A stretch of DNA of 53,017 nucleotides from a bacterium (GCA_017649705.1 JAGCGH010000032.1:1-53017); one strand, 5' to 3'. Positions 1 through 53,017 are shown, counted from the stretch's first letter. A program made the numbers and translations. The notes: generated by a model not told the origin, from the sequence alone.

Positions 1-405
1 CTCTAGCAGCTCACGGAAGATCCCTGGGATCACATCTACGATCATTACCGCGAAGGCGACATCGTCACCGGCAAGATCACGAACCTTACCACCTTCGGCG
101 CCTTCATTCAGCTTGACACCGACATCGAAGGCCTCATCCACATTTCCGAGCTGAGCCAGAATCAGGTCCAGAACGTGAAGGAAGTGGTGCAGGTCGGACA
201 GGAAGTCACCGGCAAGATCGTCAGGATCGACCCCACTGACCGCAAGATCGCCGTCAGCCTGAAGGAATACGAGCGCGAGACCGCTCCGGCCCCCGAACCC
301 GAAGAGCAGCCCGCCGAGGAAGAAGCTCCCGTCAGCAACGAGCCCAAGGAGCCCTTCACCTCCGGCATCGACCTGAACGCCGTCATCCAGCGCAAGGACA
401 AGTAA
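1..405 (+). CDS. rpsA: 30S ribosomal protein S1, 3' partial
   Basis: Frame 1 reads QLTEDPW..EGDIVTGKITNLTTFGAFIQLDTDIEGLIHISEL..VGQEVTGKIVRIDPTDRKIAVSLK, a canonical S1 repeat with an acidic tail. A TAG at 4-6 sits where AAG (K) is expected, at the window edge. Confidence 0.9.
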
Positions 406-440
406 GCCTCTTCCGGCCGTATTTTCAGGGGAAAGCAGCC

Positions 441-469
441 TTGACTTTTAGAAGTCAAATCACTATAAT
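441..469 (+). promoter_or_regulatory. sigma70 promoter of tRNA-Asp
   Basis: TTGACT(441-446)-17 bp-TATAAT(464-469), 24 nt upstream of the tRNA. Confidence 0.85.
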
Positions 470-493
470 CTTTCCCACATACTGAGAAAACGC

Positions 494-570
494 GCGGGAG
501 TAGCTCAACTGGTTAGAGCGCCGCCCTGTCACGGCGGAGGTTGCGAGTTCAAGTCTCGTCTCTCGCGCCA
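494..570 (+). tRNA. tRNA-Asp(GTC)
   Basis: Acceptor stem GCGGGAG/CTCTCGC, anticodon arm CCGCC-CTGTCAC-GGCGG, T-loop TTCAAGT, encoded CCA; 77 nt. Confidence 0.97.
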
Positions 571-577
571 CTCATTT

Positions 578-607
578 AAAAAGCCCTCCATTTCGGAGGG
601 CTTTTTT
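578..607 (+). terminator. Rho-independent terminator after tRNA-Asp
   Basis: AAAAAGCCCTCC-ATTTC-GGAGGGCTTTTTT. Confidence 0.9.
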
Positions 608-707
608 GTTTTCAGGCCCGGCTTTTTCCGCGGGCGGAAGGGGCCCGCGGGAAGGGGGCTGCCGTATTCGGCGCCGTCCGGGGTAAAAAACAGTATAATA
701 AAAAGAT

Positions 708-2084
708 ATGAACAAACTTTTATTTATACTCGCGCTTTGCGCGCTGACGGCGGGATTTTTCTTTCCCATAAGGCGCGCTTTCTCCCCCAAGGGCGGCCTG
801 TCCGCCTGCACGCAGGAATCGGGGATCTTTATGGGCAACTTCTCGCTGAAGGAGGAGTTTTCCACCAACCTTACCGCCGCTTTCTCCGTGCCCTGGGGAC
901 TTACGCTGGCCGTGGCGGCGCCCTCGGGCATTCCCAAGGAGGGCGAGCTTTGGGTGAGAGTCACCGAGCCGGAGACTCAGGAGCTCTGCCTGGAGCGCCT
1001 GGTGGCCTTCAGGGACGCGGCGGCGGTCAAAGCCTTCGGATCCGAACCGGCTTTGGGCCTGCCCTTCACCTTCATCTTGGACAGCGAGGAAGAGATCAAA
1101 AAGATCGACGTGACCAAGGGACCGTTTTTCATCTCGGAGGGACAGAAGGGCGTTTTCCCCGGAAAGGCCTACGCTTGGGAGATCGGATTGAGAAGCCCCG
1201 GGGCGGAGTTCGAGGGATCCCTTTGGCTGGTGGCTAAGGAAGCGGGGGCCCGCAGCGCCTTTTTGGGACGCTACACCCAGATCTTGTCCGGGCTTTACGC
1301 TTTCTTCTTCGCCCTGATCATTGTGTCGCTCGTTTGGCTCTGGCACAGCGGATCCCTTTACCGCTTCGTCAGGGAAAAGCTGGCGGCGGTAGTTTTGATC
1401 TTGGTTTTCGGCTCTCTTTCCGCTTTCGGCGAGAAGCAGAACCCGACTTTGACTTTCGCCACCCCGGAGAGCGATCTGGTGGAAACGCTGGAAGTCATGA
1501 CGCCGCCTTTATCCTCCGGCACGCTTTTGAAAAACGGCGGAGATCGGATCTTCTCCAAGGGGCAGATGCGCATCGTCATAAAGGAAGGCGCGGCCTGGAA
1601 CACGCTGCCTCTCTCGGGCAACTGCAGCCTTTCCTTTTGCTTTTTGGATTCCCTGAACAAAGGCGAAGCTTACGCCCGCCCCAGGGAGAGATGCCAGGTC
1701 TCGGCCTTGGGAAGCGTCTCCCTGGAGGAGAGCTCTTTCCTTGAGCTGACCAGGCATCTCGGGCCGCCGGAATTGGTCGGCACGGGCAGCTGCTCCTTCG
1801 CCTCCTGGACCTTCACGGACGGCAGCTCGCTTTTCGCGGCCTACGACGGCGACGATTGCTACCGCCTGGAAAGGCAGCCCGGGACTCCGGAACATTACCT
1901 CGACCTGAGGCGCTACGGCGGACCAAGCCCCGAATGGGCCAAGTGGCCCTGGCGCTTTTTCCATCTCGGCATGCTGCTGTTCCTGCTTTTGTGCGCCTGC
2001 GCGCTGATGGCCAGGGCGTACGTTTACACCCGGGGCGCCGGAAAGTGCCTGCGCGCCGTCAAAAAAGCCTCCGGGGAGGAATGA
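708..2084 (+). CDS. hypothetical membrane protein, 458 aa
   Basis: N-terminal hydrophobic segment, two central and one C-terminal TM-like segments; TATAAT at 694-699; abuts the next gene. Confidence 0.7.
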   Translation: MNKLLFILALCALTAGFFFPIRRAFSPKGGLSACTQESGIFMGNFSLKEEFSTNLTAAFSVPWGLTLAVAAPSGIPKEGELWVRVTEPETQELCLERLVAFRDAAAVKAFGSEPALGLPFTFILDSEEEIKKIDVTKGPFFISEGQKGVFPGKAYAWEIGLRSPGAEFEGSLWLVAKEAGARSAFLGRYTQILSGLYAFFFALIIVSLVWLWHSGSLYRFVREKLAAVVLILVFGSLSAFGEKQNPTLTFATPESDLVETLEVMTPPLSSGTLLKNGGDRIFSKGQMRIVIKEGAAWNTLPLSGNCSLSFCFLDSLNKGEAYARPRERCQVSALGSVSLEESSFLELTRHLGPPELVGTGSCSFASWTFTDGSSLFAAYDGDDCYRLERQPGTPEHYLDLRRYGGPSPEWAKWPWRFFHLGMLLFLLLCACALMARAYVYTRGAGKCLRAVKKASGEE

Positions 2085-2726
2085 ATGAGCGTTGAAAGGA
2101 AGGCAACCAAAGGCGAGATCATCGCCAACGTCGCCACCCACGCCGTGGGCTCCCTTCTGGCCGTGGCGGGGCTGGTGCTTCTGGTGGTCTTCTCTTCCTT
2201 TCACGGCACGGCGAGGCACATAGTCAGCTGCTCCATTTACGGGGCGACCTTGTGGCTGATGTTCGTGATGTCCACCATCTACCATTCGCTTCCGGGCGGC
2301 ACGGCCAAGAAGACGCTCAGGATCTTCGACCACTGCGCCATCTATCTGGTCATTGCCGGCACCTACACGCCCTTCACCCTGACGGTCCTGCCTCCGGGCT
2401 GGGGCTGGTCTATTTTCGGCGTGGTATGGGGGCTGGCCATCCTGGGCATCGTGCAGAAAATATTTTTCATCAACCGCTGGCCGCTTCTCTCCACCGTGCT
2501 TTACATCCTGATGGGCTGGATCATCGTCATCGCCGCCAAGCCCATGTTCGACCGCCTGCCCGCGGGCGGCATCGCTTTCCTGGTGGCCGGAGGCGTGGCC
2601 TACACCCTGGGCGCCATCTTTTACATTTTCGACGACAGGCCGTATCTGCACGCCGTGTGGCACGTTTTCGTGCTGGTGGGCGCGGTCTGCCAGTATCTGA
2701 GCATCTTTTTATTCGTGATCCCCTGA
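2085..2726 (+). CDS. hemolysin III / PAQR-family membrane protein (TrhA/YqfA-like)
   Basis: EIIANVATH, STIYH, DHCAIYLVIAGTYTP and HAVWHVFVL motifs. Confidence 0.93.
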   Translation: MSVERKATKGEIIANVATHAVGSLLAVAGLVLLVVFSSFHGTARHIVSCSIYGATLWLMFVMSTIYHSLPGGTAKKTLRIFDHCAIYLVIAGTYTPFTLTVLPPGWGWSIFGVVWGLAILGIVQKIFFINRWPLLSTVLYILMGWIIVIAAKPMFDRLPAGGIAFLVAGGVAYTLGAIFYIFDDRPYLHAVWHVFVLVGAVCQYLSIFLFVIP

Positions 2727-2733
2727 TTTTTTC

Positions 2734-4056
2734 ATGAGCGCGGAAGGCAGAACTTTTCATTGGAAGACCCTCTTTTATTTGGGGCTCGCCGGGCTCTTGG
2801 CTTTCCTGGCCGGGATCCTTCTGAGTTTTGTTTTCCTCACCGCGGTGGCCAGGGAACTGGAGTCCGGCTACGCCGCCACAGCCGCCACTTGGGCCAAGGC
2901 CTGCCAGCACGAGATGACCACCAGGGGGGAACTTGGGCTTTTGCAGCAGGAGATGGAGATAAACGGAGCCAGCCTCCAAAGGCAGGGGATAACCTTCGTG
3001 GAAGTCGTTTCCCTGAGCGGGCTGGTGCTTCTGCACAGCGACGAGGACATGCTGGGCGAGACGGTGCCCCTGACCCTCAGCCAAAGCGGCGCCCTGAAGG
3101 GCGAGAGTTTCAGGAAGATCGCCGGCAGCGGGGACCAGACCAGGATCATGATAACCACCCCGCTTGTAAACTACGACCAGATCTGGGGCGCGCTGACAAT
3201 AAGCCTGAAGCCGAGGAAGGAGCACATCTGGCCCCTGAGGGCCGGCATGATAAAAAGAAGCAGCGTCCTATGGCTGCTCTCGGCGGACATCCTGCTTTTC
3301 CTTTTCTGCCTTTACATGACCGCCGCAAGTTCCAGGAACGCCAGGAACGATCTGATCAGGCGGGAAAACGATCTCAGGAAGCGGGAGCTGGCGGCGGTCA
3401 GCGCCGGCTTGGCCCACGAAGTCAAAAACTCCCTGAACGGCATCACGCTGAACGCCCAGCTCCTGAAGGAGAGCCTTAAGGAAAGCGGCGCCCGGGAGAG
3501 CCAGGTAAGAAAGTTGGAAAGGATCGAAAAGGAAGCCCTGTCTTCCGGGGAGATGCTGGCGGCGTTTTTGAATTACGCGGGGCAGTCGAATTTCGTCCGG
3601 AAGGAAATGAACCTCGCGGCCCTCATAAACGAGCTGGGCCAGTTTTTCCAGGAGGCCGGCGGCAAGGATTCCGTGGAGGTCGCCTTCTCCGCCGGGGAGA
3701 ACCTAAGGAGCGTCATGGCCTGCGAGAACAGTTTGCGCCACGCTCTCACCAACCTTATGTGGAACGCCCTGGAGGCCGTGAAGGGCCGCGTCGGCGCGAA
3801 GGTGGAGCTGACGGCCGTCCAGAAAGGCGGCGAGATAGTAATAAGCGTCCGGGACAACGGTCCGGGGATCCCCCGTGACCTGAGGGGAAAAATCTTCGAG
3901 GCCTTTTACACCACCAAGAAAAGCGGCGCCGGCTTGGGTCTCGCGGTGGCGAAAAAAGCCGCACTGGAGCACGGCGGCCGGCTGGAGCTCGCGGAAACGA
4001 AGGAAGGCTGCCAATTTGTCCTTAGCTTTCCCTATGAGACGGAAGAAAGAAAATGA
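2734..4056 (+). CDS. membrane sensor histidine kinase
   Basis: Two TM segments; H-box AGLAHEVKNSL, N-box LTNLMWNALEA, G1 DNGPGI, G2 GAGLGL. Confidence 0.93.
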   Translation: MSAEGRTFHWKTLFYLGLAGLLAFLAGILLSFVFLTAVARELESGYAATAATWAKACQHEMTTRGELGLLQQEMEINGASLQRQGITFVEVVSLSGLVLLHSDEDMLGETVPLTLSQSGALKGESFRKIAGSGDQTRIMITTPLVNYDQIWGALTISLKPRKEHIWPLRAGMIKRSSVLWLLSADILLFLFCLYMTAASSRNARNDLIRRENDLRKRELAAVSAGLAHEVKNSLNGITLNAQLLKESLKESGARESQVRKLERIEKEALSSGEMLAAFLNYAGQSNFVRKEMNLAALINELGQFFQEAGGKDSVEVAFSAGENLRSVMACENSLRHALTNLMWNALEAVKGRVGAKVELTAVQKGGEIVISVRDNGPGIPRDLRGKIFEAFYTTKKSGAGLGLAVAKKAALEHGGRLELAETKEGCQFVLSFPYETEERK

Positions 4057-5435
4057 ATAAGGAAAAACATCTCATCCTGATAGCGGAGGACGAGGACATC
4101 GTCCGGGAAACGCTGGCCGAGGAATTCGGCGACCGGGGCTTCGAAGTCCTGGAAGCCTCCGACGGTCTGCAGGCTTTGAAGCTGGCCCGGGAGAAAGACC
4201 CAGACCTGCTTCTGACGGATCTGAAAATGCCCGGGCTGGACGGCATGGAGCTGGTGGAGAAACTCGCCCAGGAGCTTCCCATAATCTTGATGACGGCCTA
4301 CGGCACGGTCTCCAACGCGGTCCTGGCCATGGAAAGGGGCGCCTTTTCCTTCGTGGAAAAACCCATAGACTGGCAGCATCTTTTCGCTTTGGTGGAAAAG
4401 GCCCTGCAGCACGGGGCCCTGAAGCGGGAGAACAAGGATCTCCTAGAGCGGGTGGAAAGATCCGCCTTCGGAAACATCATCGGAGAATCGGCGGTTATGA
4501 AGGAGGTCTTTTCCAAGATCCGCCAGGTGGCCGCTTCCGACGCCGCGGTATTGGTGACCGGGGAAAGCGGCACCGGCAAAGAGCTGGTCGTTTCCGCCAT
4601 CCAGTCCCTCAGCCCCAGGGCCAACAAGCCCTTCATCAAACTCAACTGCGCGGCCATTCCGGAAAATCTTTTGGAGAGCGAGCTCTTCGGACATGAGAAG
4701 GGCGCCTTTACCGGCGCCGAGCAGCAGCGCAAGGGAAAATTCGAGCTGGCCGACGGTGGCACGCTTTTCATGGACGAGATCGCGGAGATGAAGCCCGCCC
4801 TTCAGGCCAAGCTGCTCAGGGTCCTTCAGGACGGGGAATTCACCAGGCTCGGGGGCTCCAAGCCCATAAGGACTGACGTCAGGATCCTCTGCGCCACCAA
4901 CGCGGACATCAGGGAGCGGATAAAGGAAGGCTTGTTCCGCTCAGACCTCTACTACAGGATCGGCGTTTTTTCCATCGAGCTTCCGCCCCTCAGGGAAAGG
5001 AAGAACGATATAGTCATCCTAGCGGAGCACTTCCTGAAAAGTTCTTCGGACAGTTATTCCAAAAAGCTTAAAGGCTTTTCCAGAGAAGCGCTGGCGGCGC
5101 TCATGGAATACGACTGGCCCGGCAACGTAAGGCAGCTGAAGAACGCCGTGGAATACGCCACGCTGATGGCGGCCCCTTCCGGGGAGATAACCCTCGATTG
5201 CCTGCCGGAGGACGTAAGATCAACTGCGGGATCCGGCGCGCCCCAAAAGAAAGACGAAGAAACATTGAGAGCGCCGGAATGGGAGACTCCCTTGTCGCTT
5301 AAGGAAATGGAGAAGAAAGCCATCGAGGCGGCGCTGAAGCGCCACAACGGCAACAAGGCCGCGGCCGCCAAGGAGCTGGGCATCGGATTGAAGACCATCT
5401 ACCGCAAGGTGGAGGAATACAAGATAGAAGGATGA
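4053..5435 (+). CDS. sigma54-dependent NtrC/AtoC-family response regulator
   Basis: REC domain (EDE, DLKMPG), Walker A GESGTGKE, GAFTGA loop, WPGNVRQL, C-terminal Fis-type HTH. Confidence 0.96.
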   Translation: MNKEKHLILIAEDEDIVRETLAEEFGDRGFEVLEASDGLQALKLAREKDPDLLLTDLKMPGLDGMELVEKLAQELPIILMTAYGTVSNAVLAMERGAFSFVEKPIDWQHLFALVEKALQHGALKRENKDLLERVERSAFGNIIGESAVMKEVFSKIRQVAASDAAVLVTGESGTGKELVVSAIQSLSPRANKPFIKLNCAAIPENLLESELFGHEKGAFTGAEQQRKGKFELADGGTLFMDEIAEMKPALQAKLLRVLQDGEFTRLGGSKPIRTDVRILCATNADIRERIKEGLFRSDLYYRIGVFSIELPPLRERKNDIVILAEHFLKSSSDSYSKKLKGFSREALAALMEYDWPGNVRQLKNAVEYATLMAAPSGEITLDCLPEDVRSTAGSGAPQKKDEETLRAPEWETPLSLKEMEKKAIEAALKRHNGNKAAAAKELGIGLKTIYRKVEEYKIEG

Positions 5436-5439
5436 AATT

Positions 5440-6243
5440 ATGACGACTTATTGGGTCCACGATCTTGATCCCGTGCTGCTGCACATAGGCCCCCTGGCCA
5501 TCCGCTGGTACGGCGTGATGTACGTTCTGGGGCTTTTCATCGCGGTCTGGTGGCTGGGGAAAAGGCAGGAGAAAGGCCTTTTCGCCCTGCCCAAAAAGGA
5601 GACCATCCAGGAGATGGCCTTCTACGGCTTCCTGGGGATCCTCATAGGCGGCCGGCTCGGCAACTGCTTCTTGTACAACGCGCCTTATTTCCTCACCCAT
5701 CCCCTTGACATCATAAAAGTCTGGGAGGGCGGCATGAGCTTTCACGGCGGCATGGTGGGCGCGGCGGTGGGCCTTTATCTTTGCTCCCGCAAGATCAAAG
5801 TGCCCTTCATGCACCTACTGGACAACACGGCCGTCGTCAGCACGGTTGGTCTGGGGCTGGGAAGGCTGGCCAATTTCATCAACGGCGAACTGCACGGCAA
5901 GGTGACGGAGGTCAGGTGGGCCGTCATTTTCCCCCAGGTGGACAACCTGCCCAGGCATCCGGTGCAGCTTTACCAGGCTTTCACCGACGGCGTGGTCTTG
6001 CTTATAATCATGTTTTTATTCTCCCGCAAGCCCAGAAGAAACGGTTTTCTGAGCGGCGTCTTCGGAGTGTCCTACGGAATACTGCGCATATTGACCGAGC
6101 CCTTCCGGGCGGAGGACAAAGTTTTGGCGGGCTTTTTTGGCCTGACGAAAGGGCAGATCTACAGCGTCCTGACTTTGCTCGCGGGGATCGCGCTCCTTGT
6201 TTGGAGCGCCGGGCAGCCTGTCATAAAGAGGGAAGAGGAGTAG
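5440..6243 (+). CDS. lgt: prolipoprotein diacylglyceryl transferase
   Basis: IRWYG, GGRLG, GGMSFHGG, GRLANFINGE and HPVQLY motifs. Confidence 0.97.
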   Translation: MTTYWVHDLDPVLLHIGPLAIRWYGVMYVLGLFIAVWWLGKRQEKGLFALPKKETIQEMAFYGFLGILIGGRLGNCFLYNAPYFLTHPLDIIKVWEGGMSFHGGMVGAAVGLYLCSRKIKVPFMHLLDNTAVVSTVGLGLGRLANFINGELHGKVTEVRWAVIFPQVDNLPRHPVQLYQAFTDGVVLLIIMFLFSRKPRRNGFLSGVFGVSYGILRILTEPFRAEDKVLAGFFGLTKGQIYSVLTLLAGIALLVWSAGQPVIKREEE

Positions 6244-7785
6244 ATGAGTTTCGTACTTCCCATATCCGCCGCCTTAAGCGCCCTGCTGCTCGTTCTGTCT
6301 TTCCCGAAGTTCGATCTTTTCTTTTTGGCGCCGGTGGCTTTCGCGCCTTTCTTTTGCGCGCTTCTGAAAAGGCGGGGGCGCTCCTTTAGGGAAGGCTGGA
6401 TCGGGGAGGCCTTGTCCGCTTTCCTCCTTTGCTTCCTTTGGTACACGGGCTGCGTCTGGTGGATCTCATATGTTACATTGGCCGGCATGCTGGCCCTGTG
6501 CGCCTTCATCGCTTTTCTTTTCGCGCTGTTCATCCTCGGCGCCATGTTCCTTCTTCGAAAAGGCTATCCCATGGCGCCGGCCCTGGCTTTGGGGTATCTT
6601 TTCTTCGAACTGACCGTCTCCTATCTTTTCACCGGCTTTCCCTGGCTGGCCCTGGGGTACGCCTTTTACGACCGGCCGGTGCTTATACAGGCCGCCGATA
6701 TATTCGGACCGCATTTTCTGAGTTTCGCCCTGGTATTCGTTTCCGGAGCCGTGGCTGAGCTGGCGGTCGGGGAAAAGAAAACCAGGTTCGTTCCCCTGGC
6801 GGCCTCCGCCCTGCTTTGGCTCGCCATCGCCCTGTACGGCTCATTTATGATCCGCTCCCTCGGCAAAGAGAAGCCTCTGAAAACATTCCGCGCTTCCATG
6901 GTCCAGCTGAACCTTCCCCCGGAGCTGAAGCACGACGAGACAAGGGACGAGCAGACGCTTAAAGATTATATGGAGGCCACCAGGGCAGCCGCCGGGAAAG
7001 CGGACATAGTCCTCTGGCCCGAGACCGGAGTCCCGGGTATCTACAACGACTACGCCAACCCCGCGGTGGACAAGCTCCGCGCTTTCCGCCGGGAGGTCAA
7101 GACGCCCGTTTTGTGCGGGCTCACCTGGGCGGAAAAGGACAATGGCGGAAAAATAAATTTCTTCAACGCCGCGGCGCTCCTCGACAATTCGGCCATGCTG
7201 CCTCAGGAGCGCTATTACAAAAAGCATCTGGTGATCTTCGGGGAATACGTCCCCTTGGAGCGCTTTCTGCCTTTCCTGCATCTTCTGACGCCCATATCCG
7301 GCAGCTATTCGCCGGGCGAGCGCTCCCACGTGCTGAACTTGAAAAAAGACAGGGAGACGGTGAAGCTCGGCGCGCTCATCTGCTTCGAGGACGTCTTTCC
7401 GTCCCTGGCAAGGGAGGCCGCGGAGGAAGGCGCGGAAGTGTTGGTCAACATCACCAACGACGGCTGGTTCTTCGATTCGCCCGGCCCTTACCAGCACGCC
7501 GCCCTGGCCCGCTTCCGGGCGGTGGAGAACAGAAAGGAGCTGCTTAGATCCTCCAATACAGGAGTGACGGCGCTGGTGGACCGCCTGGGAAGGGAAAAGG
7601 GGCGCTTCATAGTCGACGGAAAAAGCGTCATGGTGGGCGGAACTTTCGACTGCGAGGCGGAAGTCTTTCCATCGCGCAAAACTTTCTACACCGCCTGGGG
7701 CGACAAGAGCGTCGCGCTCCTTGGGATCGTGGCGCTTTTAGTTTTCGCGCTTCCCGCTTTTGCCGGGAAGGATATGGTAAAATAA
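6244..7785 (+). CDS. lnt: apolipoprotein N-acyltransferase
   Basis: TM N-half with GFPW; nitrilase-fold triad WPE, YKKHLVIFGEYVP, ICFE; NITNDGWF. Confidence 0.96.
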   Translation: MSFVLPISAALSALLLVLSFPKFDLFFLAPVAFAPFFCALLKRRGRSFREGWIGEALSAFLLCFLWYTGCVWWISYVTLAGMLALCAFIAFLFALFILGAMFLLRKGYPMAPALALGYLFFELTVSYLFTGFPWLALGYAFYDRPVLIQAADIFGPHFLSFALVFVSGAVAELAVGEKKTRFVPLAASALLWLAIALYGSFMIRSLGKEKPLKTFRASMVQLNLPPELKHDETRDEQTLKDYMEATRAAAGKADIVLWPETGVPGIYNDYANPAVDKLRAFRREVKTPVLCGLTWAEKDNGGKINFFNAAALLDNSAMLPQERYYKKHLVIFGEYVPLERFLPFLHLLTPISGSYSPGERSHVLNLKKDRETVKLGALICFEDVFPSLAREAAEEGAEVLVNITNDGWFFDSPGPYQHAALARFRAVENRKELLRSSNTGVTALVDRLGREKGRFIVDGKSVMVGGTFDCEAEVFPSRKTFYTAWGDKSVALLGIVALLVFALPAFAGKDMVK

Positions 7786-7841
7786 TAAATCACAGATTCA
7801 GAGTTAGTTTTATTTAGAGCTTTTTATCCGGAGCAGTAATT

Positions 7842-8672
7842 TTGAAAAACAATCTGAAAAACAAAATGAAAGACAAGGTCAAGGGCAAGATCCATATCCT
7901 GCCTAACCTTGTCACCGCCTGCAATCTGGTCATGGGCGTCAACGCCATCATGCTCTCCCTTTCCGCCCTGGCCGCCAACGATCTGAGCCCCAAGCGCCTT
8001 ACCAAGGCCGCCATGTGCGTTTTTCTGGGCATGATCTTCGACGTCTTCGACGGTTTCGTGGCGAGATTGACCAAGACCTCCAGCCGCTTCGGCATGGAGC
8101 TGGACTCCCTGGCGGATCTGGTGACATTCGGCGTAGCCCCCGCGGTTCTGATGTACGTTTTCGTCCTGCAGGGCATTCCTGATCCCGTTAAGAAACTGGC
8201 CATTCCCTGCTGTATGGTCTATGCCTGCTGCGCCGCCCTGAGATTGGCCCGCTTCAACGCCCAGATAGAGGACGAGGGCAAGACTTTTTCCGGCATACCG
8301 ACTCCGGAGGCCGCGGGCGTCATTATTTCGTACCTTCTTTTGATCTCCCACGGTTACCTTGATCCCGACGCCAACTACGTCCTGAGCCTGGCGCACAATT
8401 TCCTGACGCCCTTCGCCATGGTGGGACTTGGTCTTCTGATGGTGGCCACCGTGCGCTTCCCGGCCCCCGCCAAGCAGATCGTCTGGCAAAGGCACCCCTT
8501 CGTTTATCTTGTCTTGATCGTTTTCCTTCTGGTGGCCTTGCTGTACCGCCCCGGCCTTGTTCTGCCTTTCATCTTCGTGGGATATCTTGTGTACGGCCTG
8601 CTGCAGGCTGCCCGGCGCGCGCTTTTCCCGCCCAAACAGAAAGAAAACGAACCGGACAGCAGAGAGGAATAA
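7842..8672 (+). CDS. pssA: CDP-diacylglycerol--serine O-phosphatidyltransferase
   Basis: LPNLVT, DVFDGFVAR..SRFGMELDSLADLVTFGVAP, LRLARFN, FSGIPTP; TTG start with GGAG (alternative ATG at 7866). Confidence 0.92.
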   Translation: MKNNLKNKMKDKVKGKIHILPNLVTACNLVMGVNAIMLSLSALAANDLSPKRLTKAAMCVFLGMIFDVFDGFVARLTKTSSRFGMELDSLADLVTFGVAPAVLMYVFVLQGIPDPVKKLAIPCCMVYACCAALRLARFNAQIEDEGKTFSGIPTPEAAGVIISYLLLISHGYLDPDANYVLSLAHNFLTPFAMVGLGLLMVATVRFPAPAKQIVWQRHPFVYLVLIVFLLVALLYRPGLVLPFIFVGYLVYGLLQAARRALFPPKQKENEPDSREE

Positions 8673-9409
8673 TGGCCCGGGAGCAGAATGAGGTTCAGGG
8701 AATAATCCCCGTCGACAAGCCGAAGGACTGGACTTCCCACGACGTCATAGCCAAATTAAGGGGCGCCTTCAGGATAAAAAAGATCGGACACTCCGGGACC
8801 CTGGACCCGATGGCGACGGGACTTCTGGCGGTCCTTTGCGGCAGGAGCACGAAGCTCTCCGACGCGCTGATGGCCTCCCAAAAGACATACGAGATGACGG
8901 TCCGTTTCGGCCTTGAGACCAACACCCAGGACATAACCGGCGAGGTCGTGAAGGAAAGCCCTCTTCCGGAAGACTTCGGGATCGAGGCGGTTTCGAAGAT
9001 CCTCCCGGAATTCAGAGGGGAGATAGAGCAGCTGCCGCCCATGTTCTCCGCCCTCAAGGTGAAGGGGAAAAAACTTTACGACATAGCGAGGAGAGGGCAG
9101 GAAGTCGAAAGGGAAAAGCGCCCGGTCACGATCTACGGGCTGGAGCTCCTGGCTCTTGAAGGAGACACGGCGAGATTCCGCTGCGTCTGCTCCAAGGGGA
9201 CTTACGTCAGGACTCTTGCCCACGACATCGGGCAAAAGCTTGGCTGCGGCGCGGCCCTCACCGAACTCAGAAGGACCAGCGGCAGTTTCCTCTCCATAGA
9301 GGAAGCCAAAAGCCTCGAGGAGGTTTTGAGCTGGGACTTGGAAAGACTGAGAGCGGAAGCGGAGAAGAATCTGGAAAAAGTAACCACGGCATTAAACGGC
9401 AATGCTTAG
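8672..9409 (+). CDS. truB: tRNA pseudouridine(55) synthase, short form apparently without PUA domain
   Basis: DKPKDWTSHD, GHSGTLDPMATG, PPMFSALKVKGKKLY, SKGTYVRTL. Confidence 0.96.
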   Translation: MAREQNEVQGIIPVDKPKDWTSHDVIAKLRGAFRIKKIGHSGTLDPMATGLLAVLCGRSTKLSDALMASQKTYEMTVRFGLETNTQDITGEVVKESPLPEDFGIEAVSKILPEFRGEIEQLPPMFSALKVKGKKLYDIARRGQEVEREKRPVTIYGLELLALEGDTARFRCVCSKGTYVRTLAHDIGQKLGCGAALTELRRTSGSFLSIEEAKSLEEVLSWDLERLRAEAEKNLEKVTTALNGNA

Positions 9410-10304
9410 AACGTCGGACATAAACTTACTCGCGAAAGCGGCGAAAGCGGGCTTCCTGGCCCTCGCAGCGCTTCTTTTGGCCTCCTGCGCCCCCAGGGCG
9501 GAGGAGAATGTCGACATCTACGTTTCCATACCGCCTCTGCTGCCCTTCGCCCAGAGACTGGCCGGCCCCGACGTAAAATGCGAAAGCTTCATGCCCTCCG
9601 GCGCCAACCCCCATTCCTATGAGCCTTCCCCCAGGAAAGGATCGGGCTACTACGCTTCGAAACTTTTCATCATGACAGGGCTGCCCTTCGAGCAGGAGCT
9701 CGTCAAAAGGACGGCCAAGGGCAAAGGCCCCGAAGTTTTGGATCTCTTCCACGCCGTTTACAAGGAAGAGGACCACGACGAAGATCACGATCACGACCAT
9801 GACCACGAAGAGCATCACGGACATCACCACGACCCGCACATCTGGCTCTCGCCAAAACTGATGCTGCAAATGGTCGGCCTTATGGCGGAGAAGATAGAGA
9901 CGCTCTATCCCGAAAAGAAGGCAGAGATAGAAAAAAGGAAGGAAGAGCTTGAAGCTGAGCTCGCCGCCTTCGATGAGGAACTGAAAGAAACTTTCGAAAA
10001 CGGTCCCAAGACTTTCCTGACCTTCCATCCCGCCTATTCCTGCTTCGCCTGCGATTACGGCCTCACTGAGATCGCCGTGGAGAAAGAAGGTTCCGAACCG
10101 ACGCCCAAAAGCCTGGCGGAATCTCTCAGAAAAGCCGGCGAAGAAAAACTGAATTATCTCATCATCCAGCCCGGCCTGAACGAAAGGCTCGCCAGCCACA
10201 TCGCCAGATCCGCCGATCTTAAGATCATAAAAAGGGACGCCCTTTCCACCAACTACTACGGCGAACTGAGAGCCCTTGCCAAAAACATAAAGGGGGAGGA
10301 ATAA
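9402..10304 (+). CDS. znuA: Zn/Mn ABC transporter substrate-binding lipoprotein
   Basis: Lipobox LLASC, NPHSYEP, His/Asp-rich loop, DPHIWLSP, FHPAY. Confidence 0.9.
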   Translation: MLRTSDINLLAKAAKAGFLALAALLLASCAPRAEENVDIYVSIPPLLPFAQRLAGPDVKCESFMPSGANPHSYEPSPRKGSGYYASKLFIMTGLPFEQELVKRTAKGKGPEVLDLFHAVYKEEDHDEDHDHDHDHEEHHGHHHDPHIWLSPKLMLQMVGLMAEKIETLYPEKKAEIEKRKEELEAELAAFDEELKETFENGPKTFLTFHPAYSCFACDYGLTEIAVEKEGSEPTPKSLAESLRKAGEEKLNYLIIQPGLNERLASHIARSADLKIIKRDALSTNYYGELRALAKNIKGEE

Positions 10305-11053
10305 TGGCCGACGTCATCATGAGATTCGAAGGCGTCACCTTCGGCTACGGACCGCACCTGGTCCTCGACGACGTCTCCTTCTCCATCAGAGCCGGAGAAT
10401 ACGTCGGCATCGTGGGCCCCAACGGCGGCGGCAAGACCACCCTTCTGAAACTGGTCCTCGGACTTCTGAAACCTCAGAAAGGGAAAATAACGCTTTTCGG
10501 CAAAGACCCGGAGGAGACCAGGTCCCGCATCGGCTACGTTCCCCAGTATTTCAACGTGGACAGGCAGTTCCCCATCAACGTGGCGGCGCTTATTGAAGCC
10601 GGTCTTCTGAACCGCCGTGGCTTCCTGCCCATGAGCAAAAAGGAAGCCAGGGAAAAGATCGCCGAGGCTTTGAAAAGCGTTTACCTGGACGGCTACCAGA
10701 CCAGGGCCGTAGGGGAGCTCTCCGGCGGAGAGCTGCAGCGCGTCCTCATAGCGAGAGCCCTTGTCTCCAGCCCGGAGATACTGCTTCTGGACGAGCCCAC
10801 CGCCAACGTTGACCCCGCGGTGGGAATCAGCCTTTACGGCCTTTTCCAGGAACTCAACAAGGACCACACCATCATCATCGTTTCCCACGACATCGGCTTC
10901 GTGACTTCCAGCGTCACTTCCATTCTCTGCCTCAACGAGAAACTCTACCAGCACGACGGCTCGAAGCTTACTCCGGAAGTCATAGAATCCCTTTACGGCG
11001 GACACGTCCATCTTGTGAACCACTGCCACCACTGCCACGGGGAGGAGGAATAA
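10304..11053 (+). CDS. znuC: metal ABC transporter ATPase
   Basis: GPNGGGKT, LSGGELQR, LLDEP, His/Cys tail HCHHCH. Confidence 0.92.
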   Translation: MADVIMRFEGVTFGYGPHLVLDDVSFSIRAGEYVGIVGPNGGGKTTLLKLVLGLLKPQKGKITLFGKDPEETRSRIGYVPQYFNVDRQFPINVAALIEAGLLNRRGFLPMSKKEAREKIAEALKSVYLDGYQTRAVGELSGGELQRVLIARALVSSPEILLLDEPTANVDPAVGISLYGLFQELNKDHTIIIVSHDIGFVTSSVTSILCLNEKLYQHDGSKLTPEVIESLYGGHVHLVNHCHHCHGEEE

Positions 11054-11853
11054 TGCAGATCGATCCCTTCCTTCTGAAAGCTCTCCTGGCGGGACTTTTG
11101 ATCTCTTTAGCCTGCGGCATCGTGGGCAGCCTCGTGGTGGTCAGAAGACTGACCTTCATCACCGGCGGCATCGCCCACGCCGTTTTGGGCGGCGTCGGCG
11201 TGGCGCTCTTCTTTAACATCGCCCCCGTCTGGGGCATCTTCATCAGTGGACAGCTGGCCGCCCTTGTTTTGGGCATCGTCAGCAGAAGAGTCAAGCGCTA
11301 CGAGGAGCCCATTATCGCGGCTCTCTGGTCCATCGGCATGGCCCTGGGCGTTCTTTTGGCCGCGCTCTCCCCGGGCTATCAGAGCGATCTGATGAGCTAC
11401 CTTTTCGGCAACATACTGCTGATCTCTCCCTACGACATCCTGAACGTCGTTATCCTGGACGCCGTCATCATCCTCATCACCGCCCTTTTCTACAAGCCCC
11501 TCCGCATCGTGTGCTTCGATGAGGAATACGCCACCCTTAGAGGACTTCCCACGGATTTCTTCTATCTGCTTCTGCTTTCCCTCATTGCCCTCACCGTCAT
11601 CTGCGTCATGCGCGTGGTGGGTCTCATCATGGTCATCGCCCTGATGGCGCTGCCGCCCACCATGATGCTCAGGCACACCAACCGCCTCCACATCGTCATG
11701 CTGGGCTCCTCTCTTATCAGCGCCGCCCTCATAGCCGCCGGTCTTCTCATATCTTTCCGCTTCGACTGGCCCTCCGGCGCGACCATCGTGCTTCTCACAG
11801 GACTGGTCTTCCTGCTTAAGATCATCATCTCCGAACTCCGCGCCAAAGCCTGA
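11053..11853 (+). CDS. znuB: metal ABC transporter permease (ABC-3)
   Basis: GIAHAVLGG, SYLFGNIL, FDEEYA, PSGATIV. Confidence 0.92.
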   Translation: MQIDPFLLKALLAGLLISLACGIVGSLVVVRRLTFITGGIAHAVLGGVGVALFFNIAPVWGIFISGQLAALVLGIVSRRVKRYEEPIIAALWSIGMALGVLLAALSPGYQSDLMSYLFGNILLISPYDILNVVILDAVIILITALFYKPLRIVCFDEEYATLRGLPTDFFYLLLLSLIALTVICVMRVVGLIMVIALMALPPTMMLRHTNRLHIVMLGSSLISAALIAAGLLISFRFDWPSGATIVLLTGLVFLLKIIISELRAKA

Positions 11854-11900
11854 AAAAACCAGGCTAAAATGGTATAATATAAGCCGAATAAAAGGCCTTT

Positions 11901-12452
11901 ATGACGCAAAGAGAAATAGACGCAGCCAGCCTTGAAAAGGCTAAAAAAATATTCGAAACAGGCGAAGTTTACGGTTTTGAGACCGGGACCGTCGCCGGGC
12001 TTTGCGCCATTCATTCCGCGCTTTTCAAAGGCCTTTACGACTTTGCCGGCCAGATAAGGAAACTCAACATTTCCAAAGGCAATTTGCGTTTTGCCAACGC
12101 TCTTTATCTTTCCCGGATCCTTCCGGTCATTGAAAAAATGCCCGAAGACACTTTCGATGATATCGTAAAAAAATATGTTGAAATGAACATCGCGCATCCC
12201 TTTATGGAAGGCAACGGCCGGGCCGCGCGCATCTGGCTCGACATGATCCTGAAAAAGCGGCTGGGAAAAGTCGTCAACTGGAGCCTCATTGAAAAAGACC
12301 AGTACCTTTCCGCCATGGAAAGAAGCCCCGTCAACGACCTTGAGATCAAAACACTTTTAAACAAAGCTTTGACCACCGAAACGGCCAGCCGGGAATTAAT
12401 TATGAAAGGCTTGGAACGTTCCTACTATTACGAAGGCTTGGAACCAAAATAA
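11901..12452 (+). CDS. fic: Fic-family adenylyltransferase, class III (C-terminally autoinhibited)
   Basis: [12 protein letters not shown] catalytic motif and C-terminal SYYYEG inhibitory motif; extended -10 TGGTATAAT at 11870-11878. Confidence 0.92.
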
Positions 12453-12469
12453 ACAGGGAGGGAGATCCT

Positions 12470-12679
12470 ATGCGTTTGATCATAGACAGAATCGAAGAAA
12501 ACGTCATCGTGGCGGAACTGCCGAACATGAAGACCGTAAACCTGCCTCTTGCCGTCGCCCCCAACGCGAAGGAAGGGGACTACCTTCAGATCTCGCTCAT
12601 AAGAAAAGAGAAGCGCAAAAGATCCAAGCTGGCTCAGGAGATCGCGGATCTGGAAGCCGAGCTCCGGGAAAAAGACTAA
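12470..12679 (+). CDS. DUF3006-like small protein
   Basis: IIDRIEENVIVAE..LP....PNAKEGDYL pattern; strong RBS GGGAGGGAG. Confidence 0.75.
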   Translation: MRLIIDRIEENVIVAELPNMKTVNLPLAVAPNAKEGDYLQISLIRKEKRKRSKLAQEIADLEAELREKD

Positions 12680-12699
12680 ACGCAAAGCCACCTTTCCTT

Positions 12700-12742
12700 A
12701 CACAAACTCCGCCATGACGATGTTGGCGAGTTCAACGCCGCG
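12700..12742. repeat. left direct repeat (att-like): displaced copy of the hemW 3' end
   Basis: ACACAAACTCCGCCATGACGATGTTGGCGAGTTCAACGCCGCG is identical to 19752-19794; minus strand reads RGVELANIVMAEFV then TAA (12698-12700). Confidence 0.97.
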
Positions 12743-12777
12743 AGCATCGGAGAAAAACATCAATTTGCCTTCACAAT

Positions 12778-12806
12778 TTGACAGCCTTTGCTATTTATGA
12801 GAAAAT
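12778..12806 (+). promoter_or_regulatory. putative sigma70 promoter of island operon
   Basis: TTGACA(12778-12783)-17 bp-GAAAAT preceded by TG; RBS GGAGG before ATG 12831. Confidence 0.55.
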
Positions 12807-12830
12807 ATGTTTAAAAATCGGAGGCACGAT

Positions 12831-14831
12831 ATGCGCAACATTCTCAAAATGTTATTTCTCATTTCTTTGATGACTTTCTGCATCTTTGCAAGTGAAGAAA
12901 TACCAGGGTCTATCAACGCCGACACCCTCCAGGGCCTCACCTCTTTTGCTTTCATGACCACCAACGACTTTGAAACTATCAAAGTCACAATAGAAAAACT
13001 CAAAAGCAGCGCCGAAGCCTGTGCCGACAGCATAGTGGACCTCCAGCTGGGGCTTTCATCCTTAAACCACGAGGAACGCCTCGTAAGGGAAAAAGACCTC
13101 AATAAGATCATTGAAGACTATTCCAAAATCAGTTCCGAACTAGTCATATCCAGCGTAGAAAACCAAGGCGACAGGACAGACGATATACAAGCTTTGCAAG
13201 CCGCTCTTGAAGCTCTTGAAGCGGAACTAACCTCTCTTCAGAATTACGTCCATAAATATCTTGGTCATCTTAAATCAGAAGAAGAAACATGGTATTTCAC
13301 CATAGACGGCGCTCTTCTTGGAACAAACGCGAGCATGGTCGCCACTCCTTCCTCAATAAGTAGCACAGTGCTTATAGGCCAGACTTTCCAGGTCAAAAAC
13401 AACTCAAACATCAGAAAGATCAAGATCAAGGCGGAATTATCCGCTCCTCCCTATAACTGCGTATTCCTTTCTCCTTACAGCCCAACCATTACTACAAACA
13501 CATTTGTTTACGCTAGTTCCGCAATAAATGAAGGCAATAACATTTATTCGTATAATTTCAACGATTATCCTGTTTCCACAAATTCCATTTATATATTCGG
13601 CGTAAGAGGAAGGAACTCCTACTCCCAGATCTGCCTGAACAAATGCAATGATGCTTACACCGGAGCGACCAACTGCCTCTGGCTCGGCACAGGCAGCAGG
13701 TACAGCTTAGACGCTCTCTCCGAGTTTGATCTGACCGCACAGCCTAATTGGGACCTTTGCTTCGACATAAGTTTTACGAGTATAACCAATCTCATCGTCA
13801 GCAAAGACGGTATCGAGATAAAGAACGACGCCAGTTTAAAAATAAATGATCAGGAAGCAGCAACTGTTCCTGAAGTAAACGCCAGGATAATGGAAGCCAG
13901 CCAAAGCATATATCAGTCCATAAGCAATCACGTCTTCGGAACGACATCCATAGCGAACGGCTCCATCACTTCCGATAAACTAGCCAACAACGCTGTAACA
14001 GCGGCCAAAATAGGAACCAACGCAGTTACGACCATTAAAATATCCAATGGCGCGATAACTGAAAGCAAAATAGATACCGGCGCGGTAACTGAAAACAAAA
14101 TAGCACTTGGAGCCGTCACAACAGCCAAGATAGACAACGAAGCTGTAACGACAAGCAAAATAGCGGATAGTTCCATAACCGAAAGCAAACTGTCCACCAA
14201 CTCTGTTTCCACTGCAATAATAAAAGACAATGCTATAACCGCCGCCAAAATAAACAATGGCGCAATAAACGGGAACAAGATACAATCTAACGCCATCGCT
14301 TCTTCCCACATATCAGCTCATGCGATAACGGCTGAAAAACTAGCTGCAAATTCAATCCAATTGTCCCATTTTACGGAATTCCTTAAGAGCAATTTGGTTT
14401 TATCTTCAGGCGGCTCAGTAACAGGCAAATTAGAAGTAACAGATTTCATATTTAGAAATTCTGGCGATTGGCATATTGGTACGGAAACAAATCGGACCGA
14501 TTTGATTATTGACAATCAAGAAGGAAATATTGCGACACTTGATGGCGATTTAAATTTAATTGCAAACGGAGAAAACAAAAGCATCAAAGCATTAAGTTTT
14601 CTTCAAATAAATTATCCGGGACAATGCGGAAAATTAGTGATCCCTGCTGGGGACACTTATGCAATTATTTGCGAGACTTTATCTCCAAATGCCGTTATAA
14701 ACATTACGCCAGCCCAAGATACTTTACTTAGATATTGGGTTGATATAGATATTTCAGGACAAGCCACAATCAATATTTCAGACACATGTAATACTAATCT
14801 GTATTTTTACTATTCCATACTGAAAAAATAA
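12831..14831 (+). CDS. secreted phage-tail-fibre-like repeat protein
   Basis: Signal peptide, NADTLQG motif, coiled-coil (IQALQAALEALEAELTSLQ), 14 tandem 10-aa repeats of the IxxxAVTxxK type, C-terminal beta domain; start chosen from RBS (ORF track start 12807). Confidence 0.75.
   Translation: MRNILKMLFLISLMTFCIFASEEIPGSINADTLQGLTSFAFMTTNDFETIKVTIEKLKSSAEACADSIVDLQLGLSSLNHEERLVREKDLNKIIEDYSKISSELVISSVENQGDRTDDIQALQAALEALEAELTSLQNYVHKYLGHLKSEEETWYFTIDGALLGTNASMVATPSSISSTVLIGQTFQVKNNSNIRKIKIKAELSAPPYNCVFLSPYSPTITTNTFVYASSAINEGNNIYSYNFNDYPVSTNSIYIFGVRGRNSYSQICLNKCNDAYTGATNCLWLGTGSRYSLDALSEFDLTAQPNWDLCFDISFTSITNLIVSKDGIEIKNDASLKINDQEAATVPEVNARIMEASQSIYQSISNHVFGTTSIANGSITSDKLANNAVTAAKIGTNAVTTIKISNGAITESKIDTGAVTENKIALGAVTTAKIDNEAVTTSKIADSSITESKLSTNSVSTAIIKDNAITAAKINNGAINGNKIQSNAIASSHISAHAITAEKLAANSIQLSHFTEFLKSNLVLSSGGSVTGKLEVTDFIFRNSGDWHIGTETNRTDLIIDNQEGNIATLDGDLNLIANGENKSIKALSFLQINYPGQCGKLVIPAGDTYAIICETLSPNAVINITPAQDTLLRYWVDIDISGQATINISDTCNTNLYFYYSILKK
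13950..14369 (+). repeat. 14 x 30-bp degenerate coding tandem repeat
   Basis: IANGSITSDK LANNAVTAAK IGTNAVTTIK ISNGAITESK IDTGAVTENK IALGAVTTAK IDNEAVTTSK IADSSITESK ... LAANSIQLSH. Confidence 0.9.
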
Positions 14832-14843
14832 AGAACAATCCTC

Positions 14844-16304
14844 ATGAGAAAAAATATTATAAATATTGTAATAGTATTGTTGTTTATATTTGCATCAGCT
14901 TATGTTGAGGCTGAGGTAATTTCACCTCTTCTTCGTTGTTTAAGGTTTGATTTAAATCATATGATAGATGACGTAACCATTCATAGTTCTGTAAATCTTG
15001 ATAATGACGATTGGATAACTATAAATAAAGATGAAAATATGTTTTATTTTATTGCAGACAATGATAATGAAAATCTTGAAAATAAATTTTTGGTTAGTTA
15101 CAGCGGGACTTGGCCAACACCGGAAGCTCATCAGGATCCACATACATTTCAATATGAGCCCCAAATGAACGGTTATATTTATTGCCAATGGGATGTAACT
15201 AACGGCACGCCGGTTGAAGCTGATCAAACAATTACCAACCGTATTTTACGCTCGTATGAAGGTATTCAAATGGATAACGATGTTGACATCTATACATTTT
15301 TACCAACCAATAGTGTTTATTGCATAGAAATGCCTGTAAATTCACGTGTGACAATGTCAATAGACTTAAACATGTCTGATTTTTCAAATATAAGTTTTGA
15401 ATGTACAACAAATGTTCATAACTGTTCGCAAGGTTTTACTAAAAGATGCTATAAAGATGATTGGATAATTGGCGAAAAATATTATATAAAACTCTACTGC
15501 TCAAACAGCAACGATTATTATGAGGCTGATCAAAATTATATTTTTACAATTAGAAATGTACAACCTGTTGTGTTGATTCACGGAATAAATTCGCATCCGA
15601 CATTTCCTGGAGATCCCGAAACAGCATTTTTAGAAATAAAAAGAGTTTTACCACATGCAGATGATCTTCGTCCAATAGTTTTTTTTGACTTTCCTTGGAA
15701 TCCCAAAAACACAAAATATGACCAATATATAGGTGAAAACAATTTGGATAAAAATATATTGTATGGTTATATTTATGATATTTTCATTAACTACAAATTA
15801 AAACCAATTGTTTTTTCTCATTCAATGGGAGGAATATTAATTGTTTGTCAAATAGAAGAAAGAGAAAGCATTGTAAGTCTAATTAGGAATTATGTGTTTT
15901 TTGGTACGCCTTTTTGCGGCTCCGATGCTGCTTCTTATCCGTTCGCTGGATTTTTTTCAAACACTTCTAGCGATAACATTGACCGTTTAAGAAGAGGGAC
16001 CAAGGATGTGTGGGTTTTTATGAGCAAAATACCTACAAGTTTTTTAAATTCCTATTCAACTTTTTTTATAGGAACAGATAATATTTTACGAGGAAAAGAT
16101 TATGGAATTAGTTGGCATAAAAATGGCGGAAAAGATTGTGATGGTGTTGTTTCTATATCATCAGCCAATTTATCCGGGACAATGCATAGGTCAAACGAAC
16201 GCATAAAAGTTAACTATAATCATACCGAAATGAAAGAACTAGTGTTTCCACTTTCGGGTGATTATTTAGATATATACAATAAATTAAAAAGTCATATTAA
16301 TTGA
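14844..16304 (+). CDS. secreted alpha/beta hydrolase (lipase/PGAP1-like) with N-terminal PPC-like domain
   Basis: Signal peptide; PVVLIHGI oxyanion motif, SHSMGG nucleophile elbow, GTPFCGS, DGVVS, terminal H (NHTEM); PPC-like DVDIYTF..GEKYYIKL..NYIFTI. Confidence 0.8.
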   Translation: MRKNIINIVIVLLFIFASAYVEAEVISPLLRCLRFDLNHMIDDVTIHSSVNLDNDDWITINKDENMFYFIADNDNENLENKFLVSYSGTWPTPEAHQDPHTFQYEPQMNGYIYCQWDVTNGTPVEADQTITNRILRSYEGIQMDNDVDIYTFLPTNSVYCIEMPVNSRVTMSIDLNMSDFSNISFECTTNVHNCSQGFTKRCYKDDWIIGEKYYIKLYCSNSNDYYEADQNYIFTIRNVQPVVLIHGINSHPTFPGDPETAFLEIKRVLPHADDLRPIVFFDFPWNPKNTKYDQYIGENNLDKNILYGYIYDIFINYKLKPIVFSHSMGGILIVCQIEERESIVSLIRNYVFFGTPFCGSDAASYPFAGFFSNTSSDNIDRLRRGTKDVWVFMSKIPTSFLNSYSTFFIGTDNILRGKDYGISWHKNGGKDCDGVVSISSANLSGTMHRSNERIKVNYNHTEMKELVFPLSGDYLDIYNKLKSHIN

Positions 16305-16309
16305 TAATT

Positions 16310-17455
16310 ATGATAAACAAATTGTTATTTTTTGTGATAATAACCTGTAATTTAATTTACGGTTTATATGAAATAGAATATAACGCCGCTATTGAAATCC
16401 AGGAGATCTTGGACAATAATATTGATGATTATAAATTGCAATATAATTTGGATGATAAAGATCCAATATCTTGGAATAATTTTTCTTATAATAATTCAGA
16501 AAAACAAGGAAATATTAAATATCTTGCCTCCGGTTTATTTATTGACTCTGTTTTAACAAGCAAAAGCGTTGCATTAAGATTGGTAAATAATTTTAACGTT
16601 AGCGATGTTCATTATATTAACATTGTTCCAGAACTTACTACATTTATTAAAATATCCTTAAAGAATGGCACTAATTTTTCATCTCAAGTATATTCAAGAC
16701 ATACTAATAATTTGCCATATAGTGAAATCTATTTTCATGTAAAACCTAAAAATAATTTTTGGGTAAATTTGATAAGATTAATATTTCCTTATATGTATGA
16801 TTTGCTGACACCTAATTCTATCATGAATTTTACTTGGGAACTTATTAATTGTGATATTGAAAATGCAAGTTTGTTTTTAATAATTTTAAATGACAACGAC
16901 ACCATTTTGTCAAAAACAAACGTGACTGGTTTGTCTGGGTATAGCATTAATATGTCTGAGGATGTTTTCCCGTGCGGAAAATATTGGTGGATGATAAGCG
17001 TAGAGGATAACATCGATTGCATTATTTGCTCGGAAAAAAGATGCTTTTATATTTCTAATAGTGTTGATTCTGATTCGGATGGTTACAACGATACAGTGGA
17101 AATTGCCAGAGATTCCAATCCTTATGATCGTGGGGATATTCCATTGATAATAATTTCCGATCCTGTTTGTTCAAATTCGTATTATGGTCAGCAGTATTAC
17201 AACATTTTGAAAGTTAATGACGAGCAAAATAGGGTTTATTGGAACGCTCCAGGTATTCTTCCTTCGGGTTTGATATTGTCTCAAGAAGGAGTTTTGTTTG
17301 GCATTCCAAGAGAAAACGGAGTTTTCCTTTTTGATGTCGAGGTTTTAAACGAAATTGGGAAAAGAGACATAAAGAGATTTTATATGAATATAAAAGATCC
17401 TAATCAGTCTCAAATAAAAAGCGGCGTGGGAGCTTACACTAACAAGGAGAATTAA
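16310..17455 (+). CDS. secreted Fn3/Ig-like domain protein with acidic Ca-binding-type repeat
   Basis: Hydrophobic N-terminus; FTW..PCGKYWWMISVED (Fn3-like); DSDSDGYND; LPSGLILSQEGVLFGIPRENGVF (He_PIG-like Ig). Confidence 0.65.
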   Translation: MINKLLFFVIITCNLIYGLYEIEYNAAIEIQEILDNNIDDYKLQYNLDDKDPISWNNFSYNNSEKQGNIKYLASGLFIDSVLTSKSVALRLVNNFNVSDVHYINIVPELTTFIKISLKNGTNFSSQVYSRHTNNLPYSEIYFHVKPKNNFWVNLIRLIFPYMYDLLTPNSIMNFTWELINCDIENASLFLIILNDNDTILSKTNVTGLSGYSINMSEDVFPCGKYWWMISVEDNIDCIICSEKRCFYISNSVDSDSDGYNDTVEIARDSNPYDRGDIPLIIISDPVCSNSYYGQQYYNILKVNDEQNRVYWNAPGILPSGLILSQEGVLFGIPRENGVFLFDVEVLNEIGKRDIKRFYMNIKDPNQSQIKSGVGAYTNKEN

Positions 17456-17459
17456 TAAT

Positions 17460-19658
17460 ATGAAATGTATTGTTTTATTATTTATTTGTTTTTTAGCGGT
17501 CTTGTCAGCTTACGGTGCAAAGATAACTAAAAATGACTTTCAAAACGATTACAAGCTGCCGGTGGTCATAGATGTTCCCAATTATGATGATGTGAAAAAA
17601 GGGTATGAGATCCAGGAACAGATATTGCAGCCGGGTGATTATTATCAAAGCGGAAAAGACGAAAACGGTTTCATTTTTAAACAATATGGCTTGATGCCAG
17701 GTTTAGCTACTAATAAAATGTTGCTTGAAAACGCAAAAATTCCGAACTATTTTCAGGCGCTGAATGATTCAAGGCAAAGCGAATACCAGATATTGAAAAA
17801 TGGCGTCAACGCAATAATTATTACTAATTGTGTTTCAATGGCACCGAAGCTTATGGAGGTTAAATATACCCCTAATTTTATAACATCAAATGCTTTTTTC
17901 ATTTCAAATCTTACTGAAACAAATGTTTTATATACTCTTGTCGCTTCAAATCGCGGCCCCCAAATTTTATTTTTAAACACGGATTTAGATCGCAAGGGAA
18001 ACATGTATTTTTTTATGCTGAAACCCAAACAAACAGCTAAATTTTACTTGATATTTAATTTCCTTGAACTGCCTAATTTTGTTGAGAAAAGCAGATTTGA
18101 TGTTGCTTTATATATTGGCTATTATTATCCTCATAATCATATGTTTGGAAATTTGAAAGTTGGAGAAATTATGCCTTTTATTAAGAACGAAAATTATAAA
18201 GCTCCGCAATCACCTATTATAATTTCTCCCTCAAACGGTAGTCGTTTTACAACTTTGAAAGATGTCAAATTTATTTTTAAAAGCAATATTAAAAACAAGT
18301 CAAGATATATTGCTGAACCTAATGGTAAAGGAGAAAGAATTGATTTGAATGGGACTCTTTATAAAATAAATTCAAATGACTCAATTAATTTAAATTTAGT
18401 TGCTCCTTACCTGAATGATATTAGCGCTGAATTGGCAGCTTTAAAAAAATACAACAAAATTAATAAAGATGATGAATTTTTCTTTATCAAAAATCGTAAT
18501 GTTAGTCCGGGTAATTACATATGGAGAATTACTAAACAGAGCTTTGATGACAAAACTGTTGTTTCCGACTGGGGCTGGCTTTCCGTTGGAGAAAAGATAT
18601 CTAAACCAAAAGAACGGCCGCCCAAAGGGCGTTCAATTGCCAAAAACATGCTACAATATTCAAAAAAATATAAATTTTTCTTTTGTATCGAAGAATATAC
18701 AAAAGGCATTGCCTTGGAGGGAAATAATATGAGCTTGGCCTCACTAAGCAACGCTTATTTTGCTTTCCCTTTGCCAAAAGGAATAAAATTGGAGCCTAAA
18801 AAGTATGGCGGCTATTTTACCGGTGTTCCTGAAGAAGTCGGCCGTTTTACCAATTATTGGATAGGTATTAATCGAAACAGTTTTTGTAATGTAGAGACGC
18901 AGAAATACATTTTTGTTGTGCACAACGATCAGAATAAGATAGTGTCTCGCTCGCTGTATCATTTGAATAAGGGTGCAATCGTTCATGATCTTACGGTAAA
19001 TGTTCCCTTTAATTTCAAAGCGAAAGAATATTACGATGAATTCTATAAAAAGGACGGGCTTGAATTTGATGCGAAGGCGGAAACAAAATTCCAGTCTTTA
19101 TTGCCTTTGGGATTAAGCGAGGAGAGAAAAGCAGACGGAGATTTTGCGATCATCGGCACGCCCAAAGAGGGCGGAATTTTCACTAATGTTTTAGTTATAA
19201 GTAGCAACGATTCATCTATTGAGCAAAAACATATATTTAGAATCCAGGATATCGGGGAGCCTCCGGCGCAGAAAAAGATAAGGAAACAAGACAGCATCGA
19301 GAACGACTGGTACGATCAGAGCAGAATAATTTATCATAACTGTTATATAGGAATTGAGACTTATTATTGTCTAGCCAACGATGTGTTCTGGTATAAGCCA
19401 AAAGAATTCACCAAAGAATTCCAATATGAGCTGCTAAATGAACTGCCAAAGGGCTTAAAGATAGCAATGCATGAACCTGATAAGAGATATGACTACTACA
19501 AGCTTCCTCCGCTAATTTCAATTTGCGGGGAACCCCAGGAAGAGGGAGTGTTTACCACCGTGATCAAATATATAGAAAACGGTAGGGAATTTGAGAGAAA
19601 ACACATTTTCAGGATCAGGAAAGAGCCCAGGAGTTACGAGGTTTATGATGTGGACTAG
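17460..19658 (+). CDS. secreted protein with Fn3-like and three He_PIG-like Ig repeats
   Basis: Signal peptide, RBS AAGGAG; APQSPIIISPSNG..PGNYIWRI; repeats LPKGIKL..FTGVPEEVGRFT, LPLGLSE..IIGTPKEGGIFT, LPKGLKI..ICGEPQEEGVFT. Confidence 0.7.
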   Translation: MKCIVLLFICFLAVLSAYGAKITKNDFQNDYKLPVVIDVPNYDDVKKGYEIQEQILQPGDYYQSGKDENGFIFKQYGLMPGLATNKMLLENAKIPNYFQALNDSRQSEYQILKNGVNAIIITNCVSMAPKLMEVKYTPNFITSNAFFISNLTETNVLYTLVASNRGPQILFLNTDLDRKGNMYFFMLKPKQTAKFYLIFNFLELPNFVEKSRFDVALYIGYYYPHNHMFGNLKVGEIMPFIKNENYKAPQSPIIISPSNGSRFTTLKDVKFIFKSNIKNKSRYIAEPNGKGERIDLNGTLYKINSNDSINLNLVAPYLNDISAELAALKKYNKINKDDEFFFIKNRNVSPGNYIWRITKQSFDDKTVVSDWGWLSVGEKISKPKERPPKGRSIAKNMLQYSKKYKFFFCIEEYTKGIALEGNNMSLASLSNAYFAFPLPKGIKLEPKKYGGYFTGVPEEVGRFTNYWIGINRNSFCNVETQKYIFVVHNDQNKIVSRSLYHLNKGAIVHDLTVNVPFNFKAKEYYDEFYKKDGLEFDAKAETKFQSLLPLGLSEERKADGDFAIIGTPKEGGIFTNVLVISSNDSSIEQKHIFRIQDIGEPPAQKKIRKQDSIENDWYDQSRIIYHNCYIGIETYYCLANDVFWYKPKEFTKEFQYELLNELPKGLKIAMHEPDKRYDYYKLPPLISICGEPQEEGVFTTVIKYIENGREFERKHIFRIRKEPRSYEVYDVD

Positions 19659-19749
19659 ACTATAAAATTTTATTGGGGCTATTATATTTTCAAAAGGCAA
19701 TATTTGCATTGTGTTAAACAATCTTTATATTTACTTGATAAAACTTTAA

Positions 19750-21234
19750 TCACACAAACTCCGCCATGACGATGTTGGCGAGTTCAACGCCGCGGCGGGT
19801 GAGTTTCAGGGTGCTGCCTTTGCAGGTCACGAGTTTGCGGTCGGAGAGGTCTTCTATTTGTTTTTGGAATAATTCTTCATCTTGGGGCGTCAATTTGACG
19901 CCCTCGCTTTTTCTGAGGCCGAGGTAGATGCGTTCCCCGAGTTTTTGGATCTTGTTGAGGGGTTTGGCGGTGATCAATTTCCAGGCTTGGTCCATGCGGG
20001 CGCGCCTTGCAATGTTTCGATAGGGGAAGCGGCAGTAGCTGTGGGCGCCGGGGCCTAAGCCGAGGTAGTGTTTCTCGGTGTCCCAGTAAGTGGAGTTGTG
20101 GCGTGAATAGTAATTGGGTTTTGCGGCGTTGGAGATCTCGTACATCTCGTAGCCCTGTTCTTTTATGAGTTTTCTGGCCAGCCAGTATTCTTTCATGGTC
20201 ACGGCGTCGCTAGGGAGCGTCGGATTCTCCTTTTGGAGAGGCGTGCCTTTTTCCACTGAGAGGGCGTAGAAGGAAATGTGCTCGGGATGCCAGGAGAGGA
20301 GTTCTATTACGCTTTTTTGCCAGGAGGAGATGGTTTGATGCGGCAGGCCGTACATGAGATCTAAGGAAATGTTTTCGAAGCCGTTTTTCCTGAGCGTTTG
20401 GTAGGCTTCTTTCGCTTGCTGGGCGGTGTGCAGGCGGCCCAGGTAATGGAGCTCGTTATCCTGGAGGGACTGGACGCCCAGGCTTATTCTGTTTACGCCG
20501 GCTTGTTGCCAGAATTTTAGGTCCTCAGGGCGAAATGCGGCGGGGTTCGCCTCCAGGGTGCATTCGATATTATCGGGCCAGCGAACGGCCGCTTTTACGG
20601 CCTCAGAGATTCTCAGAAGGGCATCGCCGGGGAGAAGAGAGGGCGTTCCTCCGCCGAAATAAACGCTGGATAATTCCCGGTAGGGCATGAGGGGAAGAAG
20701 CGTTCTGATTTGATGGATGAGCGCTTCGGCGTATTCCTGAATTTCGTTGTTTTGCGGAGGATGACTATAGAAGGCGCAGTAGCGGCATTTTCTTAAGCAG
20801 AAGGGGACGTGGATGTAGAGCGCCAGTTTTTGGGGAGGGGCGGTCCTGGGAAGGGAGATCTGTTCCGCCAGGGCTTTGGCAAGGGGAATGTCGTTGGGAA
20901 GAAGAGCGTATTTTGCGAGGTCTTCTCTTTTTACCCAGGCTAATTTGGCGTGCTCCAGGGGAACGGGCTCGGAGCCTTGGAGTTTGGCGCTGACGCCCAC
21001 CAATCTTATGTTGGTGGTCTTGTCATAGACGATGCCGGTGGGGATGATGTCGGCGGCGAGCTCTTCTTTGATCTCGCGTTGGGCGCATTGGGCGAAGGTC
21101 TCGCCGGGCTTTCTTTTACCGCCGGGAAATTCCCAGCCGCCGGGCTTTCCCGGTTTATCGAGGCGCAGCGCCAGAAGTATCCTGCCTTTATCTTCGATGA
21201 CCGCCGCGGATACTTCAATTGGGTCGTTATTCAA
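19750..21234 (-). CDS. hemW: fusion of MutT-like NUDIX hydrolase and radical SAM heme chaperone HemW
   Basis: N-terminal Nudix box GGKRKPGETFAQCAQREIKEELA; then LYIHVPFCLRKCRYC, YFGGGTPS, EANP, RISLGVQS, DLMYGLP, YEISN, HNSTYW. Confidence 0.9.
   Translation of the reverse strand: MNNDPIEVSAAVIEDKGRILLALRLDKPGKPGGWEFPGGKRKPGETFAQCAQREIKEELAADIIPTGIVYDKTTNIRLVGVSAKLQGSEPVPLEHAKLAWVKREDLAKYALLPNDIPLAKALAEQISLPRTAPPQKLALYIHVPFCLRKCRYCAFYSHPPQNNEIQEYAEALIHQIRTLLPLMPYRELSSVYFGGGTPSLLPGDALLRISEAVKAAVRWPDNIECTLEANPAAFRPEDLKFWQQAGVNRISLGVQSLQDNELHYLGRLHTAQQAKEAYQTLRKNGFENISLDLMYGLPHQTISSWQKSVIELLSWHPEHISFYALSVEKGTPLQKENPTLPSDAVTMKEYWLARKLIKEQGYEMYEISNAAKPNYYSRHNSTYWDTEKHYLGLGPGAHSYCRFPYRNIARRARMDQAWKLITAKPLNKIQKLGERIYLGLRKSEGVKLTPQDEELFQKQIEDLSDRKLVTCKGSTLKLTRRGVELANIVMAEFV
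19752..19794. repeat. right direct repeat (att-like), functional hemW 3' end
   Basis: Identical to 12700-12742; completes the gene with TGA (19750-19752). Confidence 0.97.
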
Positions 21235-22480
21235 AGCGCTTGAAGAGAAGGACGGCGTTGTGGCCGCCGAAGCCGAAGGTGTCGGACATGGCCGCGCGGA
21301 TCTTTAATTCCCGGGCTTTGTTGGGGACATAGTCCAGGTCGCATTCCGGATCGGGCTCCTCATAGTTGATGGTGGGGGGAACGATGCCGGTCTCGATGGC
21401 TTTGACGCAGAAGACGGCCTCAATGCCGCCGCAGCCCGCCACGCAGTGTCCCGTCATGGATTTGGTGGAAGAGACGCAGAGCTCTCGGGCGTGATCGCCG
21501 AAGACTGTCTTGATGGCGTTCGTTTCCATGACGTCGTTGTGGTGGGTGGAGGTGCCGTGGGCGTTGATGTAATCGACGGTGTTGGGATCTATTTCGGCTC
21601 TTTCGATGGCCTGGCGCATGGCCAGGGAAACGAAGGATCCGGTAGGCTCTGGGGCGGTCACGTGATAGGCGTCCGTGGATTGTCCGACGCCGCCTAATTC
21701 GCAGTAGATTCTGGCGCCTCGCTTCTTGGCGTGGGCGAGAGTCTCAAGCACGATGACGCCGGCGCCTTCGGAAATAACGAAGCCGGATCTGTTGCGGTCG
21801 AAGGGTCGGCTCACTCTTGTGGGGTCGCCGTCGCCGTCCCAGGCGGAAAGGGCGCGCATGTTTGCGAAGGTGGCGATGGAGAGCTTGCAGACCGGGGCTT
21901 CCGAACCGCCGCAGATGGCGATCTGTTCAAAGCCGGCTCTTAGTCTCAAAAAAGCGGTGGAGATGGCGTCGTTGCCGGAGGCGCAGGCGGTGGCCACGCC
22001 GCAGGTGAAGCCGTGGATGCCGTAGCGCATGGCTATGGTATGGGCGCCAACGTCCGCCGTCCCGGAGGGGACCAGAAAAGGCGTGACGCGGCCCGGACCT
22101 TTCTCGAACATGACGCCGCAGGTCTTCTGGATGTTGTCGATGCCGCCGATGCCGGAGCCCATGATTATGCAGACGTCGTGATTGTCGCCGCGGGTGGCGA
22201 AATCTATTCCGCTGTCGCGGACGGCTTCCATGCCGGCGTTGACGGCGTGGAGGACCGAGCGGTCGTAGCGGGCGGCGTCTCTTTCGCTGAATCCGCCGGG
22301 CGAAGGATCGTAATGGCACTCGCCGGCGATGTGGACTTTGTTGTCGGTGGAATCAAAAAGCGTGATAGGGCCGATACCAGATCTGCCGTTTATGACGCTA
22401 TCCCAGTTCTCGGCGACCCCGTAGCCCGTGGGGGCGACGGCGCCGAGGCCGGTAACTACAATTCTTTGTTCATCTGTCAT
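21227..22480 (-). CDS. fabF: beta-ketoacyl-ACP synthase II
   Basis: RIVVTGLG, ATACASG (catalytic C), INAHGTST, STKSMTGH, FGFGGHN; start at ATG 22480. Confidence 0.95.
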   Translation of the reverse strand: MTDEQRIVVTGLGAVAPTGYGVAENWDSVINGRSGIGPITLFDSTDNKVHIAGECHYDPSPGGFSERDAARYDRSVLHAVNAGMEAVRDSGIDFATRGDNHDVCIIMGSGIGGIDNIQKTCGVMFEKGPGRVTPFLVPSGTADVGAHTIAMRYGIHGFTCGVATACASGNDAISTAFLRLRAGFEQIAICGGSEAPVCKLSIATFANMRALSAWDGDGDPTRVSRPFDRNRSGFVISEGAGVIVLETLAHAKKRGARIYCELGGVGQSTDAYHVTAPEPTGSFVSLAMRQAIERAEIDPNTVDYINAHGTSTHHNDVMETNAIKTVFGDHARELCVSSTKSMTGHCVAGCGGIEAVFCVKAIETGIVPPTINYEEPDPECDLDYVPNKARELKIRAAMSDTFGFGGHNAVLLFKRFE

Positions 22481-22559
22481 AGTATAAATATTATAACTTA
22501 TTGCCAGGTGATAATTCAAGACCGAAAGCAAATGGCGTTTGCGATCTTTCCCTATCTGT

Positions 22560-22595
22560 AAAAAAGGGGAGCGCTTTTTTTCGCTCCCCCTTTTT
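22560..22595 (-). terminator. Rho-independent terminator after tRNA-Arg
   Basis: AAAAAAGGGGAGCG..CGCTCCCCCTTTTT, bidirectional A/T runs. Confidence 0.85.
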
Positions 22596-22600
22596 GTGAG

Positions 22601-22677
<77 letters not shown>

Positions 22678-22744
22678 GCGGTGATCTTTTATTACGTAGG
22701 GTAAATTGTATCTAAATGCCTTTTTTAAAGCAAACGGGCGCCTC

Positions 22745-24256
22745 TTAAGCCTCGCCGTTCTCGAAAAGAGCCCTGAGGGCGGTCTTGTAGATCTTGCCCG
22801 TGGCGTTCCTGGGCAGGGCCTCCACGATCCTAAGTTCCCTGGGGATCTTGTAGGGCGCCAGCTTGTCCCTTAAAAACTGCCGCATCTCAAGCTCCGTCAA
22901 GGTCTGCCCTTCCTTCAGGGCCACGAAGGCCACGGGCGTTTCGCCCCTCAGCTCGTCGTTTCTGCCGATGACCGCGACTTCTTTTATGGCGGGATGGCGC
23001 ATGAGGTATTCCTCTATCTCCCTGGGATAGACGTTGAGTCCGCCCACAAGGAGCATGTCTTTCTTGCGGTCTTTTATGGAAAAATAGCCGTCCTCGTCGA
23101 CGAAGCCAAGGTCTCCGGTGTAGACCCAGCCGTCCACGAGAGTCTTTGCGGTCTCTTCCGGCTGGTTGAGATAGGCCAGGAAGTTGGAGGGGCTCTTCAC
23201 GGCGATCTCGCCGACGCTGCCAGTTGGGAGCTCCTTTTTGTCGTCGCTCATTATTTTCATCTCGACGCCTTCCAAGGGGAATCCGATGGTGCCGACTTTC
23301 ACCGGGCCGTGCACGGGGTTGAAGGCGGTGGCGGGGCCGCATTCCGTGGGGCCGTCGCCTTCGGCGATGGTAAGGCCGTACTTAGAAAGGAAGTTTTCGC
23401 CCACCACCGCGGGCAGGGGCGCGCCGCCGGAGACGCAGATGCGCCAGGAGGGGATCTTGGGGGGAGCTTCCACGTTGGCCAGGACGGCGTACATGGCGGG
23501 AACGCCCAGGAAAACAGTGGCCTCTCTCTTCTTCATTTCCTCCAGGACTTTCAGGGGCTGGAAGTTTTCTATGATGAGCATGGTGGAGTGGCAGGACAAA
23601 GTCATGAGAAGGCAGGCGGTGCCGGCGTAGGCGTGGAAAAGAGGAAGGACGGTGACCATCACTTCCCCGGTCTCATGGCAGTCCAGGCCCTTGTGGCACA
23701 TCCTGGCGTTCGCCAAAAGCTGTTTGTCGGTCAAAAGCGCGCCCTTGGGATGCCCGGTGGTCCCGGAGGTGTAGATGCAGACGGCGACTTCCGAAAGGTC
23801 GGAAGGGAAGAAGGGGAGAGCTTTGAGAAGCGCGGGATCGGTCTTTTTAACGCCCACGGAATACTTGCCGAAGGTTATGGTCCCGGCGTCCGTTCCGTTG
23901 ATGGCTTCGCCTTTTCCCGCCACGTGGATGGAAAGGGGAACGCAGGCGTCCTTTATGATGTATTCCAGCTCTTCCCTGGCCAGGCGGTGGTTGACAGGCA
24001 GGACCTTGGCGCCCAGGCGCAGAATGGCGTGGTAGGCGATGACGAAGGAAGGCGAGTTGGGCAGGGCCAGGAGCACGAAGCGGCCTTTAAGATCGCCGAA
24101 ACTATTTAGTTTTCCGGCGAGTTCGCAGACCAGATCGAAGGTCTCCTTGTAAGTCACGGTGTCCTCCCCGAAATACATGTAGGGAGTGTCGGGCCATTTT
24201 TCGGCCGTCTCCTGAAGAAGGGCGGCTATTTTCTTGCTTTCTTTTTGCTCCAGCAT
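22745..24256 (-). CDS. long-chain fatty acid--CoA ligase (AMP-binding)
   Basis: YTSGTTGHPKG, LPLFH, SGGAPLP, TGDLG, DRKKDM, PRNATGKI. Confidence 0.92.
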   Translation of the reverse strand: MLEQKESKKIAALLQETAEKWPDTPYMYFGEDTVTYKETFDLVCELAGKLNSFGDLKGRFVLLALPNSPSFVIAYHAILRLGAKVLPVNHRLAREELEYIIKDACVPLSIHVAGKGEAINGTDAGTITFGKYSVGVKKTDPALLKALPFFPSDLSEVAVCIYTSGTTGHPKGALLTDKQLLANARMCHKGLDCHETGEVMVTVLPLFHAYAGTACLLMTLSCHSTMLIIENFQPLKVLEEMKKREATVFLGVPAMYAVLANVEAPPKIPSWRICVSGGAPLPAVVGENFLSKYGLTIAEGDGPTECGPATAFNPVHGPVKVGTIGFPLEGVEMKIMSDDKKELPTGSVGEIAVKSPSNFLAYLNQPEETAKTLVDGWVYTGDLGFVDEDGYFSIKDRKKDMLLVGGLNVYPREIEEYLMRHPAIKEVAVIGRNDELRGETPVAFVALKEGQTLTELEMRQFLRDKLAPYKIPRELRIVEALPRNATGKIYKTALRALFENGEA

Positions 24257-24375
24257 ATATAAGCTCCTTATCTTTTTTCGATTTTATCAAAAGGCGCCGG
24301 GATTTTTCTATAAAGCGGTCATGGGCGGCGGGAGGGAAAGGGCGCAAGGAAGCGTCTGAAAAGCCGGGATGAGGT

Positions 24376-24384
24376 TGTGGATAA
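24376..24384 (-). promoter_or_regulatory. perfect DnaA box upstream of nrdD
   Basis: TGTGGATAA (reverse complement TTATCCACA). Confidence 0.55.
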
Positions 24385-24448
24385 CTCCTCTCAAAAGCCC
24401 TCCCCCGGGGGCCTAAACGGGCTAAGAAAGGGGCTTCTAGGGGGGCTA

Positions 24449-24477
24449 TTGACTTTCAGGAATGAATGTAATACAAT
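24449..24477 (+). promoter_or_regulatory. sigma70 promoter of nrdDG
   Basis: TTGACT-17 bp-TACAAT. Confidence 0.8.
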
Positions 24478-24485
24478 GGAGGCCC

Positions 24486-24534
24486 ACAATCAATATTGTG
24501 GGTTTTGCGAAAGGCAAAACACAATATCTTGTGG
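24486..24534 (+). promoter_or_regulatory. tandem NrdR boxes
   Basis: ACAATCAATATTGTGG (24486-24501) and ACACAATATCTTGTGG (24519-24534), 33 bp apart, resembling acaCwAtATaTwGtgt. Confidence 0.8.
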
Positions 24535-24647
24535 CGGTGAGCGAAAAAAGCGAAAGCTTCGCGAAGCCTTAAAAAGACAAGTAATAGGAATCATTCCTAA
24601 AAATATTAAACCCAACACCAAGACCCCCAAAGGAAGGACCAAAACTT

Positions 24648-26960
24648 ATGATCACGGAAATCATCAAACGCGACGGACGCCGAGTCCCCTTCGATGAAAG
24701 TAAGATCGCCGAGGCGATAAAAAAAGCCTTTGCCGCCACCGGCTTCCCCCAGGACGAAAAAGCCGCCGCCGAATTAGCTGGCGAAGTTTCCCGCCGCGTT
24801 GAGGAAACTTTTCAGGACGTTCCCGATGTGGAAGGCATACAGGACGTGGTGGAGCAAGTGCTCATAGACGCCGGACACGTCAGGACCGCCAAAGCCTACA
24901 TTCTTTACAGAGCCAACAGAAGCCGCGTGCGCCAGATGAACACGAGGCTTATGAAGATATACGAAGACATCACTTTCAAGGATGCCATCGATTCCGATAT
25001 TAAAAGAGAGAACGCCAACATCGACGGCAACACCGCCATGGGCTCCATGCTGAAATACGGCAGCGAAGGCGCCAAGCAGTTCTATGAAATGTTCATCCTG
25101 AAGCCGGAGCACGCCAAGGCGCACCGCGAGGGCGACATTCACATCCACGACATGGATTTCTACACCCTGACCACCACCTGCTGCCAGATCGACCTTCTGA
25201 AGCTCTTCAAAGGCGGCTTCACCACCGGGCACGGCGTCTTGAGGGAACCGAATTCCATCGCCAGCTATTCCGCCCTGGCCTGCATCGCCATCCAGGCGAA
25301 CCAGAACGACCAGCACGGCGGACAGTCCATCGTGAACTTCGACTACGGCCTGGCTCCCGGCGTCAAGAAGACCTATGCCAAGCAGTACCGCAAGAACATC
25401 CTCACCTATATAGAGCTGCTTGACACCGAGAAACTGGAAGCCGCCACCAAGGTCGAGGAAGATCTGAAAGAGCAGGGCCTCACCGCCACCATCGAAAAGG
25501 GCGAGGAATACGCTCTGAAAGAAGCGGAAGAACTGCAGAAGATCGGCCTTCCCGCGGAAGAGATCAAGAAGGCCCAGGAATTCGCCGCCAAGAAAGCCTA
25601 TAAGGAAACCGACAAGGAGACCTACCAGGCGGTGGAGGCGCTCATCCACAACCTCAACACCATGCACTCCAGAGCCGGCGCGCAGACGCCTTTCTCCTCC
25701 GTCAACTACGGCATGGACACTTCCGCCGAGGGCCGCATGGTCGTGAGGAACATGCTCCTGGCCACGGAAGCCGGTCTGGGACACGGCGAGACGCCCATCT
25801 TCCCCATCCAGATCTTCCGCGTGAAGGAAGGCATCAACTACAACGAAGGCGAACCGAACTACGACCTCTTCAAGCTGGCCTGCAGAGTCAGCGCCAAGCG
25901 CCTCTTCCCCAACTTCTCCTTCCAGGACGCGCCCTTCAACAAGGCCTTCTATAAGGAAGGACATCCCGAGACCGAGATCGCCTACATGGGCTGCCGCACC
26001 AGGGTCATCAGCAACGTCTACGATCCTTCCAAGGCCATTTCCAACAGCCGCGGCAACCTCAGCTTCACCACCATCAACCTGCCCAGGCTGGCGATACTGG
26101 CCCACGGCAACATCGACGTCTTCTTCCAGTCCCTCGACAGGAAGATCGATCTGGTCATCGACCAGCTCTTGTCCCGCTTCGCCATCCAGTGCCACAAGAA
26201 AGTCAGGAACTTCCCGTTCCTGATGGGCGCCGGCGTCTGGCTCGACAGCGAGAAACTGGGCCCCGACGACGAGGTGGGCGAAGTCTTGAAGCACGGCACG
26301 CTCTCCTGCGGCTTCATCGGCTTGGCTGAGACCTTGAAGAGCCTAATAGGCGAGCATCACGGCGAATCCGTGAAAGCCCAGAATTTGGGTCTCGAGATCA
26401 TCGGACATATGCGCGACAGGATGGACCAGGCCAGCAAAGACTACGGCCTGAACTTCTCCCTTCTGGCCACGCCGGCTGAAGGTTTGAGCGGCCGCTTCGT
26501 CAAGATGGACCGCAAGCGCTTCGGCGTGATGCCCGGCATCACGGACCACGAATTCTACACCAACAGCTTCCACATCCCGGTGTATTTCCCCATCAGCGCC
26601 CGCGACAAGATCAGGCTCGAAGCCCCCTACCACAATCTCACCAACGCCGGCCACATCACCTACGTGGAATTGGACGGCGATCCCAGCCAGAACCTGGAAG
26701 CCTTCGAGAAGATCATCCGCATGATGCACGACTACGGCGTGGGCTACGGCTCCGTCAACCACGCGGTGGACAGAGACCCGGTCTGCGGCTTCAACGGAAT
26801 CATCGGCGACACCTGCCCGCACTGCGGCAGAAAAGAAGAGGACGGGCTCGGAAACTTCCAGCGCATCCGCCGCATCACCGGATACCTGGTGGGCACCCTT
26901 GAGCGCTTCAACAACGCCAAGCGCGCGGAAGTGGAAGAACGCGTCAAACACAACGTCTGA
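24648..26960 (+). CDS. nrdD: anaerobic (class III) ribonucleoside-triphosphate reductase
   Basis: ATP cone IIKRDGRRVPFD, IHIHD, TTTCC, YMGCRT, ATPAEG, Zn site CG..CPHCG, glycyl-radical RITGYL. Confidence 0.97.
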   Translation: MITEIIKRDGRRVPFDESKIAEAIKKAFAATGFPQDEKAAAELAGEVSRRVEETFQDVPDVEGIQDVVEQVLIDAGHVRTAKAYILYRANRSRVRQMNTRLMKIYEDITFKDAIDSDIKRENANIDGNTAMGSMLKYGSEGAKQFYEMFILKPEHAKAHREGDIHIHDMDFYTLTTTCCQIDLLKLFKGGFTTGHGVLREPNSIASYSALACIAIQANQNDQHGGQSIVNFDYGLAPGVKKTYAKQYRKNILTYIELLDTEKLEAATKVEEDLKEQGLTATIEKGEEYALKEAEELQKIGLPAEEIKKAQEFAAKKAYKETDKETYQAVEALIHNLNTMHSRAGAQTPFSSVNYGMDTSAEGRMVVRNMLLATEAGLGHGETPIFPIQIFRVKEGINYNEGEPNYDLFKLACRVSAKRLFPNFSFQDAPFNKAFYKEGHPETEIAYMGCRTRVISNVYDPSKAISNSRGNLSFTTINLPRLAILAHGNIDVFFQSLDRKIDLVIDQLLSRFAIQCHKKVRNFPFLMGAGVWLDSEKLGPDDEVGEVLKHGTLSCGFIGLAETLKSLIGEHHGESVKAQNLGLEIIGHMRDRMDQASKDYGLNFSLLATPAEGLSGRFVKMDRKRFGVMPGITDHEFYTNSFHIPVYFPISARDKIRLEAPYHNLTNAGHITYVELDGDPSQNLEAFEKIIRMMHDYGVGYGSVNHAVDRDPVCGFNGIIGDTCPHCGRKEEDGLGNFQRIRRITGYLVGTLERFNNAKRAEVEERVKHNV

Positions 26961-26967
26961 TAAAAAG

Positions 26968-27474
26968 ATGAAATTTCGTTTGGCCGGTTTTCTCTCCGAA
27001 TCCATAACGGACGGGACGGGCTTTCGGGCGGTGGTCTTTTTCCAAGGCTGCCTGAGAGCCTGCCCCGGCTGTCAGAATCCGCAGACCCACGACCCTATGG
27101 GCGGAACGGAATCGACGACGGAAGAGACGATAGAAAAGATCCTCTCCGATCCTTATCTGGACGGCGTGACGCTCTCCGGCGGCGAGCCCTTCTTCCAGCC
27201 CGAACCCGCAGCGGTTATAGCGGAGGCTGTCAAAGCCGCGGGGAAGAACGTCTGGGCTTTCACGGGCTACACTTACGAAGAGCTTGAAAAAGGAATAGCA
27301 GAGGGAAGGAAAGACTGGGAAAGGCTTCTGAAGACCGTCGACGTTCTGGTGGACGGGCCTTTCCTCCTGGCGGAAAAAAGTCTGGAACTGAAGTTCCGGG
27401 GCAGCCGCAACCAGCGCATCCTGAAACTGGAGAACGGCAAGGTCGCCGGAAGGCTGGACGAGCCGGGGAAATAA
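26968..27474 (+). CDS. nrdG: class III RNR activase
   Basis: FFQGCLRACPGCQNP, SGGEP, VDVLVDGPF, FRGSRNQR. Confidence 0.96.
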   Translation: MKFRLAGFLSESITDGTGFRAVVFFQGCLRACPGCQNPQTHDPMGGTESTTEETIEKILSDPYLDGVTLSGGEPFFQPEPAAVIAEAVKAAGKNVWAFTGYTYEELEKGIAEGRKDWERLLKTVDVLVDGPFLLAEKSLELKFRGSRNQRILKLENGKVAGRLDEPGK

Positions 27475-27510
27475 AAGATCTTTTGGGTGTGTGTGTTTTG
27501 GTATGTTTTG

Positions 27511-27545
27511 GCGGAAGGCTTCGGCCTTCCGCTTTTTTTATTTTT
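27511..27545 (+). terminator. terminator after nrdG
   Basis: GCGGAAGGC-TTCG-GCCTTCCGC followed by T run. Confidence 0.9.
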
Positions 27546-27564
27546 CCGCCCGGGCGGCGGAAAC

Positions 27565-27592
27565 AAAAAACGGCTCCCCGCAGAGGGAGCCG
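27565..27592 (-). terminator. terminator for minus-strand lipoprotein gene
   Basis: AAAAAA-CGGCTCCC-CGCAGA-GGGAGCCG. Confidence 0.75.
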
Positions 27593-27626
27593 CTAATGGA
27601 TCCAAGCTTTTCAAAAGAAAAGAGAC

Positions 27627-28013
27627 TTAAAGCTTGATCACGCTTTCAAACTCTTCCTCCGGCTGGTTGGCGTCGATGAATCCCAGGTCCAGCTGGACCT
27701 TGTCGCCCTTCAGCAGGCTGTAATAATAAGTGCGGAGAGTGCGGGCGTCGCTCTCGTTCTCCGTCAGGCTGTAAAAGTAGCGGCTTCTGCCCTGGTCGTT
27801 CATGACGGTCAGCCTGAGATAAGTAGCCTTTACGGTCTTGTCGCTGAGGAAGCCCTTCTCGACTCTGTCCATCTCCATGATCTGCTTGTCGATCAAAGTG
27901 CCGGTGAAATATTTTTTGGTGGAAGCGAGATCGTCTTTGGAAAGGGATTGCGTGGCGCAGCCGCATAAAATTATCAACGCGAACAAAGTTCCTAAAAGAT
28001 GACGAATTTGCAT
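27627..28013 (-). CDS. hypothetical lipoprotein
   Basis: Lipobox-like ILCGC, RBS GGAG, host-like codon usage. Confidence 0.75.
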   Translation of the reverse strand: MQIRHLLGTLFALIILCGCATQSLSKDDLASTKKYFTGTLIDKQIMEMDRVEKGFLSDKTVKATYLRLTVMNDQGRSRYFYSLTENESDARTLRTYYYSLLKGDKVQLDLGFIDANQPEEEFESVIKL

Positions 28014-28054
28014 ATTGATTTCTCCGGTATTAAAAGACTGGCTGTAAAGGCATA

Positions 28055-28087
28055 TTAAAAAAAGGCTGCGGACAAAATGTCCGCAGC
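28055..28087 (-). terminator. terminator after HU gene
   Basis: A run followed by GCTGCGGACA-AAA-TGTCCGCAGC. Confidence 0.75.
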
Positions 28088-28109
28088 GCTTAATGAACCA
28101 AGAGACAAA

Positions 28110-28400
28110 TTACTTGCCGAGCAGAGCGGAGCTGGCTTTGAACTTGACCACGGTCTTGGCCGCGATCTTGATCTGCTGTTTGGTCTTGGGGTTGATGCCC
28201 TTGCGAGCTTTGCGCTTCGCGGTGCCGAAGGTGCCGAAGCCGACGATGGCGACTTTGCCGCCCTTCTTCAGGGTTTTCTGGACGGAGCCGAGCACGGAGG
28301 CGACGGCGGCGGCAGCCTGTTTCTTGGTGATGCCCGCTTCAGAAGCGACGGCTTCTACGAGCTGACCTTTGTTGAGGTTTCCGGTTTTTTTGGTAGCCAT
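28110..28400 (-). CDS. hup: histone-like DNA-binding protein HU
   Basis: NKGQLVEAVA, VGFGTF, RKARKGINPKT, VKFKAS; RBS AGGAG. Confidence 0.96.
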   Translation of the reverse strand: MATKKTGNLNKGQLVEAVASEAGITKKQAAAAVASVLGSVQKTLKKGGKVAIVGFGTFGTAKRKARKGINPKTKQQIKIAAKTVVKFKASSALLGK

Positions 28401-28507
28401 AAATAATCTCCTACAGATTGTTTTGGTGTTTGATTTTTTTGTGTGGTTCCGCGCCAAACTTTCGGCGCGGCACGCAAAAAAGATAAAGTAATTTTTTTAT
28501 CGCTGTA

Positions 28508-28537
28508 ATTATACTTAAAATCAAGGCTTTATGTCAA
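28508..28537 (-). promoter_or_regulatory. consensus sigma70 promoter of hup
   Basis: Minus strand TTGACA-18 bp-TATAAT. Confidence 0.85.
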
Positions 28538-28707
28538 TATCCATTTCACCAACCCCTTTAATCTCGTGGGAAGGGGAGAACGGCCGAGGGAGATATCACG
28601 CAATATAAAGCACTTATGACGAGACTCTCTTGGAGAGTTTGTTACCATAAGAAAAATCTGGGTGTTTTTGTTAAAATAAACGGAAGATATGAAAATGGAG
28701 GAAATGA

Positions 28708-31700
28708 ATGATAATTCGCAGAAACTTCTATCATGAGAGACCGAAAGGCGTGGCGCTTCTGGCGGTGCTGACAGTTCTGACAGTGCTGTCTCTTTTGGCC
28801 GCGACCTTTTCCACTTTCATGACAATGGAAAGCCAGACCAGCGTGACGACGCTTGCCAAGTCGCAGTCGGATCTGCTGGCGCAGTCCGCTCTGGAGCACG
28901 CGCTGAGCGTTCTTCGCCAGGACGTTTACGCTTCCCCCGGTTGGGATTCTTACGACGAACCATGGTTCAGCGAATTCATCGCGAAGCCCCATTCTGAAAA
29001 TCAAGTCAACATTTCCGAAGCCCTGGCTCATTCTCCCGCCAAAGATATTCCCGCGGTTCCTCCCTCCCGCTGGTTCTATGTGAGAGACAATCAGGGCAAC
29101 ATTCAGGGGCGCTACGCCATCTCGGTGGAAGACGAAGCATCCAAGATCAACGTCAACATCGCCTCCGCCGCCGGAGCCGCCGATCAGAACGAAGGCTTCT
29201 CCACCAGGGAAGTGGTGCTCTCGGACGGCCAGCCCAGGGACGGCCGAGGACTGCCCATCTCCAAAGATGCCACCCAGAAGATCGTGAAATTCCGCTACGG
29301 CCGCGACGAGAAACCCGGCCAGGCCAACGTGGACGACAACTACAACCTCCCGCTTTTCGCCAGCGACAAGATCGACAACAACGCCAACCACAAAGTCGAC
29401 GAAGCCGGCGAAGGCTTGGATGAAGCGGAAGAGTTCATGCCCGCCCGTCCCCGCTGGGACGATATGGCGTTCTCCTCCATGCAGGACGTAATAGACCTGT
29501 GCATGCCCGGACAGCGCAACGCCGCCACGGAATGGCTCCGCCATCTCGGCACGACGTACACCCAGACCAGGGACATGTACGTCGATTCCAACGACAAGAT
29601 CTACAACAGGGTCAACATCAACGTGGCGGAGCGCGAACAGATCAGAAGGATCTTCAGAAGAGCCAACTCCGACTACAAGTTCGAGCCCTCCACGATAGCC
29701 TTGCAGAGCCTGGTGGCCAACGTCATCGACTTCCGCGACGAGAACCATGTGCTGACCACAGTGGGCAACGAATACGGCGTGGAAGCGGTGAACTTCAACG
29801 AGATCATGGCCAACGACGGCTCCTTCAGTTTCGAAGCGGACCGCATCATGCTGGGCAGCGACCCCACGGACAACGCGCACCTGTTCTCCAAGTGGTACAA
29901 CTACAGCGGCAACGGAAACATCACCTACTCTTTCCCCATCAACAGCAAAGCCCCCTCCGGCGGCGGCTCCGTAATTTACTTCGGCAAGCGCGAGAGCTAC
30001 GGCAGCGGATACCGCGTCAACCTCGCCGACGCTCCCAGGAGAAACTACAACGGCACCATGTGGCGCAACTTCAAAAGGCTTCTCCAGAGAAGGTGGGGCG
30101 GCATTCCGAAAAACCTCCTGAAGGGCGGCACGCTTATTCTCGTCAACAACAACAACGAGAAACTGGGCTATTACCCCATCATTGAAAACAGCGGCGACAA
30201 CATCCACGTGGGCTGCGGCGGCACGCTCTGCAAAGCCGACCACTTCACCAACGACCAGCTCTTCGCCAGCATCTACACTGGCTGGGCCTGGGAGAGCCAA
30301 CATGCCGCGGTGATCTCCATTGTTCCGAGAGCCCAGGACATCTGGGCCTTCCCGACCCAGATCAACAAGGACATCAATCCTCCCAAGGATCTCTACTACT
30401 ACGCCTTCATCGGCGAGCAGAACTTCTCCGGCTCCTTCGGCACCAGCGGCGACTCCACCATGTCGAAAGTCATGGGAAAGAGCTACACCGTGCAGTGGAA
30501 AGGCTTCAACGAATACATGGACCTGGACGGCGAAGCCAACAAATATTCCGAGACGCGCATGGTGGAATTGACCAAGGACGACCTCAAGGGCAGCGAGATG
30601 AAACTGCCCGGCGGCGAGGACAGAGTCTGGATGAAACGCTATCCCTACAAGGACGGCGACGCGGTGCGGGCCGTAGACGGCCTGGTGCCGCTATTGGTCT
30701 CCACGGCTAAGAACACCGGCCTTAAAGGCGTCAACACCTCCTCTTCCATCCTGGCCAACACTAAAAACGACTTCGACGTCGTTTACATCCAGCGCCCGGA
30801 CATCGTGGAGCTCATTAACATCAGCGACAAGGACATCAGTCTGCGCAACTGGAGAGTGGTCATCAACACCGGCGACTACGCCGACCAGATCGCAATATTG
30901 GAGCACGCGCCCCACTTCAACGCCAGGATCGGCAACCTCTACGACGACCCCAACCCGGTCATTCCCGCCAACGGATATTTTTACCTGACCAACAACAAGG
31001 CGGTCTTCGACTACACCTTCGGCGCCTCCAAGAACGGCACCTGGGGCGACAACGTGAAAGAGTCGTACCCCTGCTACGAACTGCCCGACATTCTCTGGGG
31101 CGTCCGCTATAAGATTTCCCGCGTGAGCGGCGACAAGCTTTGGTTCAGCGGCGCCAACTGGAAGCACGACCAGATGAAATACGAGATCATCGAGATCCAC
31201 AGCAAGCGCACCGAGAGCGGCCGCAACGGCGTGACGGGCATCAGAAAATCCGTCCACCACAGCGGCAGCAACTGGATCCAGGCCCAGCCCGGCATCAGCT
31301 GGACCACGGACGGCGCCAAGAGCGGCGACGACGCCATGTTCCTGGGGATCCCCAGAGAGGGCGGCTTCCTTTCCATGACCATGAAGAACGAGTACAGCCA
31401 GATCGCGGCCCGTACCGTGGAATACGGCACCCTGAAGCCCAACGAGCTGACTTACTCCACCCAGAAAGACGACCCCACCCACTACACCTGGGTGAAGACC
31501 AGCAAGCCCACCATCGGCGGCACCTTGAAAGACGCTGAGAACCACAACATGAGGACCAGGGAGGAAAGCCGCGCTTATGTGAAGAACGCCCCCTACGCCA
31601 CCGTGGGCGAACTGCGCCGCGTCAGACGTTCCGGCGACTGGGAAAACATCGGGACCAGCAGCAAGATCCAGGAAGCCAACCGCTACATGCAGGCCATCGC

Positions 31701-32841
31701 CAAGAGCTTCACCACCTACGGCGTCAGAATGGACGCGGAGGAGGAAGGCGCCCATTTGAGCGGCTGGCGCCCGGCTTTCGGCACGGTGGCCAAATCCGAC
31801 GCCGGCAGGCTGCAGGCCACGGAAAGCAACTGGGAGCCCTCCATCTGGGACGGTCAGAAGCTGAGGATCAGCAGCGGCAAACAGAAAGACCAGGTCTTCG
31901 TCATCAAGAACAGCACCGCCTCCACCATCACCCCGGACGGCTACTCCGTGGGCGCCCAGGACACCCTGAGAGTGCACAAGGGCGACAAATTCAACGTGGG
32001 CCCGGGCTACGGTTCCGCCATGTACTACACCAGGCAGCCCCAGGACAAGGGCGAATGGGAGTGGGTGGAAAAAGGCCTGACCAAACAGCCCTACGGCCTT
32101 TACATCTTCGGTCTTAACGACTCCATCAAGACCACCGAGTTCCTGGAAGAGAACCACAACGCCAAGATCAAGGTGGAAGTCTTCAACTACGACACCAAGG
32201 ATTACGAGGAATTCCCCAAGACAAGCGTAAAGGACAAAGACCAGAGCGATCCTTACCAGATCCCCATTCCCCGCCATCTGCAGTACAACAAGTCCGACGG
32301 CTTCTTCTGCGGCATGATAGGACCCGAGCACGTATCCAGTAAGGGCGGCATCAAGATCAGGCTCACCCCCTCCGGACTCCACGACTCCGACTGCTCCGGC
32401 TTCGCCTGGTTCGACTACGCTTATCTGACGCCCTGCTCGGCCCAGGGGCAGATCAACATCAACACCGCCTCTCCCAGAGTCCTGGCCAGTCTCCCGGGCG
32501 TGACGCCGAAACTGGCCGACGACATTTACAAGGGCATAGCCCAGAACGGCAAGACCAAGCTTAAACCCTACAAGAACATCACCGACATCCTTTCCGTCAG
32601 AGGCATGAGCGTGGAGCGCTACGGCAAGATGTGCGCCCTCATCACCACCAGGAGCGACCAGTTCAGAGTCCGCATCCTGGCGGAATCTTTGAACGACGTG
32701 GACAAGGACGGCGAATTCAACGAGAAGAAGGGGGACTACGTGACCTCCTACACCTCCCAGGACGTGGTGGTCGACCGCCAGGCCCTGATGGACGGCGAAA
32801 TAGGCGAATCCAGCTTCCGCTTCCTCTCCAGGCAGCAGTAA
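28708..32841 (+). CDS. giant GspK/PilX-like minor pseudopilin with LTD-like and HhH domains, 1377 aa
   Basis: KG|VALLAVLTVL prepilin-like N-terminus without Glu5, VEDEASKININ-type motif, C-terminal QININTASPRVLASLPGV..ITTRSDQFRV; LTD-like FNEIMAN and VELINISDKDISLRNW. Confidence 0.8.
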   Translation: MIIRRNFYHERPKGVALLAVLTVLTVLSLLAATFSTFMTMESQTSVTTLAKSQSDLLAQSALEHALSVLRQDVYASPGWDSYDEPWFSEFIAKPHSENQVNISEALAHSPAKDIPAVPPSRWFYVRDNQGNIQGRYAISVEDEASKINVNIASAAGAADQNEGFSTREVVLSDGQPRDGRGLPISKDATQKIVKFRYGRDEKPGQANVDDNYNLPLFASDKIDNNANHKVDEAGEGLDEAEEFMPARPRWDDMAFSSMQDVIDLCMPGQRNAATEWLRHLGTTYTQTRDMYVDSNDKIYNRVNINVAEREQIRRIFRRANSDYKFEPSTIALQSLVANVIDFRDENHVLTTVGNEYGVEAVNFNEIMANDGSFSFEADRIMLGSDPTDNAHLFSKWYNYSGNGNITYSFPINSKAPSGGGSVIYFGKRESYGSGYRVNLADAPRRNYNGTMWRNFKRLLQRRWGGIPKNLLKGGTLILVNNNNEKLGYYPIIENSGDNIHVGCGGTLCKADHFTNDQLFASIYTGWAWESQHAAVISIVPRAQDIWAFPTQINKDINPPKDLYYYAFIGEQNFSGSFGTSGDSTMSKVMGKSYTVQWKGFNEYMDLDGEANKYSETRMVELTKDDLKGSEMKLPGGEDRVWMKRYPYKDGDAVRAVDGLVPLLVSTAKNTGLKGVNTSSSILANTKNDFDVVYIQRPDIVELINISDKDISLRNWRVVINTGDYADQIAILEHAPHFNARIGNLYDDPNPVIPANGYFYLTNNKAVFDYTFGASKNGTWGDNVKESYPCYELPDILWGVRYKISRVSGDKLWFSGANWKHDQMKYEIIEIHSKRTESGRNGVTGIRKSVHHSGSNWIQAQPGISWTTDGAKSGDDAMFLGIPREGGFLSMTMKNEYSQIAARTVEYGTLKPNELTYSTQKDDPTHYTWVKTSKPTIGGTLKDAENHNMRTREESRAYVKNAPYATVGELRRVRRSGDWENIGTSSKIQEANRYMQAIAKSFTTYGVRMDAEEEGAHLSGWRPAFGTVAKSDAGRLQATESNWEPSIWDGQKLRISSGKQKDQVFVIKNSTASTITPDGYSVGAQDTLRVHKGDKFNVGPGYGSAMYYTRQPQDKGEWEWVEKGLTKQPYGLYIFGLNDSIKTTEFLEENHNAKIKVEVFNYDTKDYEEFPKTSVKDKDQSDPYQIPIPRHLQYNKSDGFFCGMIGPEHVSSKGGIKIRLTPSGLHDSDCSGFAWFDYAYLTPCSAQGQININTASPRVLASLPGVTPKLADDIYKGIAQNGKTKLKPYKNITDILSVRGMSVERYGKMCALITTRSDQFRVRILAESLNDVDKDGEFNEKKGDYVTSYTSQDVVVDRQALMDGEIGESSFRFLSRQQ

Positions 32842-32857
32842 GCGATCAAAACGATTT

Positions 32858-32889
32858 AGGAGCCGGCCCAACCGGCTCCTTTATTTTTT
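32858..32889 (+). terminator. terminator after GspK-like gene
   Basis: AGGAGCCGG-CCCAA-CCGGCTCCT followed by T-rich tail. Confidence 0.8.
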
Positions 32890-32903
32890 CAGAGGAAAAA
32901 CAT

Positions 32904-34388
32904 ATGCGAGATTTTTTCGACAACCTCCCCGACGTGAAATTAGGCATCGTGGCCGTTTCCAGGGACTGTTTTCCCAAGAGCCTTTCCGAGAGCAGAAGGG
33001 AAAAAATAGTCGAGGCCTACGCGGAAAGGCAAGGCTACATCCACGAGTGCCCGGTGGTGGTGGAGAACGAACTGGACGCCATGAAGGCTCTCGTGGACTT
33101 AACGGCGAACGGAGTCGAGGCGCTGGTGGTCTTTCTCGGGAACTTCGGGCCCGAGACATCCGAGACGCTGCTCATAAAATATTTCAAGGGCCCCGCCATG
33201 GTCATCGCAGCGGCGGAGGAAGCGCAGGATAAGCTCCTGGACGACCGGGGCGACGCCTACTGCGGACTTCTGAACGCCAGCTACAACCTGAAATTGAGGA
33301 ACCTCAAGGCCTACATTCCCGAGCGCCCCGTGGGCACGGCGGAGGAATGCGCGAATTTGATCGGGGAGTTCCGGACCATCGCCAACGCCATAGTCGGATT
33401 GCAGAACCTGAAGATCATCTCCTTCGGACCCAGACCCCAGGATTTCCTGGCCTGCAACGCGCCCATCAAGCGCCTCTACGACCTGGGCGTGGAAGTCGAG
33501 GAGAATTCCGAACTGGACCTTTTCGAGGCCTTTAAGAAACACGAGGGCGACAAGCGAATACCGGAAGTCGTAGAAGACATGGCCAACGAACTGGGGAACG
33601 GCAACAAGAAGCCCGAGATCTTAAGTAAGCTCGCGCAGTACGAGCTGACGCTCCTGGACTGGGTGGAAGGCCACAAGGGCATGCGCAAGTACGCCGTCAT
33701 CGCCGGCAAATGCTGGCCGGCTTTCCAGACCCAGTTCGGATTCGTGACCTGCTACGTCAACAGCCGCATGGCGAGGCAGGGTATCCCCGTGGCCTGCGAG
33801 GTGGACATCTACGGCGCCCTGAGCGAATACCTGGGCATGCTGGTGAGCCGCGACGTGGTCACGCTGCTTGACATCAACAACACCGTTCCCCAAGACCAGT
33901 ACGAAGCGGCCATTCAAAACAGGTACCCCTACGCGGGAAGCGACGTTTTCATGGGCTTCCACTGCGGCAACACAGCCAGCAGCAAGCTTTCCTTCTGCGA
34001 GATGAGAAACCAGAAGATCATGGCCAGGAGCCTGCCCGCGGAAGTCACCAACGGAACCTTGGAAGGGGACATCGCCCCAAGCAAGGTCACCATCTTCAGG
34101 CTGCAGAGCACCGCGGACTCCATCCTGAGAGCCTACGCGGCGGAAGGCGAAGTATTGAACGTGCCCACCCATTCCTTCGGCTCCATCGGCGTCATCGCAG
34201 TTCCCGAGATGGCGCGCTTCTACCGCCACGTCCTCATCGAGAAAAATTTCCCGCACCACACCGCCGTGACTTTCTCTCACAACGGCAAAGTTCTTTACGA
34301 AGTCTTCAAGCTCTTGGGCCTGGCGACGGATGAGATATATTTCAACCGCGCCAAGGGCGACCGCTATCCCACGGAGAATCCTTTCTAA
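32904..34388 (+). CDS. L-fucose/L-arabinose isomerase family protein, probable non-XylA xylose isomerase
   Basis: LGNFGPE, RGDAYCG, CWP, PVACEVDIYG, GFHCGN, FPHH; RBS GAGG; abuts xylB. Confidence 0.85.
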   Translation: MRDFFDNLPDVKLGIVAVSRDCFPKSLSESRREKIVEAYAERQGYIHECPVVVENELDAMKALVDLTANGVEALVVFLGNFGPETSETLLIKYFKGPAMVIAAAEEAQDKLLDDRGDAYCGLLNASYNLKLRNLKAYIPERPVGTAEECANLIGEFRTIANAIVGLQNLKIISFGPRPQDFLACNAPIKRLYDLGVEVEENSELDLFEAFKKHEGDKRIPEVVEDMANELGNGNKKPEILSKLAQYELTLLDWVEGHKGMRKYAVIAGKCWPAFQTQFGFVTCYVNSRMARQGIPVACEVDIYGALSEYLGMLVSRDVVTLLDINNTVPQDQYEAAIQNRYPYAGSDVFMGFHCGNTASSKLSFCEMRNQKIMARSLPAEVTNGTLEGDIAPSKVTIFRLQSTADSILRAYAAEGEVLNVPTHSFGSIGVIAVPEMARFYRHVLIEKNFPHHTAVTFSHNGKVLYEVFKLLGLATDEIYFNRAKGDRYPTENPF

Positions 34389-35843
34389 ATGTTCGTCGGC
34401 ATCGATCTCGGCACCTCGGGAGTCAAGCTGCTTCTGCTTGATAAAGAGGGAAGAATACTCGGCGCGCGCACCGAGGAATATCCGCTGTCCTTTCCCAAGC
34501 CAGGGTGGTCTGAACAGGATCCGAACGAATGGCTCTCTCAGACGAAAGCTGCCCTCGCGCAACTTCTCTCCGAGCACGGCAACCCCGAAGTGGACGCCCT
34601 GGGCATCGGGGGACAAATGCACGGGCTCGTCATCCTGGACGAACGTGACGAAGTGATAAGGCCCGCCATCCTTTGGAACGACGGCCGCACCGTCAAGGAA
34701 ACGGAATATCTCAACGAAAAGATCGGCAAGGAGAAACTCTCAGCCTATACCGGCAACATCGCCTTCGCGGGCTTCACCGCGCCGAAGATCCTCTGGATAA
34801 AAAACAACGAGCCGGAGAATTTTAAAAAGATAAAAAAGATAATGCTGCCCAAGGATTATCTTGTTTACAAACTCACAGGCGCGTTCGCGACGGACTACAG
34901 CGACGCTTCCGGCATGCTTTTATTGGACGTCAAAAACAAAAGGTGGTCTAATGAGATGCTCGCGATCTGCGGCGTCAGATCGGAACAGCTGCCAACGCTC
35001 CACGAAAGCTATGAGGCGGTGGGGAAGGTAACAGACGCGATCAAATTTGAGCTCGGCCTAAAGGGCGAAGCGATAGTCGCCGCGGGCGCCGGCGACAACG
35101 CCGCGGCCGCCGTGGGAACCGGCGCCGTGGGTCCCTCCAAATGCAACCTTTCCATTGGTACCTCCGGCACTATTTTCATCACCAGCGATAAATTCCTTGT
35201 CGATCCAAAGAACAGCCTGCACGCCTTCTGCCACGCGGACGGCGCCTTCCATCTTATGGGCTGTATGCTTTCAGCCGCCAGCTGCAACAAGTGGTTCATG
35301 GACGAGATACTGAGGGAAAAGGACTACGCCAGGGAACAGGCGGAAATCAAAACGCTGGGTGAGAACAAGGTTTTCTTCCTGCCCTACCTGATGGGGGAGA
35401 GAAGCCCCCACAACGATCCCCTTGTCAGAGCCATGTTCTACGGCATGAGCCTGGATACCTCGCGAAGCCAGATGTACCAGAGCGTTCTGGAAGGCGTGGC
35501 CTACGGCCTCAGGGATTCCCTGGAAGTGGCCAGGGGCATGGGACTAGAAATAAATTCCGCCACCCTTTGCGGCGGCGGCGCCAAAAGCCCGCTTTGGCGC
35601 GCGATCCTCTCTAACGTTCTGAAACTGGAGCTCAAGATCCCCGCCAACGAGGAAGGACCGGCTTTGGGCGGCGCCATCCTCGCGGCCGCCGCGGCAGGGT
35701 ATTTTCGCAACCTTCACGATGCGGCAAAGCAAATCGTCAAAATAAAAGAGACCCTCGCGCCGAAAGGTAAGCTTATGGCAAAATACGACGAGGGCTACGC
35801 CTTCTTCCGCAAGCTCTACCCGGCGGTGAAAGGCTTGAAATAA
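34389..35843 (+). CDS. xylB: xylulokinase
   Basis: GIDLGTSGVK, GQMHG, AILWNDGR, FTAPK, SDASG, GAGDNAA, PYLMGERSP, GGGAKS. Confidence 0.93.
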   Translation: MFVGIDLGTSGVKLLLLDKEGRILGARTEEYPLSFPKPGWSEQDPNEWLSQTKAALAQLLSEHGNPEVDALGIGGQMHGLVILDERDEVIRPAILWNDGRTVKETEYLNEKIGKEKLSAYTGNIAFAGFTAPKILWIKNNEPENFKKIKKIMLPKDYLVYKLTGAFATDYSDASGMLLLDVKNKRWSNEMLAICGVRSEQLPTLHESYEAVGKVTDAIKFELGLKGEAIVAAGAGDNAAAAVGTGAVGPSKCNLSIGTSGTIFITSDKFLVDPKNSLHAFCHADGAFHLMGCMLSAASCNKWFMDEILREKDYAREQAEIKTLGENKVFFLPYLMGERSPHNDPLVRAMFYGMSLDTSRSQMYQSVLEGVAYGLRDSLEVARGMGLEINSATLCGGGAKSPLWRAILSNVLKLELKIPANEEGPALGGAILAAAAAGYFRNLHDAAKQIVKIKETLAPKGKLMAKYDEGYAFFRKLYPAVKGLK

Positions 35844-35876
35844 AAAAAAGACCTTGCCTCGCGGCAAGGTCTTTTT
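35844..35876. terminator. bidirectional terminator
   Basis: AAAAAAGACCTTGCC-TCGC-GGCAAGGTCTTTTT between convergent genes. Confidence 0.9.
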
Positions 35877-35895
35877 GCTTAGTTTAAAGCTATGA

Positions 35896-37116
35896 TCACC
35901 TGGTGGCTTCGAAACTGGCTTCCTGTTTGCGGCCGTCGTCCAGATAGACGCCCTTGAAGCTCTTCGGGGTGATGGTTCCCTTGATGACGTCGGGAGTGCT
36001 CTCTCCGGGTTCGCTTCCTGTGAAGTTGGTGCCGTTGACGGTGCCCTGGTAGAAGTCGGTGTCGGTGTCGCCGTCCGGCTCGGTCTTGATGAGGGTGAAG
36101 GTGGCCTGGCCGTTCTGGGTGATGGAAACTTTGGCGGTCAGGGTATCCACGTCGCCGTCGTCATCGATATATTTGCCGGTGTAGGTGTAATCGCCGCTCT
36201 GAAGAGCCGTGGCGACTTTCTGCAGGACCTGGGAGAAGGAGGCGTTGGGGTCGCTGATGGCTTCTTTTATGGCCTCGCCTTTGGAGACGACGTTCTGCAG
36301 CGTCGAGGGGGATCCCTGCAGCTTGCCGCTGAAGGTCGCTTCCTTGAAGAAGCCGTCGTCGTATTTGGCGCCCTGGATGGTGCCGTTCGCGACGGTGCCT
36401 TTGATGCTGTCGGGGGTCAGCTCGATGCCGTGGTGGAATTCCTTGGCGGAGAAAGTGCCGTTCTTCAGGGTGCCTTCGTAGAGGCTGGAGTCGGTGTCGC
36501 CGTCGGCTTCCGTTTTGAGAAGGGTGAAGCGGGCCGCGCCGGTCTCCTTGTTGGTGAAGTCGACGGTCAGCGTCAGGCTTTTGACTTCGCCGTCGTCGTC
36601 GATGTACTGGCCTTTGTAGACCTGCTGTTCCATGGAAGCGGCCTGGATTGTTGTCTCAGGCTGAGCGGTGGTTTGCGGTGCCTGGGGCTGGGCGGGCTGT
36701 TGGACCTGAGCCGGCTGGGGGGCGGCAGGCGCGGTTGGCGCAGCCGGGGGTTCCGGTCTCTTGTGTCCGCCTTCGCCGGTCCTGATCCAGGCCAGGGTGT
36801 TCTCGTCCTTGTCGACGATGGAGGCTCTGAAATTGTCTTTGCTGAGTTTTCCTACCAGAGCGGTCTTGCCGTCCTTGTCCTGGGCGATGAAGCTGCCGAA
36901 AGAGACCTGGCCTTTGAAGGAGTAGGTCTGGGGCTCGGCTTCCGCGGTCACCACCTGGAAAGTGCTGCCCTCAGTGCCTGGAATGACGGTGACGACGCAG
37001 GCAACTTCTTCCTGACGGTTTTTGGAGAATTTGCCCTTGAAGGTCTGGATGTCGTCCGCGACGGCTAAGGACACGCAAAGCAGCACCGCGGCGGCTGTGA
37101 AGAATTTAAGTTTCAT
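35896..37116 (-). CDS. secreted protein with duplicated beta domain and Pro/Gln/Ala linker
   Basis: Signal peptide (AVA|D), RBS AAGGAG, two copies of YxGxYIDDDG..FTLxKTExDGDTD..TPDxIKGT..YxDDG. Confidence 0.8.
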   Translation of the reverse strand: MKLKFFTAAAVLLCVSLAVADDIQTFKGKFSKNRQEEVACVVTVIPGTEGSTFQVVTAEAEPQTYSFKGQVSFGSFIAQDKDGKTALVGKLSKDNFRASIVDKDENTLAWIRTGEGGHKRPEPPAAPTAPAAPQPAQVQQPAQPQAPQTTAQPETTIQAASMEQQVYKGQYIDDDGEVKSLTLTVDFTNKETGAARFTLLKTEADGDTDSSLYEGTLKNGTFSAKEFHHGIELTPDSIKGTVANGTIQGAKYDDGFFKEATFSGKLQGSPSTLQNVVSKGEAIKEAISDPNASFSQVLQKVATALQSGDYTYTGKYIDDDGDVDTLTAKVSITQNGQATFTLIKTEPDGDTDTDFYQGTVNGTNFTGSEPGESTPDVIKGTITPKSFKGVYLDDGRKQEASFEATR

Positions 37117-37223
37117 GTTAAAACTCCTTTTGTTAAAAAATTACGAAGGACTCTTCCCTAAAATTATAGCAAAAACACAAAAGAGCTTCTTTACCGGAAC
37201 ATTGCGAAAGGGAGGGGCGAAAT

Positions 37224-37255
37224 AAAAAGAGGCGCGCAGAAAGCGCGCCTCTTTT
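37224..37255 (-). terminator. terminator after tRNA-Gly
   Basis: AAAAAGAGGCGCGC-AGAAA-GCGCGCCTCTTTT directly abutting the tRNA CCA. Confidence 0.85.
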
Positions 37256-37329
37256 GGAGCGGGCGATGGGAATCGAACCCACGACGTTCAGCTTGGGAAG
37301 CTGACATTCTACCGCTGAATTACGCCCGC
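37255..37329 (-). tRNA. tRNA-Gly(CCC)
   Basis: Reverse complement GCGGGCG..TCAGC-TTCCCAA-GCTGA..GGTTCGATTCC..CGCCCGC-T-CCA; 75 nt. Confidence 0.97.
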
Positions 37330-37346
37330 GAAACTTTTATGACAAA

Positions 37347-37460
37347 TTATTTGCCCTGGATGGCGTCGAGGGCTTTGTCAAGTTTCTGGCCGGGGGTCGG
37401 CTCTTTTTTGCAAGCAGAAAGGGCCAAAACGGCGACGAGGACGATAAGCAAATATTTCAT
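37347..37460 (-). CDS. small lipoprotein, 37 aa (below the ORF-track cutoff)
   Basis: MKYLLIVLVAVLALSACKKEPTPGQKLDKALDAIQGK; lipobox LSAC; RBS AAGGAG. Confidence 0.85.
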   Translation of the reverse strand: MKYLLIVLVAVLALSACKKEPTPGQKLDKALDAIQGK

Positions 37461-37507
37461 GACTTTTCTCCTTAAAATTGGTTAGTGGGTTGAGAAACAA
37501 CACTATT

Positions 37508-37536
37508 ATTCTACAAAGTTTGATTTTTACAGTCAA
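37508..37536 (-). promoter_or_regulatory. sigma70 promoter for small lipoprotein and tRNA-Gly
   Basis: Minus strand TTGACT-17 bp-TAGAAT. Confidence 0.8.
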
Positions 37537-37660
37537 GCGGATGGCCGGCTTCGGCGAGGGGGGGCGGAGAGGGTAAAGGATAGGCTTTTGGCCTATGGCG
37601 CGGCTTATGGTAAAATATCATATGGATAGACTTATATTACGCTTAATTAAGGAGACCTTA

Positions 37661-38233
37661 ATGAAAACCAGATCCATGGCGCTTGCCGCGCTGTGCGCTT
37701 TCCTTTTGTTCGCGGAAGGGTGCGCGGTCTTGAGTTCCGTGAAGACCGTGACGGAGTGCGATTTCGCCTTCGCCGGGCTGGACAGCTTCAGCTACGCCGG
37801 CGTGAAGCTGGACAAGCTTGCCAATCCCTCCTCCCTTTCCCTCACCGACACCATAAACATTCTGACCGCCCTTAGGGACAAGAAAGCCAAGCTGACTTTC
37901 AACGCCCTGGTGGACATCGACAATCCCCACTCCGGCTCCGCTTCCGTGGAAAAACTGGACTGGAAACTTTTCCTGGAGGGGAAGGAACTTTTGACGGGCG
38001 TCAACACGGACACCATAAAAATAGACCCCAACAGCAAGACCAAGGCGACCATCCAGGCCAACATCGATCCGACCACCGTCCTTTCCGGCGGAACGCTGGA
38101 GGATCTCTGGACGCTTTACTGCAAGCTCTCCGGCAGGGAGACTTCCAAAAAGGCGAATTTGATGCTGCAGCTTAAGCCCACGGTGGGCGGCCGCAGCTAT
38201 CCGGACTACCTCAAGCTGGAGAAAACTTTATAA
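37661..38233 (+). CDS. LEA_2/WHy-like lipoprotein
   Basis: Lipobox-like AEGC, IDNP..ASVEKLDWKLFLEG pattern; RBS AAGGAG. Confidence 0.7.
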   Translation: MKTRSMALAALCAFLLFAEGCAVLSSVKTVTECDFAFAGLDSFSYAGVKLDKLANPSSLSLTDTINILTALRDKKAKLTFNALVDIDNPHSGSASVEKLDWKLFLEGKELLTGVNTDTIKIDPNSKTKATIQANIDPTTVLSGGTLEDLWTLYCKLSGRETSKKANLMLQLKPTVGGRSYPDYLKLEKTL

Positions 38234-38284
38234 GGGAATCAAGGCGCCTGGAAGCGCTTTCAAATATTAAAAAATCAAGATTAA

Positions 38285-39781
<1,497 letters not shown>

Positions 39782-39790
39782 AAGGGAAAA

Positions 39791-40573
39791 ATGAAATTAG
39801 CCTGCAGCACAGACCTGTTGATACCGCTTAGCGACGACCTTGACGCCGCGGTGCACAAAGCCGCGGAAAGGCATCTGCACGGCCTGGCCATCTCCCTGAC
39901 GCCGGCCTCGCCTTTTCACATGGGCATCCTCTCCCCGGGGAACATATCTTTCCTGAAAGAGGCGAGAGCCCATCACGTGAAAGTGATGTGCCTTTACGGT
40001 CTGACGCTTTTCGGCAGGGAGCCGGAGGCGGAGAAGAGCTATCTTAAGAAGGCCGTCTGCTATTCCCACGCCGTGGGAAGCGAGCTGGTCAGCCTGCGGG
40101 TGGGTTTCAAGCCCGGGGAAAGGCCCCCGGAATCCCTGAGGGAGATCATTGCGGAATCTGCCGATTTCGCCGAGGATCTGGACGTCTGCCTGGGGATAGA
40201 GCCCAGGATCGATTCCGCCGTGGACAGCCTCTCTTCCGCCCTCGATCTGATCGATTCCGTGAACAGCAGCCACTTCGGGCTTGTCTACAATCCGGCTTTC
40301 CATCGTTTCTCCGAGGAAAAGATGCCCATTAACGCCGCGGAAGTTATAAAGAGCTATCTTCTGATGGTGGTGCTGACGCCGGAGGAGGGGACAGATCCCG
40401 AGGAGACCCACCGTTCGCTCCTGCTTCTGCACAAGGCCGGTTTCGAAGACTACGTCCTCTGCCACGCGGAGGGGCACGAGGCTGAGCATCTCAGCGAGGC
40501 CGCGGAGCAGACGGAGGGCTTGATGAAATACCTCAAGGAACTGGAAAAAGAGGACCGCTTCACCTCATGCTGA
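39791..40573 (+). CDS. AP-endonuclease-2 / sugar-phosphate isomerase-like TIM barrel, divergent
   Basis: VCLGIEP..LIDSVNSSHFGLVYNP..LHKAGFEDYV pattern. Confidence 0.6.
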   Translation: MKLACSTDLLIPLSDDLDAAVHKAAERHLHGLAISLTPASPFHMGILSPGNISFLKEARAHHVKVMCLYGLTLFGREPEAEKSYLKKAVCYSHAVGSELVSLRVGFKPGERPPESLREIIAESADFAEDLDVCLGIEPRIDSAVDSLSSALDLIDSVNSSHFGLVYNPAFHRFSEEKMPINAAEVIKSYLLMVVLTPEEGTDPEETHRSLLLLHKAGFEDYVLCHAEGHEAEHLSEAAEQTEGLMKYLKELEKEDRFTSC

Positions 40574-41454
40574 CGACGCTTCTTGTGATCATCGCCGTGG
40601 GCATCGGGCTTTGGACTTTCGTTCCCGGGATCTGGTGCTACTTCAAGATCACCCGCCAGGCCGGAAAGAAAACTTTTTCAAGCCTGCCCGGGGATTTCGG
40701 GTATGCTTACAGCGAGATGCGCGTAAAGGGCGAAGGCGGCGTGGAGCTGGCGGTCTGGTACATCCCGGCCAAGGACAAGAAAGGCGTGGTCATAGCCAGC
40801 CATAATTTGGGCGGCAACAAGAGCAGCGCCTTCACTTACCTGAGGCCTTACGTGGAGGAGGGCTATTCTCTGGTGATGTATGATTTCCGGGGACACGGGG
40901 ACAGCGAGAAGGCTTACTGCACCATGGGGTATCAAGAGACCAGGGACCTTGAGATCCTGACGGATTACGTATCCTCGGAGCTGGCGGAGGGGTTGCCTAT
41001 CTTCTACTGGGGCTTTTCCCTGGGGGCGACCATCTCGCTTCTGGCGGCGGCCCAGAACGGCAAGGTCAGGGCGGTCATCGCCCACAGCCCTTTCGTCAGC
41101 CTGCCGCAAGTCCTCAAGCATTACGCCAGGACCTTCTACCACGTGCCCAGCCGGGCCTGCGCCTTTTTGGTGCTTTCTTTGCTTAAGCGCTTCCAGGGCG
41201 TCAGGGCGGAGGAGGTGGACGTGGCCCGGGCGGCCAGGCATCTGGAAGACATGCCGATCCTTTTGATCGGCGGCGCCAGGGACCGCCAGGTGCCGGAGGA
41301 ATGGCTTATGCGCCTTTCCGCTCTTTTGCCGAAGGCGGAGCTTCTGTTGGGCCCCTACGGCCACTGGGAGCTCCCTTTCACGGAAGTTTACAACGTTTCG
41401 TCGCGTCCTGACATAGAGCGCGGCATTGCATTTTTAAAGGAACATACATGTTGA
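40567..41454 (+). CDS. membrane-anchored alpha/beta hydrolase
   Basis: N-terminal TM, YDFRGHGDS, WGFSLG, GARDRQV, GH. Confidence 0.88.
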   Translation: MLTTLLVIIAVGIGLWTFVPGIWCYFKITRQAGKKTFSSLPGDFGYAYSEMRVKGEGGVELAVWYIPAKDKKGVVIASHNLGGNKSSAFTYLRPYVEEGYSLVMYDFRGHGDSEKAYCTMGYQETRDLEILTDYVSSELAEGLPIFYWGFSLGATISLLAAAQNGKVRAVIAHSPFVSLPQVLKHYARTFYHVPSRACAFLVLSLLKRFQGVRAEEVDVARAARHLEDMPILLIGGARDRQVPEEWLMRLSALLPKAELLLGPYGHWELPFTEVYNVSSRPDIERGIAFLKEHTC

Positions 41455-42815
41455 TGCGATTGCAAAAATATCTCTCCGAGCACGGGATCTGCTCCCGCCG
41501 CCGGGCCGAGGAGCACATCCTGGCCGGCCGGGTCAGGGTGAACGGGGAAACTGTCACCGTCCTGGGAACGAAAGTCGATCCGGAAAAGGATCTGGTGGAA
41601 TACGACCAGGAAGTGGTGGAGACGCCGCAGAAGCTGCGTTACATCGTTTTGAACAAGCCCTACGGAATAGTGACCTCCTGCCTGCAGAAGGGGGAAGTGA
41701 CGATAAAAGACCTGGTGGACGTGAAGGAAAGGCTCTTCCCGGTGGGAAGGCTGGACAAGGACAGCATAGGACTAGTCCTGATGACCAACGACGGCACGCT
41801 GGCCTACCGGCTCATGCATCCCAAATTCATGCATGAAAAGGAATACGTGGTGGACACCGTGGACCCCGTGACGGAGGGCATGCTGGAGAAGATCGCCAAG
41901 GGCGTGAAAATAGAAGGGGTAATGACTTCCCAGTGCAAAGTCCTGAAGATCGGCCCCCGGCGCTTCAGGATCGTTCTGAAGGAAGGCCGCAACCGCCAGA
42001 TCAGAAAGATGGTCAGCAAGGTGGGCACCGACGTCGCGCGCCTGGAAAGGATCAGGATAGAGAACGTGAGGCTTGGTTCGCTTCCCCAGGGCGCCTGGCG
42101 GGAACTGACCTTCGAGGAGGAATACGAACTCTTCCAGCGGGCGGGCCTGGTCAGGCACGCGGAGGCCCTGAAGTCCTCCAACCGCAAGAGCCCCAGGAAG
42201 GACCCGGAAGTCCATTTGAGCGAATGGGCGAAGAAACGCCAGGAGAGAAAAGCTTCCTCCGGCCCGGAGGAGGATTTCGAAGAGGCTCCCTCCCCGGAAA
42301 GCTTTGAGAAAGGCGGGGAAGAGGTCTCCTATTTCGGCGGGGAAAAAGACGCCGCTTTCGGTTTCGCCGCGAAAAAGCCCGCCGCGAAAAGATCCCGGGG
42401 GCAAAGGCTGAAGGAAAAAGAAAAACCCGAGGACCTCATATCGGAGCTCGACCACACTCCCGAAAGGCCTTCGGGGGAAAGGGAGGGAAGGCCCTTCGGC
42501 GACAAAAAGAGACCCCCGCGCTCCCGGGACGGCTTCAGACGGCCGGCCAGGGCGAGGAACATGGAAAAAAGAAAAAGGACCGGCGATTTCAAAAACAGAA
42601 GGGAAGAGGAAGGCTACCATGAGCGCTACGGAATGGGCAAACCGGCCCGGGACTACGAGCGCTCCGGAGGAAAAGAAGGCCGTCCCCGCTTCGGAAAAAA
42701 GCCCGCTTCCGGCTTCAGGAAAGAGGAAGGCGGCAGAAATCGCTTCGGCGCTAAAAAACCCTCCGGCCGCTCCTTCAAGGGATCGGCGAGAGGCGGCCTG
42801 AAAAGAAAAAAGTGA
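41448..42815 (+). CDS. rRNA pseudouridine synthase (RsuA/RluB family) with long basic disordered tail
   Basis: S4 domain RLQKYL..SRRRAE, LNKP, PVGRLDKDS, EGRNRQIR. Confidence 0.93.
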   Translation: MLMRLQKYLSEHGICSRRRAEEHILAGRVRVNGETVTVLGTKVDPEKDLVEYDQEVVETPQKLRYIVLNKPYGIVTSCLQKGEVTIKDLVDVKERLFPVGRLDKDSIGLVLMTNDGTLAYRLMHPKFMHEKEYVVDTVDPVTEGMLEKIAKGVKIEGVMTSQCKVLKIGPRRFRIVLKEGRNRQIRKMVSKVGTDVARLERIRIENVRLGSLPQGAWRELTFEEEYELFQRAGLVRHAEALKSSNRKSPRKDPEVHLSEWAKKRQERKASSGPEEDFEEAPSPESFEKGGEEVSYFGGEKDAAFGFAAKKPAAKRSRGQRLKEKEKPEDLISELDHTPERPSGEREGRPFGDKKRPPRSRDGFRRPARARNMEKRKRTGDFKNRREEEGYHERYGMGKPARDYERSGGKEGRPRFGKKPASGFRKEEGGRNRFGAKKPSGRSFKGSARGGLKRKK

Positions 42816-42823
42816 GGTGAAGC

Positions 42824-43456
42824 ATGGAATTGAAACCGTATTTTCTCTATGAACGCTACCCCGCTCTCAGGGAATGCGAAAAGGCCATAGAAGAGGCCGC
42901 GCGCATCCTTGACGAAACTTACAAAAAAGGCGGCAGGATCTACTGCTGCGGCAACGGCGGCAGCGCCGCGGACTGCGAGCACATCGTGGGGGAACTGATG
43001 AAGGGCTTTTTGAAAAAGCGCCCCCTCGCGGCCGGGGAAAAGGAGGTTCTCTCCGCCTTCGGCAAGGAGGGCGAATACCTATCCGCCAATCTCCAGGGAG
43101 CCATACCCGCGGTCTCGCTGGTCAACTCCGTGGGATTGGGAACGGCCTTCGCCAACGACGTGGCGCCGGAACTCGTTTTCGCCCAGCAGATCTACGGCCT
43201 GGGCAGGGAAGGGGACGCGCTTATAGCCATCAGCACTTCCGGCAACTCCAAAAACGTGATCTACGCCATATTGGCCGCCAAGGCGAGGGGCGTCAAGGTC
43301 ATCGGGCTCACGGGAGCGGGCGGCGGAAAAATGGCGCCCCTCTGCGACTGCCCCGTTCTGACGCCCTCCCACAGCACGCCGGAAATTCAGGAATACCACC
43401 TGAGCATTTACCACTATCTCTGCCAGAAGGTGGAAAAAAACAATTTCCCCGAATGA
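42824..43456 (+). CDS. gmhA: phosphoheptose (sedoheptulose-7-P) isomerase, SIS domain
   Basis: CGNGGSAAD, TAFAND, ISTSGNSKNV, IQEYH. Confidence 0.88.
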   Translation: MELKPYFLYERYPALRECEKAIEEAARILDETYKKGGRIYCCGNGGSAADCEHIVGELMKGFLKKRPLAAGEKEVLSAFGKEGEYLSANLQGAIPAVSLVNSVGLGTAFANDVAPELVFAQQIYGLGREGDALIAISTSGNSKNVIYAILAAKARGVKVIGLTGAGGGKMAPLCDCPVLTPSHSTPEIQEYHLSIYHYLCQKVEKNNFPE

Positions 43457-43467
43457 TCTGATCTCTG

Positions 43468-44787
43468 ATGGGCACGCTTTCCTACAACCTTAAGATGCTC
43501 TGGCGCCTTTTCGGCAAGCGCAATCCTGAGTTCCACCGCCAGGTCAACGAACTGGCGGAGTGGCGGGACATGGACACCGAGAGCCGCCACGTGGAGCAGA
43601 TCCTGAAGCTGGCCCATACTTTGACGGTGGCGAAGAAAAGCGTTTACTACCGCGACATGCTCTCGAATTTCAAAGCCAAGCAGAACGCCATCGACTTTTT
43701 GAAGACGCTGCCATATTTGGAAAAGGAAGCGCTGCGGGCCCGTCCGGAGCTTTTTCTGACGGGGGAGAAGCTGACCGCTCCCGCCTACACCAGCGGAACC
43801 ACCGGAACGCCCCTGCAATTAAGGCGCAGCTGGCGCTCCATCGCCAGGGAGGAGGCGGGCTTCTTCTCCTGGTACTGCCAGGCCGGCTGGCGCCCGGGCT
43901 GGCCCATGATCGTTTTGAGAGGCGATCTTGTGACGCCCCAGGACCGCCAGGTCCCGCCCTTCGGGGTGCATGATTTCATCGGCCGCCGCTGGGTCTTGTC
44001 TTCCTATCACATGTCCGACGCCACCCTGCCCTGGTACGTGGACACCATCCGCTCCTCCGGAAGCATCTTCATGAGCGCTTATCCCAGCTCCGCCTACATC
44101 CTGGCGGAGTATCTCTGGCGGAAGGGGCTGAGGCCTCTGCAAATGCGGGCCGTCTTCTTGGCTTCCGAGACCGTGAGCCAGGAGATGATCGACCTTATCA
44201 GCGAATTCATCGGCCCGGTGCACGTGCAGTACGGCATGGCGGAGAGAGTCTGCTGGATGACCACCTGCCAGGCGGGCTGCTACCACGAGGACACCAGCTA
44301 CGGCTTCACGGAATACGCGCCCTTGGGCGACGGCCGCTATGAGATCGTGGCCACCAGCTTCATCAACGACGCCCAGCCGCTCATACGCTACCAGACCGGG
44401 GACATCGCCATCGGACCCTTCGGCTGGAAAGACCGCTGCGAATGCGGCGCCAGGGGGCCGGGCTGCCGCCAGATCCTGGGCAGGGAGGACGACCTTTACG
44501 TTCTGCCCGACGGCCGGAAGATCGGGAGGCTGGACCATGTCTTCAAGGCCGTGCCGCACATCGTGGCGGCCCAGATAATCCAGCACGACCTCTACCACAC
44601 GGAGATAATAATAGTGCCGGACATCCATTACGAGCAGTCTTCCGAAAAAGTGATCCGCGGGAAATTCCTGGAGAGGACTTCCCCGGACATCGCCATACAG
44701 TTCACTTACCGTTCTTTCCTGCCCAGGACCGCCAGAGGGAAGTTCAGGGCGGTAGTTTCCAAAGTCGCAAAGGATTACCATGGATAA
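43468..44787 (+). CDS. phenylacetate-CoA ligase / CapK-like adenylate-forming enzyme
   Basis: TSGTTGTP, YGMAE, PLIRYQTGD, GREDD, PRTARGKFRAV. Confidence 0.85.
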   Translation: MGTLSYNLKMLWRLFGKRNPEFHRQVNELAEWRDMDTESRHVEQILKLAHTLTVAKKSVYYRDMLSNFKAKQNAIDFLKTLPYLEKEALRARPELFLTGEKLTAPAYTSGTTGTPLQLRRSWRSIAREEAGFFSWYCQAGWRPGWPMIVLRGDLVTPQDRQVPPFGVHDFIGRRWVLSSYHMSDATLPWYVDTIRSSGSIFMSAYPSSAYILAEYLWRKGLRPLQMRAVFLASETVSQEMIDLISEFIGPVHVQYGMAERVCWMTTCQAGCYHEDTSYGFTEYAPLGDGRYEIVATSFINDAQPLIRYQTGDIAIGPFGWKDRCECGARGPGCRQILGREDDLYVLPDGRKIGRLDHVFKAVPHIVAAQIIQHDLYHTEIIIVPDIHYEQSSEKVIRGKFLERTSPDIAIQFTYRSFLPRTARGKFRAVVSKVAKDYHG

Positions 44788-46717
44788 GAAAAAACTTTGC
44801 TGGTATCTGTACCGGTTCTCCAAAATGTCATTGAAGGAGATCGCCTGGAGGCTGGACTGCCTCGTCAACCAGCCCGACCTCAGGAAAATGCCCGAGGTCT
44901 CGCTGGAGCTGGCGAAAAAGCAGCTGGAGCAGGAGCTTTCGCCCCTGGGCTTCCGCATAAGGAACGATTTCAAAGCTGCGCCGGAAGCGGAAAAGAAACT
45001 TTTGGAAAAAGCGGAGAGGATACTGCGCCACGAATTCGACTTCTTTTCTGAGAGCGTGAAGCTGGAGGGGACGATCTCCTGGCTCAGGGATCCCCTAAAC
45101 GGCGCCGAGACGCCCAGGAAGGATTTCCTGGAAATAAACTACCGCGACCTCAAGAGCGACGCGTCGGTCATGCGCGTCTGGTTCCTCAACCGCCACACGC
45201 ACCTGGTGACGTTGTCCCAGGCTTACGCCGTGAGCGGCCGGGAGGAGTTCGCGGAGGAGATAGCGGAGGAGCTGGACGGCTGGCAGAAGGAGTGCCATTA
45301 TCCCTACGGGCTGCCCTGGGCGACCGCCATGGAAGCCGCCATGCGGCTTTTGTCCTGGACTTTCGTTTACCGCTTCCTTTCGCAGAATAGGCCGAAGTGC
45401 CTGAACGAGCGCTTCGCCGTCTACTTTTTCACCGCGGTGAAGCAGCATTACGCTTACGTGAAATTCAACCGCTCCCGCTACAGCAGCGCCAACAACCACG
45501 CCCTGGCGGAACTGGCGGCCCTTCTGTGCGCCAGGGAGACCTGGCCCCTTCTTTTCGAGGATGAAAAGGACGACTTGTCCAAGGAGCTGGCGGACGAGGC
45601 GGCCTCTCAATTCGCCCCTTCGGGAGTCAACCTGGAGCAGGCCCTTTCTTACCACGCCTTCAGCCTGGAGCTTCTCTGCGCCGCGGCCTCCCAGTCCCGG
45701 GAACTTCTCGCCAAGATCTCGGAGCTTTTGGGGAAAGCGGCGGCTTTTTTGGACCGCGCCCGGGAAATTATGCCCCTTTGCGGGGAATACGGCGACAGCG
45801 ACGAGGCGGTGGCGACGGGAATATTGTCAAGAAGCGATGATTATTACAAAGAGGTGGCGAGCCTGGCCCGCGCGCTGTCCGATCCCAGCCCCAGGGAGGA
45901 GGCGGTCATAGGCGAGGATTTCCAATGGTACACCGGCGCCTGGAGCGAGAGCGAACCGCCCTCGGCGACGCTCGATCTTTCCAAGGAGTGCGGACTCTTT
46001 TGGAAAGGGAAGACCGGGGAAGGGCTCGAAGTTTCGTTTTTCTTCAAGACCGGGCCTCTGGGCTTGGGGAAACTGGCGGCCCACGGACACGCGGACGCCC
46101 TCTCCTTTATTATGAGCGTCAACGGAACGCCGGTCTTCATCGACAGCGGCACCGGATGCTATCATCAGAGCAGGAAATGGCGGGAATACTTCCGCTCCAC
46201 CGCGGCCCACAACGCCCTGGAGGCCAACGACCAGAGCCAGAGCATGAGCCTGGGTCCTTTCATGTGGCGGGAAAATTACCGCACGGAAACGGAGAACGCC
46301 AGAATGGACGAAGAGGGCTTCTCCTTTTCCGCCCGCCATTACGGCTACAAGAAACGGTTCAGCCTGACGCATCGCAGGATGTTTGAAATGGACGCCCCCA
46401 AAGGCTTGCTGCAGATGAAGGACGTGCTTTTGGGCTGCGACAACGTGCATATAAAGCAGTATTTCCACGTTTCGCCTTTGTGCGAAGCGGCCCAGACCGG
46501 CAACAAGACTTTCCTGGTAAAAGGCCCGGACTTTAAAATAGAGCTTTCCTTCATGGACGTCATGAGCGCCAGGATGGTCATGGGGGACGAAAAGAAGCCC
46601 CTGGGATTTGCCGCGGCGCACCTGGGGAAATGGACGCCCTGTCCGGTCATCGTGACGGAATCCAACTGCATCGGCCAGGACGAGCTCATAAGCCTTATCA
46701 AAATAACCCCGCTTTGA
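44780..46717 (+). CDS. heparinase II/III-family (alginate-lyase-like) protein
   Basis: WFLNRH, SSANNH, GDSD, AAHGHADALSF, IDSGTGCY, RSTAAHN. Confidence 0.85.
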   Translation: MDKKKLCWYLYRFSKMSLKEIAWRLDCLVNQPDLRKMPEVSLELAKKQLEQELSPLGFRIRNDFKAAPEAEKKLLEKAERILRHEFDFFSESVKLEGTISWLRDPLNGAETPRKDFLEINYRDLKSDASVMRVWFLNRHTHLVTLSQAYAVSGREEFAEEIAEELDGWQKECHYPYGLPWATAMEAAMRLLSWTFVYRFLSQNRPKCLNERFAVYFFTAVKQHYAYVKFNRSRYSSANNHALAELAALLCARETWPLLFEDEKDDLSKELADEAASQFAPSGVNLEQALSYHAFSLELLCAAASQSRELLAKISELLGKAAAFLDRAREIMPLCGEYGDSDEAVATGILSRSDDYYKEVASLARALSDPSPREEAVIGEDFQWYTGAWSESEPPSATLDLSKECGLFWKGKTGEGLEVSFFFKTGPLGLGKLAAHGHADALSFIMSVNGTPVFIDSGTGCYHQSRKWREYFRSTAAHNALEANDQSQSMSLGPFMWRENYRTETENARMDEEGFSFSARHYGYKKRFSLTHRRMFEMDAPKGLLQMKDVLLGCDNVHIKQYFHVSPLCEAAQTGNKTFLVKGPDFKIELSFMDVMSARMVMGDEKKPLGFAAAHLGKWTPCPVIVTESNCIGQDELISLIKITPL

Positions 46718-46722
46718 AAGCA

Positions 46723-47907
46723 ATGCCCACCCACGTCCTAATAATCGTGGAAAACCTTCCCGTGCCCAGGGACTACAGAGTCTGGCTTATCGCCACCACT
46801 CTGAAAAGCAAAGGGTATGAGGTGACGGTCGTTTCGCCTTCCGACGACAGGGCGCCCAAGGGCGTCTACCGCAAGGATGGCGTTCTAATGATAAGGCACA
46901 AGCTTTACCAGGCCAAAAGCTGGCTTGGTTACGCCAGGGAATACGCGGAGGCCCTTCTGAGGGAACGGGCGATAATCAAAAAGATCTACGCGAAGAAACC
47001 TTTCCAGGTCATGCACGTCTGCGATCCGCCGGACCTTCTCTACCTTCTGGCCAAGCCTTATAAGAAGAAAGGCGTGAAGCTCGTTTTCGACCATCACGAT
47101 CTTTCCCCGGAACTGATACTGGCCAAAAGGAACGTCACTTCCTACGCAGAGCTAGGTTTCCTTTTCAAGGTCATGTACAAACTGCTTCTCCGCTTTGAAA
47201 GCAAGTCCGTTAAAAGCGCCGACATCGTTCTCACCACGAACGCGTCTTACCAAAACATAGAATTAGCGAGGGACGGCCTCGTCCCGGGAAAAAGTTTCGT
47301 CGTGCGCTCGGGACTGAGAAGGGAAGAGCTTATCCAAAACAGGGAAGCCGCCTGTTCAAACGTTCCAAGGCTCGTTTACATCGGAGTGATGGCGCGCCAG
47401 GACGGCGTCGACATTCTTTTGAAAGCGCTGGCGATCGTAAAGGAAAAACAAATGCGTGTCTCGCTTAAACTTCTGGGCGACGGCCCGGAGTTCGAGAATC
47501 TGAAAGCGCTGGCGAAAAAACTGAACATAGAAAGCGAAACGGAATTCTTGGGTTTCGTTCAGAAAGCGAAAGCGAAAGAAATACTATTGGCAAGCGACAT
47601 CGGCATAACCCCCGATCCCAAGACGCCGATGAACGACAACTCCACTATGCTGAAGACGCTGGACTACATGGCGGCGGGATTGCCGCAGGTGCTCTTCGAT
47701 CTGAAAGAGCACCGCGCCACTTGCAAAGACGCCGCGTATTATGTTGAACCGAGCAGTCCCGAAGCGCTGGCGGAAGGAATAATTACGCTTAGCAATTCTC
47801 CCGAACTTAGAGACGCTTTAAGCCAAAGATCTTTGGCGAGAAGCTGGGAATTGGCCTGGGAAGGGGACGGGGAGCCCCGTTTGTTGGAAGCCTATTCTAA
47901 GGCTTAA
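46723..47907 (+). CDS. GT4-family glycosyltransferase
   Basis: IIVENLPVPRD.RVW, VFDHHDLSPE, YIGVMARQDG, KTLDYMAAGLP. Confidence 0.9.
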   Translation: MPTHVLIIVENLPVPRDYRVWLIATTLKSKGYEVTVVSPSDDRAPKGVYRKDGVLMIRHKLYQAKSWLGYAREYAEALLRERAIIKKIYAKKPFQVMHVCDPPDLLYLLAKPYKKKGVKLVFDHHDLSPELILAKRNVTSYAELGFLFKVMYKLLLRFESKSVKSADIVLTTNASYQNIELARDGLVPGKSFVVRSGLRREELIQNREAACSNVPRLVYIGVMARQDGVDILLKALAIVKEKQMRVSLKLLGDGPEFENLKALAKKLNIESETEFLGFVQKAKAKEILLASDIGITPDPKTPMNDNSTMLKTLDYMAAGLPQVLFDLKEHRATCKDAAYYVEPSSPEALAEGIITLSNSPELRDALSQRSLARSWELAWEGDGEPRLLEAYSKA

Positions 47908-47921
47908 CATTCTTTAACTAA

Positions 47922-48004
47922 ATTATTTACGTTATAAAACCCGCGGCCTATTGTTTACCATAAAACAGTTGACTTGTAAATTGTTTACTAGTTTATGATA
48001 TAAT
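47922..48004 (+). promoter_or_regulatory. three ATTRTTTAC direct repeats plus extended -10 promoter
   Basis: ATTATTTAC 47922, ATTGTTTAC 47950, ATTGTTTAC 47980; TGATATAAT 47996-48004. Confidence 0.55.
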
Positions 48005-48050
48005 GGTGGTGAACAAAATGAAAACGTCTAAAACCCAAAAGGAGGATGTT

Positions 48051-48251
48051 ATGAAAAAAAGTCAAATGATCGTTATCGCTTCCGCTCTCATAGCGTTCGT
48101 CGCGCTGACTTTCTTCACCTACAACGTGATCAGAGCGCTGTCTTCCGTCAGCCCGGATCCGCACTGCGGCATCAAGTACACGAAGTTCAACGCCGACACC
48201 CAGGTCTCCGGCGCCTTCGCGCTGAACTACATCATCAGCAAGTCCCGCTGA
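48051..48251 (+). CDS. small membrane/secreted protein, 66 aa
   Basis: RBS AAGGAGG, N-terminal hydrophobic helix, C-ending codon bias, own promoter and terminator. Confidence 0.75.
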   Translation: MKKSQMIVIASALIAFVALTFFTYNVIRALSSVSPDPHCGIKYTKFNADTQVSGAFALNYIISKSR

Positions 48252-48321
48252 AGCGTTCCCTCTTCGCACTCTATATATATAGGAACGCAGATCTGGGAAG
48301 ATCAAAACAATGTTTAAACAG

Positions 48322-48399
48322 GAGGCCGCGGGCATGAGGTGAACCCCAAAACTTGGACAAAGATTTGGGGTTCACATCAGCAGCGCGGCCTCTTTTTTT
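48322..48399 (+). terminator. Rho-independent terminator interrupted by mini-IS
   Basis: GAGGCCGCG (48322-48330) pairs with CGCGGCCTC (48384-48392), followed by T7. Confidence 0.8.
48335..48379. mobile_element. 45-bp IS3-family-like miniature element/footprint
   Basis: TG..CA ends, 16-bp IRs TGAGGTGAACCCCAAA / TGATGTGAACCCCAAA (1 mismatch), flanked by GCA direct repeat. Confidence 0.7.
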
Positions 48400-48491
48400 A
48401 TAGAGGCTCCGGGGGAGGAAAAGCGGGGGAGATCTTTAAAAAGGCGCTTGCTAATTAGAAATTATGCTAGTCAAGGGGGTGCGGGGAAAAG

Positions 48492-48500
48492 TTATCCACA
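48492..48500 (+). promoter_or_regulatory. perfect DnaA box
   Basis: TTATCCACA in intergenic DNA. Confidence 0.4.
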
Positions 48501-48583
48501 ACCCGGAAGGGGGCTCTTACTATGCCTAAATGGCTAAAAACAAAATATTTATATTTTAACAGGGGCTTCCGCGGACCAATGCG

Positions 48584-48612
48584 TTGTTTTGATCCCTTGA
48601 TTTTGGTAAAAT
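48584..48612 (+). promoter_or_regulatory. promoter of giant surface protein gene
   Basis: TTGTTT-17 bp-TAAAAT with TG extension. Confidence 0.6.
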
Positions 48613-48742
48613 GAACACGATGGACATCTAGCCGAAATTATAAACCGGCTGGATGCCCTATCGAGACCGCACCCAATTTTTTTATTAACGGGATTATTCC
48701 AAAAAGTAATTCCAAACCTTTAACCAAAATAAAGAGGAAAGC

Positions 48743-51700
48743 ATGAAAAAATTCCTTTGTCTGGCGCTAATGCTTGCGTTAGCGTCCTACGTGTGGGCCG
48801 ACGCTCCGGCGAACGACAACGTCGCTGACGCCGCCGCTTACACGATCGGAACGGCTGTTACCGGCACCACGACTGAGGCTACGCTCGAAGCGGGCGAGTC
48901 TGACAAGATCGGCGAAGGCTGGGTCAACTCCGTTTGGTACAAATTCAACCTCGGCACGTCTTTCCAGCAGAAAGTCACGCTCGACATCAAAGCCACCGAA
49001 GGCAGCTCTCAGGACACCTGTCTTGTGATCGGCACCGGCACGAGCCTTGACGACATGGAGATCATCGTCGCCCAGGACACCAGCGTTGACGAGCACTATT
49101 CCGCCACCTTCGACGGTGACAAGGACTACTTCATCGGCATCTACGGCTGGAACGCCGATTCTTGCGGCGAGTTCTCCCTCACCAGTTCCAGCGTGCCCAT
49201 CAAGAGCTGGTACGCCTCTCCTGACGGCACCGGTTCCGGCGACAGCGCCGAAGATCCCTGCGATCTGAAGACCGCTTTCGCCAACGTGGCCGGCGGCAAT
49301 GCCGTTTACATGGCTCCGGGCACCTACGTCCTCTCCGAAGTTGGCGAAGCCGCCAATGTCCGCTGGACCGACGGTACCTTCCTGCTCCTCCAGACCGCTG
49401 GCGTCTCCGTCATCGGCGCTGGCAGCGACCAGACCATCATTCTGTGCGACCAGACGAATGACGTCGGCGTGGCCATCCTGGCCGCGGACATCACCTTCAA
49501 GGGCATCCAGATCCAGCATCCGATGGACATCAAGGGCAACGACTCCTGGGGCGGTGCTTTCTACGGCCTCACGGCTGCTCTGACCACCGTTGACGCGACC
49601 GGCCTCCACCTGGAAGACGTCTACGTTTACGTCGGCAGCGAAGGCGGCGTCACTGACGTCGACAGCGGCCAGCTCATTCGTCCCGCCTGCATCCAGACCA
49701 AGTGCGACAGCACGGTCACTGTGGAAGACTGCGCGTTCATCTCTTACGGCCTTTTGACCTCCTGCCAGATCAAGCCCTTCACTTGGGACGCTGCCGCGGA
49801 AGGCGACAAGACCGTGCACTTCAACTTCAGCCGCTGCACCTTCAGGAGCAACTACGACGTTATCCATGAAACGAGGCCTGATCAGATCGACCACAACAGC
49901 GCCATTTTCGGCAACGTTTGGTACAGCAACGTCGACACCGAAGTCAAGGTCGACAACTGCATCTTCCTGAACACCAAGTACCCCGTTGGCGAACAGGCCA
50001 ACGACGACGAAAGACAGTGGAGATTCACTGTCAAGAGATGCTTCATGCCCGAAGCTGACCTTGAAAGACAGACCCGCGCGGCCGTCGACTACGTCGAGTG
50101 CGACACTGTGATGGATCCTCAGGTCGAGACCGTCGGCTGGACCAGCTCCCTGGTCAAGGCCGGCAAAGGCTGCGTCATCCCGCAGTCTGTCATGGCCACG
50201 ATCGTTGATGAAGACTTCTCCTCTTATCCGGAAGGCGACATCAAGGGTCAGTACGGCTGGTCCGACGGCTACGGCAGCGACTACACAATCCAGGCTGTCA
50301 AAGACGGTGACAACACCTACGTCGAGATCCACTCCGCCGGCCTCACCGGCACCCACTACAATTTCGACAACCCCATCGCCACCGGTTGGGCCGAAGGCTC
50401 AGGCAACCCCTACCGCGCCTGGAAGTATTCTGCCAGGATGAAATTCACGGAAGTCGGCGGCGGCAACCCCTGGATCGGCTTCTGGGATCCGCAGTGCGTG
50501 GAAAGCCAGTTCGTCAAAGACGCTTCCGGCACCTTCCTGCAGTTCCGTCCGGATGGCGGATACACTGATTCTCAGCTCCGCATCCCCATCGGCGAATGGG
50601 TTGACTTCAGCATGACCGTCAGCGCCAACGCGGTCAACAAGAAACACAACGTTCTTTCCATCAGCGTCGACGGCGTTGAGGAAGAGATCAACTTCCCCGC
50701 CGGCCAGGAAAACGACACGGATATCTTCAAGACCTTCCGTTACTTCTTCTGGAGCGCCGGCACCACGCTGCAGCTCGACGCCATCAAGCTCGAGTACCTC
50801 TGCGACGGCCCGGCCAACGACTATCTCTCCCGCGCCACGACCGTCACTATCGGCGAAACCGTCTACGGCAACAACGAGTATGCCCGCGTGGAATCCGGCG
50901 AAAGCACGGATCAGATCAACTCCATTTGGTACACCTTCGAGGCCACTGACAACAGCGGCGTCGCGCTCAGCACCGAAGGCACTTGGGACGAGTTCAGCAA
51001 CGACACCATGATCGCTGTCTACTCCTCCATGGTCTCTAATCCGGCCTTCGAAGACCTGGATGAAGTCGTTCCTCTGACCGACACCGGCAGAGACGAGTCC
51101 TGCAAGTTCCAGAAGGAAGAAGGCAAGTACTATTTCGTAATGGTCGGCTCCTTCATCAAGAACGAAGCTCAGGCTGGCGGCATCAAGCTGACCACTGAAG
51201 ACGTCTACATTGGCGACCTCTACGTCGCTCCGGGAGCCACCGGCACCGGTCATTCCGAAGATGATCCTATGGGCAGCATCTCTGATGCTATGGCGCAGGT
51301 CTCTCCGGGCTTCTCTGTCAAGCTCGCTGCCGGCGAATACTCTATCGCCGACAACTACAACCAGACCGATGTCTGGGGCGCCGGCATGACCGTTCTGTGC
51401 TTCCAGGCTGAGAACGTCACCCTGCAGGGCGCTGGCCCTGACAAGACCACCATCGTGGTTCCCGCCGGCTACGTCGGCATCCGCATGGAGAAGAACGGCG
51501 CGTCCGTCCGCGACCTGACCGTCAAGGCCTACCGCACCGACAACATGCCGTACCACTACAACTGGCATATGCAGGGCGCCATCTGCGCCTGCAACTGCTC
51601 CGGCATGAGCGTCAGCAACGTCGCCATCTACTCCGAACAGAAGACCAACGAGATCCGTCCGTTCGCTATTTACAGCGTCACGAACTTCAAAGTTGACAGA

Positions 51701-53017
51701 GTGGCTGTCGAGGCTCCTGAGTGCTGCAGCCCTGTCTTCTTCGACAAGGTTCTCAACGTCTCGGTCAACTACCTGACCTCTTACGGCTGCAAGCTGAACG
51801 ACAACCCGGGCATCTACTGCGGCAACTGGCCGTGGGGCGTCAACGAAGGCCTGACCTTCAGGAACATCCTCGTTGCCAACGCTTACATGCCGTTCACGGT
51901 TGAGATCGATGAAGAAGTCTTCATCTATGACTCCATCTACTACGATTGCCCGAACGACAGCAACTTCAACGAAGACGCTGACGTCGTCGAAGAAGGCTGC
52001 GTGTCCTACGAAGCCGGCGTCAATGATCCTGGCTTCGAGACTCTCGACGGCTACATCCTGACCGCCACCAGCGCCATCTACAAGAACGCCGGTTGGCGCA
52101 CCGTCTCCGGCCCCGTGAACGACAACCTGGCTGACGCCATCGCTGTCGGCGAAGGCACCACTGAAGGCGACAACGTCAGAGCTACCGTGGAAGAAGGCGA
52201 GAACGAAGCTCACAAAGCTACCGTTTGGTACACCTTCACCCCGTCCGAAGACGGCGTCTATCTGATCGACGACTTCGGTTCCGGCGAACTTTCCGGCTAC
52301 GATGCCATGCTCTCCATCTACACTGTGGACGGCGAGGAAGTTTCCTTCGCCACCTTGGTTGCGGTCGTTGAGACGCAGGACACCGGCGTCGACGAGTCCT
52401 ACGAACTGAGAGCCACCGCCGGCACGACCTACTACATCTGCTGGGACGGCTACGACGCTTCTCAGGGCGAATTCACCATGCACATCACCAAGAAGTACGA
52501 AGGTCCTTGGTACATCGCTCCGGGCGCCACTGGCTCCGGTCAGAGTGCCGATGATCCTAGCGGCGACTTGGTCAAGGCTATGGAAGAAGTCGTTTCCGGC
52601 CAGACCATTAACCTGGCTGCCGGCGAATACTCCATCGCTGACTACAACAACCAGTACGACATCTGGGGCGCCGGCATGACCGCTCTGTGCTTCAAGGTCA
52701 CTGACGTCACCCTGAAGGGCGCTGGCCCCGACAAGACCACCATCGTGGTTCCTGCCGGCTACGTTGGCATCCGTATGGAACGCGACGGCGCTTCCGTCCA
52801 GGATCTGACCGTCAAGGCCTATCGTCCCGAAAACATGCCCTACCACTACAACTGGCATATGCAGGGCGCCATCTGCGCTTGCAACTGCGAAGGCATGAGC
52901 ATCAAGAACGTCGCTATCTACAGCGAACAGAAGACCGGCGAAATTCGTCCGTTCTCCGCTTACAGCGTTACCGGCCTGACTGTTGAAAGACTGGGCGTCG
53001 AGGCTCCTTACTGCGCC
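48743..53017 (+). CDS. giant secreted modular protein (PPC-like + right-handed beta-helix repeats, LamG-like), 3' partial, more than 1425 aa
   Basis: MKKFLCLALMLALASYVWA signal peptide, RBS GAGG, open frame to the window end; three PANDN..VWYxF modules each followed by Y(V/I/A)xPxxTGxG..PGTY/AGEY..GAGxDxT beta-helix starts. Confidence 0.9.
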   Translation, partial: MKKFLCLALMLALASYVWADAPANDNVADAAAYTIGTAVTGTTTEATLEAGESDKIGEGWVNSVWYKFNLGTSFQQKVTLDIKATEGSSQDTCLVIGTGTSLDDMEIIVAQDTSVDEHYSATFDGDKDYFIGIYGWNADSCGEFSLTSSSVPIKSWYASPDGTGSGDSAEDPCDLKTAFANVAGGNAVYMAPGTYVLSEVGEAANVRWTDGTFLLLQTAGVSVIGAGSDQTIILCDQTNDVGVAILAADITFKGIQIQHPMDIKGNDSWGGAFYGLTAALTTVDATGLHLEDVYVYVGSEGGVTDVDSGQLIRPACIQTKCDSTVTVEDCAFISYGLLTSCQIKPFTWDAAAEGDKTVHFNFSRCTFRSNYDVIHETRPDQIDHNSAIFGNVWYSNVDTEVKVDNCIFLNTKYPVGEQANDDERQWRFTVKRCFMPEADLERQTRAAVDYVECDTVMDPQVETVGWTSSLVKAGKGCVIPQSVMATIVDEDFSSYPEGDIKGQYGWSDGYGSDYTIQAVKDGDNTYVEIHSAGLTGTHYNFDNPIATGWAEGSGNPYRAWKYSARMKFTEVGGGNPWIGFWDPQCVESQFVKDASGTFLQFRPDGGYTDSQLRIPIGEWVDFSMTVSANAVNKKHNVLSISVDGVEEEINFPAGQENDTDIFKTFRYFFWSAGTTLQLDAIKLEYLCDGPANDYLSRATTVTIGETVYGNNEYARVESGESTDQINSIWYTFEATDNSGVALSTEGTWDEFSNDTMIAVYSSMVSNPAFEDLDEVVPLTDTGRDESCKFQKEEGKYYFVMVGSFIKNEAQAGGIKLTTEDVYIGDLYVAPGATGTGHSEDDPMGSISDAMAQVSPGFSVKLAAGEYSIADNYNQTDVWGAGMTVLCFQAENVTLQGAGPDKTTIVVPAGYVGIRMEKNGASVRDLTVKAYRTDNMPYHYNWHMQGAICACNCSGMSVSNVAIYSEQKTNEIRPFAIYSVTNFKVDRVAVEAPECCSPVFFDKVLNVSVNYLTSYGCKLNDNPGIYCGNWPWGVNEGLTFRNILVANAYMPFTVEIDEEVFIYDSIYYDCPNDSNFNEDADVVEEGCVSYEAGVNDPGFETLDGYILTATSAIYKNAGWRTVSGPVNDNLADAIAVGEGTTEGDNVRATVEEGENEAHKATVWYTFTPSEDGVYLIDDFGSGELSGYDAMLSIYTVDGEEVSFATLVAVVETQDTGVDESYELRATAGTTYYICWDGYDASQGEFTMHITKKYEGPWYIAPGATGSGQSADDPSGDLVKAMEEVVSGQTINLAAGEYSIADYNNQYDIWGAGMTALCFKVTDVTLKGAGPDKTTIVVPAGYVGIRMERDGASVQDLTVKAYRPENMPYHYNWHMQGAICACNCEGMSIKNVAIYSEQKTGEIRPFSAYSVTGLTVERLGVEAPYCA
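51221..53017 (+). repeat. intragenic duplication, copies 51221-51727 and 52511-53017 (offset 1290 bp)
   Basis: Near-identical DNA, e.g. GACAAGACCACCATCGTGGTT and TACCACTACAACTGGCATATGCAGGGCGCCATCTGCGC in both copies. Confidence 0.92.

Follow-up and report, generated by a model that had tools for sequence, protein, structure and literature searches.

A strain-variable island of 7,009 bp (12743–19751) is inserted into an intact junction between a DUF3006 gene and hemW within the window, the 53,017-nt stretch of bacterial DNA analyzed here (genome G000). Its insertion pushed the native last 14 codons of hemW, with their TAA stop, 7 kb away from the gene. We tentatively read the island as non-autonomous and CIME-like: it would have entered through a crossover inside sequence mimicking the hemW 3' end, catalyzed by an enzyme acting in trans. 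We give this reading slightly less than even odds. Islands without an integrase are usually dismissed as decayed elements. Here, one genome contains two gene-end duplications that reach from stop codon to palindrome center, the same cargo is accompanied by a third orphan gene end in a sister species, and no dedicated integrase is seen across nine genomes of the genus.

Direct comparison within the window showed that 12700–12742 and 19752–19794 form a perfect 43-bp direct repeat, which codes for the last 14 codons of the NUDIX-HemW gene, as the first-pass annotation had proposed. Extending the alignment to 12692/19744 left 48 of 51 positions matching. A pattern search of the whole genome with up to 3 mismatches returned only these two copies and no copy of the reversed 43-mer used as a control. 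The live gene (minus strand, 19750–21234) is a 494-aa ORF with NUDIX, Radical_SAM, and HemN_C domains and scored 277 bits against the HemW equivalog TIGR00539 (cut-off 205). Both stop codons named by the annotation were read directly from the sequence. TCA at 19750–19752 gives TGA for the live gene, whose repeat copy (19752–19794) is attR-like, while TTA at 12698–12700 gives TAA for the attL-like orphan 3' end (minus strand, 12698–12742). The repeat begins at the last base of the hemW stop codon. Because the live TGA abuts island DNA, it was supplied by the insertion, in agreement with the earlier suggestion that the element brought its own stop. The orphan stop lies 18 bp from the end of the DUF3006 gene (plus strand, 12470–12679; Pfam DUF3006, E 9e-11), which natively borders the empty site on the left and adjoins hemW in G008, G007, and a contig of gut run X8. 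A Fic-domain gene (plus strand, 11901–12452; Pfam Fic, E 6e-11) lies outside the island in the variable stretch between znuB and hemW; it is present in G007 and G002 and absent from G008 and G003–G006.

All seven same-genus genomes holding hemW lacked the island at this position. In the closest species, G008, hemW has TAA as its stop, separated from that of the DUF3006 gene by 18 bp, and contains a single 43-mer, and the 18-bp spacer and TTA flanking the orphan are identical to this site. The same empty site was found in the independent gut run X8, where an 897-nt contig joins 12699 to 19752 through 43 shared letters. These are the empty alleles that had been predicted, and the opposing outcome, the same cargo at this position in all relatives, was not seen. 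In outgroups, the znuB and hemW stops overlap and leave no room for an island. Occupied sites were also recovered: in runs X2 and X7, from two further studies, a contig of 7,068/7,069 nt spans 12713/4–19781 at a depth equal to that of the flanks. In X7, the 43-mer node had a depth of 41.4, compared with 18.7 for island and flank. Run X12 contained a shortened island at hemW, with 17393–19786 at 99.4–100% identity beside the gene and flanks that are ~96% identical. Its left joint connects 12740, which corresponds to 19792, to 17393 with no shared letters; this joint is weak, being seen in a single contig, one side of which amounts to 30 letters at 90% likeness. Among the differences listed, none separated the X12 hemW flank from G000 between the island and ~20140 (~390 bp), beyond which the two differ.

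The sister species G008 carries the cargo at another locus (L033), between a 228-aa gene and tRNA-Thr. This copy is chromosomal, lying inside a 44.7-kb contig, and is 84–94% identical to that of the window (blastn, 83.7% over 1,309 nt and 94.3% over 5,610 nt). G000 has an empty site at the same locus (C148, 615–758). Flanking the L033 cargo on both sides is a 106-nt stretch of its 5' region, repeated at 83% identity, and the cargo drags along a 151-nt orphan (Y') of another gene, Y. Y' is 92% identical to the G002 allele, compared with 86.6% to the Y of its own host. The empty sites, the copy at another locus in the sister species, and the shortened version at hemW in another run together show that the cargo block moves.

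GC content between the repeats is 0.353, compared with 0.557 for the genome. Of the exact direct repeats (at least 24 bp, 300–40,000 bp apart) listed across the genome, only the hemW pair and one other enclosed DNA below 40% GC. The island encodes four ORFs of 384–732 aa on the same strand, none with a Pfam or NCBIfam match; their PHROG matches were limited to tail-fiber-type repeats in ORF1. Searches against Pfam, NCBIfam, and PHROG found no integrase, transposase, or relaxase domain in the island, bearing out its description as AT-rich DNA free of all three, and no RNA genes were found within it.

A 21-bp junction linker seen only in this insertion (12743–12763) precedes the cargo module, and the run X8 sequence before 12763 differs from that of the window. 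Homology to the sister-species copy begins at 12764. The module common to both loci (plus strand, 12764–19658) extends from the ORF1 promoter, a promoter-like TTGACA-17-GAAAAT at 12778–12806, to the ORF4 stop. ORF1 (plus strand, 12807–14831; 674 aa) combines a hydrophobic N-terminus with successive 10-residue (30-nt) repeats of the phage tail-fiber type; its match to PHROG 892 tail fiber (E 4e-28) covers the repeats only. ORF2 (plus strand, 14844–16304; 486 aa, hydrophobic N-terminus) had no Pfam, NCBIfam, or PDB match by sequence. Atlas feature matches to esterase/lipase clusters (0.83–0.87, under the 0.9 level) offer a lead that it is possibly a PGAP1/DUF676-type esterase/lipase. ORF3 (plus strand, 16301–17455; 384 aa, hydrophobic N-terminus) has no assigned function, and paralogues occur on G000 contigs C117 and C137. 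ORF4 (plus strand, 17460–19658; 732 aa, hydrophobic N-terminus) possibly carries He_PIG-type Ig domains, a lead from Atlas scores of 0.80–0.84, and has 17 homologues among 5.8 billion proteins. An AT-rich right-end linker of 91 bp (19659–19749) abuts the live stop codon; a search of the nine genomes of the genus turned up no other convincing copy of it. Judging from the sequence, the four genes would be read from one promoter, and their products, with signal-peptide-like N-termini, are apparently secreted. The cargo most likely alters the surface or the secretome of the cell. Its low GC had been remarked on previously; it is not alien to the genus, however, as the paralogous family of ORF4 occurs in 8 of 8 same-genus genomes, compared with 0 of 9 genomes of other genera in the order.

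The second recombinase-less island of this architecture, on G000 contig C84, is new here. This 4.3-kb island (31% GC) carries two radical-SAM/SPASM genes, and no recombinase was found in it. On either side of it lies a 123-bp copy of the 3' end of a 924-aa gene; the two copies are identical and begin at the stop codon (TTA). In six relatives the target site is empty. In both islands the repeat spans from the stop codon to the center of a perfect palindrome. For hemW this is the 10-bp palindrome CGCCGCGGCG (19788–19797; CGCCG/CGGCG, 5-bp arms). Its center at 19792/19793 is also the junction in the run X12 variant and is 2 nt away from the repeat's inner end. The C84 gene has CTTCCGC-T-GCGGAAG, with 7-bp arms. 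Palindromes occur in the genome at densities per position of 0.0025 (arms of at least 5) and 0.00024 (arms of at least 7), which puts the joint chance of both placements at ~1e-5 by a post hoc estimate. The C84 orphan is chimeric: its first 123 bp equal the live gene, and the following 54 bp resemble the allele of another species (47/54 matches to G006, compared with 35/54 to the live gene). Y' in L033, the third orphan, starts away from its palindrome, which has 6-bp arms and is internal rather than at the boundary. The ends of the hemW and C84 islands shared no motif, so a common recombinase would have no visible arm sites. Terminal inverted repeats were also lacking, as the left end scored 22 against the reverse-complemented right end (95th percentile of shuffles, 23).

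The perfect two-copy repeat, the empty sites, the cargo found elsewhere, and the similar second island all support the CIME-like reading, as does the stop-to-symmetry layout shared with tRNA-gene islands. By this mechanism, a circular form of the island would have borne a sequence mimicking the 3' end of hemW. A single conservative (Campbell-type) crossover between circle and chromosome, at or beside the dyad-symmetric CGCCG/CGGCG 43 bp before the stop codon, would then leave an identity block running from the crossover region to the gene end, like that of integrase-borne islands in tRNA genes. The enzyme would have been supplied in trans or since lost.

Several observations count against this reading. 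Nine genomes of the genus, together with phage, plasmid, viral-contig, and metagenome-contig collections, yielded no integrase-bearing relative of the island, and neither seven relatives nor the other collections searched contained an element that uses hemW. Likewise, each of the nine genomes has only two conserved, XerC/D-like PF00589 genes, apart from two exceptions (a fragment in G003 and, on the 3.7-kb contig C79 of G000, a 175-aa ORF), and no resolvase was detected in G000. The palindrome arms are separated by 0–1 nt, whereas the overlap of tyrosine recombinases is usually 6–8 bp. The identity of 43/43 and 123/123 positions includes synonymous sites and goes beyond what selection on a mimic would maintain. 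The chimeric C84 orphan argues against a simple conservative crossover, which does not predict identical distal parts, and the start of Y' away from its palindrome also tells against the reading. As for the proposal of site-specific integration in hemW, all structural predictions were borne out, while the cognate integrase-bearing element was not found; the search suggested for a recombinase-bearing element on this site came up empty in the collections covered, with the 43-mer limited to its two copies in G000. Metagenome-assembled genomes (MAGs) often lose mobile elements, so the missing element or integrase is not proof of absence.

The main rival, which we consider somewhat unlikely, dispenses with a site-specific enzyme. 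The host's general recombination would instead have integrated DNA that came from a related strain or species and contained the island plus part of the target 3' end, through a single crossover of a circle or an "ends-in" event with gap repair. Such repair copies recipient sequence, which would explain the perfect identity of the repeats, and these would then permit RecA-mediated excision and re-integration. A genus without a dedicated integrase suits such a route, as does the C84 orphan, in which recipient-type sequence (123 bp) gives way to 54 bp of a foreign allele in register. Y' and the bracketing 106-nt repeat in L033 look like signs of recombination via homologous pieces, and the X12 hemW flank, with its ~390 bp free of listed differences, resembles a recombination tract. 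General recombination nevertheless leaves unaccounted for why both identity blocks start exactly at a stop codon and end at a palindrome center, and how the first circle came to carry a gene end. Moreover, 43 bp is near the lower length limit for RecA-dependent recombination.

A broader proposal, which we judge unlikely, is that the genus moves AT-rich cassettes in a recombinase-poor manner. Cassettes would enter at a short perfect palindrome 40–125 bp before a stop codon, duplicating the coding end so that the gene survives, and would later hop between gene ends and species together with old orphans. Three gene-end targets have been seen (hemW, the 924-aa gene of C84, and gene Y). The enzyme would be a host function rather than an element-borne integrase, with the two XerC/D-like recombinases, a Y1/HUH protein, or break repair as candidates; the hairpin-cutting Y1/HUH family PF01797 had two matches in G000.

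De novo duplication by break repair at hemW itself is improbable in our estimation. A double-strand break at the palindrome center would be repaired in two steps, one end copying a donor (hemW end, TGA, and island) before illegitimate joining to the other end, a route resembling homology-facilitated illegitimate recombination. Such a break would place the junction at the palindrome center, as in both islands, and a variable donor end on a fixed break would give run X12 its identical right junction and different left junction, as well as its hemW tract beside the island. However, this left joint is the weak one, and the route needs a donor with the island directly after the hemW stop, of which none was found. 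It also fails to account for the in-register foreign allele in the C84 orphan, unless the donor already had the orphan, and palindromes of 10–15 bp are short for hairpin-induced breakage.

It is very improbable that the island is ancestral at hemW and that empty sites reflect deletion between the 43-bp repeats. Such deletion would leave exactly the single copy seen, and G000 and G008 diverge similarly in the island (~94% identity for ORF2–4) and flanks (91–98%). However, independent losses would be needed in seven species, including outgroups with overlapping znuB and hemW stops, the duplication would still require an insertion event, and the sister species has its cargo elsewhere. Wrongful joining of an empty site and a free circle sharing the 43-mer, graphs that 31-base words cannot tell apart from an integrated island and at which Logan contigs break inside the repeat, is extremely unlikely given the equal depth of island and flanks in two independent runs, the doubled 43-mer node in X7, a window contig that crosses both junctions, 141-bp terminal overlaps of contigs C78 and C79 suggesting that assembly used 141-base words, which exceed the repeat in length, and the chromosomal sister-species copy.

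Were the crossover the work of a host enzyme, or of break repair at palindromes, uncultured gut bacteria would have a little-described route for spreading surface-protein and peptide-maturase gene clusters among themselves, and hemW would join the list of protein-gene targets. Should a helper element exist, its att sites are now defined and the helper can be searched for.

Among known systems, a transposon or insertion sequence was rejected based on the lack of a transposase domain and terminal inverted repeats and on duplications of 43 and 123 bp. A prophage or phage satellite was likewise rejected, as PHROG matches were confined to the ORF1 repeats and the island DNA had no match in 50,697 phage records or viral contigs. 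Homology-facilitated illegitimate recombination, known from transformable bacteria, combines one homologous anchor with one illegitimate joint, which fits run X12 and requires no recombinase. However, it usually deletes recipient DNA rather than duplicating it, whereas here duplication occurs at a palindrome, and it is not known to follow a palindrome rule. IMEX elements have no recombinase of their own and use host XerC/XerD at dif. The hemW island similarly lacks a recombinase, and the two conserved tyrosine recombinases of the host would be the only ones available in the genus. The target, though, is hemW rather than an intergenic dif, and inspection of the island junctions by eye revealed no dif-like site. 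For ICESt1/ICESt3-type elements the integration site is the fda 3' end, and further ICEs and IMEs use the 3' ends of protein genes. These elements share with the hemW island a housekeeping protein gene as target and a short duplicated coding end; unlike it, they encode their own tyrosine integrase and have shorter repeats (~27 bp).

The sublocation rule that underlies the layout of tRNA-gene islands was reportedly set out by Williams in 2002. In one study, such islands use symmetric sublocations, with attB reaching from these as far as the 3' end, their repeats measure 15–221 bp, and an integrase is present in 135 of 162 islands (bioRxiv 10.1101/2020.11.02.365908). From islands and prophages in tRNA and tmRNA genes, the hemW and C84 islands differ in their protein-coding targets, in having no integrase gene beside the att sites, and in a perfect palindrome with 0–1 nt between arms instead of a stem-loop with a 7-nt loop. 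They agree in the identity block from a dyad-symmetric sublocation to the gene 3' end, the restored gene end, repeat lengths (43 and 123 bp) within the 15–221 bp range, and low GC. CIMEs are decayed ICEs or IMEs that keep attL and attR and have lost their integration and transfer genes (PMC5704250). The hemW island differs from them in its target, in a cargo drawn from a genus-specific paralogous family rather than ICE remnants, and in that no parent ICE/IME or cognate integrase was found for the genus in the genomes and collections searched. It resembles CIMEs in its flanking direct repeats that include the target 3' end, in the single-copy empty sites of relatives, in hemW-site variants that suggest deletion or accretion beside an att site, and in lacking integration and transfer genes, so that it would be movable only with help.

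The left end of the island is an orphan copy of the 3' end of its right-hand neighbour, a live NUDIX-hemW gene (19750-21234, minus strand, 494 aa) with NUDIX, Radical_SAM and HemN_C domains. With a score of 277 bits, this open reading frame exceeds the cut-off (205) of TIGR00539, the HemW equivalog. The two repeats (12700-12742 and 19752-19794, the latter the end of the live gene) are identical at 43 of 43 bp, and at 48 of 51 if extended to 12692 and 19744. A pattern search of the whole G000 assembly (2.12 Mb in 178 contigs, 89% complete), with 3 mismatches allowed, returned these two copies and no others, while a reversed control returned none. The exact repeat of the hemW end reported in the first-pass annotation was thereby borne out, as was its pair of stop codons: TGA in the live gene (TCA at 19750-19752) and TAA in the orphan (TTA at 12698-12700), separated by 18 bp from the end of a DUF3006 gene (12470-12679). 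The NUDIX-HemW fusion occurred in all same-genus genomes with a match. Several genomes from other families of the order (e.g. G016 and G010) encoded NUDIX and hemW as adjacent but separate open frames, and one genome (G014) encoded both in one open frame.

Between the repeats lie 7,009 bp of DNA with a GC content of 0.353, compared with 0.557 for the genome. This DNA contains one promoter-like site and encodes four plus-strand cargo genes: ORF1 (12807-14831), ORF2 (14844-16304), ORF3 (16301-17455), and ORF4 (17460-19658). Pfam and NCBIfam searches gave no match for any of the four, and the sole PHROG matches of the island were 10-residue tail-fibre-type repeats in ORF1, in keeping with the earlier description of an island with no integrase, transposase, or relaxase. 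Scans of the region for tRNA genes and Rfam families found none. All four proteins have signal-peptide-like N-termini, as read by eye. Atlas leads below the 0.9 level hinted that ORF2 may be an esterase of the PGAP1/DUF676 type and that ORF4 may have He_PIG Ig domains. Sequence searches against solved structures gave 0 matches for ORF2 and a single weak match for ORF1 ('orf16' of 9eg4, E 0.007), located over its repeats. As read from sequence, the cargo suggests a surface or secretome module.

A scan for ORF4 using one genome per species identified one relative (95% protein identity) among 97 pattern matches. It resides at L033, a locus of the sister species G008 that by its coordinates is the same stretch as G008:C194. 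Homology between the two cargoes begins at window 12764, and the L033 module starts with the ORF1 promoter and finishes at the stop of ORF4 (window 12764-19657). The two modules are 83.7% identical over ORF1 (12764-14069) and 94.3% identical over the remainder (14051-19657); this stronger divergence of ORF1 between sister species would fit a variable, exposed protein. The 98-nt right end of the island gave nothing convincing against 9 genus genomes (best E 0.03 over 27 nt). In L033 the cargo sits between a 228-aa gene and tRNA-Thr(GGT), where G000 has 142 bp (C148 615-758). Thus, with cargo at hemW in G000 and at tRNA-Thr in G008, each species' cargo site is empty in the other: the cargo moves. 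A further sequencing run, X12, carried window 17393-19786 beside hemW at 99.4-100% identity, with flanks at approximately 96%. Its joint from 12740 to 17393, present in a single contig and flagged as weak (30 letters on one side, 90% likeness), would mean that hemW in X12 carries a shortened form of the island. Relatives of ORF4 were found in 8 of 8 same-genus genomes versus 0 of 9 genomes from other genera of the order; within the genus, then, the cargo is no alien DNA. Only 17 ORF4 homologues were found in a set of 5.8 billion proteins. G000 also has paralogous clusters on contigs C117, C137, and C76, with paralogues of ORF1-3 on C117 and C137.

The same build recurs at a second gene. When all exact direct repeats of at least 24 bp lying 300-40,000 bp apart in G000 were listed, only two pairs enclosed DNA of <40% GC. 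One is the hemW pair; the other, on contig C84, is perfect over 123 bp. This second island spans C84 8742-13334 (L058 4743-9335), with repeats at 8742 and 13212 and an inner GC of 0.311. Its repeat, which starts at the TAA, comes from the 3' end of a gene of 924 aa. The 4.3-kb interior encodes a 278-aa ORF and two radical-SAM/SPASM maturase-like genes; a recombinase was not found in the island. The site was empty in six relatives (G002-G007), and no orthologous match turned up in G001 or G008. Lenient blastn-short searches with the repeats of both islands gave no other copy above a 17-nt exact match among the matches listed, a list incomplete for the 43-mer. Past its 123 bp, the C84 orphan continues in register for 54 bases, of which 47 match G006 and 35 match the live gene of G000, while the 123-bp block itself is identical to G006 at only 99 positions. 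The orphan is thus chimeric, its distal part matching an allele of another species, so the island was once beside, or carried, that gene end from a different species. No such diverged hemW sequence was seen by eye past the 43-bp orphan.

A third orphan accompanies the cargo in L033. The ORF4 stop is followed by 33 bp and then by 151 nt (L033 12233-12383), here called Y', that correspond to the 3' end of Y, a gene of 339 aa. After Y' the promoter and initial codons of ORF1 occur once more, as a truncated copy of 106 nt with 83% identity. Y' is 92% identical to the Y allele of G002, compared with 86.6% to G008's own Y on another contig. In G007 and G008, a different AT-rich island of 3.9 kb comes after Y (L081 9395-13586 on G007:C13; L080 962-5153 on G008:C154). 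Its genes encode 284, 164, and 672 aa, and the 672-aa one is an ORF4 paralogue. The site in G002 is empty, with 151 bp between Y and the next gene (L082 7476-7625 on G002:C30). Other AT-rich islands of G000, on C57, C82, C117, C159, C165 (these five 4-8 kb, 28-33% GC), C116, and C35, had no flanking repeat of the hemW or C84 kind. A 121-nt, 80%-identical repeat on C116 is no insertion scar but a C-terminal domain common to two paralogous genes, and matches on C57 are flanking paralogues.

The hemW and C84 repeats have boundaries of the same kind. Each begins at the stop codon, and its other end falls at the midpoint of a perfect palindrome in the live gene. At hemW, the palindrome is CGCCG-CGGCG (19788-19797) and the repeat ends 2 nt beyond its centre, on which the weak X12 junction falls exactly. 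At C84, it is CTTCCGC-T-GCGGAAG (C84 13327-13341) and the repeat ends on the central T. The density of palindromes with 0-1 nt between arms is 0.0025 per position when the arms measure at least 5 and 0.00024 when they measure at least 7, giving a joint coincidence of roughly 1e-5 for a post hoc comparison of two cases only. Y' has an internal palindrome with 6-bp arms approximately 120 bp before the stop, and its boundary lies 25-45 bp further in. The ends of the hemW and C84 islands had no common motif and no inverted repeats, with 0 of 8 comparisons above the shuffle 95th percentile.

Searches for a responsible enzyme covered G000 and several sequence collections. Of three PF00589 matches in G000, two, on contigs C159 and C125, are XerC/D-like and conserved one-to-one in 9 of 9 genus genomes; the third (65.7 bits) is a 175-aa ORF on a putative G000 contig, C79 (3,724 bp), that also encodes a 357-aa ORF. 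C79 and the equally putative G000 contig C78 (2,627 bp) have identical 141-bp ends and are therefore possibly small circles or tandem repeats. The genome gave one clear rve match, on C107, and none in resolvase, DDE_Tnp_1, and IS110 searches. Two matches to the Y1_Tnp (HUH) transposase family were found, one within a 378-aa open frame (C22:1037-1219) and one within a 309-aa open frame (C15:1124-1399). Enzymes of the Y1 family act at hairpins, and these matches may bear on the palindrome rule. The search for other islands with the 43-mer, proposed in the first-pass annotation, found none in metagenome or viral contigs: a 32-mer of the repeat had 0 matches in metagenome contigs and a 22-mer 0 in viral contigs, and 594 and 422 pattern matches, respectively, included 0 relatives of the ORF4 family. 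A distant-mode DNA search of phage and plasmid collections with the whole island was likewise without match. An integrase-bearing relative was absent from all four sets, an absence that is not proof, as MAGs often lack mobile elements.

Our tentative preference, at slightly under even odds, is for a non-autonomous island resembling a cis-mobilizable element (CIME). A circular form of the island would carry a copy of the hemW end, and a single crossover between the chromosomal hemW end and that copy, at or near the palindrome, would insert it, with the recombining enzyme supplied in trans. The main rival, which we consider unlikely though well ahead of the remaining ones, obtains the same topology through the host's own homologous recombination; gap repair would then have rendered the two copies identical. 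This rival accounts better for the C84 chimera, for Y' as an orphan that travels with the cargo, and for the absence of integrases, but leaves the palindrome and stop-codon boundaries without explanation. Break repair at the palindrome combined with one illegitimate joint is improbable.

NUDIX-hemW was present in 7 of the 8 other species of the genus, the eighth genome, without a match, being 68% complete. In all 7 fetched hemW loci the left flank continues directly into hemW and the island is absent. The empty site that had been predicted, with TAA 18 bp from the DUF3006 stop, was found in G008, the closest species: the DUF3006 stop, the same 18-bp spacer, TTA, a single repeat copy, and hemW, between flanks 91-98% identical to G000. 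In G007, hemW ends in TGA. G003-G006 have neither Fic nor DUF3006, and their hemW stop overlaps that of znuB. The whole znuB-hemW stretch is therefore variable. Beside these seven loci, an ancestral island lost elsewhere is very improbable. The Fic gene (window 11892-12445) is also absent in G008 and in run X8, where the junction retains the last Fic codons and approximately 5-6 bases (AAGGC) are common with a site upstream of the Fic start; this loss looks like a microhomology deletion. Within hemW, window 20102-20165 has 17 differences in 64 bp between G000 and G008. Over much of this patch (listed as 20140-20203), runs X7, X8, and X12 have common alternative letters relative to G000 and X2, which suggests mosaic recombination within hemW.

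Assembled contigs from other studies were compared with the locus. In X8, an independent gut run, position 12699 continues directly at 19752 in an 897-nt contig that leaves out 7,052 bases, and 43 letters at the joint fit both sides. Runs X2 and X7, from two further studies, have the island as contigs of 7,068 and 7,069 nt (12713/4-19781) with 4 and 13 differing letters, at the same depth as the flank. In X7 the 43-mer is a separate node with a depth of 41.4, versus 18.7 for island and flank. The contigs of all four runs break within the repeat and alone fit both an integrated island and a free circle beside an empty site. Integration is favoured by the equal depths, by the contig of the window itself, and by the fact that the G008 copy is chromosomal. 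An assembly artefact is the least credible explanation of all. Run X7 is without the window's left flank, and X8 has a different sequence before 12763.

A literature search returned no account of hemW or hemN as an attachment site, the hemW part being judged by titles. Integrase-less islands with att-like repeats are already known. What is new here is hemW as an integration target, the recurrence of the build at a second gene of one genome, the palindrome-to-stop rule, and a genus without dedicated integrases. In its non-autonomous nature, the island can be likened to a CIME as defined in PMC5704250. The palindrome-to-stop identity blocks have the same layout as integrase-borne islands in tRNA genes, for which bioRxiv 10.1101/2020.11.02.365908 describes identity that extends from a symmetric site up to the gene end.
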